Part shown: positions 1 to 64,000 of the stretch, piece after piece
How positions within the stretch are numbered: position 1 is the stretch's first letter
Layout: each line of letters starts with the position of its first letter
Assembly: GCF_041956535.1 (NCBI RefSeq)
Contig: NW_027192196.1
Coordinates: 452,921-516,920 of the forward strand
DNA from: Calcarisporiella thermophila CBS 279.70
Lineage: Eukaryota; Fungi; Calcarisporiellomycota
Reading direction: 5' to 3'
Length of the DNA: 64,000 nt
Translations under genes and position numbers: made by a program
The notes under the pieces: generated by a model
Databases searched by the model: none
Told to the model about the DNA's origin: nothing
What the model saw: the letters and a program-made list of their open reading frames with translations, nothing else

Positions 1-2249
1 ACTCAATAATGTAACCCAGAGCTTCAGTGAGAAACCAGGCAAGTCGGAAATTATTTTGATCCGAGAGTAAAAATGTAGGGGTAGTGAAGGAACTAAAAAG
101 CGCAATAAGCTTATTGGAGCAAGAGGCTGATAGCTGTTTAACATATGGTGAGATATTTGTGATTGTCAGGATAAGGGCGGGATAGAGGGAGTGAAGCGCA
201 TTTTTGGTGGTGGCAATAAGAGTATGAATAGACTATGGAATATTAAAAGAATCAATAATATAGCGCTATGTAAAAAAAAAAAAATACTAAGTATCGAGGA
301 AAACCTACTATTATCAGGAAATCTGCATAAGTTCCGTGAAATGCAGGGATACGAATGTTCGGAGGAAGCGATGCATGTCCATAAAATGTGTTGTTAAGTT
401 TGATACCAAAATTTCTATCCGCGGAGAGGGTTTGCAGCATGAAAACACACATGGATACGAGCCCAAGTTGTGTGTGGTCCAGTTTATACTCAAGGATATA
501 GTATAGCAGGACTACCAGCAAATCGAGAACTCGATCTGTTTCTAGTAAATAGTCTCGGAATCTCTTTAAATGTATCAAATATAAGTTGGGGATTTATATT
601 CAACATCAAAGCATAAAAGATTACTTTGTTAACTTCGAGCAGTTTCCAGCAGAGGATCAACATTTCATTATAGCAACGAGTGTGCTTAGTAGAGCCTGGG
701 AGATATGTATTATTTGCCTAAAGATATAGAGTTATATTAATTGGAATAATTTAAAGAGAATAGAATTGAATGTACAAAATACCTGCATCGGGTTGCTTAA
801 GATCGTCAATATCCCATCAGTAATAAACTGAAAGTTCTGTGCAGAATGTAATCGCCCAGTATAAAATCGAAATGCGTTATCATTGCTCTTATCATAGTTA
901 ATTTTTGCAATCTTAGAAGATGATGTTTCGACAGGGGGAGACTTTGAAAAATTAGCTGACATATTCTCATCTATTGGTGACTCTATTTTGTCAACGGTGG
1001 TCTCAGTCTCGCCAACAGCCACAGCTAATCCTGGAGTCCGATAGTCTAAGAGGGCAACTAGCGTTTGCAAACAAAGAATTACGAAATGTTCGCGTTGATC
1101 GGCAAACATTACGTGATTGTATGGAATACCCCATCCTAGTGGGTTGTATTTAACGGCTGTGTTGAGTAAACTGCAGAGAACTAGAGGAATTCGGAAAGAC
1201 TCAGATAATTGCGTTTGTTGTACAGAAGAAAACTATTAAAACTTACGTGAAAGCACTATTTTTCGTTCCGTCTTAGCTACAGCATAGTGAATCCATTTAT
1301 TTTCTCCTGATAGAATCTCACTTGGCGACATATAGATTGATTTAGACATGAGAACAAGGAATAGTTGGAGGATTTCGGCCTTGTTTGAGTCCAACACTTT
1401 CGAAGACCCTATAGGAGTAGAAGCACCAACCCCTGACTCCCAAATAACATAATTTACTCGCGAGTTTTCAGTCGCAAAATTCGATGGGATGGTAAAGCCA
1501 GAGAAGAACATAAGAGATATTACGCCTAAAAAATGATTAAACCTATCAACTTAATATCAACTCATTGCTCTATAATTTCAATCGTACCGGCTATTAGTCT
1601 CTCTCCAAGTGAAGGTATCGAATTTATTATATTAATATCTTTGTAATCCTAAGAGATAATGTAAGCTTCATGCTAATAAATAGTTTAATTGGATAAATGA
1701 ACTTACCTCCACCATGTTATTCTCATTGCTATTCTGTCTTGATATCCTCTCCTCTGTCCAAAAGAAATTGTTTTCCCACTCATGACAAAGTTCCTTAGAT
1801 TCGAAAACGAAGGGCATTAAACGTGTTAAAACACGTATACAATTTAGCAAGTGCTGGGTTGGGTATTCTTCAGAAGGGAAATTCTTGACATTTATGAATG
1901 AAAGTAAGCGCTCGATCACTTTTTTTAGTAGTGTTTCAAGATTCTCGCGTGCTTCTACAATTCTTCGGACATCAGAAGCCGGAAAAGAGACAGAAAAAAT
2001 ATCATCTGGTAAAGCCCAGAACTGCAAGGAATGTTATTGGCATTTGATTAAAGAATGCCACGGTTCTTTAAATAAATGATTACCTGAGCCCAGAATTCCT
2101 CCTCTAATGGCGAAATGTTCTGAGAAAACATGACAATGATCAGAAAATCCATAAGAAGCAAGTAGTACTGTAAAACAAAGACCTACACGTTCTTCAAATA
2201 GTCTGAGAACTGCTCTACGGAAGTCTAGTTTTGTGGGTTGATTGCCCAT
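1..2249 (-). CDS. HID1: HID1/Ecm30 family protein (multi-exon; 3' end runs off the left edge)
   Basis: N-terminus MGNQPTKLDFRRAVLRLFEE (Gly2, myristoylation-like). Exons encode FWALPDDIFS, LLNCIRVLTRLMPFVFE, IWESGVG, NPLGWGIPYNHV, NAFRFYTGRLH and QTLSADRNFGIKLN, all typical of HID1/Ecm30. Confidence 0.85.
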
Positions 2250-2453
2250 ATTTGCCTTTTTTTTTTTGTAAAGAACACAGAAATTTAACGATAGATTAAG
2301 CTATGAATGCGAAAATCAAGTCACACCCCAAAAAGATTCCGTGACAGCTAAAAAAAAAAGAAAGTGGCTCTCTATCTTCTCAAAGCGTTACTTTTCTTCT
2401 TCTGCTCGAGATACCCAGCGCAAAAGAACAGAAGAAGAGGGGAATTCAGGAGA

Positions 2454-5400
2454 ATGGACACAATAGGATCCGAGCACACAGATACGCTCACGTCCTTGGG
2501 GACATTCATCGTCTACTCACTAGTTGTAGTGTTCCTGGTAGTGTTCTTTCTCTTCTATTCTAGTAGGCTCCTTGCGGAAGCACTCTCTCGACTCATCCGC
2601 GCCTACACCTGGAGAAAATACCACGTTTATATCGATATAGGTATTTATCATATTGGCTTGACTTTTTTATAAATGCTTATTATTTTTCATCAACGTAGAA
2701 TCGATTCAATTCGCGCTTCTGGGCGGACGTATACTTTTTAAAAATGTGCGATATCTCTCAACCAATCAGTCAATATATATTTTAAAGGGACATATCACAT
2801 TTCGCTATTGGCTATGGAATGTGCGACGAGAAACTGACTGGGATGATCGTCCCTCAGCAACACTTGGTAAGGCATATTATTTTAGTTTCTTACCATAAAA
2901 TGAACATGATAATAATTAAATCTGACTAGCCAAAATGATTCCGTGTCGTATTGTCCTAAACGTGCAAGGTCTTGAATGGTTCATGTATAACCGGACTCCA
3001 GCGTATCGCGCACTCGAAAAAATTCTAGGATTATCGAATGAAAATGAGGATGAGAGTAGTCAAAATGGAGATATTAATACAACAAGTAAGGCATAAAATC
3101 GATGGAATTCACTGTGAATCAATTTTAATAATTATTTTATTTATTTATTTATTTTAGTACACTTGGATGATATACTACCTGATGAACCGCCAAGAAGTGA
3201 AGTAGATACTTTATTTCGTCGATTAATGCCAGTAGAAATCGACTGTGAGCGCGGGGCCGTACTCCTCGGAAACTCTGATACCCCGTCCACTCTGATCATA
3301 CAATTTGACCAAGCTATTGGCACATATACTACAGTAAAAGTAAGTTTAATCAGTTGGTTTACTTCATAAATGTAATTAATACTTCTAATTTAATTAAGGC
3401 ACGGTCGGTGTTTGATCATTATAAAACTATGCTCAATCTCTCGTTCCGAGCTCCAAAAGTCAATTTGCGCTATAACCCTGATTATAAGGAGCCACATATC
3501 TCTCGAGCAGTAAGAGAAAGACAAGCCAGGAAAAAGTATGTACTATTTGCAATATCCATGATCTTAAAGTAAATCTAATAGCTATGTTTATGAAAATAGA
3601 AGAAATAAAATAACATTTGGGAATATAATAAGATGGCTTTTTCCTGCTACAAAAAACGAAAACTGGAATCGAATGGAGTATGCGCTTGAAGACTGGACTG
3701 GACTCGCTCGATATCGAGATGGAGATGATCCACTACGACGGGAAAATAAATGGGCGGAAGAATACGCTCGCGTAGCCACATTATTAGAATGCATCGAATT
3801 GGAGTTGGACTACTACGCGGATGTACCAGGTTAGTCTTTATCAATACGTTAGACTTCCAATAAAAGCATTGACATATTATGTTTTTTCAGGCAATGTCCC
3901 AAGAAATGGCCTACCGTTAAATAACGCAAACGAGATAGATATTGGGAATGGAGATTCTTCACCTGAGTGGGGAGTTGATATAACTTTACATGGCGGAATG
4001 ATTCATTATGGTCCGTGGACAGACCGGCAAAGGTAGAAAATTATTTATCCTATTAATTTGAAATTTTGACATAAAGATTATTTGTTTTTTGCGTCGTAGA
4101 TCACTTCTGCAAAACTTTTTCTTTCCTCAATCTTACCGTAATGTCCAGAAAACAAAACGTCTTCGTCCAGGCCAACAACGTATGCACACCGGAATTAAAT
4201 TTACTATTCAGACTGATACAGATCTCACCTTTCGAATTCCAATGAAAGAACCTTCAAAAGTAAACTTAAATGCTTTTTATTTTTTTCGGTTGTTATCTTA
4301 AATTTACACTTGATTCTTATATCTAGGATTGGAAATACTATGCAGGAAATGGCCCAGATGCCGCCATTGCTGGGAGTGCAACACGCCCCTATGGGTGGAT
4401 TGAGATTAAAGCGGCTAAAGGTTCATCAGTCGAAGTAAACATCCCGTTCGTTGCTGATGAGAACGGATATTCATCAGTAGTGGATGTACAAATCAACTAT
4501 CCCGTTTTAGTGACAAGCACTAATTATGCTACCTTCCTGAACGCGAATCGACTACGGGTTCATATCGATATGCATAATCAGCTCGTATGGAATGCTCCAA
4601 AAAAGTGGACGTTCGATATATCATTGCACCGACCTAAATTCTATCTATTAAGAGATCACATATTCTTGCTGACGGATATGATAAAAGACTGGTCATCTGG
4701 GCCTTCAGCAGACTTGATGCATTACATTCCTACGCGTTATGAATTTAAAATTACTTGTATCCATCCTCATATCAATCTCTATGTCAATGAACACAACATT
4801 ATTAACAATCCGAGCGAAATCGATGATAATGGTGAAAATTTTAGCGTTTATTATTGCTTATTTTTTTCTTTACCGACTTTTTTTTTAGTCATTTTTCATC
4901 ATCAAAAGTCAACGGTTAGAAGCTAACGTCCTCTTACCGTTTGTCAAGTACAATCCGCAATCAACAAGAATTAAGTTTTCAGTGGAGGTAAGTTTACTTT
5001 ACGATGGTATCTCGTTACCTGACATTTTGATGATACTCAAACTAATATTCTCCTCAAGATAACGAAAGCGAAGCTTATGATGTCTTTCCCCACATCACAT
5101 ACACTTGCTACTTTTCTCTCTGATGAAAGTAAGAATTTTGGCAGTCTAGTCAGCTTACACCTTGACGGCGAATACGAGTTTTTCAGTCGCGCAAGTCAGT
5201 CGAACTTGGAATCGTTGAATTTGAACATCAAGGTGAACAACTCTTCATCATATATTGTGTAAAATGTTTGATATGATAGTTAAATCGTGTTTTTTTCTTC
5301 GTATAGGGCAAAGGCGCGAATCTAAAGCTTTTTGGGTTTATTTTGCGCTATTTCCTAATTGTCTATACCAACTACTTCGGTCAATTCGTTAACTTTGTAA

Positions 5401-8400
5401 CACTGGAAGAATATCGAACACGACGGGAGCGAAACAGTATGGAGATAGACATGGCGCGACAACAAGCTTGCAGAGTAAAAAAACAAGCTTTTTTTCGGAT
5501 TTTAGAATTTTTATTCAGATTTTGTATTCTAGGGACCGAAGGATCCATTTGAAGTTCATGTACTGCTCTGTTTAGAGGATTCTACAGTGATTCTCCCAGA
5601 AAACCTCTATGACTGCGACAACGCATCAATGATTGAAGTGCAAGAGGCCCAGATGGAATTGAGGAATCTCGATATATATATGGGTAAATATGTGATTTTT
5701 TCTGTTTTTGCAAAATTGAAGTGGATATATTAACATTGTTTTGTTTATTCAGACATGAATGTCAATTTTAGTCCAATGATTTGGACGCGATATGCTCCAA
5801 TTGTTTCTGACAAGAAATCGGTCATCAAAGTCAAAACACCTAGGGATTATCAATCTAATTTCATTCACATTGATGGTATTTTCTAGAATGATTAAATGGA
5901 TACTGTGTAATTACTCATTTTTTTTTTTAGATCTCACAATCCATGGACATCGTCTATATGGCCCTGCTCCACGAACGCTTACCTATGTTGCAAGCTACGA
6001 GTTTAATATTGGCACAGTATCGGGGTGTGTTAAGCCATCTTTTCTCCTAGGTTTAGCGAATTTTGGGCAGGCTTTTGTATATAATATGCGTGATGAAGAG
6101 AATGCACTACCTCCTGAGTTTGCTGTGCCACCTCTTCCTGATGCTACTTTTCTCAACTTATCGGTCATGGAGATAGATATATCAGTATGGGGGCAAAACA
6201 GTGCAACCCAGTTGCATATGAAGGACGGACTACGAGTCGAACATGATACCCTAGTAAACGAGCGCTATACAGACAAGTCCGATATTATTATTCCGCATAT
6301 AGTTTTACGGAGCGTAGCGTCCACTGAGCGAACAGATGGTAATATGGAGCCATTTAAGGTATGGGATAAATATTGAGAATTGAATAATACTCAATATTTG
6401 ACTATGGTTATTATTTAGACTTCGGCAACTGATGATTATCCATGGGCAGAAGTTGCAAACTTAAGCTCTGCGCTAAATATTTCCATCTACAAAACTGCAA
6501 ACGATTGGAAGGAGATGCGTGATCGTCAACAAAATTATATTCGTAGCCAAGATTGCGAGACTCGGCGCTGCCCATTCTTATATGGCGGTGAAATTGATCG
6601 TGAGAGCCGTTCACAGCGGACTACATACAGTTTCCATGTTGGGACACTATATGCTCCACCGCTTGTGAATAAGTATGCTGGCGCAGAATATTTGGATCTT
6701 TATTATGGCGATGCTGATGCTTGGCCAACCGAAACTCCTGCTATATCACCAAAACCTAATTCCCCCTCGGTATATGAAAAGAACATTTTTGAGAAGGCTT
6801 TTCTTTCTGAATGGCTTCCATCGTTGGAAGATAAGGTATCACTGTTTGACCGTCCTGCTTCAGGCGACAGTGATTCGAGTGATGGCTCGTTTGTAACTGC
6901 ATCTGACGGAGACGCTCCCCAACCCCAAGATTTGGAAGATTTAGCGAACGAAATTGAATCATTCGATAGCGAGTATAGTAGGGAGGAAGAAGATGAATAT
7001 AATGAGCAGCAAAAAGGTGAATTCGGAGAGTATAGTGGTAAATATCTCGTTTATTATATTCTTTTTATTTCATAAATTAAAATCGAATAATTTTAAAATA
7101 GACGCTGAATCCGACTTGACGGACACTTCTTTGCGTACCGTCAAGCCACCTCTTGGTATGCTTCCAACTATTCCCTATAAAAGTTATTTACGGCGTTATC
7201 GCGTACATTACCGATCTCCACCTACGACTTCCTATCACAACTCTTTCATTCCTCCGCCACGGACTTCATTTGTTTCCGCAATTTCTTCTTTTGGACGCTT
7301 GGATGAAAGCGATGACGAATCCTTTACATACACTAAAGGTTCACAAACTTCTCAAGAATTTCTGGAAGGCCTGGATGAAATGGAAGACGCTTCCCAATAT
7401 ACCCAGGATGAAAATGAGGATGACGAAAGTTCGCTGGATAATGAATCGCAGACCACTGTTGTCTTTGAGACATTAGGTGAATTGAAAGTCTTACTTACGC
7501 CAATATTTGTGAAAATTGTGCAAGAGTTTACAGAAGCAATTATTGCTGAGGTATAATTTGCTCATTCATGAGATATATTACCTATCATACTCATCTTTCT
7601 ACTTTTTAGGACTGGGATATGGAAACAATGCTAGATACCTCCCAGATGAAGTATGTTGGGAAACTCACCCGCTTTCTTTCCGACAAATTCAAGTCAATGC
7701 GATTCGTTTTGACAATACCTCGCGTACATCTGTATTTCATCCAGGACGTAATGCTACCAGCAGATTTGACCGCTCCTGCTGACGAACATACAGGAATCAG
7801 GACTCGATATGATCGTTCTGACACTGTTTTATGTACCGTTGATATTATTCTCGATAATCTGCGAGTTTCAGGTGGTATCCGCTCCGAGGATCTTGCCTTT
7901 AGCGAACAACGTAAAAGCATTGCTGAATCTAAACTTAAGACGATGGAGTTACGTGTCATGCTTGATTTCGATCGGTTTGCAGCACACGTTCGCTTTGTCG
8001 GATCAAGCTCAATTGGTATATTCGGAATTCCAGAAACACGTCAAAAATTCCGCGGCTTTACGGCTGACTTCGGAGTCATATCTGAACCAGTTATCCTCGA
8101 AGTATTGATTCATAAGCTTAAGTTCCGCTGCCTGGGTCGTATGAAGCCAAACTATATACGGCTGGATATAGACGATGTGTCCTCCACATTTATTGATCAA
8201 TCTGCTGAAATTCTTACGGGAGCGACTTATTCTTGGCTTGCATTCATGCAGGACTTGGAGACTATTCTTGCCTCATTCAAGCAGCGACGATCTACACAGC
8301 TGCAGATGCTCGTTGCTGAAATTGCTCGCTTCTCACAGGGTACTTCACCCACTTCTGATCCGGCATTTCTCAACAGGCCCTCCAATGTACTCCGCCTCGG

Positions 8401-11400
8401 CTCTCGAAATTTCCGCAATGATGATGGGTGGAAGCTAATGGCTCACATGAGACATTGCTTGCGATTAATGCCCCGATCATTAAAAGACACGCTCCGCAAG
8501 CAACTTTCTGCACCTCGTTTGACTGTTAACTCAGAACAGCTTTACCAGTTGGTGGTCGAAGAGTTTTCCAAATGGAGAAGCTGGGAAATTGATGACATCT
8601 CACGTTGCCGACTCATAATGCAAGTGTTTCCGCAAATCGCACAGGTTGTCAAACCAGCTCCAGCAATAGATGATGTATATACCATCCAGCGTTTCCTTGT
8701 AAACTCGAACAATTTTGGCCATTTCGGTATCAAAAGCTTCAGTATATGCTTATTAGAAGAGCAGTATGAGAACAAGGTATCCTTTGGGCAAATGGATGTT
8801 CACATCGAGAGTAGTTTCCACTCTGATCCGACCAGCCAATTATCTGAGGGCATACGCAGAAGTCTTGATCAAGAAAGTAGACGTAGCGGTCGCGGAAGAA
8901 GACCCTCCTTATCTGGTGGATATTTGGATATGGTGGCAACTTTCCATCTTCATCAACTGGATGTGGTGGCCAATCCCAACTTAATTGCATTTGCGAAACA
9001 CATGCTCCGAGTTCATCGTGTGTTCACTACGGCACTAAATACTCTTTATAGCGGATCGGTTTATCCTCCATATTCGACAGCACCTTCAACCTCCGCGGCT
9101 GTAGTGCGCACTTCACCTCATGACCGTAGTGTGCAAAAGAAGCTCGATCTTAGTAAAATCGTCGAGGGGTTGGATTTAGTCGCACATGGGCTTGTGATAG
9201 TACAATCCACTAAGATCTCTGCCTATGCGCAGAACCTCATCATGCAAACACAATTCACAAATGTGAATGCGTCTGCGCTTTTTAATAATTCACGTGCCCT
9301 ACCTTCAGGAGATCGCAGCGATGCAGACAGTTCTTCTTTTGTGCGCAGTTCACAGCGTGGATCAAAGCGTTCTGGCATGCCTCCGAATCGTTTGATCTTT
9401 TCAACCGTGGGCGGTATCGGGAATGCAACCCTCGAAATTAAAGAACAAGCGTTTGTTGCATCCACTACCTCAGGATTGCGTGTTAATACGCTCATGTCAG
9501 TGGAGCTATCTCAGCTGAGCTTGGAATATGCACTGAGTCATCAACTACATTCCCGTGGTACATCTACATCATCATCTACCAATATCAGACAGCGCACTTC
9601 TGATATCGCACGCGAGATTGTAAATGTGCTCTGCACTGTGCGCAGTCTCTCAATCCATTTGCCACAGAGTTTGCTCAAATTGTATAACTTTGTTGAGGAC
9701 TGGCGATCTGAAAATTTGCCTCGCTATGATTTTTGGTTGCGTCGTCTTATGGATGAGTGGGAAGAACAGAAACGGCTAATGAGCAAACCAGCCTCTCCTG
9801 AAGCGGAACGCTTGAATCAATTGCATCAGGAACAACTATCCCAGCAACAACAGCAACAATCACTGCAGCAGCAACCGGATGGCCTACATCCTGTGAAACC
9901 ACCTCGAGCTCTTAAAGTTCAGGCACTTCTCAAAACTTTTATTTTCGAATCAGATTTGCTTCCTTCACTTCGTCTTCGATACCAGCTCTGGGATGCCTTC
10001 GCTTTAGTACAGCATGGCAGACAATTGTCTACTCCATCAATTGACTCTGCCCCCATTATCCTTAGTTACATGGGTCAGTTATCTTGCCAAGAAGTGAAAT
10101 TTTTGCCGCGAGAAAAACGGAAAAGTAAGAAAAAAGTGCGACTGGGAGATGAACTGCCACCCTCAGAGCAGTTGACTCAGATGGCATCGTTCACCATTCC
10201 AGCGATCCGCGCAATTGGCAAGGTACATGATGTGGACCAGCTGAAGCGAGATGTGCAACGCTTATCCGGCAAAAATACCCTCGCACAAGAGCAAAATCAA
10301 TCAAAGGCCAAAGGAAATAAGTCGAGGCTAGATTCGTCAATTACCCTCGACTTCGTAGATCTCACACTCAACGTCACTGTCATTGACCATATATTAACTG
10401 CGCACACACTTGTTGGGAGCGAAATCAACGACTTGGTGGATCTTTTCTTGTTCTCAAAAAAGAAACTTCAGGATAAAAAGGTCTCAGTGGCTCCTAAAGA
10501 CACTCCTAAAGCCGATAGCACATTTTTATATTCTCTGAAGATATCACTTCAAGGCCTTCGTATTGCTGCCGTGAGCCCAACCGCCTTATCCGTTTTTGAG
10601 GCAAATCTCTTGAGTGGTTTTGTAACCAATGACCTCGCGCCTAGAATTGCAGGATCTATGCAGCACCAGGATTTGGCATGGAAGTTCTCTGCGCAAAATC
10701 TTTCACTTTCGCTTAAACACAACACCGATCTTTTCCACGACGCAACTCAAGACGACGTTCGTCAGAAAAGACATCGTCTTGCATACATCGTGATTGATCT
10801 TGCGCTCCAGAATTATGCGAATAACGATGAACAATTTGGATCTGTCGCTATATCATCAATTAAATCGAACCAGGAGAATAATGCTCTGGTATCTGGCGGG
10901 GAGTTAATTTATCTTCAGTTTTTCAAAATCCATGCTGTAATGCAACCTGTCGCAGTGGGCAAGCTAGCTGATCTCTATATATACTACAGTCAGGAACTCA
11001 ATCGTCGCCGTCAGATGCGTTCAAGTGAACTTACACAGCTCGCTGAGAACACTCGTCGTGTATTGCGCTCCCTTAATGTCGAACTACCTAAATACAAACA
11101 AACAAGCAAATCACTATGGGAAAAGATTGGAATATCTATTCAGATTAACAATCTTGCGATCGCAGTCCCTCTTGACACACAACAAGAAGTGGGCATTACT
11201 GGTTCCGAAAACAATACCACTACAAATAAGTCTACTTTCTGGCGCCGTAATGAGATTGGTGCGTTCCTGGTATCGGTACATATGATTGATTTTGTAACAC
11301 ATCAATGGATCAAAACCGCCGGTCGTATGACGGATTTCTGTGTACTTTTCGTAAACGAGTTTGACCAGGGCTGTGAAGATCATTTTTCGCCTCATGCCCA

Positions 11401-14400
11401 TCCCAAAATCAATCGCCTACTGCTCCCGGAAATTTCATGTGAAGTAAATACAATCACCCCAGGTGAGGCCAAGAAACGGATTACTATTGATGCACGTGTC
11501 CGCGGGTTTGAGGTGGATGTTGACGGAAAAATCGTCAACCATTTCAACGCACTAATTGGCATCTACCGTACAAGTGTTGAACGCGTTAACGCGCTTACAA
11601 ATGAGTCCAACTTGATACTTGCGGAAAATAAAGCAAAAGAGGAAGAGCAAATCCCAGCCACTCTATCCCCCGAGCTGACATCTTCCCCCTCGCCTTCTGC
11701 TTTTACATCTCCCTCTCCAGTTACACCTACTGCTGGAGACTCCTCAATGCTGGTTTGGTTAGATGTCGAAGCAGCCTTCCATTGTTCCGCCGGCGAATGT
11801 AGACTCTATACACGCAACCGCGCGCAGCGACATATGCAACGACAATCTACATCAGCTACCATGTTCTCACCAACCTCCACAATCTCACACTCGCGAGGAT
11901 GGACATCTGGAGGTCGCAAGACCCTCGGCAGCCTATCGAATTACTCCTCAATGAGCTTTGAAGATTCAGAGCGATTACCTGATTCTGGAATCGACGTGAT
12001 CATAATCCCTGGAATGAGCATGTGGGTAGTCTTCCAGACTCCAATGGGTGCGCGAGCCAATACCATTACAGATCCATCAGCTCGAAAAGCTTTTGCAGAA
12101 ATTATGGTACATCCAAGTGAAAACATCTTCTATCCCTCACTTCTGGTATTTGTCCGCGAGTTCATGAACGGTCTCAAATTTGATATGCAGCAAGCCAGTG
12201 ACCAGAAAGCACTTTCAATGCAAGAAGGAAAACCGCTTTCTCCGTCACTTGTATCTGGAGCTAACCTCAGTCTATACTTACGTTTGTCACGTACCCGACT
12301 CGATTTTAGCTGTCAGCCAACATCTAAGGTAGTTTGCACGGCCAATTGGGAAGAAGGAAATTTCTTGCTTATGTCTACGGAGGATGCAAATGGTCACAGC
12401 GTATCTTGTATGGGGAAAATTCGAGGTGTTTCCGCCAACGTGCGCCATACATTTTCTCCGGAAGATTGTCTCCGTGCCGAGACTAAAGACATTGTCTTCA
12501 ATGGTAGTCTTATAAGCCGACGTGGTGATTTAGTTAATGATGATTCTATCTCGTTAATTATCGATGCGCCTGAGATATCAACAGATCTAAACGTCAGGCA
12601 TCTACAAGATCTATTGATGCTGATTGCCATTTGGAGTCGGCCACTTGAAGAACCATTACAAAATCTCAGAACAACACCTCCATCGTCTCGCCGCTCTCAG
12701 ATGAATTTTGCAAGGTCACCTTCCGCAGACATCACAAACTCTACTCCTACACAGTCCCGTGGTTCCACACAACTTAATCCTTTCGGCAAATTCATTGCCC
12801 TCCGTCTACGAAAACTCGAGCTTTCAAGCGATCTTGGCCAAGCGATTGGACGGGTTACATTTTCTACTGATACTATTAGCGTGCGTACTAGTCACATTCC
12901 AGGACAAATTAAAGGGCTCACAGCTTCAATTCGCCAATTGGATATCAAAGCTGAGGGACGTCTTTCTGGTACGGCAAGCATGGGAGGTCTACTCATTGAT
13001 GGTGCAGTTCAATTGCCCAATTTGCAACAAGACATGAACGAGCAAACTGCTTTTTCACGACTGCTTTTCCAGACTGAACGTATTACAGCACTTTTGGATT
13101 ATGAGTACCAGAAAATATTGGCAATGACAATTGACCCGATAGTGCTGAAAGCATCAGACTCCTGGTCTGGCTCAACGGACACTCCTACTATGCACGTTGA
13201 GGTAATCTTGGAAATGAATCACGTAGAAGCCTTGGGCTCAATCAAGACCGTACCGATCTGGATCACCATGTCGGACAAGCTGTTGGCACTTATTGAAGAG
13301 AAGCGGCTTTATGCAGAAAATTCAGTAAAAAACACTGCGCGACCTGTTCCTACCTCCAAATCTGATTTTGGGGAAGGAGCAGGAACTACTAAGTCGACTG
13401 GGACTCAACCTATGCCTTCATCTGTAGAACCGACCTCACCCGACGAAACTGACGGAGAGTTTGCATCATTTTCATCTTTGGAAAGTGACTTTACTATGCG
13501 TGGTGTTCGGGTTTCCCCTGTAGCTAAAGGAAAAGCACTGTTGCACACTGCGAGTGTTACAGTGTTTCCTAATCAGTTCTACGATCCTGATTGTGTGCAG
13601 GTGCGTGCACGCGATATGGCCGTAGATCTAACTCGTGATGCTCATGAGAAGCAGCGTATTCACCGACTACTCGATATGCGACTGCAAGATGTCACTTTGT
13701 CTAAAGGAACCTGTCCTCGTAAGCTATCTCGCAAAGACGAAGCAAGCCTCAACCTTGAACAGTGGCTAGAGCATGTTCGCACCACCTCTTCCAAAATAAT
13801 TCTTGCAATACCACCTACAACTTCATTTATGGAGTCGTGGCGTCGGCAAGGGGATCCAACTGTCGACCATCGCTTTATTACCAAATTTAATGGAGGTGTA
13901 GACATTGCACTTAATATCGGCCTGATCAAGTATTTACAAGACATGGGTCAGCTGTATAAGGAGCAGATCAATAAAGGTAAGATGGCGGGTGTAGTTGACA
14001 TAATGCGTTCGCCGACGATTGTTCCTGGGTCACCAGCACTCTCCGACAATAAAGGCGCATCTGATGAAGATTCAAAAGGAGAGCCGTTGAATGAGTCTGT
14101 TAAGGTTGAGGAAAAGGATGCACCTATATCTAGTCTTAAGGATCAATCCTCTTTACCGAGTGCTTCGACTTCGACTAAGAAAGATAAGGGTGCTTCAAAT
14201 TCTGGCAAGTCGGAAACGTCTGGGCGCACAATTATCGGCAGGCAAACAACCCAGGATTCTGACTCGATCAATAAGCAATCGATTGACAGAGATATGTCAT
14301 CCAAAGGCAGTAGAGACAACTTGTCCAAGGATAAAGCGAAAGGAAAAGCCGTTCCTTCTGCAATCACTATACCTGGAGGTGATTCCACAACTCGTCGTAG

Positions 14401-14662
14401 ACGCACAGAACTACACTTTAATGCAATAGAGCCAGTGCAACTTGATCCACAGCTCCGTATTATGGGTGACGCAACTCCTCCTTTGGAATGGGTTGGCGTA
14501 CAACGCAAGACTATTCCTGCTTTCGTGTATAACACGGTCTCTTCTCAACTTGATGGTATCCTTATGGTAGTGTTAAGTTTATATGCTTCGCAACTTCGGG
14601 ATTTAATGGCTGGACGAAAGCCAGAACGAGAACCAGAACGAGAACCAGAACGAGAACAGTAA
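2454..14662 (+). CDS. CSF1: Csf1/BLTP1 (KIAA1109/Tweek) bridge-like lipid transfer protein, >3000 aa, many 5' exons and one ~7 kb terminal exon
   Basis: N-terminal TM helix, then IDIESIQFALLGGRILFKNVRY, GHITFRYWLWNVR, GLEWFMYNRTPAY, PEWGVDITLHGGMIHYGPWTDRQR and LLRDHIFLLTDMIKDW. C-terminal PQLRIMGDATPPLEWVG motif lies in the 2347-aa ORF. Confidence 0.93.
14621..14656 (+). repeat. 12-bp tandem repeat (CCAGAACGAGAA)x3 encoding PERE repeats at the Csf1 C-terminus
   Basis: Three exact copies read directly just before the stop codon. Confidence 0.95.
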
Positions 14663-15113
14663 ATAATTACTTTTTCTATTTGGTTATACATTTATTTTTA
14701 TATATTTTGCTTTATTTTTTTTTTTTGTCGATTTACTAACATTTGTGAACGATATCCATAATGATTTTGAATAATAACTGATTTTGCACGTATCTCAGTT
14801 TAGGACAAAATTTCATTCTATCGAGTCAAATTCAATTTTTACCGACTCTCAAAATAAACAAACAAAAATAAACCAACGGCTTCTTACCCCTCTCTCTTTT
14901 TTTTTGTAAGGCATTCTCTCTCAATAGAAAACAGAGAACAAGTCGGATTCGCAAAGATCAGTCTAAGATCCTTTTCTCCACTTAATCTCACCCCTCGCCC
15001 CCACTCTCACCGCTTTTCCACCTTTTTTTTCTTTCTCTCCTCTTCCATCGCCCTTTTATTCAAACCATTTCTCATAAATACGATCTTAACGTAATCAACT
15101 ACTAATCAGCTAG

Positions 15114-15210
15114 GTAACAATAGTTTTATTTTTTGAACAGAACAATGAAACTGAAGATCTATGAAAAGAAGTACTAACATCGCTTTATTTTTTTTTTGTA
15201 AATAATAAAG
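15114..15210 (+). other. Probable 5'-UTR intron of the KH-domain gene
   Basis: AG|GTAACA donor at 15114, TACTAAC branch at 15172-15178, poly-T tract, and AG at 15209-15210, 4 nt before the ATG at 15215. Confidence 0.7.
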
Positions 15211-15214
15211 CAAA

Positions 15215-16255
15215 ATGTCAAAATCTCGCCCCGATTCTCAAGATGTTGAAGCTATTTCCCAGCGCTTCGCCCAACTTTCGCACGATGATATGAATGGTAA
15301 CGAAGATTACCAGGAGACCTCTGAAGAACTACTCGTTCTGCGCGCACTCCTATCAACTCGAGAGGCTGGTATTATTATTGGCAAGGGTGGAGCGAAAGTT
15401 GCTCATCTGCGCGAAGTTAGTGGCTGCAAAGCTGGTGTATCGAAAGTGGTACAAGGTGTGAATGATCGAGTACTGACTGTATCCGGTCAATTGGAGGAAG
15501 TTACTAGCGTGAGTAGCCCAGATGCAAAATCCACGCCTTTCATTGGAATACCTTAACTTTTTTATTATTAATAGGCTTATTCAATCATCGCACAAACACT
15601 TCTAGAAAACCCTCCATCGAACTCCATTACCTCTGACACAATTGTCTCCATCCGTCTTCTTATATCCCACAATCTCATGGGCACTGTGATTGGACGCCAG
15701 GGTGCCAAAATCAAACAAATTCAAGATGCGTCGGGCGCCCGTATGACTGCCTCCAAGGAAATGCTCCCTCAAAGCACAGAGCGCGTGGTGGAAGTGCAGG
15801 GAAACCCCGAAGCCATCGCCGTTGCCGTTCAAGAGATTGGGAGGTGTCTACTCGAAGACAGGGAACGCGGGGCCGGCACTGTTCTCTACAACCCTGCGGT
15901 GCGCCTGGATACTGCCACGGGACGTCGCGATTCCTCTACTGGCCGACGGGAATCCAACTCTCTACCCATGCGCGACGCGAACATTCACACGCAAAACATC
16001 TCAATTCCCTCAGATATGGTCGGCTGCATCATTGGTAAGGGCGGGTCCCGTATTTCCGAGATCCGAAGACTCTCCGGGTCGCGCATTAGCATAGCCAAGG
16101 AGCCACACGACGATAGCGGCGAGCGCATGTTCACGATCCAAGGTACTCCTGAGTCAAATGAGAAGGCCTTACTGTTACTCTACAGCCAGTTGGAAATGGA
16201 AAAAGAAAGGAGACTTAGCGTTGCGCATAATGCTGATGAGGACCAGGATGAATAA
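15215..16255 (+). CDS. Triple KH-domain RNA-binding protein (Rnc1/Hek2/Pbp2/hnRNP K-like)
   Basis: Three KH GxxG motifs (IIGKGG, VIGRQG, IIGKGG); one intron at ~15510-15574. Confidence 0.92.
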
Positions 16256-16716
16256 TTAATTAATGAAGTGGGATATCTTTATAAACTTATTTTTTTTTGG
16301 CTTTTTACCTCTATTTTTATGTTAAAGCATTTTATTCAGAGATTGCCCGTTCTCTCTTTCCCCCTCCTCCGTATTTTTTATTCTTTCGTCGTTTATTACC
16401 CCTCATATCCAATCCGATTCTCTCCTTGACTTTCGTGTTATTCTTGTTAATTGGGTTTGGGTTCTTTTCTGTTCCGTTGAATAATTTTGTTCAAATAGCT
16501 ACTTTCTCGCAGGCTCCTTTCATAAAAAAGGGGGAAAAAAGTTTTTCTTAATAGTTTATTTGTGCGCAACTGTGCGTTCTAAAAATAATTTAGTTGAAAT
16601 GGTAGTTTTCCATCGTACTATCTCTCATCCATTAGTATCCGAAAAAAGCAAACCAAGCAAAGACCAGCTAATTGGCATTTGATGTTTCAAGCAGAGACAA
16701 AAGAAAGATAGCGAGA

Positions 16717-17980
16717 TCAAAGCTTGGGAGTCGGTTTGTACTCAGAGATGTGCTTCACATAATCACGCGAGATATCTTTTATCTTAGGAGTGCCCATCAA
16801 TGCCATAGCTCGGACCAGCTCTTCCTGCAAAATGCCGAGGATTCTCTTTACTCCGTCCTCTCCTGCATAAGCCAGGCCGTAAAGAATGGGGCGACCGACA
16901 AACACTGCCTGTGCACCTAGAGCAATCGCCTTGTACACGTCTGTACCCAATCGCACGCCTCCATCAATCCAAACCTCAGCGCGACCACGGACTGCCTCGA
17001 CAACTTCGGGTAGAACATCAATCTATCAAAATAAAATGGAATTTAGAACCCGTGCCTTTTTTCCATGAAGTAAGTTAAATCCAGCGCAAACTACCGTTGC
17101 AAAAACGCCATCGAGTTGTCGTGCCCCATGATTTGAAACCCAAACAACATCCACCCCATACTGAACCGCAAGGGCCGCATCTTCACCACACATTACTCCT
17201 TTCAACACGATTTTCATCTTTGTAATACTCCTCAACCACCTCACGATTTCCCAAGTCAAAGAACGATCATATTTCGATGCGATCGCGTTCGTAACAATTC
17301 CTTTTTCATCGAGTTTTTGCTCAATGAAATTGGCAAACTGAAGATGCGGAGGAAGCTTGAAACGATTTCGGACGTCCGCTCGACGCATGCCTTGTACAAC
17401 TGTGTCGATGGTCAGTACAAGGGCCTTGTAACCAGCCTTCTCTGCTCTCCTAATCAGCTCTTGGCTAATTGATCTATCAGCGTAAACATACAATTGGAAA
17501 AAGTACAATGATTCTGGGCCGAATTTCACGACATCTTCTAGTGAAGTGTTTGCGAAGGTTGATACAGTCATTGCAGACCCAAATGAAGCATGAGCACGAG
17601 AAACAGCTTCTTCTCCGTCGGGATGCGACAGTCGCATCATGGCGGTTGGGGCGATGCAGATTGGAGAACTTACGGGATGTCCCAAAATAGAGGTACGAGT
17701 ATCAACATTGGAAACGTCACAGAGTACACGAGGTCGAAGTCGCCAGCGAGAAAATGCAATAACCTAGAACAGAATTTTTTTAATAAAGAATAAGGATCTC
17801 CATTAGTTTAGAAAAGAAAGCAAGCTAATATAAAATTCTAACATTTTCCCGAATCGAATCTTCATTGTCAGCTCCTGAAGAATAATATCCATAAGCAGCT
17901 GGGGGGAGAATGTTTTTTGCAAGACGTTCAAAATCGTCGATGCAAATTGGCTCGCCCACAAGCTCCTTGATTGCCTCCAT
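16717..17980 (-). CDS. FMN-dependent (S)-2-hydroxy-acid/glycolate oxidase, probably peroxisomal
   Basis: [60 protein letters not shown] and GRPILYGL motifs; ends -PKL (PTS1-like); no cytochrome b5 domain. Confidence 0.93.
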
Positions 17981-19953
17981 TACTGTCTAAAGGTTATAGA
18001 GATTTATCACTTGAAAATCTTATTTTCTTAGGGGGGAAGAATCCGGGCTGTTCCAGTATTATGGATAATTGATAATCGATTGGCTAGAAAATAGACGAAA
18101 GTAGTAATAATAATTAATCCCACTATTAAGCAATGCCATTATATTTTAATAGGAAGAGTTGCCAGCAATAATTTTAAATTCCTAATCAGAGTATAAGTCT
18201 TTATTCTTCCATCATTTATTCACTGCTACTTTGGCATATAATTATTTTCGATACTGTACCTTATTTTATTTTATTGACGAAATTTTATACCACTATTAAG
18301 TGGCTAAAAGTCCATGTGTAATAATCCTTAATCCTAGCCATATATTAGATTACACGTATTGTACGAGGTAGTTTGCTGAGATAATTCGAAATGTTCACAG
18401 AGGATATTGTTGTTTGATTTATTCTTTAAACGCAGATCAAAGACAAGTAATGGTCACGTTAGATTAGACTCCGCTGAGAATCACTTCAGTTCAACCACTC
18501 GATTCTCCACGCCTCACCTTTGAACTACCTTGTTACTACAATGTGCTCGTATCATTTCACCCTACTCAATAATTCAAGTGGTCTCTGTATAAGCTTCAGC
18601 TGGGCACTTCCCTCATAATTCAATTACGATTCTCAAAGCGTATGCCCCGAATTATACAGACTACTCTGTTCCTTCCTCAATGTGTACACACAGCCTTGCA
18701 TTCTAAAAGTATACATAACTAGGATACATCAGAATTGAATACCGTTATATTTAGTTTTGTATATGTAATATAAAAAAGCAATTACTTTCAACCTTCTGTA
18801 CCATTTATACTCTCATATGTAATGATTGAGTACGGGTTAGCATATTACACGATATTTCCTATTTTCCATTTTATTGGGGAGAGAGGTATATATCTAGCTT
18901 GCTGGAGATAATGCAGAATTTACTATGGCCTTGACGAGTATTTTCAACAGTCTTCCCGTCGAAAACCCATCATACCCTCGCACTTTTGGAATTTTTTTTA
19001 ATTACCATAGTAATACCCCTTGGAAAAGTATATGCTGATACTTTTCAGCATTTCTCATAGAATATACTCAACTGAAGTACGTCAATAATAAACAGGCTAC
19101 AGTCGTAAAAATATATCGACGACACTATTTGCTGAAATCTATTATTGATCAATGTGTTAGTTTAGATGGAGCTTGGCTTTCAACCTTAGTTGCGCTATTA
19201 TGAAATTGGCGCCCGGTATTTAAATTGCCTGCTAAATATTACTGTCTCTTTACTTTGACCCCCCAAAAACACAAGTTATAAGTAATAACATGTACAATAT
19301 ATCCCTCCCCCCATATACCATTGCAATAGCTAGATTCATGTAGCATAAGGCGATTGAATAAAGATAAGTTCTAGTCTGATATATTCTTGATTTATATCAA
19401 ATACTTTATAGGCTTATTGAAAATTTATGCTATCTTTATAATAGGCAATAGACTAAAACTCCGAATTCGGCGCCTTGCACAGCGCTTTGCAGAACGTAGT
19501 AAAGTAACGACTCCGTTTTATTCTTCAGCCTCGTATTCGCACAGTTGAAAATAATCTCTATCCTTGTCATAAGCTGGCGTGTCATTGAAAATGGTAAAGG
19601 CCTCTATTCCCAGAGTCTATGCGGTTATTCTCCATTTGAGATATACGGTTCAATACGTGTGACGTGAAGATTTTGTTCGTGATTTTTGTCGCCTTTTTGT
19701 ACCAATCACCCCTACATATAGCTGCATCCATTCGTACAAGTCGATTTCTTTATTCTCCTCTACTATTTCTTTGGTTCACGTCAAAGTTTTTTTGACTCTC
19801 CCATTTGTTATCATAGCCTTTCTTATTTATTCACTTTACCACTCCAGAAACCATCACGGAAAATATCACCGATATTTTGGCGTTACTTCATTTTCATTTT
19901 TCCCATTTTCTTTCGCCTGTAAATAGCCATTCTGGAGGCTCCGGAACATAAAA

Positions 19954-22336
19954 ATGAAGTTTGGCCATCAGCTTAAGACATCCCTCTACCCTGAATGGAC
20001 GTTTTATTATCTTGCGTACGACGATCTTAAGACCGAAATCAAAAAAAGATTACAGCAACATCCATGGACAGAAGACGATGAAGCAGGGTTTGTTGAATTG
20101 CTGGAGAAGGAACTAGACAAAGTGCACTCGTTCCAGGCGGTCAAAATGGGAGAAATTACCCGCCGTATCGAACATTGCCAGCGTGAAGTCGCCGATATTA
20201 TTGGCAGTGATACGTCTACTGATGAGGATTTCGAATCGCTTGAAATCGAACTTAGCAATATAATCGCAGATACCCACGATCTTGCTAAATTTACGCGACT
20301 CAACTACACTGGATTTGTTAAGATAATCAAAAAGCATGATGTATTTATCTTTTCATTGAGTTCTATCGGACTGTTTTCATATCTCACTTTTGTTCATTCC
20401 CTTTGTTTAGAAACAAACTGGCTGGGTATTGAAACCAATGTTTATGGTGCGATTGAACGCAAAACCTTTTTATAAGGAGAACTATGAAGCCCTTATTGTC
20501 AAGCTAAGTCAACTCTATGATCAAGTGCGTAATCGTGGAAAGGAACGAGGTGGGGATTCTTCCGCCGGTGGAAAACAGGCCGCATTTGTGAGACAAACTA
20601 CAAAGTATTGGGTCCACCCTGATAATATCACCGAGCTCAAACTGATTATATTGAAGCACTTGCCTGTGCTCGTATTCAACCCAAACAAAGAATTTGCACC
20701 GCAAGATGCTGCAATTACAAGTATATATTTCGATAATGATGATTTTGAGCTGTACTTGGGCAGATTGGAGAAAACAGAGGGTGCAGAGGCGATTCGTTTG
20801 AGGTAAATTATCAAATTGTTCAATGGCTTCATTTTTATCGTAGAAAAGGTCCAACTTCTTTTTGTTTTTGTGTGCTAGGTGGTATGGTGGAATGGATAAC
20901 CAAGAAATTTTCGTCGAACGCAAGACCCATCGCGAAGATTGGACTGGTGAAAAATCTGTCAAAGCCCGATTTCCCATCAAGGAAAAGTATGTGAATAAAT
21001 TTTTGCGCGGAGAGTACACGATGGAGCAGACTTTTCAGAAGATGCGTGAAACCGGGAAGAAGAGCGAGAAAGAAATCAATGACCTTGAACAACTTGCACA
21101 AGAAGTGCAGTACACCGTTCTAACTAAGAAACTCAAGCCTACTATGCGATCTTTTTACCATCGCACTGCTTTCCAGCTTCCTGGCGACGCGCGTGTACGC
21201 ATCTCACTTGATACAGAACTTTGTCTGATTCGTGAAGACAATTACGATGGAAAGATGCGTTCAGGATCAAACTGGCGACGAACAGACATAGGGATCGATT
21301 ACCCATTCCCGCAATTACCAGACGCAGATATTTGCCGATTCCCTTACGCCGTGCTAGAGGTAAAGTTGCAGACACACATGGGGCAGGAGCCACCTGCATG
21401 GGTAACTGAATTAATTAACAGTCATTTGGTAAGTTCGTACACATTCATAGAAGAAATCTAACAGTCGGATGATACATATACAATTTCCCTTGGTTATAGG
21501 TTGAGGCTGTTCCAAAATTCTCAAAGTTCATTCATGGGTGCGCAACCCTTCTTGAAAATCGAGTTCAGCTGCTTCCTTTCTGGTTGCCTCAAATGGATAT
21601 TGATATTCGCAAGCCAGCAACTAGTTCGATTGGGCTTGTACGTCCTAACTCTACAATGTCTCTGGACACTTCAAGTGGGGGGCATTCGGATGAATTGGAT
21701 GTAGTTGTGGACAATGGATACCAATACGGCGGTCCAGACCAAGACGCTCCCTATACTGAAGCTTACGGGGGTGAAGAGGATGAACATTCTCCACTCTTTG
21801 ATAAGCAGCGCAGACTAAGAAATGGGGTTACACGTGCTGCAAAGGCAGCGGCCGATGGGCTCAAAAGTTTCTTCGATGGCCTACACAGCCTTCCGCAATC
21901 CACTACAATTCCGGAAGAACACCTTCCTCAACAACGCTATCCTGATAACGATAGCAGTCGCATTCCGCTACATGCACGTGGAAAACGCATTGCGATTCCA
22001 GTACGTGTCGAGCCCAAAGTGTTCTTTGCAAACGAACGCACATTCCTTACGTGGTTGCAATTTACCGTTGTCCTTGGAAGTGTCGGGGTCGGGTTGCTTA
22101 ATTTCGGTGATAAGGTAGCGAGAATCTCGGCTGGATTATTTATTTTCATAACTTTGGCGGTCATAGCCTACGCCTTGGTGACCTTCCATTGGCGTGCCCG
22201 GCAAATTCGTGGGCGTGGAGTAGGGCCATATGACGATCGCGTTGGACCGACGGTGTTGTGTGTATTCTTGTTGGCGGCTGTTGTAACTAATTTCTACTTG
22301 CGGCTAAATCACCAAGAGAATTCGCATCGTCCATAA
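19954..22336 (+). CDS. VTC4: Vacuolar transporter chaperone 4 (polyphosphate polymerase; SPX + VTC + DUF202 TM)
   Basis: MKFG SPX start, [57 protein letters not shown] and [13 protein letters not shown]. Confidence 0.97.
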
Positions 22337-22988
22337 ATGCAGGATGATGTATTACGGACACCTATTTTCGAACATATTTCTCCTTTTTTTCTTTCTTTTT
22401 CTTAATGCTTGGATTGATTCAAATTGCTATAGATATTTAAAAGCAGTCTTGGAGGGAAGTTTTTAGCTTCTGCTTTAAACCTGTGTTGTCCTTTTTTTTT
22501 TATATATACATATATCTTCTCATACGACGTGTCTTTTTCTTTCACTTCTCTGCGGAACTTCAGAATCTAATAAATATATAAATTGATTGGATTTTTATAG
22601 TTAATTGTTAAACGATGCAATATTGGATAGACAGAACTAGTGAGCGGAGAAAATGGCCAAGTCACTGAAGTCGATATCATTCTAACTCGCTCAACTCATA
22701 AATATGAGAGAAAAAATTAATTTCATTATTAGTTAAAATTTCGAATCGAAAAATAAGGTCAATCTATCTAGCTCCCCTTATTTCAATCTAACCTCTCAAG
22801 TTTACCAATTCCAACAGAACTTTTTTCGAGCCTTGTACGCCCTATTTCATTTTGAAATTGGTAGAAAAACGCGCATTAAAAGTAAAACCAAACACGTAAA
22901 ATTTTCAATTTTATTACGCGAAACTTTTTCTTTACTCTTTCTCCCGAGATCCCTTTTCCTTTAAACGTTTGCAGAAAATTAAGAGATA

Positions 22989-24833
22989 ATGAGTGATAGG
23001 CCACGGCGTGCAAGGAGGTCACGTAATACGGCGACGCTTCCAAGTAACGTAAGGTAAGCTGTTTTTTTCATCCATCCACTTCTGAATATTAGATAATCGC
23101 GTTAATCCTTACCAATGGCATACTGATATTTATTTTCATGTTTTATATTTGATATAATATTTCAAATTATAGCAATGCACATTACGTAGGATATGTTGAA
23201 GATGATGAATCTGTGGAAGCGATCATGAAAAAATTTGAGGAACTTGAGCGCATCGAACGTGAGATTGCGGCTCAAAAAACAAAGCAAAACGAAAATAGTT
23301 CTACTACCACCGCTGATCCTGCCGTTGTTAACGATCCCACATCGGGCGATCTTGCACTTGCAACCAGCCTTCAGCAAGAAGAGAGTTCTGAGGGTTTGAC
23401 ACAAGAACAGTTGGAGGAGGTTTTCAAACGTACATCTGCCTTTACTGTGAAATCTCTCGCTCGGGATGAGATATTCGAAGATATGGACGACTTGGAAATG
23501 TGGCAAGTGGAATTAGCTGATGCCAACACAGAAGTATTTGATGAAGAAGAGTATGTAGCAATATTCCTCCAAACCTCTGTTTTTTGCTACTAAACTCTAT
23601 GTCCCTTAGTGATTACTTGTATTTGGATGACGAGGACTGGGAGGAGGAAGAGTATGGATTCAAGAGGAAGCGTGGTCCGCGGGGTGAAGGAAGGGAGGGT
23701 CGTCGTGGCGTCGACAGAGAAGGCATCATTGCTCGTTACAAAGTTATTCAGATGCGAATGCAAGACAAGAACGGAAACTTTTTCTTTGTCAAAAAGAAAG
23801 TTTGGTAGGTGTAAATTTGTGAATTAGCTCTAGGCTTCTCTTTTAACGATTGCCTCTCTAGTGCTATTGACCCAAGTATCCCCGCGTATGTACGGCTCCC
23901 ACCCGATCCTATACCTCGTGCTTGGTGTCAACAGATCAAGCCATTGGAGGATGTTAAACCAGACCTAAGTGGATCAAGGTAGCCTCTATATTCATCAGAA
24001 AGTTAGATCTCATGATTGTTGCTAACTCAGTACTACAGATATTTTGTAGAAGACATTCTAAAATGTGATTTAACAAAGTTTGGGCGCCGATTCCAGGCAA
24101 TATACATGGATCCTCCGTTTTTGCGTCCCGATGATCCCCCGACAGAGGGTAAAATAACAATCGAGGAGTTTGTAAGTATATGAGGTGATTCACAGTTTCT
24201 CTCATAAAACCCACTCTTACACTGGTTATATTTGAATAGGCCAAAATAAATTTTGCAGAGCTTGTTCCCTGCGGATTCCTCTTTATCTGGATGGAGAAAG
24301 AGTGGACACCGCATGTTTTAAAGGCGGTTGATAAATACGGATTTAAATATGTGGAGAACTTCTGCTGGATATGGATGAATATCGCAAATCGTATTGTGCG
24401 CGAGCCTTCTCGATACTTTAACAAATCTAAATTATCATTGATCATTTTCCGTAATGTAAGATGAAAAGAATGGAGAAAATGAGTTCAAGTAGCTAGACTT
24501 GCTGATGAATTTTTCTGTAATAATAGGAGGGCGATATTGAACTACGACATCAGCGTAATCCGGATTGTACTTTTGAGCTTGTAAGTCCACCAGAGCCAGG
24601 AGAGCTCACAGAAAGAAAACCTGCCTTCATGTATGATGTGATCGAGACGATGCTGCCACAAGCGGTCTATTCAGAGAAAAATCCGAATGGCGAAGGGCTT
24701 TTAGAGTTGTAAGTCTCTCATGGACCTAGACACTCGAAAAAAACTAGATTTAATCCTTCATTTGTTTTATAGGTGGGCAAAGAAAGGGACTCGTCGTAAA
24801 GGTTGGACAACAGTGGTTCAAACGAAAGAGTAG
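22989..24833 (+). CDS. MT-A70 family N6-adenine methyltransferase-like protein, MTA9/AMT6-7-like
   Basis: Spliced translation gives HYVGYVEDDESVEAIMKKFEELE, FQAIYMDPPF, GFLFIWMEKE, GFKYVENFCWI, IELRHQRNPD, KPAFMYDVIETMLP and LLELWAKKGTRRKGW, the MT-A70 motif order. The ORF track misses it because of introns. Confidence 0.85.
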
Positions 24834-25029
24834 GATAGGCGCACATGGCATTTGTTTTAGGACACTTGTTCTCTATTCATTTACCTAAATAAATTCTGTC
24901 AATTACAAATTAAGAGTAAAAGGTTTAATTCTCACTATTAATTTCCCTCTGTGACTTCTAGTGGCTTTCCCCATACTAAAGCTTTTTGAGATTCGCGTAT
25001 ATTCTTATGTCGAGCGAATTATAGAGAAT

Positions 25030-27986
25030 ATGGATGGTATTAGTTGGAATACGGATGGAAATGTCGAAGTGCACGAAGCCAAACTCCTGGATGAGCTTTC
25101 GGCTTTAGAGGCTGTAAGGAAAACTCTCGACTCATGAAAGAATAAAGATGTTAATGGACTTGAATTTTCCAATTAGGCCAACATTCGCGCTGTTATCCTT
25201 TCGGATGAGAGAGCCAACGCTGTTATTGCACAAATAGATAGAGCAGTGGAGGAGCTTGATCGAATGAACGACTGGTTGAATTTGTGTCGTGCAGAACTTG
25301 AAGTAGGTGACAAAAGATGCTTTCAATTGATTTAATTTCGAATTCATACCACTATTGATATTTAGAGCATGGGGGAGGATATTCAAAAGATCGAGTCCCA
25401 AAACCGTGGTCTCCAAGTAGAGACGTCTAATCAGATTGCACTTATTAGCGAGCTAGAATCACTTTTGGTAACGATTTTATAGATTCTTTAGTTTTTTAAT
25501 GACACTAAATTGTTTTTCAGAAATCACTCTCTCTTTCAGAAAGTGTATTGACAACCCTTAAACAGGAATCGCTAGAATCATCGCAAGGACTTTCTAGGCT
25601 TGAAGATGCTGCTGGTGCGCTCATGCGCGTGCTTCATAATCGTTTTGAAGACGGACTCCAGGATCTTAAAGCGGTTCAAGAGCGGATGCAGGTTTACAAC
25701 GGACATAGCAATCAATTCTGCTCAAGGATATTTGAGTTTCTTCAGGTGATGCTTGCGGCTCAAGCGGAATCATGTGTAGGTATAGAAAGTGGTATGGGAC
25801 GAAAAGGAAAGCTGCGACTACGCCCACACGAGCAGGCTGAAAACGTGCTAATTAGATACAAAGGGTTGATATTGTGGATGAAAGAGATGGATCCAAGACG
25901 GTACAGTGAACTCCAAATGGTATGCATTTGCATTTTTACGATAGTATTGCGATTTATTGAAATATATATTTATTCAATGTACAATAGCTCTATTCCGCTA
26001 ACATGAGTAAACCATATAAATCTGAAGTTCGCGAGTTGATAGAATTAATAAAAGAGAAGCACCTATACCGAAAGGGCCAGAACGAGGAATTAGATTATGG
26101 TGATTATCATGCAGCTATTCCTTTCATTTAAAGTAATGTAATCAATTCTCTCTTTTATCTTCTCTTTAGTATTTGGAGCGGTTTCTAGTGTTACTAACAC
26201 AAAAGGTGTAATTTCTCCGACTTCAACCGTTTCCCCCCTACGAAACCTCCCAAGTTTTAGGGGAGGGAAAGGTGATGAGGATGGGAAAATGTCACCAGAA
26301 GAAGTATTCTGTCAGCACGTTTCCTGCTCACATTTCCTCCCGTTGACTTTATTTTCTATTAGGCTTTCTCACATGCGATTACTCAAATTATTCCTCTAAT
26401 GGCCCGCGAACAAAACTTCTTCTCTGATCTTTTCCACTTGCATCCCAAATCCCCTCGTTCCTATCTTGATCGGAATGAAACCAGTATGGGAATAAGCTTC
26501 GATTGGAATTCTCCAGGTGAGCCGATTAAGGATGTGAAGGTGCAGAAGAAACTCCTGTGAGCTACCTATTATTTTTTTTTTGCCATGAGGCTCCCAAAAG
26601 ATCTAATTTTTGGCCTTTCCTTTATTATTTTTTGATAGTGAAGTGATGGATGCTTTATTTGGAGGAGTGGGTGGTCAGTTGTCTAATTTTGCAGTATATG
26701 GGCTCAAATATGACAATACGTAAATAATTTAATTTCAACTTTTATATACCACTAATATTCAATAGATGTATGATTTCCTAGGCAATCAATTGGGATGCTC
26801 TCTGCAGTCGAATTTCAGCGCTCCAAATATAACGAAACTGCACACAAATACATCAACGGTATACTCTCCGATTTGCAGCGGCAATTGATGAATATTTTCG
26901 GAAAGTTTGTGGTAAATTATATATACATTTGGATTTTGATTCAAATTATTTCTAATTCATAAATTAATGCACACCTTTAATTTCTAGGATGAGCAAGTTA
27001 GAGTAATTGAAGAAACTAAAGTCACCTCCAAAAAACGAAAGGGGATTCTATCCTTTACGCGAACATTTCCTGTAAACTCACCTCCATGTTTCTTAAGTTT
27101 ACTATTGTAATTGCTTAACTTACGAATTATATAGCTCTTCTGCATGCGAATGGAGCAAGCTCTCATGTTTGGTGGCGAATCTGCTCCTCGTGATATCGTT
27201 GACTCTGCCTATGAGAAAATAATCAAGACTATGTTCGACTCAATAGAGACAATTGCGCGTGAAAGTGATCTTGGAAGTGATGACAAGGAGCAACTCAACG
27301 CTCATATTATGATGATAGGTAATTGTTGTATTTCTAATGAAAGCGGTTGAATATAAAGTGGCTAAGCACCCGTATTTTCTTAGAAAACATGCACCACTTT
27401 TATACGGAAATGCGTGGGAAGAAGCTACGAGTTTTGGAACCCTATGTCAATTATGCCAAGGCGGCCTACGATTCACACTTGAATTTATATATCAAGGATG
27501 TAATACGTAGACCACTCGGCAAACTCCTGGTAAGTGGCATTCGAATCCTGGATCATAGGTGTTTAATTTAGCGATCGTTTTAGGAGTACTTCAATGGCGT
27601 GGAAAATCTACTACGCACGACTGCCCCAAGTGAAATTCCTTTCCACGTCACCTTTAACAAGTCGGCACTGCGTAAAGTGCTGGCAAACTCTCCTGGCAAA
27701 GAAGTAAGTTCTCCGATAATAGATGGGAACCCAGCGGAAACTAACATCGAATTCATTTTAGATGAAGAAATCTCTTGAGATTTTATACAAGAGAGTAGAT
27801 AAGCATTTTTCTGAAGAAGAGGGGCTGCTTCAAGTAGTTTGGCACGGAATACAAGAGGAGTTTATAAAACAACACGAACGCTTTACTCGCCTAATTCAAA
27901 AGTGTTACCCGGATACAAACGCAACACTTGAATTCAGTATAAATGACCTGTTAAAATACTTTTCTGAACTAGCTAAGAGTCATTAG
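25030..27986 (+). CDS. SEC3: Exocyst subunit Sec3, coiled-coil and C-terminal regions only (no N-terminal PH domain seen)
   Basis: LLDELSALEAANIRAVI, IQKIESQNRGLQVETSNQ, YKGLILWMKEMD, REQNFFSDLF, KKRKGIL, MIENMHHFY, LYKRVDKHFSEEEGLLQVVW and KCYP. Confidence 0.88.
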
Positions 27987-28267
27987 CCGGTATATTATAT
28001 TTTTATTTGTTGCTTCCATCACTTGGATTCATATTTAAAGATTTGTTTTTTTATTAATAATTTTTGAAACGGAGATTCGAATTCAAAAATCGGATCATGC
28101 CCTCAAAATTTGAAAATATCGCACAACCCCGCTAGTATTTTTTATTCCCGGAAACTATCTGGCACAAGAGTGTTGCTCTCCATCAATCAGTGTTCTGGGT
28201 GTCAATTAAATAGCCTGTCTTTTTATTTCGCAATTTCCAGATTCTCCTGTCGTTTACAGAAAGACAA

Positions 28268-29178
28268 ATGGCGCTTCGATTCTTGAAGCATTCCGCTGCT
28301 GGTTAGTATTCTAAAAGAGCACTCCCGCCGTGTTTTATGATGCATAATTGCTTTATCTTTGCATTTATGTCATGAACTTGAATACTAAAACCCCTGATCA
28401 AATTAAACTAATGTTAGCCTGGAGAAAGTCGGAATTCATAACCCGCCCAACGCTAGTTTCTATGCGCTCTTACTCTTCTCCTCCCCCTTCTCAGAAGCAA
28501 GTGGAACCGACCAAGTCCAATTTCATTGATGTGCTTCCTGGCAGTTCGTTAGCCGCCAAGTTGTCTTATCTAACGGCTGGAACCGGTTTATCTGCATATC
28601 TCATTTCGAAGGAGCTCTATGTCCTCAACGAAGAGACTTTAGTCCTGATATGCTTCGGTGGGCTTGTCTTTTCACTTGGCAAATATTTAAGACAGCCTTA
28701 TACTGAGTGGGCTGATGCGCATATTAATGTAGGCATTCTAGATGTCACCTCTCTTCATTCTATCTTACCTAATGAAAACTCTCTTTTACTTCTATACTAG
28801 AAACAAAGGGCAGTTCTCTTAGAGGCGCGTGAAAATCATAAATCAGCGGTGCAGGATCGTATCGATCAAGTCGGCCAAATGAAAGATGTCGTTGCGGTCA
28901 CAAAAGCATTATTTGATATGTCCAAAGACACTGCCCAAATGGAAGCTGAAATATTCGAGTTAAAACAACGTGTTGCAATGGCGCTAGAGGTTAAAAGTGT
29001 ACTCGATTCTTGGGTACGTTATGAGGCGTCGGTCCGTGAGCGTGAGCAAAAAGCTCTGGCAGCCGAGGTCATAACTAAAGTCATGGACGAGTTACAGGAC
29101 CCGAAGCTACAGGAACAAATTCTATCGGAGAGTCTTGCAGATGTTGATCGCATTCTCACCTCTGCAAAATCCCTTTAA
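28268..29178 (+). CDS. ATP4: Mitochondrial ATP synthase subunit b/4
   Basis: Presequence MALRFLKHS, then ISKELYVLNEET and VKSVLDSWVRYEASVREREQ; two introns. Confidence 0.96.
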
Positions 29179-29488
29179 AATTAATTATATTTGAATAAAG
29201 CCTTGGAAATTTTTTTGCTCATTTCTTATTCTTTGTTGCTCTTTCTCTCTCCATCAAAGGTGCCATTCATAGCCATTTTTGCACAATTTGTGCGATCATA
29301 CGCTTAGAGCTTGCAAAATGAATGGATCAGGATGCTCCCAATCAATATGTAAAAAACAGGGAATCAGAAAAATTTCGAGTTAGGTTGGGGTCTCGGAAAC
29401 CTAATAAATAGGGGGTATTTTTCTATGCCTTGGAATCTTTTCCCTTTTCATTTTTTTTTCCCAACTCATTCCTTCATCCCGCTATTAA

Positions 29489-32400
29489 ATGGAGGTCGCG
29501 CTGGTAAAAAGACCCGGTTATGGAAGAGCTGGGCGTGCCACTCGTGTGCGTACGAATTACTACGAATTAGTCATTCCTAAATCCAGGAAGGACATTTATC
29601 AATATGATGTCACCATCGAACCTGATGTGCCCCCCGCTGCTAACCGCAATGTTTTCAAGGAGTTCGAAGCCATGCATTCGAAGAAACTTGGAGGACTACT
29701 TCTTGTATTTGATGGACGTAAAAATGCCTTTTCATCCTCCCGACTTCCATTGAAAAATGATTCGGAGAATTTTGAAGTACATTTGCTAAATTAGTTAATT
29801 TGTTTCGCTATTGAGTGAGGCTAAAAACTTTTCTATTATAGGTGACTCTTGCCGAAAGGACGAAAGGACCACCTAAGACATTCAGAATTAAGATAAAACT
29901 TGCGGCTAAAATTAACATGGAGGAGCTTTGGCAATACTTGAATGGGCAGCGAACTGACATTGCTTTATGCCAACACGGTATGATTTTAATCTAATTTTAT
30001 ACTGGCTCCTAGTTTTCTGATAGTTTTCCTTTTTGCCCTCCAGCCATTCAGGCTCTCGACGTTCTTATTCGCCATAAACCCTCGATGTCTCATGTCTCAT
30101 TTGGAGGCTCCTTTTTCATTCCGAACAACTCAAAGCGTATCTCAATGGGTGCTGAAATTTGGCAAGGGTATTACCAATCTGTCCGTCCAGCTCAAGGTAG
30201 ATAACACGGATACATTATATTGAGTTTTCATATAGTTGCCACGTGGTACTCTATCTTTGACACACAACATATTTATTATTTCTTTTTTTTTGTTTTTCTC
30301 AAGGCAAACTAATGCTCAATGTTGATGTCTCGCACACTGCCTTCCATCAATCGGGTCCTCTCATTGATTACGTTGCCAGCGTTCTCGGTCGTCCTCGAGA
30401 TGCACTGTTTAGAGGAATATCTGGCCCTGATCTCTCACGAATCGAACGTTCCGTTAAAGGCTTGGTCATAATGGTAACCCATCGTGGAGAAATGCGCCCA
30501 AAGTTCAAAATTACCAAGCTTTCGCCTGCTCCAGCCGACAGGATGATGTTTGCTGACAAAGAGAGCGGTAAAAAGATGAATGTTGCTGAATACTTTATGC
30601 AGCGATACAACAGGCGACTTGAGTATCCTATGCTTCCGTGTGTTATGGTGCGGAAAGACGTGTTCCTTCCAATGGAGGTTTGCTCCGTTTTGCCGGAACA
30701 ACGCATTACGCGCAAGCTTGCCGACCGTCAGCTAGCTGATATGATCCTCGAAACATGCACAAAACCACAAGAGCGTGCTGCTAAGATTCGCTCGGGAATT
30801 GATCTCCTGCAATTCGATAGGAACGAATACTTGAGCCAATTCGGTGTGGAGGTTAAAACGCAGATGACGACGGTTGAGGCTCGAGTTCTAAGCACCCCCG
30901 TTATCTCCTATCACAGAAGCTCGCGTGAAGCCGAGATTTCGCCGCGTGATGGAACATGGAATATGAAAAACAAGGTCCTTGCTGAAACAGTCAGACTTGA
31001 TTCTTGGGGTGTTGTGATATTTGTTCATAATCGTAAATTCTCAATGCAAGAAGCTAAGCATTTGGTTCGCGAGTTTTGCCAACAGTGCAATACTTGCGGA
31101 TTGGATGTCAGATACCGCTCACCCTACATTGAATTTGCAAACCCCCAGGGCGATGTTGAGAGGAGCATGAGGCAGGCCTTCAGCCGTGCCGATAGAGAAG
31201 CTAGAAAGCCACCCCAGTTAATGCTTGTTGTACTTCCGGATTCATCGATGCCTTTGTACGCCGAGGTGAAACGGATTGGTGATACGATTTTGGGAGTCCC
31301 TACGCAGTGTATGGTGTTCAATAAATGCCGTAGCGCGAAACCGCAATATCTAGCAAACGTGATCTTGAAGGTTAATGCGAAACTCGGTGGGGTCAACTCG
31401 ACCCTGTCACTCGACCAGCTCCCATTTTTTGCAAAGTGCCCAACGATCATCCTGGGTGCCGACGTGAATCACCCGGCTCCTAGCGACACCACCAGCCCTT
31501 CGATCGCCGCTGTTTGTGGCACCATTGACTCAACCGCCGCCCGCTATGCAACTGTTACCCGTCCACAACCTTCACGAATGGAAATTATCAAACATCTCTC
31601 GTCGATGGTAAAGGAATTGCTCAGAGCGTTTTATAAAACGGCGAGGTGTAAGCCCGAGCAGATACTTTTTTATCGTGATGGTGTCAGCGAAGGCCAATTT
31701 GGTGAGGTTATGCAATCGGAGATATCGGCCATTCGAGGTACAACTGATGAAGGAAATAGGTCTTCAGGTTTTCCTAACTCAACCACTCTTCTCCCTCACA
31801 TTTGTAGAGGCCTGCGCTTCGCTTGATAAAAACTACAACCCTCGACTGACCTTTCTTGTGGTGCAGAAGCGCCACCATACCCGTTTCTTCCCGATGGATA
31901 GAGAAGGGACCGATCGAAGCGGCAACTGTCTTCCTGGAACGGTATCATCGCCTGGATAATTACCTTTTCATCGACAACTCAATGTTTAATGCTTTCCACT
32001 TCGTGTTTGACCTTTCCCTATAGGTTGTGGAGAGAACTATCACGCATCCTTGGGGTTATGACTTTTTCATTCAGTCTCATCCCGGTCTCAAGGGTACAAG
32101 CAGTCCCACCCACTACTATGTCCTCGAAGACCAAAAGTATTATCTGCACTTATATATTGATATTTAAGATTGGCACTGAGTTGTATGCTTTGTAATTTTT
32201 AGCAATTTATCGCCCGACGAACTTCAAGAGCTCTCCTACAAGCTATGCTATACATATTGCAGAGCTACTAGGGCCGTTTCGTTGGTGCCACCTGCGTATT
32301 ATGCCCATTTATCTTGCCTGCGAGCACGGTATCATACGACCACTACGTGGTTGAGTAACTCGTATAGTTCCGGCAGTGAGCCTAAAGAGAAAGAATACAA

Positions 32401-32504
32401 AGAGGTGAGAGAGGAGATGAGATCAGGTAGGATTAAACCATTAAGATCGATTCCCGGTAACCAACTAACAAGCATTCTTGTTACTAGCGATGTATTTCGT
32501 CTAG
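29489..32504 (+). CDS. AGO: Argonaute (N-L1-PAZ-L2-MID-PIWI) with intact DEDH tetrad
   Basis: [24 protein letters not shown]...[38 protein letters not shown] and PPAYYAHL. The last intron (~32427-32487) gives the canonical -MYFV* end. Confidence 0.96.
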
Positions 32505-33102
32505 ACCTGCAGCGTCTTAATAGTGCATCGATAATACAAGTAATATTCATCCAAGACGATTCATTGGAATTTCAGCAACACACCTACTATTGGGGCTATC
32601 TTACTAATGGATAAAATATTGGGGCGATTTATACTATAATAAATACAGCAGTTTTCTGTAGTAACCGCAATTTAGTGCCATAAATACACACGAAAGATGA
32701 CGCGAATTCACGAGGAATTAATGGATTGGGGGCTCTTGAAATGGTTTAGTCAATTAAAAAGGAACTCTATTTACTTCCGATTTCGAGTAATGTTCCTAGA
32801 AGATTTCGGATTGCTATCGTCTCGAGTGAGGAATAGGCCATATATCCCAATGAGCTTGGTTTTACCAATCATCCCTTTCTCAAATGTATAGCGGCTTTTC
32901 CTGCAAACTTATTTAGCCTTTATCTCCTAATAAACTATACCAATTTTTGATTTTCATTGTCACCGTGCACCCTTCTCCACAAGATTAATTTCGTGACTGA
33001 TTTCAACATGGCGCATGCAAATTTACAGTCACAAATGTTTACACACTAGACGAGTTCACTTATACTTCCTATTTCAGTGTTCACCGTTGCAAATTATTGA
33101 CA

Positions 33103-35485
33103 ATGTCGACACCGAAAGCACCCTTACTATCAGTTCCCCTGCTCCTAGAAGGGGAAGTATCATTCGTGAACCAAGTGGTAGATCACCCTGAGGTATTTTT
33201 TGCGGCCGATGATAACGTGACGAATCAAACTCGCAGTGCAGCCAAGCAGCTCTATGATCTTGCACGTCAATCGGATGGCATTTCAACCCCCTTCCCTACA
33301 CTCTTTATCGAAGGTTTCGATAATGAGCAGATCTGGGAGGAGCTTGCGCTGGTGAACACTCCATTCTTGGAGCTGGCCACGGAAAAATTAAAGAAATTGA
33401 AGGAATTTCGACCGAGGTAATATCAATAATCTGCTAAAACATTTTCGACATTAAATATAACCTCTTGCTTACATATAGTAAATTGGAAAATATGGCGAGT
33501 GAGTACAGCGATGAGGAAACTGCACTAGATGCGCCCTTGGATGAAGAGATGGAATCTATTAATGATATGGATGAGGATATGGAGCACAGTTTTGAGGACT
33601 TTGAAGATGAGGAAGAAATTGACGAAGAATTCGAGGACGAGGAATCAAATGACGATGATCAAGTTGGAGAAGAAGAAGAGAGTGGCGAAGAATACGACGA
33701 CGACGGCGAAGATGAAGAGACGGAGTAATTATTGAAGTTATTATATGTTAGCCGAATCTTGCTCATAGGAATTGTTATCTTTCCTAGATCCCAACGAAAG
33801 ACCAGTGAATTGGATGACGATTTTTTCAACCTGGATGAGTTTAATAAATATTCGCTCCAACTCGAGGAGGAAGAGATGCGACGACAAGAAAAGGAGGAGA
33901 ACGAAGAACTTAACGATGAAGACGAGAGTGAGGAAGAAGAGGAAGAGGAGATCGATATGACACAGGATCCAGACGACTTAGATATAGATAGTGAGGAAGA
34001 TGAAAAGCCAGTTGAAGGCAAGTATTTTTATATTAACTTACCATAGAAGCTTCATCTAACGATTTGTGTTCATTTCTATATATTCAGAGCTCATGTATGA
34101 CGACTTCTTTGCACCGCCTCGGAGGAAGGCTAAATCCAAGGGCAACCAAAAGAGATCTGTGCATTTCGAAGGAGTTAGCGAGGAAGAAGAAGAAGAGCAC
34201 GTTGACGACGACGAATCCGATAAAATTAATTCATCTAAGCAACCTAGAGATCTCTTCGCTGACGAGGAAGATGACTTGGATAACTCGGCTGGAAAATCCG
34301 AGTTCGAAAAAAGACAGGAACGGCTGAAGAAACAAATAGAGGCACTCGAGCAAGAAAATATCGCGGAAAAAGATTGGACATTGAAGGGTGAGGCTACGGC
34401 TAAAGCACGTCCTCTTAATAGCTTATTGGAGGAGGATTTAGAATATGATCATGTTTCCAAAGTAAATTATAACTTCGGTAATACTGATTGCCAAAATTTA
34501 TTGAAATCCATCCCTTTTTTTTTGTTTAGCCGGTGCCAGTGGTGACGCAGGAGATGACTGAATCGTTGGAAGATATGATTAAGAAGAGAATTCTTGACGT
34601 AATTGTTTTCTCTGATTTTATTTGTCTTCAAAAATGATCTAATTCCTTATTTTTTCGGATAAAGGGGGCATTTGATGATGTAGAGCGCAAACGAGATCCA
34701 ACATTCCGCCCGTTCCTTCCATCGAAACAAATCGAGCTCTCCGACGAAAAATCGAAGAAGTCGTTGGCTGAAATTTATGAGGATGAATACGTGCAACAAA
34801 CAACCGGCAACTTTACAAACGAGAAGGACGAAAAATTGCGAAAAGCCCACGAGGAAATCAATTTGCTATTCGGGGAGCTCTGCCAGAAGCTAGATTCCCT
34901 AAGCAACTTCCATTATACCCCCAAGCCTGTAAGGATTTTCAATCTGACGATAAGAGATAGATTAGGTTATGCTGATTGTGTTCAACTGTGTAGGCCAAGC
35001 CTGAGTTCACTGTGGTTGCGGACGTACCTACTATCGAGATGGAGGAGGTTATTCCTACTAACGCAAGCAATGCTACTCTACTGGCTCCGGAGGAAGTGTA
35101 TGAGAAGCCAAAGGGTGAGGTTAAGTCAGTGGAAGAAATGGACCAAGCCGAGCGAGCACGTTTGCGAGCTAAGAAGAAACGTGCGAAACAGCGTGAGAGG
35201 AAGCTGAAAGAGCGGGAGCAAAAAGTCATACAAAAGTATGTTGCTTACTGTGCGATTTGCCTTGCATTTTCAAGATGCTTACCACCTGTTTTCTATAGGA
35301 TCAACCCAGGCCTTGGTAACAAGCACACCCGTCAAAAGGCACTAGAGAGCTTGGCCTCCCAGCGAAATGTAACCATCATCGACAAAGAAGGGGCGAAAAA
35401 ACCAGCATCAGAACTTAAAAACCGCGGGAAATTGTCAACCAATGCCTCTAAAGAACCTTCGTCCTCAAGCAAATTAAAACTGTAA
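33103..35485 (+). CDS. MPP10: U3 snoRNP protein Mpp10
   Basis: GFDNEQIWEEL, acidic tracts, WTLKGEATAKARPLNSLLEEDLEYDH, KSKKSLAEIYE, LDSLSNFHYTPKP and LLAPEEVY. Confidence 0.95.
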
Positions 35486-35869
35486 TTTTTTATTTACTTT
35501 CCATCGTGTGCTATGTAGATTGCCATTACCCCCTCTTTCTTTATCTATTTTCTTTTATTCAAGCGCATACTCGCACTTTCTTTTACCATTAATAATAGAA
35601 AATATCGACAATCAATCCCAATCAATCCATATAATTGAAAAATGTATTGAGAATGCATGTATGCTGCGCCTTGTATTTCAAAGTTGTAAATAGGGGCCGA
35701 AAAGAAAATAATGGTTCATCCTCCCTAAGATTGATTTTTGGATGGTTATGAAGGTAAATTTCAAAAAAAAGTTGAAGTTGTTTCGGTTATGCCTAATAAT
35801 TTTGCGTTTAGATTCCTTTTCAGAACTATTAACTGAAAAACAATCGAGTTATCCGAAAAACGATCCAAA

Positions 35870-36401
35870 ATGCATATTTTTGTTAAATCTCTCGACAGTA
35901 CCTTAGTTCTCAATGTCAACCCCTCAACCCAGGTTGAGGAGGTGAAAAACCTCATCCAGCAACGTGAAGGTACTGTTATGTTCAGTCACTACTTTCACAA
36001 TTTGCTCCTAATTTCATAATTCTTGTTCTATAGGCATTTCGGCCTCTGCCCAACGCCTCACTTTCGCCGGAAAACCTCTCTCTGAGGGCACGCTCGCCGA
36101 CTACGCTCTCGTTCCCGAGAGCACGCTTCACCTTTCTCTTGCATTGCTCGGTGGTGGCAAGAAACGTAAGAAGAAGACGTATACCACCCCAAAGAAAATC
36201 AAGCACAAGCGCAAGAAGGTCAAGCTCGCTGTGTTGAAGTACTACAAAGTCGATGCAAATGGAAAAATCACTCGACTCCGTCGCGAGTGCCCGAACGAAA
36301 CTTGCGGTGCCGGCGTGTTCATGGCATGGCATCCAGACCGCCAGTACTGTGGAAAATGTAGCCTAACCTATGTGTTCAAGAAGGAGGGCGAGGCTAAATA
36401 A
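35870..36401 (+). CDS. RPS31: Ubiquitin-like protein fused to 40S ribosomal protein eS31/S27a
   Basis: Exons 35870-35969 and 36034-36401 encode a 74-aa UBL ending LLGG, then [18 protein letters not shown]...[24 protein letters not shown]. Confidence 0.95.
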
Positions 36402-36567
36402 TCTATCTGACAATTGGAATGTCTGGCGACTTTATGTTCAAAATAAATAAATCACGTATAGGGGCAAACGCATTCACATTCAAAAGATTGAGGAATTTTA
36501 TTTTCAGTAAAAAGTCATAAAAAACCTTCAATCTAACAAAGTGCTACAATACACGCAATGACAAAGT

Positions 36568-37046
36568 CTAACCGGACTTGTCGGCTTTACTTTTTGAGGT
36601 TTCGCACCAAGCAATTACCTGCTTACGATAGAAAGGCCAGGGAGGAAGGATAACCTGAATGGGCGCGGAATGAATGATGAGAATTATGTCAATAGCACCG
36701 AGATTGTAAAGATAATAATTACAATTGCGGAGACAAGCACTCCAGCGCCATAGATGCCGAACATGACGAGTAACGATTGCATGTAGCAGCCAACAATGAA
36801 TGCAGTTACCTAAGGATATGTAGAAATATTTATTCATTAATCGGCACGTATTAACAAAAGCAAACATGCAATGTACCGCGAAAATCGCAATTATAATCTG
36901 GAGAAGATCTTCAGATAATTTTTGTCCCTTGAAGTCCTGATGGCAGAAAGCAAATAAAAAGACAATGTGTTTATGATATAGGGCTAGACGCGCACTACTA
37001 TTGATCTTACAATATTCCATTCGAACCAATCTCTGAGATCTGCCAT
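36568..37046 (-). CDS. SPC1: Signal peptidase complex subunit 1 (SPC12)
   Basis: Spliced MADLRDWFEWNI|DFKGQKLSE, two TM helices, and ILPPWPFYR...W motif. Confidence 0.9.
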
Positions 37047-37251
37047 GTTGAGAAGCTAGGAAAATAATAAACTACTAAGGGACTCGCGAATATGGAGAAA
37101 AAAAGTGATGATTTGACCAAATCTAATTGGAAAGCAAAAATCAAATTACGCGCTCTAGGCAAAAGAGAATAAAGCTAAAAAGCCATAGTGCACTTTAACA
37201 ATTCTCAGTAATATCTAATTTTGCGTTCAGTTTGATATTCTATTATTTGAT

Positions 37252-39489
37252 ATGGCAGATCATGAGCATAATGACACGGGAATTCCTTCGTTTAGCCAGA
37301 GAACCATGCTGGAGCAACTCGAAGCCAATCCCTTCGCTGATTTGGATAACGATCGGATGGTTCAATCTATGAGCTCAGCCGAACCTTGGACAATTCATTC
37401 AGAAACAGCACCCTCTCCTATCAATGAAGTTGAAGAAAATTCCCATATCGCTTATTCTACATCTCCTCATGCTTCAAGCGCAGACTGGTCTCCGGAGGAT
37501 CGCTTAACTAAGAGCCTGGCAAATATTAATTTGAATGAATCTAGCCGCACTGACTTTTCACCTCCTTCTTCACCCGTGCGCCGAATATCGGCTATCTATG
37601 ATACGCAATCACCAATTGCAGAGGACGAGAGCAGACAGAATTTTTCTGAAGTGAGCGAATCGGCTGAGGTGAAAAACGTTATTCGTCCGGTATTAGAACG
37701 GGAGGAACTACGCGGCAGCAATGAGAGTGTAAGGTCAGTTTTGCTCTCGGAAGAAGCTAGTCCTGCGCAAGATACCCCGAGCAAAAACAAAGACTCTGAG
37801 GTATAGATAGAATATATTTGGTCTATTTGTGCGGAATACTTATTTAGTATACTCTGACTGAATTACATATTAGTATCCGCTTAAGGTCGAAGCGCCCACA
37901 GGAGCTATATCATTTGATATCACTGTTGGTGAACCCCAAAAGATTGGTGATCCTATTAATGCCCACATTGTATACAAGGTTCGAACTAAGGTATAGTGTT
38001 TATTTCATGCCCTAGCTCCTTCATTTTTTTTTTACGAATATTCATGCTTTCATCATAGACCACTTCAACGAAATTCAAATCACAAGATATCACCGTCCAA
38101 AGGCGTTATCGCGACTTTTTATGGCTCTATAATCAGCTGGTGACAGATCATCCTGGTATTATTGTGCCGCCCGTTCCCGAAAAACATGCCATAGGTATAT
38201 ACACTACTACAATAAATTGAGATAATAATTAAATATTAATCGCACGTTATCTGCTTAGGTCGATTCCAAGACGAATTTATTGAATCTAGGAGAAATGCGC
38301 TGGAAAAGTTTTTAAGGAAAACAATACAACACCCTCACCTCTATGAAGACCCCAACTTGAAGACATTTCTGGAGTCAGACACGTTTAATGTGGATGTAAA
38401 TCTTTATACGAGAGTATACTAACTATATGTATACCCAATGAACTCATATTATCCCTCCGTTAGGTGAAGCAAAAGAAGACAGAATCAGAGTCGAAAGGAT
38501 TCATGAAATCGTTTGGCGAAGCGGTGTCGAGCGCAACCACTTTTAATAAATTCGTAGAAATGGATGAGGTATCTCTTCATAGATTGCTTATTTACTAATC
38601 CAGTCTCTTCGTAACTCTCGTCTCTTGGCATTCTTTTCAGTGGTTTGACACAAAAAAGCAACAATTGGAGACACTGGAATCGCAATTACGAGTCCTCCTT
38701 CGAGCTGTTGAAGCCGTGATCAAACAGCGGAAAGGTACTGAATAACAATCAAAAGTCTCCGCTGAAGATGTTTACATGGGCCTCCATTCTACTATAGACC
38801 TGGGCAGTGCAACCCAAGATTTTGGTAATAGTCTGGTGACGCTAGCCGATGTCGAGTTGAATCGGCCACTGGCAAGCAAGTTAGTCAATCTTGGAAATCT
38901 GCACAAGAAACTTAAAGGGCTTCATGAGAGGCAGGTTTGTATATAGAGAATGAGTGTGCATAATTTTGCTCTGGACATGATTGACCCAAAACAAACGGTG
39001 TCGTAGGCACTACAAGATGTTCTTACCCTCGCAAACACGATCGATGAGTACATACGTATCATCGGATCAATCAAGCTTGCCCAGCAGGCTCGAGTCAAGG
39101 CATACAATACATGGCAGAGCGCGGATTATGAGCTTCATCGACGCCAGGCTGCCTATGAAAAGGTCCGCTCTGGTCAGAAGACTCGTGTGGACAAACTAGC
39201 GCAGCTGCAAACCGAGATCACTGCGGCTCAGCACAGGGTTGAAGTCACCGAGCGGGAATTCGATCGGGTCACCCAATTAGTACGAGAGGAAATCACGCGC
39301 TTCGAGAAGGAGAAGGTGGAAGATTTTCGTGTCGGGGTCCACCTCTTCTTAGAAGCAATGGTTGCGCACCAGCGGGAGATCATTGGGTTATGGGAGGATT
39401 ATTTGGAGGAAAGAAGCATCAACGACACCAAGGGAAATCAAGGTGAACAGTCGACTTCGAACAGGAATAGCCTAGAGCAAGGCTCATAG
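37252..39489 (+). CDS. VPS5: Retromer SNX-BAR sorting nexin (Vps5/SNX1)
   Basis: PX domain (VGEPQKIGDPINAHIVYKV, RRYRDFLWLY, PPVPEKH, FIESRR) and BAR end (EITRFEKEKVEDF...WE). Confidence 0.92.
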
Positions 39490-39889
39490 TGGAGTTTGTT
39501 TTTCATTTGTCCTTTCCTATTTTATTTTATATATATATATATTTTTTTTGGACCAATTTAATAGTCTCATTACTTTACTGTATTTTCTTCTCCTTTTGCT
39601 AACGACACTTTTATCCACCTCACTTTTTTTTTGGAAGAATTCCCTCGTCAAATTTATAGTAGGGTAAATATAAATATTTCAAATATAGCCTTTATTGCAA
39701 GTTAGAAATGAGGAACACGCAAAAATATAAAGAGGAATTCTAAATAGAAGAGGAGGAGAGACAGACAATAATACAAACATACAGGAGAGATGTGGATAAA
39801 TACGAGATACAAAAGTCCATGTACATAGATGGGTAGAAAGTTCGCGTATAAAAATAAGAGTCCCAAGAGGCCATCATAAGAAATAAAGT

Positions 39890-41539
39890 TTATGAAATAA
39901 TATACAAAAGCCGAGAAGGTATCCCACTCTCGCTCGGATCCCGATATAGTCTCATAAAGTTGAAGGTCAAGCAACAGATCATGACAAGCACTCCATAAAG
40001 CAACAGCAACACAGCAAGGATCTTCTTGGGTCGCCAGGGGTCGTTTTGATGCACTCTCCAATAAAATATCCCGGGCAAAATGAAGGAAATGGTAGTCGAT
40101 CCAGTGGCACCCACAAAGGATAAAACGAGATCAAGCTGGGATACACTAATGGATATCAGATAGCTAGCAAGAATAATTCCCGTGGTCATTAGGACATGTT
40201 TTTGGGTGGAGGGGGGCTCCGGGGGTTTGTTCGACACCACACTTGGAGAAGACCAGAGCCCATAGGCAATCTTGTCTAGGGAGTTGCGGCATGGGTGGCA
40301 TTGAAGAGGGAATGAAAACAAAACAAGAATAACAATAGAGATACGGCCAATGGTGACAAGCCAGCTAGCTGGGTCTATAACAGAAAGAGAGCGGCGTTAT
40401 AGACCTGATAGTCACATAAGCATAGGGGCAGGTTCAGGAAAACTTACATGCAGATATGATATTGGATGGGGCAGTGTTGCCAAACGTAAGATAGCCTAGA
40501 ATGCCAACCACCTCGTAGATAATCGTAGATGCCCCGATAGCTGAGGAGATGACCTTGGTGATGCTTCGAGGCGAATTGTCACGAAGTTCGTTATAGACAG
40601 AAAATATCTGGTGTGCAAAGAAGAAGAGGTTAGAATTTTCAAAAGAAACATGGCGGAAAAAAAACTATCCACAATGCAAAATATAAAGTGACATACATTT
40701 TGATGGCAGGTGAAGGCAAAAACAAATATTGGCAGATTCGTGAAGAACTTTGTCGAGAATCGAACTAGATCGATCTCTCCAGCGGGAGGCAGCTTGCTCG
40801 ATTCTGAAGGCGTAATGAAGCTATACACAACGATGAGAACCAAATAGGCCACAGCGAAGAGGGCAACCACGCTGGTATGCTTCAGAGAGTCCAGCCTTCT
40901 AAAAAAAGAAACGGGCGCAACCACCACCATCAAAACGGTGATCCAAAATCGTCTTCCTAACATCGGGGAGTCCAGCTGTAACTCGGGCATAATTGCATGC
41001 ATTATGCCCGGCATGAGATCACCAATAATTATGAGATACGAGATCCCTACTCCAAAGCATTTGATAGCAATGGCGCTATCGATCAAAATCTGGGCACGGG
41101 GAAATGTAATGCGAGCTACGGAAAAAAAGGAGGAGGTGCGACCGTTAACACGTGCCGCACAACGAGCCAGTAGATACAATCCAAAGCCTGATGCGAATCC
41201 CGAATAGATGATAAGAAGAATTCCAGGTATAATGCCGACAGACGCTATTGCTTGCGGCATGGCAAGCATTCCTGTCCCTAGATTTAACATTGCAAAGATC
41301 TTGGTGAGTTAATAATGCCCGCTCATCACAGTTTTAATTGGGGGCCTACCTAAGATAGTGTTGGAGAGATTGATGGTACAGCTGAAGAAACCAGCCTCTC
41401 CCTTCTCCTCAACTACGCCGATGCCCCGCTCTGCATCGCCTCGATCAACCGGAGCATATGATGTGTTTTGCGCCGTCGGATCAAGAGAATGGGTCCCATG
41501 TGAGCCGATGAGGGGTGTACGCTCTGTACTTGTAGGCAT
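39890..41539 (-). CDS. Vacuolar amino-acid transporter, AAAP/Avt5-7 type
   Basis: N-terminal ERTPLI dileucine-type signal, NLSNTILGTGMLAMP, AIAIKCFGVGISYLIIIGD, FAFTCHQN, FSFPLQCHPCR and GATGSTTISFILPG. Confidence 0.93.
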
Positions 41540-41770
41540 TACTTGGGGAAGTTTATTTCTTACAAAAGGAAATGATGGCCAAGAGCAGAAACAAAAGGAT
41601 ATCTATGGCTGAAATAGAGAACCATACACCCCCACATGATTGGACAAAAAGTGTGACTACAATTATTTATAGCAAGAGGCAAGCCTGTTACCGTCATGGG
41701 GAAGATTATACAATTCAACACAAAACACGTGCAATTTCGCATCCCCATTAAGAAATGAAAACCGGAATGA

Positions 41771-43160
41771 CTACGCAAATTTGTAATGTGGGAACGAAAC
41801 GCCACAGCTTTCCACGACCGGCTTCAACTTCAAATGCTGGTAGGGGGAAGAGTTGTGGTCATGGTAGATCCCCTCAATCGTTCCATCCGATCGTCGCATC
41901 GAAAGATAGTACCAGCCGGCAATGGTGAGCTGGGACATGCTCGGAGCATTGATGAAGAATTGCTCTTTTAGAGTTTGTTTGGAGGCAAAAGTTTTCAGAA
42001 TAGGAGAGGGGCGCATTAGTAAAGCATGCGAAGGCTTACCTTTCCACCGCATAAGCACGTAGCCCTGGAGAATGTGGCGGAGAAATCTTGGAGAAGAGTA
42101 CGCAATACGCCTAACGGTGAGCTCGCCCAGCCCACGAAAAGGCTCAAATTTCCGCCAGTGCAGAAGATCCGTCTCTGCATCCGCATGCCATTTTTTCGTC
42201 CAAAGGGTGTAGTTTTTCATGTCTACGATCTACGCTCATCAAGGGTTAGGGAAGTCGACTCGAATACCAATGTGAATTCAAACATATGCCAACCTCGCCC
42301 TCCCAATAGGTGATGACTGGCCCCGATATATAGGGGACGTTGGTCGCCTCCATCAATCCCTCCACCCTCCCCTTGTGGAAATCGACGGAGTATATTGTCT
42401 AAATAGAAATACAAGTAAAAGATAAGGAAAATCAAAGGGGAGATGCACCGTGAATAGGGGAGTCACCCACCACTCGAACCTCCCAATCCTCCCTATGAGC
42501 GGCAGAAGATCCGCGAACGTGCTCGGTCAAGTGTTGAGTGCCAGTAAATACCCGCCCTGGTAGCAGATAGCTTGACGCCCCAAAGCAACTGCTAGCAGAC
42601 ACATTCAAATATGGCGATAACGGAATCTGGCCATGCCCCGCCTTCAGAACGCTCTGCTTGTGTCTGTAAGCCCGGTGTCGCGGTGGGAGCATGGATCGAT
42701 TCCGTCTTGCGCTTCGGGTGGGTGCAAGTGGGCTCCAAGTGTTGGCGGGAGGAGATTGCAACCGGGTACCGTAAGAATTCGAACTTTCACCTGATTGATC
42801 CATCTGATCCAAGTCTTGCTCCGCCACATCTTCGCTTAGGGATGAGGAATGAAGGTTGATCAAGTCAAAGGATACAGTTTCTTCATCCCATTGCGAGGGA
42901 GGGAGAGAGGGAGGTATAGGTAGGACAGCAAGAGGAGAAACACCTATTTGCGTTCTGCCCGACAATGTAGAAGAGGCCGAAGACAATTCGCTTCTTTCTC
43001 GACCGTCACTGTCATTATTGCTGGGGCTGAGGGTTGCGAGATCCTCATGCTCACGCATCGCCTGCCAAATGGGGTCCAGGAGATCTTCGGATTCAGCCGT
43101 CTCCTCGACCTGCGACCGTGCTAGAGGCAGATCATTCGGAAATGAAGCGTTGTTTTCCAT
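41771..43160 (-). CDS. GID4: GID/CTLH E3 ligase substrate receptor Gid4/Vid24
   Basis: YLLPGRVFTGTQ, WEVRV, ITYWEGE, DLLHWRKFEPF, LMRWKEQFF, TIAGWYY and IEGIYHDHNSSPYQHLKL. Confidence 0.9.
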
Positions 43161-43495
43161 TACTGCAGTTAAATTAAGTCATAGTGTACCTGTCCTAAAG
43201 CCGAACCATAAAATATGAATTAGTGCCGGCTAGAATACCTCCTCCCTCCGACTATCCATCCTCGAATATCCCGATCGCTGATCTGGAGATAGTCAGTACA
43301 CTCTTGGGATGGAGATTGCCTTAGAATGTTCTACCGCCACAAATAAATTCTACCGGATCGACTAATTTTTTTTTGGCATGAAATGAAATTCAATTTTCAT
43401 TCTCGCTTAGAGCTTAATTTGTACCTTCAAGCACTCTCCTCAATACCGGCTCAACTAGTCTTTGTTTACTTATTCTAATCGTTTAATATCCCCTT

Positions 43496-45314
43496 ATGAA
43501 TTTTGTGACCCATTCCATATCTCTGCTCCTCCTACTCTCTATACCTTCATTATCCTACGCCCTCCGTCCCTTGCCAAGCTTCTCACTTGCCTCCTCACTT
43601 CACCAAGATAAAATACTTTTTTATGGTGGCCGCTTCTTTAATGGCGCCATTAACAAGTTGAATAACACAGATCAGCTCTTCATACTCGACTTATCCAAGG
43701 GATGGAATGTGGCCGATCCTCCGTTTAGTTCCTTAGTACCTTCAATAGCTAATGATGCTTCCACGAAACTGACAGCTTCATGGCATTATGGTAGTATTTT
43801 TTTTTTCCTTCAAAAATGGAAGCAAAGCTGCGACTGTTTGACACATGGATGCTTATTCTTATCCCCTTCTCTCCTTTTCAGGTGAAGTAGTCGATGACAA
43901 TTTTATCACATTTGGTGGCTATATAGGCTCCGATACGGAACCCTACGCTAATCACTTTTTCCAATACGATACCGCAAGAAATACGTGGAATTTACCTTCA
44001 CCACCAACTGGGGATATACCTCCCTTGACCCGCAGTGGTGCAACTGATGTTGGCAAAGACAACTATATATATCTCTATGGGGGTGTCCAAGACATTAACC
44101 CCCAAGGCACCGACCTCAAGGACCCGGTCTACGACAATGTATGGGCTTTCGATACCAAAAATTGGACATGGAAGAATGTCACTCCTCAGAATCCCGGCCC
44201 AGGCCAGCGGCAGCGACATACGTTTACAAGGTTTTCCATTGTTTTCTCATTTTTTCCCCTCATTTTAATAACATTCAACCTTTCATTACCCATGGATATT
44301 TTTGCTCTAGACTATTGGATGGGCGATTTGTGGTCCTGGGTGGTCGAGATGCGAACGGAGTTCATTATGATTTCAAGGATTTGTGGATCTACGATCCTGT
44401 TGCGAAAAGCTGGGAGAATATGGTGAGTGTACAACCCATCACCAAACTAGCTGATTCGTATCAAGGCTAAAAATCCTAACTACTCAGAAATCGCAGGGTG
44501 GCGAACAAATCATGAATCGCGCAGGGCACACTGCGGTTTTAAGTAAACGCTCCCTCTCGAGCTTGTTCTCTTTCAACCATGTGTCCTTACTTTTCTTCTC
44601 GATTTCTGCAGAGCCAGATGGCAATATCATAGTATATGGAGGATGGACCGATGTAAGTTCAAATTTTTTAGTCCGCCGCTATGCCGATGGGCCCTTACTA
44701 CTAGTACTAAGGGATCGCATCTCTTCCAATCTTACTAGAAAAATGAACTGGCACAGCCGTTCCTTGCCCTCCTTAACACCTCCACTTCTCCATTTACTTG
44801 GACAATACCGACAGCTCAAAATTCCCCGGCTCGTGCTCGAGCATTTCATACGTGTCACCTGTACCGTGACACTATGATTGTTGCATTTGGCGCGATTGGG
44901 GTGGATAGATTGCGCACTTTTATTCCTTCCGATGAGCTTGTACAGCTGCTAAATGTAAATACTTGGGAATGGAAAACGTCGTACTCGCCAGAGTCCCAAC
45001 ACTCACAGCCCTCCGCCCTATCCAATCCAACATCAGGATTAAACATTGGGGTGGTAGTTGGAGGAACCGTTGGAGCTGTAGTGGTAGTGGTGGCCGCTGT
45101 TGCAATTGCGCTTATTATACGTAAAAAGCGGAGGCAGCAACAGTTTGATAAAGAGCGCTCGGAGATCCTGTCCGCGCCATTTGATCCTGTCCCTGCTCTT
45201 GGATCAAAGCACCACCGGGATAACCTCCTTGTCTATTTTGATAAACCTCACGAACACAGCCTAGATGTACCCTCCACTTCTCCCCCACCTCCTCCTCAAC
45301 ACCGGAATATTTAG
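43496..45314 (+). CDS. Type I membrane kelch/galactose-oxidase-like beta-propeller protein
   Basis: Signal peptide, repeated GG kelch blades (FYGGR, TFGGY, LYGGV, VLGGR, VYGGW), TM helix VVVGGTVGAVVVVVAAVAIALII-RKKRR, short cytosolic tail. Confidence 0.85.
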
Positions 45315-45513
45315 ACTACTATTTAATCTTTTCTACCTTATCTATCCCATCATAACCACGTTTTTCCATTAGTGCATTCTTTTTTTTAATCTTAGTTAAT
45401 TAATACGATTTTTTTTTTTAAATCAAAGAGGGGCTATTCAGGGCTGAAAAGGAAATGAAATGGAGATTCTGGGTATTGCAAATGTTATCAAATGTACATG
45501 CTCTGGATGGCCA

Positions 45514-48400
45514 CTATCTCAAGCCCCCTTCCCAAAAACTCCCTTGCAAACTCACCGTTCTTAGCGCGTCCCACCCGAATCCATCCCGGACTGTTTGCTT
45601 TTCCCCATCCTCATCGCCACTCTGGGCGCTCATTTCTCCGGACATATCATGCAGGCTCAGAATGAGATTTTTCAGTGCTCTTGTTCCAGACTCGCACAGA
45701 TTCGACGTGACTGGCCTCAGTTTTGAATGGTCAGGAAGTGAACGTTGCATTTTCCAAAGGCACACGTGGAGTCGGCGTTCATCCACCGCTCTTATGATCA
45801 GGCGCTGACGAAATCTGACTGTGGTTGGATCCATTTCGGCCGTTTCATTGAAGACTGCCGGCGGAAGTTCGATAAGCAGGCTAAGGTCTTTTGCGTGAAA
45901 GAGGCGGCGGCCAGAGTGTGTGCTCTGTGGGTGGCAAAGGCAAATAATAGAGTTACTATCTGGGATTCAACAAGGGGCGCCGCATTCAATCATGCCTTCT
46001 TTTCTGCAAAACCGAGATGTCGTGCTAAATTTTCCACGAGTAAGCCGCAAGAAGCCGATGGGGTTGATTTTGGGGTGATCAAATAGTACTCAGCTTTTAT
46101 CGGCAAGAGTACATCCACTACGTCTTAAAGATGGTCCCCAAAAACTAAATGAGGAAAGATCCCTCTGTAGTCTGCATAAACATGCACCCATACCTTGATC
46201 CGACCACCCTTGGAACTCGCTAGGTGCCACTTCACGTATTATGCCGGGTCTCACCTCCGTGTGGTCCAAGTCAATCTCCTCCTCTCCAACCTCCAGAGAC
46301 TGTCCCCCTACACCATAGCACACGGAAAAATAAAGTTCATCAGGTGACAGGGCAGCAAACACATCATTCACCGCGGTATAGAGCTTAGCGAAGTCCCCCG
46401 GCTTGAGCTGAGGCAGTACACTGAACCTTGTGGAGACGTTGCCCGAAATAGAAGTGACTTGCACTCGGATGTGAGTAATGCTTATCGCGCTAGACTCGTT
46501 CTTAATCTCGACTTCGATCCATGCTCGCGACTCCTCCCACCATCTGACACACGTTGCTCCAACCACTTTGATTGGCTCGCCCTCCTGTTTTGGTACTACA
46601 GCCTCAGTCTCATATTTCCTCTTCACAGGTAGGAGCGGCACTACTCGGCTTCTACGCTCTAATTGCATCCCCCCTACTCGTTCATGCGGGCGACGGAGAG
46701 AGCCACCCTCGCTACTTTCATTCACGATATCCCAGAAAGTGTTGTTCAGTCGATGGACGATTCCACGGGACCGTGCAAGTATACCTCTTTTCTGCGCTAA
46801 ATTATCAGCGAGCTGGCGTATATGGCTTTGATCTTCATGTAAGCGGCGCTCGAGTTCCCTGGCCACGGTGACAATCCCCGCACTCTCGGATACTAGTTCT
46901 TCAATGGGAAAAAAAAATTGGGGTATTACTTTCATATTTCAACCAATACTCTTATTCACCTCTGTCATCTCCTAGAGCGGATCTAGAGACCCGTGAGTCC
47001 ACTTTTAGTTCCAAAGGCGTGAAGGCTATTTTTCCGTCCGGGCATTGACGGGGTAAAACAATGGCAGTGTCTAACCAACCTTCATCAAATGATCCTATTA
47101 AAACTTCTCCATAGCTCCCGGCCACTGATATTATACAAGTGGTTTGAGAAAGGTTGGGCTAAACGGATAAAGTACGCTGTTTTACCTCCCATGATGATCC
47201 CATCTGCTCGATTCAACACGACCGTCCCCTGGTTTTTCATTCTCACGATCAGGCATGAGAGTTCATCACTTGATTTCCCGCCCGTAGCAGCAAGATTGGC
47301 AGCAAAACTAAAACGTAAAATAGCCCCATTTCTTATCAGCATGAAGAAAATCAAATAACCTTTTTCCACTGAAAGTTTAATATACATTTCTAACGGCGCG
47401 CTGTCAACTTCAGTACACCATAGGGCTGCTGCCCCAAATTCCCGGTCGCCTCTCATCAATACCACCAGGCCGCCTTCCGTTCCGAAGCACAGTTCATTAT
47501 CATGAAGACGGCAAATGGAGCATATGTCTCGCGCATAGCTTCTCACCAGAGCAGAATGATACAAGGGTGGTAGTTTCGGTTTGGCAGAGTGAGGTGTTTC
47601 CAACTCCAAGTGTCCAGTACGCGGGTGAATGTGAAGGATTCCGAATGAAGAATCGATGTCGGAAATAGCAAGCAAGCGGATGGTACAAAATTCGTAGCTT
47701 TGATGGGACGGGTGTGGTTGAGTATCTGGTTCACAAGGCTCTGATATGCTCAAAGTACGGAGGTGAGGGTCATGGATGTTTGGCTTCCAATGAACGGTGC
47801 GTTTGAACCTCCCCGAGCCAGCCCCAGCCGAGCTGCGTGGAGATTCGAAGATCAAGAATGCAGCTGGACCGTTTGTAATTATAGCGGCTTCTGAATTGTG
47901 AGGCATCATCAAGATATATGCTATGCATCGATGAAATTAACAAAGAGTTACCTGGAATTGGATGTGCAATTTGATCCAGGAACAAGTCCCATAGTGTCGC
48001 CCTGCCGCCATTGACAGAGCAAAGGCCAAACCATTGTCTGTGACTATGTTGAGTTCCTGAGCTCAGCAGTGCAACGGGCGATGCACTATATTATCGCAAT
48101 AAAGGCCAGAGACAATCGGTCAAACAAATCAAGCAATCCAACTGACACAAAAACTCACAGTCCACATTGAATATCGAGCACAACGCGTAAAAGTATGATT
48201 CTTGGCTGAAGCGCAACTAATGGCAAGAGAGGTGTGATTAAGACGGGATGGGACGCGCTGTGCGCGCCATTTACCTTCTGGCAATGCGAGCACCGTGGCT
48301 TCGCCCTCTTGCCGCCAATGCTCATCGATCCGGGTATACCATTTCCACTCGAGCCGGAATGGGCGGCCAGGGGCATGCTCGGCTGGGACCACTCTCGCAC
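45514..48400 (-). CDS. Multi-exon protein resembling Fanconi anemia core subunit FANCB (start uncertain)
   Basis: Beta-propeller-like N-terminal part (LCFGTEGGLVVL), coiled coil ELERRLHEDQSHIRQLADNLAQKRGILARS, beta-sandwich (WIEVEIKNES...LKPGDFAKLYTAV), alpha/beta region and terminal helix. This is the FANCB/FAAP100 domain order. Confidence 0.5.
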
Positions 48401-48874
48401 ATAGGGCCCCGGTGTGACTTGGCACCCAGTGGCAACCGCCGTTATCGGGCGTGTCGAGGGTGCTTATCAGCGGACTAGAGGGTCCCATGCAAGCTTGGGT
48501 TATGTATTTGCGGAAGCACAAACGTGCTTTTCGCAATTCCAGCCTTAATGTAGGTTTGGAGTCTAAATCGGTCTGAGCTATTTGCGGCAAGCGAGAAGCT
48601 GCTTGGGCTCTCACAAAACCTTGCACAGGCGATTCTTGACCCATTCCGCATCCCACTATCATATGCTTCATGCAACACGCATTTGAAACCTGGGCCAACG
48701 GCGGATGCGGGGAAACCCCCGCATCATTTTTCAGGTTAGAATTAAATTTCCTTGCGGACGGCTTAATTTTCCGTTCCTAGCTCTTCCTCGGCCTTTTCTT
48801 CCCCTGCCCTCGCCTCTTCTTCCCCCCAGCCCTCGTCTCCCCCCTCTTCCCAACCCCTAGTCTGCTCCTCCACC

Positions 48875-50277
48875 ATGGACCTCTCCCACGAGCTCGGCTA
48901 CGACTACACCACCGGCTACTGCGAGGTCAAATACGACCACAAGGCCGGCAAAAAGACTCACGAGTTATACTATGAGATCCACGGCAAAGGCCCCAAAAGA
49001 CTGATGCTTGTACAGGGTACTTGGTGACCGACCGCGGCCTTTCTTACGTGCCGGCTTCGCTAACCCCTCTGTTGCTTGCTTTACGCGTAGGTCTGTCGCT
49101 ACCGGGCCGCTTCTGGCACTATGTCGTAAGTAGTCCCCCCCCCCCCTGCTGTGCTATTTCTCCCGCGGCTTACAAAGCCTTGAATATTAGATTCGCGAGT
49201 ATCTCAAAAAGGGCGACTATAGCATCCTTATCTTCGATAACCGCGGAGTGGGCCGCTCGGGCGTTCCGCTGCGTTGGTGGTATTCGACCAAATCCATGGC
49301 CAAAGACGCGCTTAAGCTCTTGGACTTCGTCGGGTGGACAAGCGATGTTCACCTGGTGGGCACGTCGATGGGCGGAATGATCGCGCAGTGGATGGCTGCG
49401 TACCGGCCGGACTACTTCTTGTCGCTGACCCTGACGAGCACCACGTCGGGTCGCTTGATTCCGCCCACGGTAAGAGTGTACTGGTAGTGGCGAGTCGTTG
49501 GAGAGCACACTGACCACCCTTTCTCCGCTTAGTTGACGGATATCTTTGGCGTTCCATGGACAGGTATTGCTATCACCCACGAGACCCGATCCCAGCGCAT
49601 CGCCAACATCTGCTTCCCCAAAGACTTCATGCGTCTCCCTTCGGACGCGAATGGCTGTGAATCCATGGTATGACTGACCGGCCATTTGCATTGGAAGCCC
49701 GTTGACTCACTTTGTGTGCTTATAGCGCGATGAGATCGAGAAGGCCTACACTCACTTCTACGAAATATCGGACCGACAGCGCTTGTTTGGAAATGCGCGC
49801 CAAATGATAGGAGTCGTGCTCCACTACCTTCCCATGAAGATGTCGGATCGCATTGTGGACTCCGGGATCCCCGTGATGGTGTTCCATGGCACCGAGGACC
49901 GGCTGATACCGGCGTGGCGGGGCGAAATTTTGGCCAAGCGCCTCCGTGCCCGCTTCCAAATCTTTAAAGGAGGAGGCCACCAGCTCATGGACCAGTTCCC
50001 CGACAAGTACTGCGAGCTCATCGAGAAGAACATCCGCGAGTCGGAGATCAAGGCCGCCGACTTCCTCACTCCTATCAAAGAACGGGGTCTCAATGAGATC
50101 GAGAAAGGGCTGGTGTCGGTGGTCGTGGATCACCCCAGAGCCGAGCGCCGTCCTGTGCGCGGCTATGGCGATAAAGCAGAGTATGTGTCTGATGAAGAGG
50201 ACCTCAAAATCACCTCCCAGCACGTGGAATACGCTGCTCGCAATCCCCCTCCTGCCGCTGTTCCAGTTGGGGCGTAA
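48875..50277 (+). CDS. Alpha/beta-fold hydrolase (Abhydrolase_1/6)
   Basis: YYEIHGKGP, FDNRGVGRS, nucleophile elbow GTSMGG, HGTED and GGGH (Ser-Asp-His triad). Confidence 0.92.
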
Positions 50278-50884
50278 AATTCTTCTTGTTTCATATTCTA
50301 CATAATCCTATCTTGTAGTAGCTCTGTCTATTTAATACTTGAATTTGTCCTGATGCTATTCTAGCTATTTTCTCTTTGATGTCTCGATTCCCCCCTTTTT
50401 TCATTCCTTTGGTGATTTTTTTTTTTTACATAGCACATCCCTCTAAGATTGGTTGTACTTGTTTTTAATCGCTCCCTATTATTTGAACCCATTCCACTCA
50501 TTTTATGTCTTCTTCCCTCTCTTCCTCCCTCCCTCCCTCTCTCTATCTCTCTAGTATTTGAAATACGGTGTTGTTGTTTTGTCAGTCGCTAATATATATT
50601 GACACATATTATTATTTTAGCAAATGGTCTACTTGAGGAATCTTGTGATGTCCAGATTATGGAAATGTTGAACAGTCCACCTATTGACGTCACATTTTAG
50701 TCATTATGGTCATTTTTCTGAGGTAGGAGAAGGGGATAATAAAACAGATCTGGTCCTTGTACGTTATTCTTTATGTTAATCTTCTAATTAGTTGGCCAGT
50801 GTTTTAATTGCACGTTACATCTACACCAGCAAGAAAGTAGAGGCACTCGTTCTTTTTTTTTCCCCTTCAAGATTCCTGTGAAAA

Positions 50885-51907
50885 ATGCATCTCTTCTTTG
50901 GAAAAGGGAACCAATCGAAGAATACCGCAAAGGATGCGATCCTGAAGCTGCGGGAGAATATCCAGATGTTGGAGAAGCGGGAGAGTTTTTTGCAGACGCG
51001 CGCCGATGAAGAACTCAAAAAGGCAAAGGCCATGGCGACAAAAAATAAGAGAGGTAAGTTAGAGGTCAATCCTTTCATCCTTGGCGTGCGTGCCATCCCG
51101 CCAAGACCCTCTACTCTCTGCTGTGGATCATGAGAGTAGTACATAATGGGACGGCCAGGATTAATATGATGGTATTATCTGAACATTTAGCTGCCCTTAT
51201 TTCACTTCGCAAGCGGAAAGAGTACGAGAGCCAAATAGAGAAGGTTGGCCTGCAGCGCATTAACTTGGAGAGCCAGGTGATGGCCATTGAAAACGCGAGT
51301 GTCAACTTCGAGACGATGAACGCAATGCGCAAGGGTGCGGAGGCCATGAAGAGTATCCATGGATCAATGTATATTACCTGCTTTATCTCGAATAGGCCCA
51401 AACGCAAACCTTGACTAATGGTGCTATTTTTTTATTTGCCTCTGCGCGCTGTTGTATAGGAATGTGAACAAAGTGGATGAAGTTATGGACCAGATTCGTG
51501 ACCAAATGGATGTAGCTGAGGAGATCTCATCAGCCATTACACAGCCGCTTGCCAGCGGGGCCGCGCTGGATGATGTGCGTATTCCTAATTTCCTCCCCGG
51601 CATTTTGTGCTGTCATAACCATCGTAACACTTACTTGGGCTTTTGTGTGGTTTAGGCTGAGCTCGAGGCAGAGTTGGAGGAGCTCGAACAGCAGGAGCTC
51701 GACGAGCAAATGCTTAGCACGCCGTCGCCGGCACTGCATGTCCCAAAGGTGCCCACACACGAGCCAAACAGTAAGTTTGCCGATCACTTGGTTTCAAGCA
51801 CAGGCGAGTTAACTTTTTTTCCTACTCTTTCCCTTGAAGTTGCAGAAGAGGAGGACGAAGACGAACAGGAGCTGCGCGAGTTACAGCGAAGCATGGAGAT
51901 GTCATGA
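50885..51907 (+). CDS. SNF7: ESCRT-III subunit Snf7/Vps32
   Basis: MHLFFGK...KDAILKLRENIQMLEKRE, AIENASVNFETMNAM, AEEISSAI, ELEELEQQELDEQML and ELRELQRSM. Confidence 0.95.
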
Positions 51908-52548
51908 ACTCTCCTCTTCCCCCCCCCTCCCCTCCCTCATCCGCATATGAATATATACTTAAATATAGGTTCGTTTTGATGTTCGTTTTGGCTGTAGTTG
52001 AGCTTTCGTGGTTGTTTTTACCCCTTCTATTTCAATTCTCCATTTTCCTTTTTACGATTTTTTTTTTTTGAAATGCTTTTATTGCGCGTGTAGAAATTTT
52101 GGATGAGCTCTTTGTAAAGACGATTTTTATATATGCTTGCTCTCGCTTTGGGCATTCCATCCTCCCCTTTTTCTTTTCTGCCTCTTCTATTTTATTCCTT
52201 TTTAACTCATTGAATATATACTTTTTTTTTTCCTTTGTCGCCTCGAATCTTTCGCTCAAATGATGATAATAAGACTTCCTCTTCGACTAGAACCTTAAGG
52301 CATAGACAACAAGCTATCATTTGTCAAAAAAAAGACCTGAAATGCGAAACCAACAGATCTAATAAAATTAAGAGCCAAAATAGGAAAACTGGAGAAAAAG
52401 AAACTGACAGAATAAGAGTTCTTTCTAAATCACGTCAAAAAATCGCCAAAGAGCAGGAACAAAAAAAAAGGCATGACAATTCAAATGAAACAAAAAGAGC
52501 TACCCAAAACCAAAAATCATAAAAAGAAAAGGAAATATAAACATGAAT

Positions 52549-55182
52549 TTATCGCTCAACCTGTCCCTTCCTCCGTCTCCTTCCACGTTGGGGGCCAGCA
52601 CTCCCCGTCCCAGCCTGGTCTCCCCCTTCGTACCCTTCCTCCTCATCCTGAGTGTAATTCATAGAAAGGGCCAATAGATTCGAACTGGAGGCGGCGCCCA
52701 CCGCCGCGCTCGAACTGCCGGCCGATAACGATACTGGGGAGGAGGCCTCCGAGGACACCGTCGAAGATGGTGGAGTCGTCATGTTTGTGAACGAGCGCGG
52801 AGTTTTTAATTTACGCCGGCGATAAAAAAGCATATATACAACATCCTCGGCAAGCCGCTCCGGACTCACCATGGTGACTCGGCCGTCGCTAATATGGTAC
52901 CACTGGGAGTCAACGCCAAGGACGTAGGCTGTATAGTGGCCAGACCCCGGACTATCATTCAATGCATCAATGAGCCATGCTATCTAGAAAAGAAACGGAT
53001 TTCGACTCACCCGCTGCCATGGTGTACGACGGCCGCATACAAGTCATAAATGTTGGTCCGCCTATCCTCCACGGCGAAGGCCCCAACATCCAAGCCCTCG
53101 AGAGGGAACCGGACATAGGTGTCAATCTTCGATCGTGAGTGCCGTGTCCATCGAAATCGCTTAATATGCAAGCATAGTACTTCCGGCAATTTCTTCAGGG
53201 TAAACTTCTTTGTGCAGCGGCGTTTGGCTTGGCATTTCGTGCACATGTATCTCTCGGTGTCTGCCAGCTCTTCAACGTCGGTGAATGCTTTTAGGCAATC
53301 GTATACTGTGCATGGGTCAACCCGCTGCAGGACTTTGTTTCTTCGCGCTGCGAAGCGCTCCGGTATATCCAGGGACAGATCAAGAAAGGGGTCCTCTTTG
53401 TCGGATTTGGAACCGCAGTGAAGACACATCACTTTATTCCAAAGAATGCCGCGGAAGAGTTTCATCACTATGGTATTATCATTGTTGACCTTGGAACAGA
53501 GCTCTGTGTGCATACGATCGAGAAGATAGCGTAGAAACTCTTGCGCGTCCTATGAATAGATATTGGGTTTGGTCGTCAGCATCTAAATGCCAATGTAATA
53601 TATGCGCTTATTAGACAAAAGAACGCACCTGCTGTTGATAGCCGCGGAAGATAGGCATCGCTCTACAGAGGGTGGTAAAGAAGCTGTTGGGAGAGATCAC
53701 GGTTGATTCGCCGGACCAGATCTCACGGAGAAGGTAACAAAACTCCGAGCAAATCGAGCTAATGGAAAGCGTTAGGAAGAAAATGTGGGGGACACACGAA
53801 GGAATGCTGGTAGCTTACAATTCACCCAGGGACTTCGTTTTACGTGTCCGGGGGCCGCTCGTCTGCGGATTCGCCCCCTGCGGAATATTGGGCGAGAACT
53901 GCACGAGAAAATAGTCTCGAAGTGGGATCGTGTTGCTAGCGCAAAACAAGCGTTCAATACAAACAGTGTATCCAAATAGCGACCTTAACCGTTACCTCAA
54001 GCTCTGCAGAATAGCATTCATGAAGCATGTATTGCCAAGATTGCGGAGCCCTATGACTCCCATTGACTTGCGCGTGTTTGCAAAATGCTTCGCCATTTTG
54101 CGGCGCCGACTCTGTTTAGGTCGAAGGTTGGAATCAGAAGCAACCTCTCCAGAAGCTCGCTTCGACTCATTCCTGGAGGAATTGAAAAGCATGATTAATT
54201 CGATGAAGTTTGCGACAGCTAATGTATAACCCCTACTCCTCTGGAGTCAGCTCCTGCATCAAGGCAACCGAATTCGGAGTCTCCGCAATATCCGATTGCC
54301 GTTCTTCTGACATCTCTTCATCCGTTGGCGCGGCGCTCCCGTTAGGATGTAGGGAGGTAAGCACCAGATTGCGTGCATTGTCCAAGACATCCGACAGCCC
54401 TTCTGTTGGCGCAATAATATAGTCATCACATTCATAGCTATGTCGGGGTTGGATGGTGCGAGGAGCAAATGTATTAGAGTTTGGATAGCTAAGAAATAAT
54501 TAATGTAGGTACCAAAATGGCACAGCATTCCTCACATCAATTGCTAATGGGTGCTTGGTAGCATCATAGTGATCTAGTGCATGATGATTGATGTACCTAA
54601 TTTTCACATCTCCAAGATAAATATTATGTTCAACCGCTAGAGGGTAATGCCACCTCCACTCACCTCCCACAACCTATATTTCCGCAGGTTAGACAGATGT
54701 ATGTGCTCTCAGTTGATCCACATCCACCTGCTGCCAGCACAGAAATATAAAGTAGACGGAGTACGGAGACACAGAGATGAACCGAATGGCCCGACAGAAA
54801 ATGTTGAATTTTGAGGATGATAATATAAAAAGAGGATATAGTCAGCGCACCATTCAGCGCAATGGCCAGTAAATAGGGAGATATAAAGCATGAATGAGAG
54901 TTGATAACACTATTATCTTTTATTTCACCACGGACTCTGGCTCTCTCAACAACACCCACTAATACTTCATGCAGAGCGTGTAGGCAATGCACAGTCTTGC
55001 ACCCTCCCAGTCATCTTTTCACAATTTCCTCCTCCGCTTCTCTCCACCCCACACACATATTAGAGAAAATGAGAAAACACACCTTTGCAACGAAGGGCAT
55101 CCGCCGCAACATCAGATGGTGGAAGGGAGGCTCTTATGACCTCTAACCGAACAATATCGTTTGAAATATGAGAACATTCCAT
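52549..55182 (-). CDS. Ubiquitin-specific protease with N-terminal ZnF-UBP (USP3/USP44-like)
   Basis: MECSHI...CLTCGNIGCGR...HALDHY (ZnF-UBP), Cys box GLRNLGNTCFMNAILQSL, QQDAQEFL, LCLHIKRF and His box HHGSG/GHYTAY. Confidence 0.92.
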
Positions 55183-55540
55183 AAAAAATATAAAACCAAA
55201 GAAAAAAAAAGTGCAGACCCCGTAAGAAGAAAAAAAGAAAAAAAAAGGGAAAATTTTTTTTGCAGAAAATTGCTCATAAGCCACACGAACCAGACCCCAC
55301 CACTTCGAATTCTGATCAGAATGCCCAAGTTAAACATGCTGATTCAGTCTAATTCTTAAGCCTAGAGTAGTTGGCGGCTTAAGGGAAAATACCTGACAAG
55401 GATGAAGCCGATTTATTGGATAAAATGTGCTGGGACAAAGAAGAAAGAGAAAAAAATAAAATAAGATAAAATCGCACGATAATTTGAACACGATTTTGCT
55501 ATAAATATGATCTTTTAAGGAGACGTTTCCTCGGCCGTCC

Positions 55541-56535
55541 CAAGAACAAGGTCTGCTATCAGACGAATATGTCGAGTCATGCATTCTGTCCAGATCTCTC
55601 TTGCTAACAATTTGAGACGAGGTGACCTTGTGTCGCCGAACTTGTTCACATATGCTAGTGCTGTAGTATTGTCGGTCCGAATCAAGAGAGTTGCGTTTTT
55701 GAGAGCTGGGAAGGAGCGTAAACACAGCTGTATTGCCTTGAGCTCCTTTCAATTGAGGTGATATTGTCTCTATTTCTGACCATGACCCTCCTATGATAAG
55801 GGATCCGAATTTCGCGCCCCATCCACTATCTGACGCGTCTGTCGTAGCGATCCCGGATGGCGTCGGAGGAAGAAACGATTTCCCGTTCCACTTATTGAGC
55901 TCCACTGCCCACCACTCTAGCTCCTTCAATGCTTCCCTTGGGAGTCTGAACGAGACGTCCCAGTCTGGGTTGGTGCTCAGTGCTTTGATGTGTGCCATTA
56001 TTAGTGACCTCGAAAACAGTCTTCCTGGCATTATTGCTGGAACGGCTGCATTTAATGCTCTCAGGTATGCTGCCAATTAGCTGGGTGTTGTGATTCCTGC
56101 GTCGTGCAGTCTGATGGCTGTGCGGGCGATGTCTCTTACCCTTTTGCTTGGTAACTTAAGGAACATTTTCCGCGTATCGATACTGAACCCCAGGTGTTCG
56201 ATCGGGGCAAAGGCCGATTTTTCCTGGTTGATCAGGAAGCCGCATGTTTTCAGCGTCTGGACTATTATCTGGGTATCCTCCATCGCTTTCTGTCTCGAAG
56301 AAGCTGCGGTCATTAAATCATCAAGATATGCTGTAACCCTTACCCTTTCTTATGGCATTCTTGCAGGACCGGGCGGAGGATTTTTGTAAAGGTTCTGGGA
56401 GAGGACGTGAGCCCCAAAGGAAGTGGTTTGAACTGATATTTCTTGCCTTCCCCTAAGAATTGGAAAAAGTTCCTTGACTTTGCGCGAATAGGAACGTGAA
56501 AGAATGCACTCATCAGGTCCACCGAAGTCAACCAA
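55541..56535 (-). mobile_element. Degenerate DIRS/Ngaro-type retrotransposon fragment (RT + RNase H)
   Basis: SVDLMSAFFHVPI, YQFKPLPLGLTSSPRTFTK, AYLDDL, LGFSIDT, TDASDSGWGA, ELKAI and RTDNTTALAYVNKFG. Disrupted by a frameshift near 56340, a stop at 56077 and a frameshift near 55760. Confidence 0.88.
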
Positions 56536-56795
56536 TCTCTAATGGAATTTTTAATCGTGTATTATTTAATGGAACTTAACACTGTAATTGAGCTAATTTA
56601 GCTTAACTTGTGAATCGAATCGAGATCACTACATTTTCAAGTCGAAAAAGCAACTCGAGCCGTGCTTTTTCTTTTTAAGAGATTATTTGATATTTTGAGA
56701 ATTCTGCTGAGAGCAGGTTAACTAGCTATAATGCAGGATTTCGCTTAATCTTAAGCAATATAATACTTCGAAAATATGGTTGTGAACACCTCCAA

Positions 56796-57019
56796 TGTTA
56801 CAGGGTTCGAAATGTAGACAAAAAGATCATAATAAAAATAAGAGATCGGCGAGGAATAAGAAAATAAGTTAGATAGGTTTAAATAAGTAATAACACGATA
56901 ACACAGATTTATTTTAGAATATTACACCAAAAAACAACAAAATAATAACTGCACAACTGCGAGCTAACAACAAAAATCTTTCTCATTGACGAAGGATGTA
57001 GGTGAGCCATCCTGTTACA
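56796..57019. mobile_element. Probable solo LTR (224 bp)
   Basis: Starts TGTTACAGG and ends CCTGTTACA (TG...CA, 8/9 inverted match). Flanked by TCCAA/CCCAA (4/5 target-site duplication). Confidence 0.65.
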
Positions 57020-57072
57020 CCCAATATTTAGACATATATCCTTAAAAATATATCATCATAAGGGGTTTGAGT

Positions 57073-59126
57073 TCATTTCATTAATATTGTTAATAATGTT
57101 GTTGGCTCTGAACTATTTTTAGTCCAACTACCATGCTCCCTGTTGACTATCGAGTCAAGACTTATTCGAGGGATTACCACCGGAACCATTGTCTGTTTGC
57201 TTCCTTGCTCCGTCTGCTCTGAGGAGATTATCGTTGACTCCGATTGCTTCGTGAGGCTAATCATATCCCGTAATTGATCAATTAGCTGATCGTCATGAGC
57301 TGCAAGTTGAAAAAATTCCAAGATATATACAATATTTCTCAACTTCGCGATAGCTTCCTTGCGCTGCGTAGGCGACCCAGATCCTGCAAATAAAAAATTA
57401 ATGGATGCACATGTGTTGAGTCCAAATGTGACTATTGGATGAAGTTCCTGGCCATTTGGATCTTTAAGCACTAGCTTAGTCAAATGGATAATTGCATCTG
57501 CAGATGCAATACACTCTGAGATCTCACTCTCCTCGAGAAATACCAATACGCTGTCTTCAGTTTTCGGAAAGTACGAGTGAATGTAAAGTATGTTGAGGCA
57601 CAGAAGTATTTCGGCAGTGTTGAGAGGTGCAAGATCGGATGGAATTATTGACATCCAACCACGTAAACGATCACGCAAACAATCGTGCAAACGATCACGC
57701 TCATATAGAAGTTGAATTGATTTGAGACTAGAGTAACTATCAGTAGCACCACCATTTTCGGTGGAAATTACTGAAGCAAGCCCAGAAGAAGGACTGAAAT
57801 TCAACCAAATCTCCAGTAGAATTTCCGTAAGGTAAGATGAACTATAAAATGTGCGAATCGCATCGGCAATCTCCTGGGTAGCGAGCCCATTCTTTTTGTC
57901 AAGAGCATACAGTGCAGATTCATTCTCGTTCTTGACCGGAAGCTTCACATGGCTTAACACAGCCATCTTATCTATTCTCGATCGAACAAGCATGGATCCC
58001 CATATATAACAGTGATGCATAGCCCACCGGATATTGTTGCGGAGTTCACGTTCGATGGGATCAAGCTGCTGATTAAAATAAACGCTATCCTGCTTGTGGA
58101 TTTGCAATTCAAATATCATCTTCCCCGCCATTAACATTAAAGTTAACCCCTTTTTCACTTGACCCGAATGAATTAAGTTGTCGCCCAAAATGTACACTCC
58201 CTGTAATCTCGTAAGAGTTACTTTGTGCGGATCCCGATCAAGTAATGCGAGGGCATATTCCATGAATAAAGAACCAGGTATCCCAAGTTGCGTTTGATTG
58301 AAAATGGGGATCCCAAGTTTATATAAAACTCTCGCGAACACAGCAGCATATAATATAGGGTCATACCGGTTCTCGCAATAATTTTTTATCATTTGGGTAC
58401 GATTGAGAATCATAGGATAGGCGACAGCATTAAACCACGAATTAATTAGTGAAACTGCTAGTTCATGTGGGACGGCTTTAAGTAGATCGCTCTGATCGAA
58501 TTTGGTAGCAAAATTTTGCCCCGTTTCACTATCGCTTATTTCGAGCAATTCAGGCTTTCTCTGCACCCTCCCGCCTATACTCAGCGAACTTATTGTGTTG
58601 ATGACTATGGCAAGCATGTCGTTTGTTTTTTCACGAATCTTAGTGATAGGCCTAAATACCAGCCCTTTCCCACCTGGCCATAGAAATGATTCTCCATATT
58701 TGGTCAAGCCAATTTCTTTAACCTATTAGATGGATTCAACAATCGTTTATTAATAAAGTGAAAATTATATTACATTATAATATCACTTGCCTTTAAACTT
58801 TTGACAAATTGGTTAAATTTTCTGTGATCAAACTGTAAAGTCTTCAACCAAGACGTGTAGCTTGCCAAAACGGGATCAACATTGCCAATATTTAGGAGAA
58901 CCCGCTCATACTTTTGGAGAAAATTATTCCTCGGACGTCCTCTGCGAGCAACTATATCTCCAAACAAACAACTAATCCCTAGACTTTTGCAGCGTAGACA
59001 ACCTTCAAGGTTGCCATCACAAATCTCCTTGTCCTGGCGACATGCTTGACATGATTTTCGATTGTGAAATAAATTTACTCTCGAGGGATCAAGAAGAATA
59101 AATTCGTTCTTTGAGACTTTTGGCAT
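57073..59126 (-). CDS. Zn(II)2Cys6 transcription factor with fungal middle-homology domain
   Basis: CQACRQDKEICDGNLEGCLRCKSLGISC, RRGRPR, and MHR-like ELQIH...ERELRNNIRW; one GC-AG intron at 58723-58790. Confidence 0.9.
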
Positions 59127-60932
59127 AAAATATAGAAAAATTCACTTAGATTGCTAGACACCGGTCTTACTATTTGATCTTGAAATACTATATATACAGT
59201 AAAAATTCAATTAATAGGATATGCGATAAATCTACTATAGTTAATTATAGAAAAATGCGTTTGGCAAAGCCAGTTTCACAGGTCGCGGATATGTTTTTAA
59301 AATTCACTCAGAGAGTCTCTCTTTTATCTGTATGGAAATTGCATGCATGGCAATTTAACGAAGACCAAAATGTTTCGCTCACCATCCCGAATGATGGATA
59401 TAACGAAAAATTTAACTGAGCATCCAAATTCTGAATCCCTTTGGTACTTATCTGGTAATTCGCCAAAACTCGTCCGATAATTCTTTTTGCAAATGAGAAT
59501 ACTTGTAGCGGGACAAACTTTTACAATAATGTTTTGAAATGATACTATAGGTTCTAGAATTCAGTTTTGGATTTTTTGAATACTGTAAGAAAATTCTACT
59601 ACTGAAGGTTTTCAGAATATCAACATATACGTAAATTCCCTCTTTAAGTATGTGTTTGATACCCAAATAAAACGTTGCCCGGATAAATCACCAACGTAAG
59701 CTGAAATCAGTGAATATATACGCTAGGTTAACTACCATACTGAGTGAGGATATAAGCACTAAGGTACATAGGGCCCCGAAGGGCTAAAAAATTTTTTAAA
59801 TGTAAAATGGTAACTCCCCTTTGGCGAGAGCCTAAGGGGGACAAAGCTGCGCACCCACCACGACCCAAAATATAATGCTAATGTTCGCAGGACTTCTCAA
59901 AGCTAAAGAACAAGGATAGCTGACGCCATCTTTATATAAATTTTTTTAGATGTTTATAATTACTCCTAAAGACAGAAATTCGAAAAATTCTAACCAGTTT
60001 ATACTTGAATTTTATACTTTTGATCTTTTATTTTTCTATGACTATGAGTATAGCACGATTTGGGTTCCGAAGCAGCAAATACCATCCAGTTTCGTTCCCC
60101 CTTGGGCACTCGCCCAAAGCGAATTAATTTACCTTAGAAACCTTTTGTTTCATATCCAGTTTATGCAGCTTATTCCGTTGTCCTCGTCTAATTTCTTAGT
60201 CGCATTGTTGCCAATATCATAATTGCCTAGATTATTATTGCCACCGCCGTTACTCTCTTGTTCGAACTGTGGTTGAATTTTTGCAGTGAAGTCAGAAACA
60301 AGCGATAGCACCGTTTCAGGCGAGTATTTATCAGCAATATATTTTACAGGTTGTGCATATAAACCCTTATATGAATCCGTGGAGGAGCCTTGCTTATTGA
60401 TGTTCATAGCAACGAGGAAAATGCAAAGATTATATAGAGGGTGCATACAGTAGTTAGAGAAAAAAAAAAGAAGTCAAAAAAGATAAGACAAGCATTTCTT
60501 TAGCAAACAAAAATAAAAAATGAGCAAATGTTATATGGTAATGTGGTAATTTGGCGCTACTAAAAACCTGTAGACGTATATGGAAACGTGCGTGCTTCTC
60601 TATAATACTTTCACACTTAATAAACAAGGAGAAAATATCAAGTAACGCTTCTTTGTACTATCCTTACGAACATTTCTTTGTGAGAGATAAGACACATTTC
60701 AGGCCATGATAATTTGGCTAATTCGAATCATGAGAGTGTGGTTCGATGTTCCAATTTCGCACCCCTGGTCCGGACTAGTGCCGTGCCAAGGAATGATGTA
60801 GTTCGAAATTACGTGTGCTATCCAATCAAATATTCACAAATTGGCCCACACAAGGTAAAATATTCAGCCTGTCCCGGTCCATTTAGTCCGAGCCGGAACG
60901 CGCCCGCGAAGATAGGGTTAGAAAGCGTGAGG

Positions 60933-60940
60933 TATAAAAG
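60933..60940 (+). promoter_or_regulatory. TATA box of the MFS gene
   Basis: TATAAAAG ending 65 nt upstream of the ATG at 61006. Confidence 0.55.
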
Positions 60941-61005
60941 CTGGAGATTGCAAGCATCGCTTCCTTTGACAAAATTACATTTTCCCTTATTCTCCATATT
61001 TAAAC

Positions 61006-62701
61006 ATGACATCTATATCCGAGAATTCCGACACTAATGTCAGCCATGATAATAAGCAGCCTGATTCCCTCAGTAGCAATAAGAATCTTGAGAGGTTGGA
61101 GAAGGTACCGCCCCCGGATTGCCTTTATGGTTGGGTGGTGGTTTGCGCAGTGTTCTTTGTCGTGTTCTTTGTTTTTGGCATGGCCTTAAGCTATGGTGTC
61201 TATCAGGTATTGCTAGGCATCAATTTGCTTATTTCGCCTTGGATTATTAATTATATCCTTCTCATCTAGGATCTGTATGCCAATGATATCTTCAGGGGGG
61301 AATCATTATTGAAGATTACCTATATTGGGAGTGTGGCAAACGGTACGATGTTTTTGTTTGGCCCTATTAGTGGCGTCCTGCTGGCATACGTTGGACACAG
61401 AGGAATGATGCTCATGGCGTGCGTACTCTCTCCTCTGGGATTTCTTCTGGCCAGTTTCTCAACCGAAGTTGGTTTTTTGCGTCCTAGTTGACTGCTATTT
61501 TATTTTTCTCTAATTTGCTTGCTTATATGATTCTTTTAGATTTGGCAGCTCTATTTAACCCAAGGGCTAATCGTGGGAGCAGGAAGTGGATGTGCATTTT
61601 TCGGATCGATATCACTCACCGCGCTTTGGTTCGAGAAATATCGCGGGCTTGCAACCGGTATAGCCATTTCAGGGTCAGGATTTGGCGGCCTTGCCCTGGC
61701 CCCTCTCATCCGCTTGCTGATCGACCGGGTGGGTTACCGCTGGTCCCTACGTGTCCTTGCCTTTATCGGGATGGGATGTTATGCATTTGCGGCTGCTTTC
61801 CTTCGTCCTCGGATTAGGCGCCCCTCACCGCGCAAAATTCGCCTACTCGATTTCTCGGTTTTAAACAAAAAGTTAAGCGTGCTTGTGTTGGTGGGTTCGT
61901 TTGCGATGCTTGGGTATTGGCAACCATTCTTTATGATACCAGGTATGTTGCGATGAAATATCACGATGGGACGACTTATCGAGATTTTGTATTCCCTCTC
62001 CAACCTAGGTTACGCAATTTCAGAAACAGGCATCAGTTCGACAACGGCTGCGGTTCTGGTGGGGGTGATGTCGGGTGTGAACTCGGTTGCGCGCATTGTA
62101 TTGGGCGGCATTGCTGATATCTAGTATGCAAGCTTGCATAGATGCCTTGTATTTGACCCCGTCCCTGACTGATTCTTTGTCATCATTCTATAGTGGTCGA
62201 GTCAATATTCTTTTCCTCTCAGTTTTGGTCTCTGGACTCTCCATTCTACTACTTTGGGTATTTGCAAATTATTTTGGAGTCCTTGTGCTCTTTATTATAT
62301 TCTATGGAGCCAGCTCAGGTATGCGAATTCAATCTTCAAGCACTTTATTACACTAGAGTTGTGATGATGCCTTATCTCTTCTACAGGAGGATTTATCAGC
62401 TTGTTCCCAGTCATCGTGGCCGAGTTAGCCAAACCAGAAGACATCCCTGTGGCGATTGGCTTTGCCTTCTTTGCATTTGCCGTTGGAAGCTTTCTCGGTC
62501 CTGGTTTTACGATTCTATTGCGATCTGCCGGCGGCAATTTAGCTGGAATTATATTTGCAGGATGGTATGTAGTTGATTATTATTGAGTCTATTTTGGGCC
62601 TTCAAGAATTAACCTGTCCCAATAGTGTCACCCTCGTCGCTGCGTTGTTTTCCGTCTGGCTGCGATACCTCCTGGACAAACGAATTTTTGCAAAAGTGTA
62701 A
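61006..62701 (+). CDS. MFS monocarboxylate-porter family (MCT/Mch-like) transporter
   Basis: PPDCLYGWVVV, SYGVYQ, WQLYLTQGLIVGAGSG, WFEKYRGLATGIAISGSGFGG and ARIVLGGIAD. Confidence 0.92.
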
Positions 62702-64000
62702 ATGATTTTAATCTTTCCATTACCAATTCGAGTGCATAGACATGTTGAATTTACCATTACATAATAAAGAATGCTATTGAAGATATCAAACGGCCTAAAC
62801 AATAACCATCTTTATGAGCCATAATAGGCTAATTCAAACTGGTTCAGAGCCTCATCCCCAGCAGGGAGGAGTTTAGTAAAGCAGGAATGCTGGATTGAAT
62901 AGAGGGGAGCCGGCTTTTAACGTTCATATCACCCAGCCCATTTACACGAGCTAACCGCCGTGAGGCTTGTATGGGATTCATTCGGTTTAAAATACTCCAC
63001 TCTTGCATTATCTCGGCGACATTGTCTTACGAAAACGCCTATTCTGGGTGAATTGAGTGTTGTTGGGTGTCAAGTCCTTATGAAGGAAAACACTAAACTT
63101 TAACATCCAGTTTTGCACGGAGAGGCATTAATTGACAACCGGTTTGGTACAATCCATACCCCAGTTAGCGGAGTCATTGACCTTTCAGGATTATAGAAAT
63201 AGGAGGGTTGCAGCAATAGGATAATTTGTAGAGTATTTGGTGTAGTCGCAATAATAGAAGAGGTAGCAGACAGTTTCTTGACGATTCTGTACTCGGAGTG
63301 TGGAACAGGCAATGCTTTTGTGGAATTCATCACGATCTTGTTGTATTGCTTAATAAAATCATTATCCAATGTTTGCTTAGGCTGTTATTTTGGCTCGAAA
63401 AGTTTTCTTCAGTAGTTGAATGGAAATGCCCTCTACTCTGAGTTTTTGCCTATACTAGTAGCTGTCATGTCTGGATTCTTTGGACAATATTGCTCGCTAA
63501 ATCTATTAATAGAGGAACTATAGGAGGTTAAAAAAGCTAGCATATATACATAGCACAGGCCACTGCATGGAGGAACAAGGTTGCTACTCCAAGGAGCAAT
63601 GATCTTGATGTATTGTTGGCAATGCAAGGTTCGATATTTATAATTCTAATTCGTAATGGAGTATGGGATTCGGGGCTGCATTGGAGGGTTGTGTGACTGG
63701 CAATTTGCTATCACCCCCTTTTTTCTTCCCCACCTTTTTTTTTATTTTACTTCACCGAATTCTTTTCCCACTCTTCCCCCTTTTCATTTCATCCGCGGCT
63801 TCAGCCATGTTATCTTCACTCTTCTACATATGGCGGGACTGGTTTTTTCTCCCCTCGGTGCGCTTGGGCGTTAATCTCTACTACCTCTTCTGGCCAGCAG
63901 GTATACTGTTTGATCCTGTAGGTTGGCTGGGGATACCGGAACTACTAGGTGTACAGCGCCCTTATTATGCCGACGCCAAGAAACCAGCGCCTTCAGAGAA

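What the first reader, a model, noticed from the sequence alone, without database searches (positions are those of the whole stretch)
35870..36401. eS31/S27a fused to a divergent, FUBI-like ubiquitin paralog instead of ubiquitin
Seen: splicing gives [74 protein letters not shown] followed by intact eS31. My manual alignment to canonical ubiquitin gives about 42/76 identities, whereas ubiquitin is normally near-invariant. LRLRGG has become LALLGG (R72/R74 lost), the I44/V70 patch is T/S, and K11/K29/K33/K63 are lost while K6/K27/K48 remain. Known: eS31 is usually fused to true ubiquitin, while the 74-aa FUBI (ending xLGG) is fused to eS30 and needs particular DUBs. Divergent UBL-S27a fusions are known in some protists, so this may not be unique. 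Inference: this is a FUBI-like module on eS31, either a dedicated 40S assembly chaperone with its own protease or a distinct modifier not handled by Uba1.
Basis: partly seen in the sequence, partly recalled or inferred. Interest (0 to 1): 0.8.

Follow-up and report, generated by a model that had tools for sequence, protein, structure and literature searches.

The report
Ribosomal protein eS31 with non-ubiquitin leader
In the fungus Calcarisporiella thermophila, and in the Mucor-like and Mortierella-like fungi sampled, ribosomal protein eS31 is made with a leader domain that descends from ubiquitin but is no longer ubiquitin; this is a new fungal example of a pattern already known in nematodes and several protists.

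Summary
Window 35870-36401 is a two-exon gene (64-nt phase-1 intron in the Gly codon at ubiquitin position 35). It encodes a 74-aa ubiquitin-like domain ending LALLGG, followed by an intact eS31. It matches an NCBI model of Calcarisporiella thermophila exactly over exon 2 and exon 1.

The domain shares 41 of 76 positions with this genome's own ubiquitin. R72, R74, K11, K29, K33 and K63 are lost, and I44 and V70 are now polar.

It is not a one-off and not decaying:
- All three eS31 genes of the genome carry it, and no canonical Ub-eS31 exists. PolyUb and both Ub-eL40 genes encode identical true ubiquitin.
- dN/dS between paralogs is 0.07-0.16 for the domain, against about 0.01 for eS31.
- The 43 other sequences aligned, from Mucorales, Umbelopsis and Mortierellomycotina, carry the same kind of domain. 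With the three Calcarisporiella copies they form one clade (support 100/99) with shared fixed changes.
- The codon-35 intron is also found in Glomeromycotina genes with canonical or intermediate ubiquitin. The domain therefore diverged in place from ubiquitin and has no specific link to FUBI.

Most likely it is a cleaved in-cis helper for eS31 that Uba1 cannot charge. Divergent Ub-S27a is known (Caenorhabditis, Apicomplexa, Giardia), so this is a new member of a known kind.

The scan's first stage also noted the two paralogs elsewhere in this genome; neither note had been followed up. No RNA run was listed.

The parts
35870..35969 (+). Exon 1: residues 1-33 of the ubiquitin-like domain plus the first base of the Gly34 codon (ubiquitin position 35)
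   Evidence: PF00240 E 9e-5; identical to the start of NCBI model P0001
35970..36033 (+). Intron, 64 nt, GT..AG, phase 1, splitting the Gly codon that corresponds to ubiquitin Gly35
   Evidence: The same position is split in both paralogs, in Benniella, Rhizophagus and Paraglomus, and reportedly in Plasmodium UbS27a.
36034..36155 (+). Exon 2, first part: residues 34-74 of the ubiquitin-like domain, ending LALLGG. The expected cleavage point is after 36155.
   Evidence: AF2 beta-grasp with pLDDT 87-92; Foldseek match to ubiquitin at TM 0.91
36156..36398 (+). Exon 2, second part: mature eS31, 81 residues. It comprises the Lys-rich N-terminal extension and the zinc-ribbon (PF01599, about 36231-36368).
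   Evidence: PF01599 at 88 bits, E 3.6e-25; junction and extension identical to canonical fungal Ub-eS31 such as P0011
36399..36401 (+). Stop codon TAA
35754..35823 (+). Putative 5'-UTR intron (GTAAAT...TTTTCAG) with conserved flanks. Inference only.
   Evidence: Upstream blocks and both splice-site-like motifs are conserved with the paralog at G000:C6:395 kb although synonymous sites are saturated. No RNA data are available.

Best explanation
This is one of three copies of the Calcarisporiella thermophila Ub-eS31 (RPS27A/UBI3-type) gene. Its N-terminal ubiquitin moiety has evolved in place into a ubiquitin-derived domain that is no longer ubiquitin. The change dates to the common ancestor of Calcarisporiella, Mucoromycotina and Mortierellomycotina.

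Shown:
- The fusion is intact, spliced and under purifying selection.
- It is the only form of eS31 encoded in the genome.
- It is predicted to fold as a ubiquitin-type beta-grasp.
- It has lost the features that ubiquitin needs for Uba1 charging and receptor binding: R72, R74, and the I44 and V70 positions of the hydrophobic patch (L8 and H68 are kept).
- It keeps an invariant L73-L74-G75-G76 tail directly in front of an unchanged eS31 N-terminus.

Inferred:
- The domain is translated with eS31 and acts in cis as a folding and solubility aid and a 40S-assembly aid, as ubiquitin does in yeast and FUBI does for eS30.
- It is cut off after LLGG by a deubiquitinase-type protease that tolerates the altered tail.
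- It is then not conjugated. Cellular ubiquitin comes from polyubiquitin and the two Ub-eL40 genes.
For: Gene and domains.

Only form of eS31: all three eS31 loci carry the domain and none carries ubiquitin. PolyUb, two Ub-eL40 genes and one further fusion encode one identical canonical ubiquitin.

Selection: dN/dS is 0.07-0.16 for the domain and 0.005-0.015 for eS31, with dS above 1.

Clade-wide trait:
- All 43 aligned Mucoromycotina and Mortierellomycotina rows are divergent, at 30-40 of 76 identities to ubiquitin.
- With the three Calcarisporiella rows they form one clade with support 100/99.
- Fixed derived residues are S7, R33 and L74, with S/T44 and N/S70 without exception and L13 in 87% of rows. 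L73, G75 and G76 are invariant in all 46.

In-place origin: the shared phase-1 intron in codon 35 (PMC10457151). Ubiquitin is the best solved match (E 3e-16).

Fold: pLDDT 87-92, and TM 0.91 with rmsd 1.1 A to ubiquitin.

E1 argument: Uba1 strictly requires Arg72, and replacing Arg74 blocks E2-to-E3 transfer (PMC3731359).

Role by analogy: a chaperone role for divergent UbS27a was proposed for Giardia (reported in PMC10457151). Cleavage-dependent 40S maturation was shown for FUBI-eS30 (PMC8354635).
Against: - There is no expression, protein or cleavage data for this organism; no RNA run was listed.
- An invariant GG end is also what a conjugated modifier would keep.
- K6, K27 and K48 are retained in 89-96% of the clade, which mere chaperoning does not obviously require.
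- Fixed derived surface residues (S7, S44, N70, L74) point to a specific partner that is not identified.
- Ala72, found in Calcarisporiella only, is the NEDD8-type gate residue, so charging by the NEDD8 E1 is not excluded.
- Monophyly of fast-evolving sequences can be inflated by long-branch attraction, although the indel and the fixed states argue against that.
Confidence: 0.6

Rival explanations
1. Pure relaxation. Once the eS31-linked ubiquitin escaped homogenisation with the polyubiquitin locus (the Catic and Ploegh model), it drifted. Only the fold and the cleavable GG end are selected. The shared 'derived' residues are historical accidents inherited from one ancestor, with no dedicated partner or new surface.
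For: - Between-subphylum identity of the domain is only about 50%, as far apart as each is from ubiquitin.
- The domain evolves about 10 times faster than eS31.
- The same drift is reported in many unrelated lineages (PMC10457151 and PMC6332867).
- Glomeromycotina show intermediate stages at 61 and 51 of 76 identities.
Against: S7, R33 and L74 are invariant, and positions 44 (S/T) and 70 (N/S) hold only those residues, across all 46 sequences, over what must be hundreds of millions of years. These positions lie on the former I44 patch and tail, which is more than fold maintenance needs. dN/dS of 0.07-0.16 is still strong constraint.
Confidence: 0.2
2. A distinct conjugatable modifier. After release from eS31, the 74-aa domain is activated through its GG end and attached to targets, either by an E1 other than Uba1 or, in Calcarisporiella, by the NEDD8 E1 because residue 72 is Ala.
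For: - GG and L73 are invariant, and K48 is kept in 96% and K27 in 89% of the clade.
- R72A or R72L turns ubiquitin into a NEDD8-E1 substrate (PMC3731359).
- The domain would be produced in ribosome-scale amounts.
Against: - Residue 72 is Glu in Mucoromycotina and Asp in Mortierellomycotina. Acidic residues were not among those selected by the NEDD8 E1.
- The hydrophobic patch is partly polar at positions 44 and 70; that both E1s dock on this patch is my own knowledge, not tested here.
- Replacing R74 blocks E2-to-E3 transfer in the ubiquitin cascade.
- No stand-alone gene for this domain was seen, though that search was nearly uninformative.
- The genome has its own NEDD8 gene.
Confidence: 0.1
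3. The domain is not removed. It stays on eS31 as a permanent extra domain of the 40S beak, as reported for Giardia's Ub-like-eS31.
For: Giardia's fusion is reported uncleaved (PMC8122580). The loss of R72 and R74 could weaken recognition by ordinary deubiquitinases.
Against: - In Giardia the failure is ascribed to an Ala inserted between the glycines. Here LLGG followed by G-K-K-R-K-K-K is intact and invariant.
- Uncleavable Ub-eS31 in yeast and uncleavable FUBI-eS30 in human cells give defective 40S subunits (PMC8354635 citing Lacombe 2009).
Confidence: 0.07

Closest known systems
Divergent ubiquitin moieties of Ub-S27a genes (Caenorhabditis ubl-1, Jones & Candido 1993; Apicomplexa, Giardia and other protists, Catic & Ploegh 2005; Plasmodium, PMC10457151)
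   Same: The eS31/S27a fusion carries a ubiquitin moiety that has diverged strongly, while polyUb and Ub-L40 in the same genome stay canonical. The S27a part stays conserved, the fold is retained, and a codon-35 intron is present in Plasmodium as it is here.
   Different: A fungal lineage, for which I found no description in the held literature. The trait is shared by the three lineages sampled (Calcarisporiella, Mucoromycotina, Mortierellomycotina). It has a set of fixed derived residues and an invariant LLGG tail. At 41 of 76 identities it is less divergent than P. falciparum at 24 of 76.
Canonical Ub-eS31 (yeast UBI3, human RPS27A)
   Same: Same gene by descent. The architecture, the junction (GG then GKKRKKK...), the eS31 sequence and, in relatives, the intron position are all the same.
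   Different: The leader is not ubiquitin, so the gene cannot supply ubiquitin. R72, R74, I44, V70 and four of seven lysines are changed, and two single-residue deletions give 74 aa.
FUBI-eS30 (FAU) of Holozoa
   Same: A 74-aa, fast-evolving, ubiquitin-like leader with an xLGG end on a small-subunit ribosomal protein. For FUBI it is cleaved (by USP36) and needed for 40S maturation, which is the likely functional analogue.
   Different: The partner differs (eS30, not eS31), as do the lineage and the origin. FUBI has a single lysine and 36% identity to ubiquitin. This genome's eS30 genes have no ubiquitin-family match beside them. No FUBI sequence was available by reference for a direct comparison.
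NEDD8/Rub1
   Same: Ala at position 72 (tail LAL-) in the Calcarisporiella copies.
   Different: Over ubiquitin positions 22-50 the domain matches ubiquitin at 16 of 29 and this genome's NEDD8 at 11 of 29. It is fused to eS31. Relatives have Glu or Asp at position 72. Residue 74 is Leu, not Arg.

Membership tests
Ub-eS31 (RPS27A/UBI3) fusion gene family | C-terminal Ribosomal_S27a zinc-ribbon domain | tested here: met
   PF01599 at 88 bits against a cut-off of 22.3, full profile 1-44
Ub-eS31 (RPS27A/UBI3) fusion gene family | N-terminal ubiquitin-fold domain ending GG, directly followed by the Lys-rich eS31 N-terminus | tested here: met
   PF00240 on both exon pieces; beta-grasp model with TM 0.91 to ubiquitin; junction identical to that of canonical fungal proteins
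Ub-eS31 (RPS27A/UBI3) fusion gene family | Orthology with canonical Ub-eS31 genes (shared gene structure and phylogeny) | tested here: met
   Phase-1 intron in codon 35 shared with Rhizophagus and Paraglomus; the proteins nest among fungal Ub-eS31 proteins
Ubiquitin proper | Near-identity to the cell's ubiquitin | tested here: not met
   41 of 76 identical to the ubiquitin encoded by this genome's polyUb and Ub-eL40 genes
Ubiquitin proper | Arg72 (Uba1 gate), Arg74, the L8/I44/V70 patch and seven lysines | tested here: not met
   A72, L74, T44 and S70; only K6, K27 and K48 remain; requirement documented in PMC3731359
FUBI | Fused to eS30 | tested here: not met
   It is fused to eS31. The three eS30 loci do not coincide with any PF00240 match.
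FUBI | 74 aa with a C-terminal diglycine | tested here: met
   74 residues ending LLGG; FUBI features from PMC8354635
FUBI | Single lysine (the K27 equivalent); specific sequence kinship to FUBI rather than to ubiquitin | tested here: not met
   Several lysines are present, including K6, K27 and K48. The best solved relative is ubiquitin. A direct FUBI comparison was not possible because no sequence was available by reference.
NEDD8 | Ala72 with Arg74, closer to NEDD8 than to ubiquitin, and a stand-alone precursor | tested here: not met
   A72 is present, but residue 74 is Leu. Matches are 11 of 29 to own NEDD8 against 16 of 29 to ubiquitin. The domain is fused to eS31.
Divergent UbS27a class (Catic & Ploegh 2005) | S27a-linked ubiquitin moiety divergent from polyUb and UbL40 of the same genome, with S27a conserved | tested here: met
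   class as described in PMC10457151 and PMC6332867
Divergent UbS27a class (Catic & Ploegh 2005) | Processing and lack of conjugation in vivo | not testable with these tools
   Needs proteomics or biochemistry

The most novel reading that the evidence does not exclude
The eS31 leader of Mucoromycota is not just a drifted ubiquitin. It is a new ubiquitin-like protein with its own selected surface (S7, S/T44, N/S70, L73-L74) that fits a dedicated protease or 40S-assembly factor. Alternatively, it is itself conjugated, and in Calcarisporiella the Ala72 tail could let the NEDD8 E1 charge it. That would add a UBL system to a fungal group that includes genetically tractable species.
Probability: 0.12. 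Interest if true: 0.7.

Novelty: new member of a known kind. Interest (0 to 1): 0.4.

Why it matters
Why eukaryotes make eS31 as a ubiquitin fusion is still debated: is it for ubiquitin supply or for ribosome assembly? A large fungal group, including culturable and transformable Mucor, Rhizopus and Phycomyces, has kept the fusion, the fold and the GG junction for a very long time. Over the same period it has given up everything that makes the leader ubiquitin. That argues that the assembly role alone is enough to maintain the fusion. It also offers a natural system in which to find the protease and the surface that matter. For annotation, these proteins should not be labelled as a ubiquitin source; 'ubiquitin-40S ribosomal protein S27a' labels in Mucorales are misleading. 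The general phenomenon is already known elsewhere, so the advance is incremental.

Tried and rejected
- Expression: the look-up of sequencing runs listed no run. Expression is argued only indirectly: these are the only eS31 genes, selection is purifying, and the upstream blocks are conserved.
- Stand-alone copies: the word search with the 74-aa domain alone found no candidate. Even ubiquitin shares too few exact 5-mers with it, so this blank says almost nothing.
- Catic et al. 2007 (PMC1933403) is not held, and Catic & Ploegh 2005 is not held either. Which three non-protist species they listed is unknown to me, so a zygomycete could be among them.
- FUBI kinship could not be scored directly. 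No FUBI sequence was available by reference, and I did not type one from memory.
- Spliced model: searches were done exon by exon by reference, or with the database protein P0001 by its id. A joined model of my own was not searched. A joined string was used only inside one script to index residue positions.
- My first NEDD8 comparison was out of register and was redone.
- The exhaustive representative search, complex prediction and the Atlas search were not run. The claim does not rest on absence of relatives, and I do not claim a specific binding pair.
- Thermophily as a cause is rejected, because mesophilic Mucorales and Mortierella share the trait.
- Replacement by another UBL gene (NEDD8 or FUBI) is rejected on intron position, phylogeny and best matches.

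Full report
**What is there.** Reading window 35500-36800 shows an ATG at 35870. A 5' splice site GT follows at 35970, directly after ...CGT GAA G. A 3' splice site (...TATAG) ends at 36033, and the open frame then runs to TAA at 36399-36401.
- Exon 1 translates to 33 residues and exon 2 in frame to 121 residues. The split codon G|GC gives the Gly between them.
- Pfam finds the ubiquitin family on both pieces and Ribosomal_S27a at 88 bits on exon 2.
- The word-index protein search with exon 2 returned an NCBI model of Calcarisporiella thermophila (P0001, 155 aa) at 100% identity. Its sequence begins with the exon-1 peptide.
I did not search a joined model of my own.

**How far from ubiquitin.**
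- This genome's own ubiquitin is encoded identically by two polyubiquitin loci, two Ub-eL40 genes and one further fusion.
- Against it the leader matches at 41 of 76 positions, with single-residue deletions near positions 10 and 54-55.
- K6, K27, K48, L8, H68, L73, G75 and G76 are kept.
- K11, K29, K33 and K63 are lost. I44 is Thr, V70 is Ser, R72 is Ala and R74 is Leu.

**Not a stray copy.**
- The genome has three eS31 loci, and all three carry the same kind of leader ending LALLGG. None carries ubiquitin. Because eS31 is a universal ribosomal protein, this fusion must be the working form.
- Between the paralogs, synonymous sites are saturated (dS 1.2-2.6).
- dN/dS is 0.07-0.16 for the leader and 0.005-0.015 for eS31. 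That is clear purifying selection, about ten times looser than on eS31.
- The two copies on contig C6 also share conserved upstream blocks around a GTAAAT...TTTTCAG pair. This looks like a 5'-UTR intron.

**Not a species oddity.** Among the 120 best homologues:
- Every named Mucorales and Umbelopsis protein ends ...ELLGG, and every Mortierellomycotina protein ends ...DLLGG.
- These share only 30-40 of 76 positions with ubiquitin.
- Chytrids, Dimargaris, animals and Rhizophagus have true ubiquitin. Acaulospora (61 of 76) and Paraglomus (51 of 76, tail LRLLGG) are intermediate.

In an alignment of 46 divergent leaders:
- S7, R33 and L74 are invariant. Position 44 is always S or T and position 70 always N or S. 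L13 is present in 87%.
- L73, G75 and G76 are invariant.
- Identity between subphyla is only about 50%.

A maximum-likelihood tree of the full proteins puts the 46 on one side of a branch with support 100/99. Glomeromycotina fall separately.

**Origin.** The phase-1 intron inside codon 35 is present in several places:
- all three Calcarisporiella genes;
- Benniella, which has a divergent leader;
- Rhizophagus (canonical ubiquitin) and Paraglomus (intermediate);
- Plasmodium UbS27a genes, as reported in PMC10457151.

The best solved relative by sequence is ubiquitin (E 3e-16). The AlphaFold model of the leader (pLDDT 87-92) superposes on ubiquitin at TM 0.91 and rmsd about 1.1 A. Over the stretch where this genome's NEDD8 exon is available, the leader matches ubiquitin at 16 of 29 and NEDD8 at 11 of 29. 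The leader is thus the ancestral ubiquitin of Ub-eS31, diverged in place once, before Calcarisporiella, Mucoromycotina and Mortierellomycotina separated. It is not a FUBI or NEDD8 relative.

**How it probably works.**
- Phage-display and kinetic work shows that Uba1 strictly requires Arg72.
- R72A or R72L makes ubiquitin a substrate of the NEDD8 E1.
- Replacing Arg74 blocks E2-to-E3 transfer (PMC3731359).
- With A/E/D72, L74 and polar residues at positions 44 and 70 of the hydrophobic patch, the leader should not enter the ubiquitin cascade.
- The invariant LLGG in front of an unchanged GKKRKKK... start of eS31 points to continued endoproteolytic release.
- Yeast and human work, cited in PMC8354635, shows that uncleavable Ub-eS31 or FUBI-eS30 gives faulty 40S subunits.
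- The Giardia exception is ascribed to an Ala inserted between the glycines (PMC8122580), which is absent here.

My best reading (about 0.6) is a cleaved, non-conjugated in-cis helper for eS31, functionally like FUBI for eS30. The fixed derived residues suggest a specific partner, most simply the processing protease. That is inference.

Rivals are pure drift with only fold and GG selected (0.2), a new conjugated modifier (0.1) and a permanent uncleaved domain (0.07).

**What is known.** Divergent ubiquitin in Ub-S27a genes was described in the following:
- Caenorhabditis (Jones & Candido 1993);
- twelve further species, mostly protists (Catic & Ploegh 2005);
- Giardia (Catic et al. 2007);
- Plasmodium (PMC10457151).

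Searches of the held library found nothing on Mucoromycota or Calcarisporiella, and the 2021 review does not mention them. The two Catic papers are not held, so I cannot exclude that a zygomycete was listed there. I therefore file this as a new member, a fungal clade, of a known kind.

**Limits.**
- No RNA run was listed, so splicing and expression rest on sequence logic and on the NCBI model.
- The survey of relatives is the best 120 of 2781 hits. A canonical Ub-eS31 from a Mucorales species would have scored about as well as Rhizophagus (rank 11), and none appeared. That is moderate, not complete, evidence of absence.
- The first stage of this scan also flagged the other two paralogs (s1-600804, s1-588519). 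I confirmed both loci.

Noticed in passing
window 35690-35869; L002 2000-2200 (minus strand): The two C6 paralogs share conserved upstream blocks, although their synonymous sites are saturated. The blocks include GCTGCGCC, TTTTTGGATGGTTATGAAGGTA and TTAGATTCCTTTTCAG..TAACTGAAAAA.AATCGAGTTATCCGA. They look like a promoter or 5'-UTR with a roughly 70-nt 5'-UTR intron. The C4 paralog has a different upstream region and a higher GC3 (0.72 against 0.57-0.59).
   Followed up: partly
G000:C4:872819-873349 (L011, L017, L024): One of the two Ub-eL40 genes has an intron at or next to ubiquitin codon 35, the same place as in the eS31 genes, yet it encodes perfectly canonical ubiquitin. It also has a second intron inside eL40.
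   Followed up: partly
G000:C2:1143554-1143769 (L007, minus strand): A canonical ubiquitin is fused in one open frame to a tail of about 130 aa that ends in a Cys/His-rich segment, possibly an AN1-type zinc finger. It was not scanned against Pfam.
   Followed up: no
P0012 (marine eukaryote catalogue); P0052 and P0065 (Paraglomus); P0023: The tail change recurs elsewhere in eS31-linked ubiquitins. An otherwise near-canonical marine sequence (68 of 76) ends LVLALLGG, exactly the Calcarisporiella tail. Paraglomus and an unnamed JGI protein end LRLLGG. R74L, with or without R72A, may be an early and repeated step when this moiety leaves ubiquitin duty.
   Followed up: no
L005 and L010 (G000:C9 about 326-328 kb; C20 about 188 kb): Long runs of N (withheld or masked sequence) lie inside or next to both polyubiquitin loci, so the number of ubiquitin repeats could not be counted.
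   Followed up: no
P0007 (Blastocystis), P0004-P0008 and others: Several database 'S27a' models carry partial extra ubiquitin or duplicated S27a segments. These look like assembly or gene-model artefacts, or transcript read-through from polyubiquitin.
   Followed up: no
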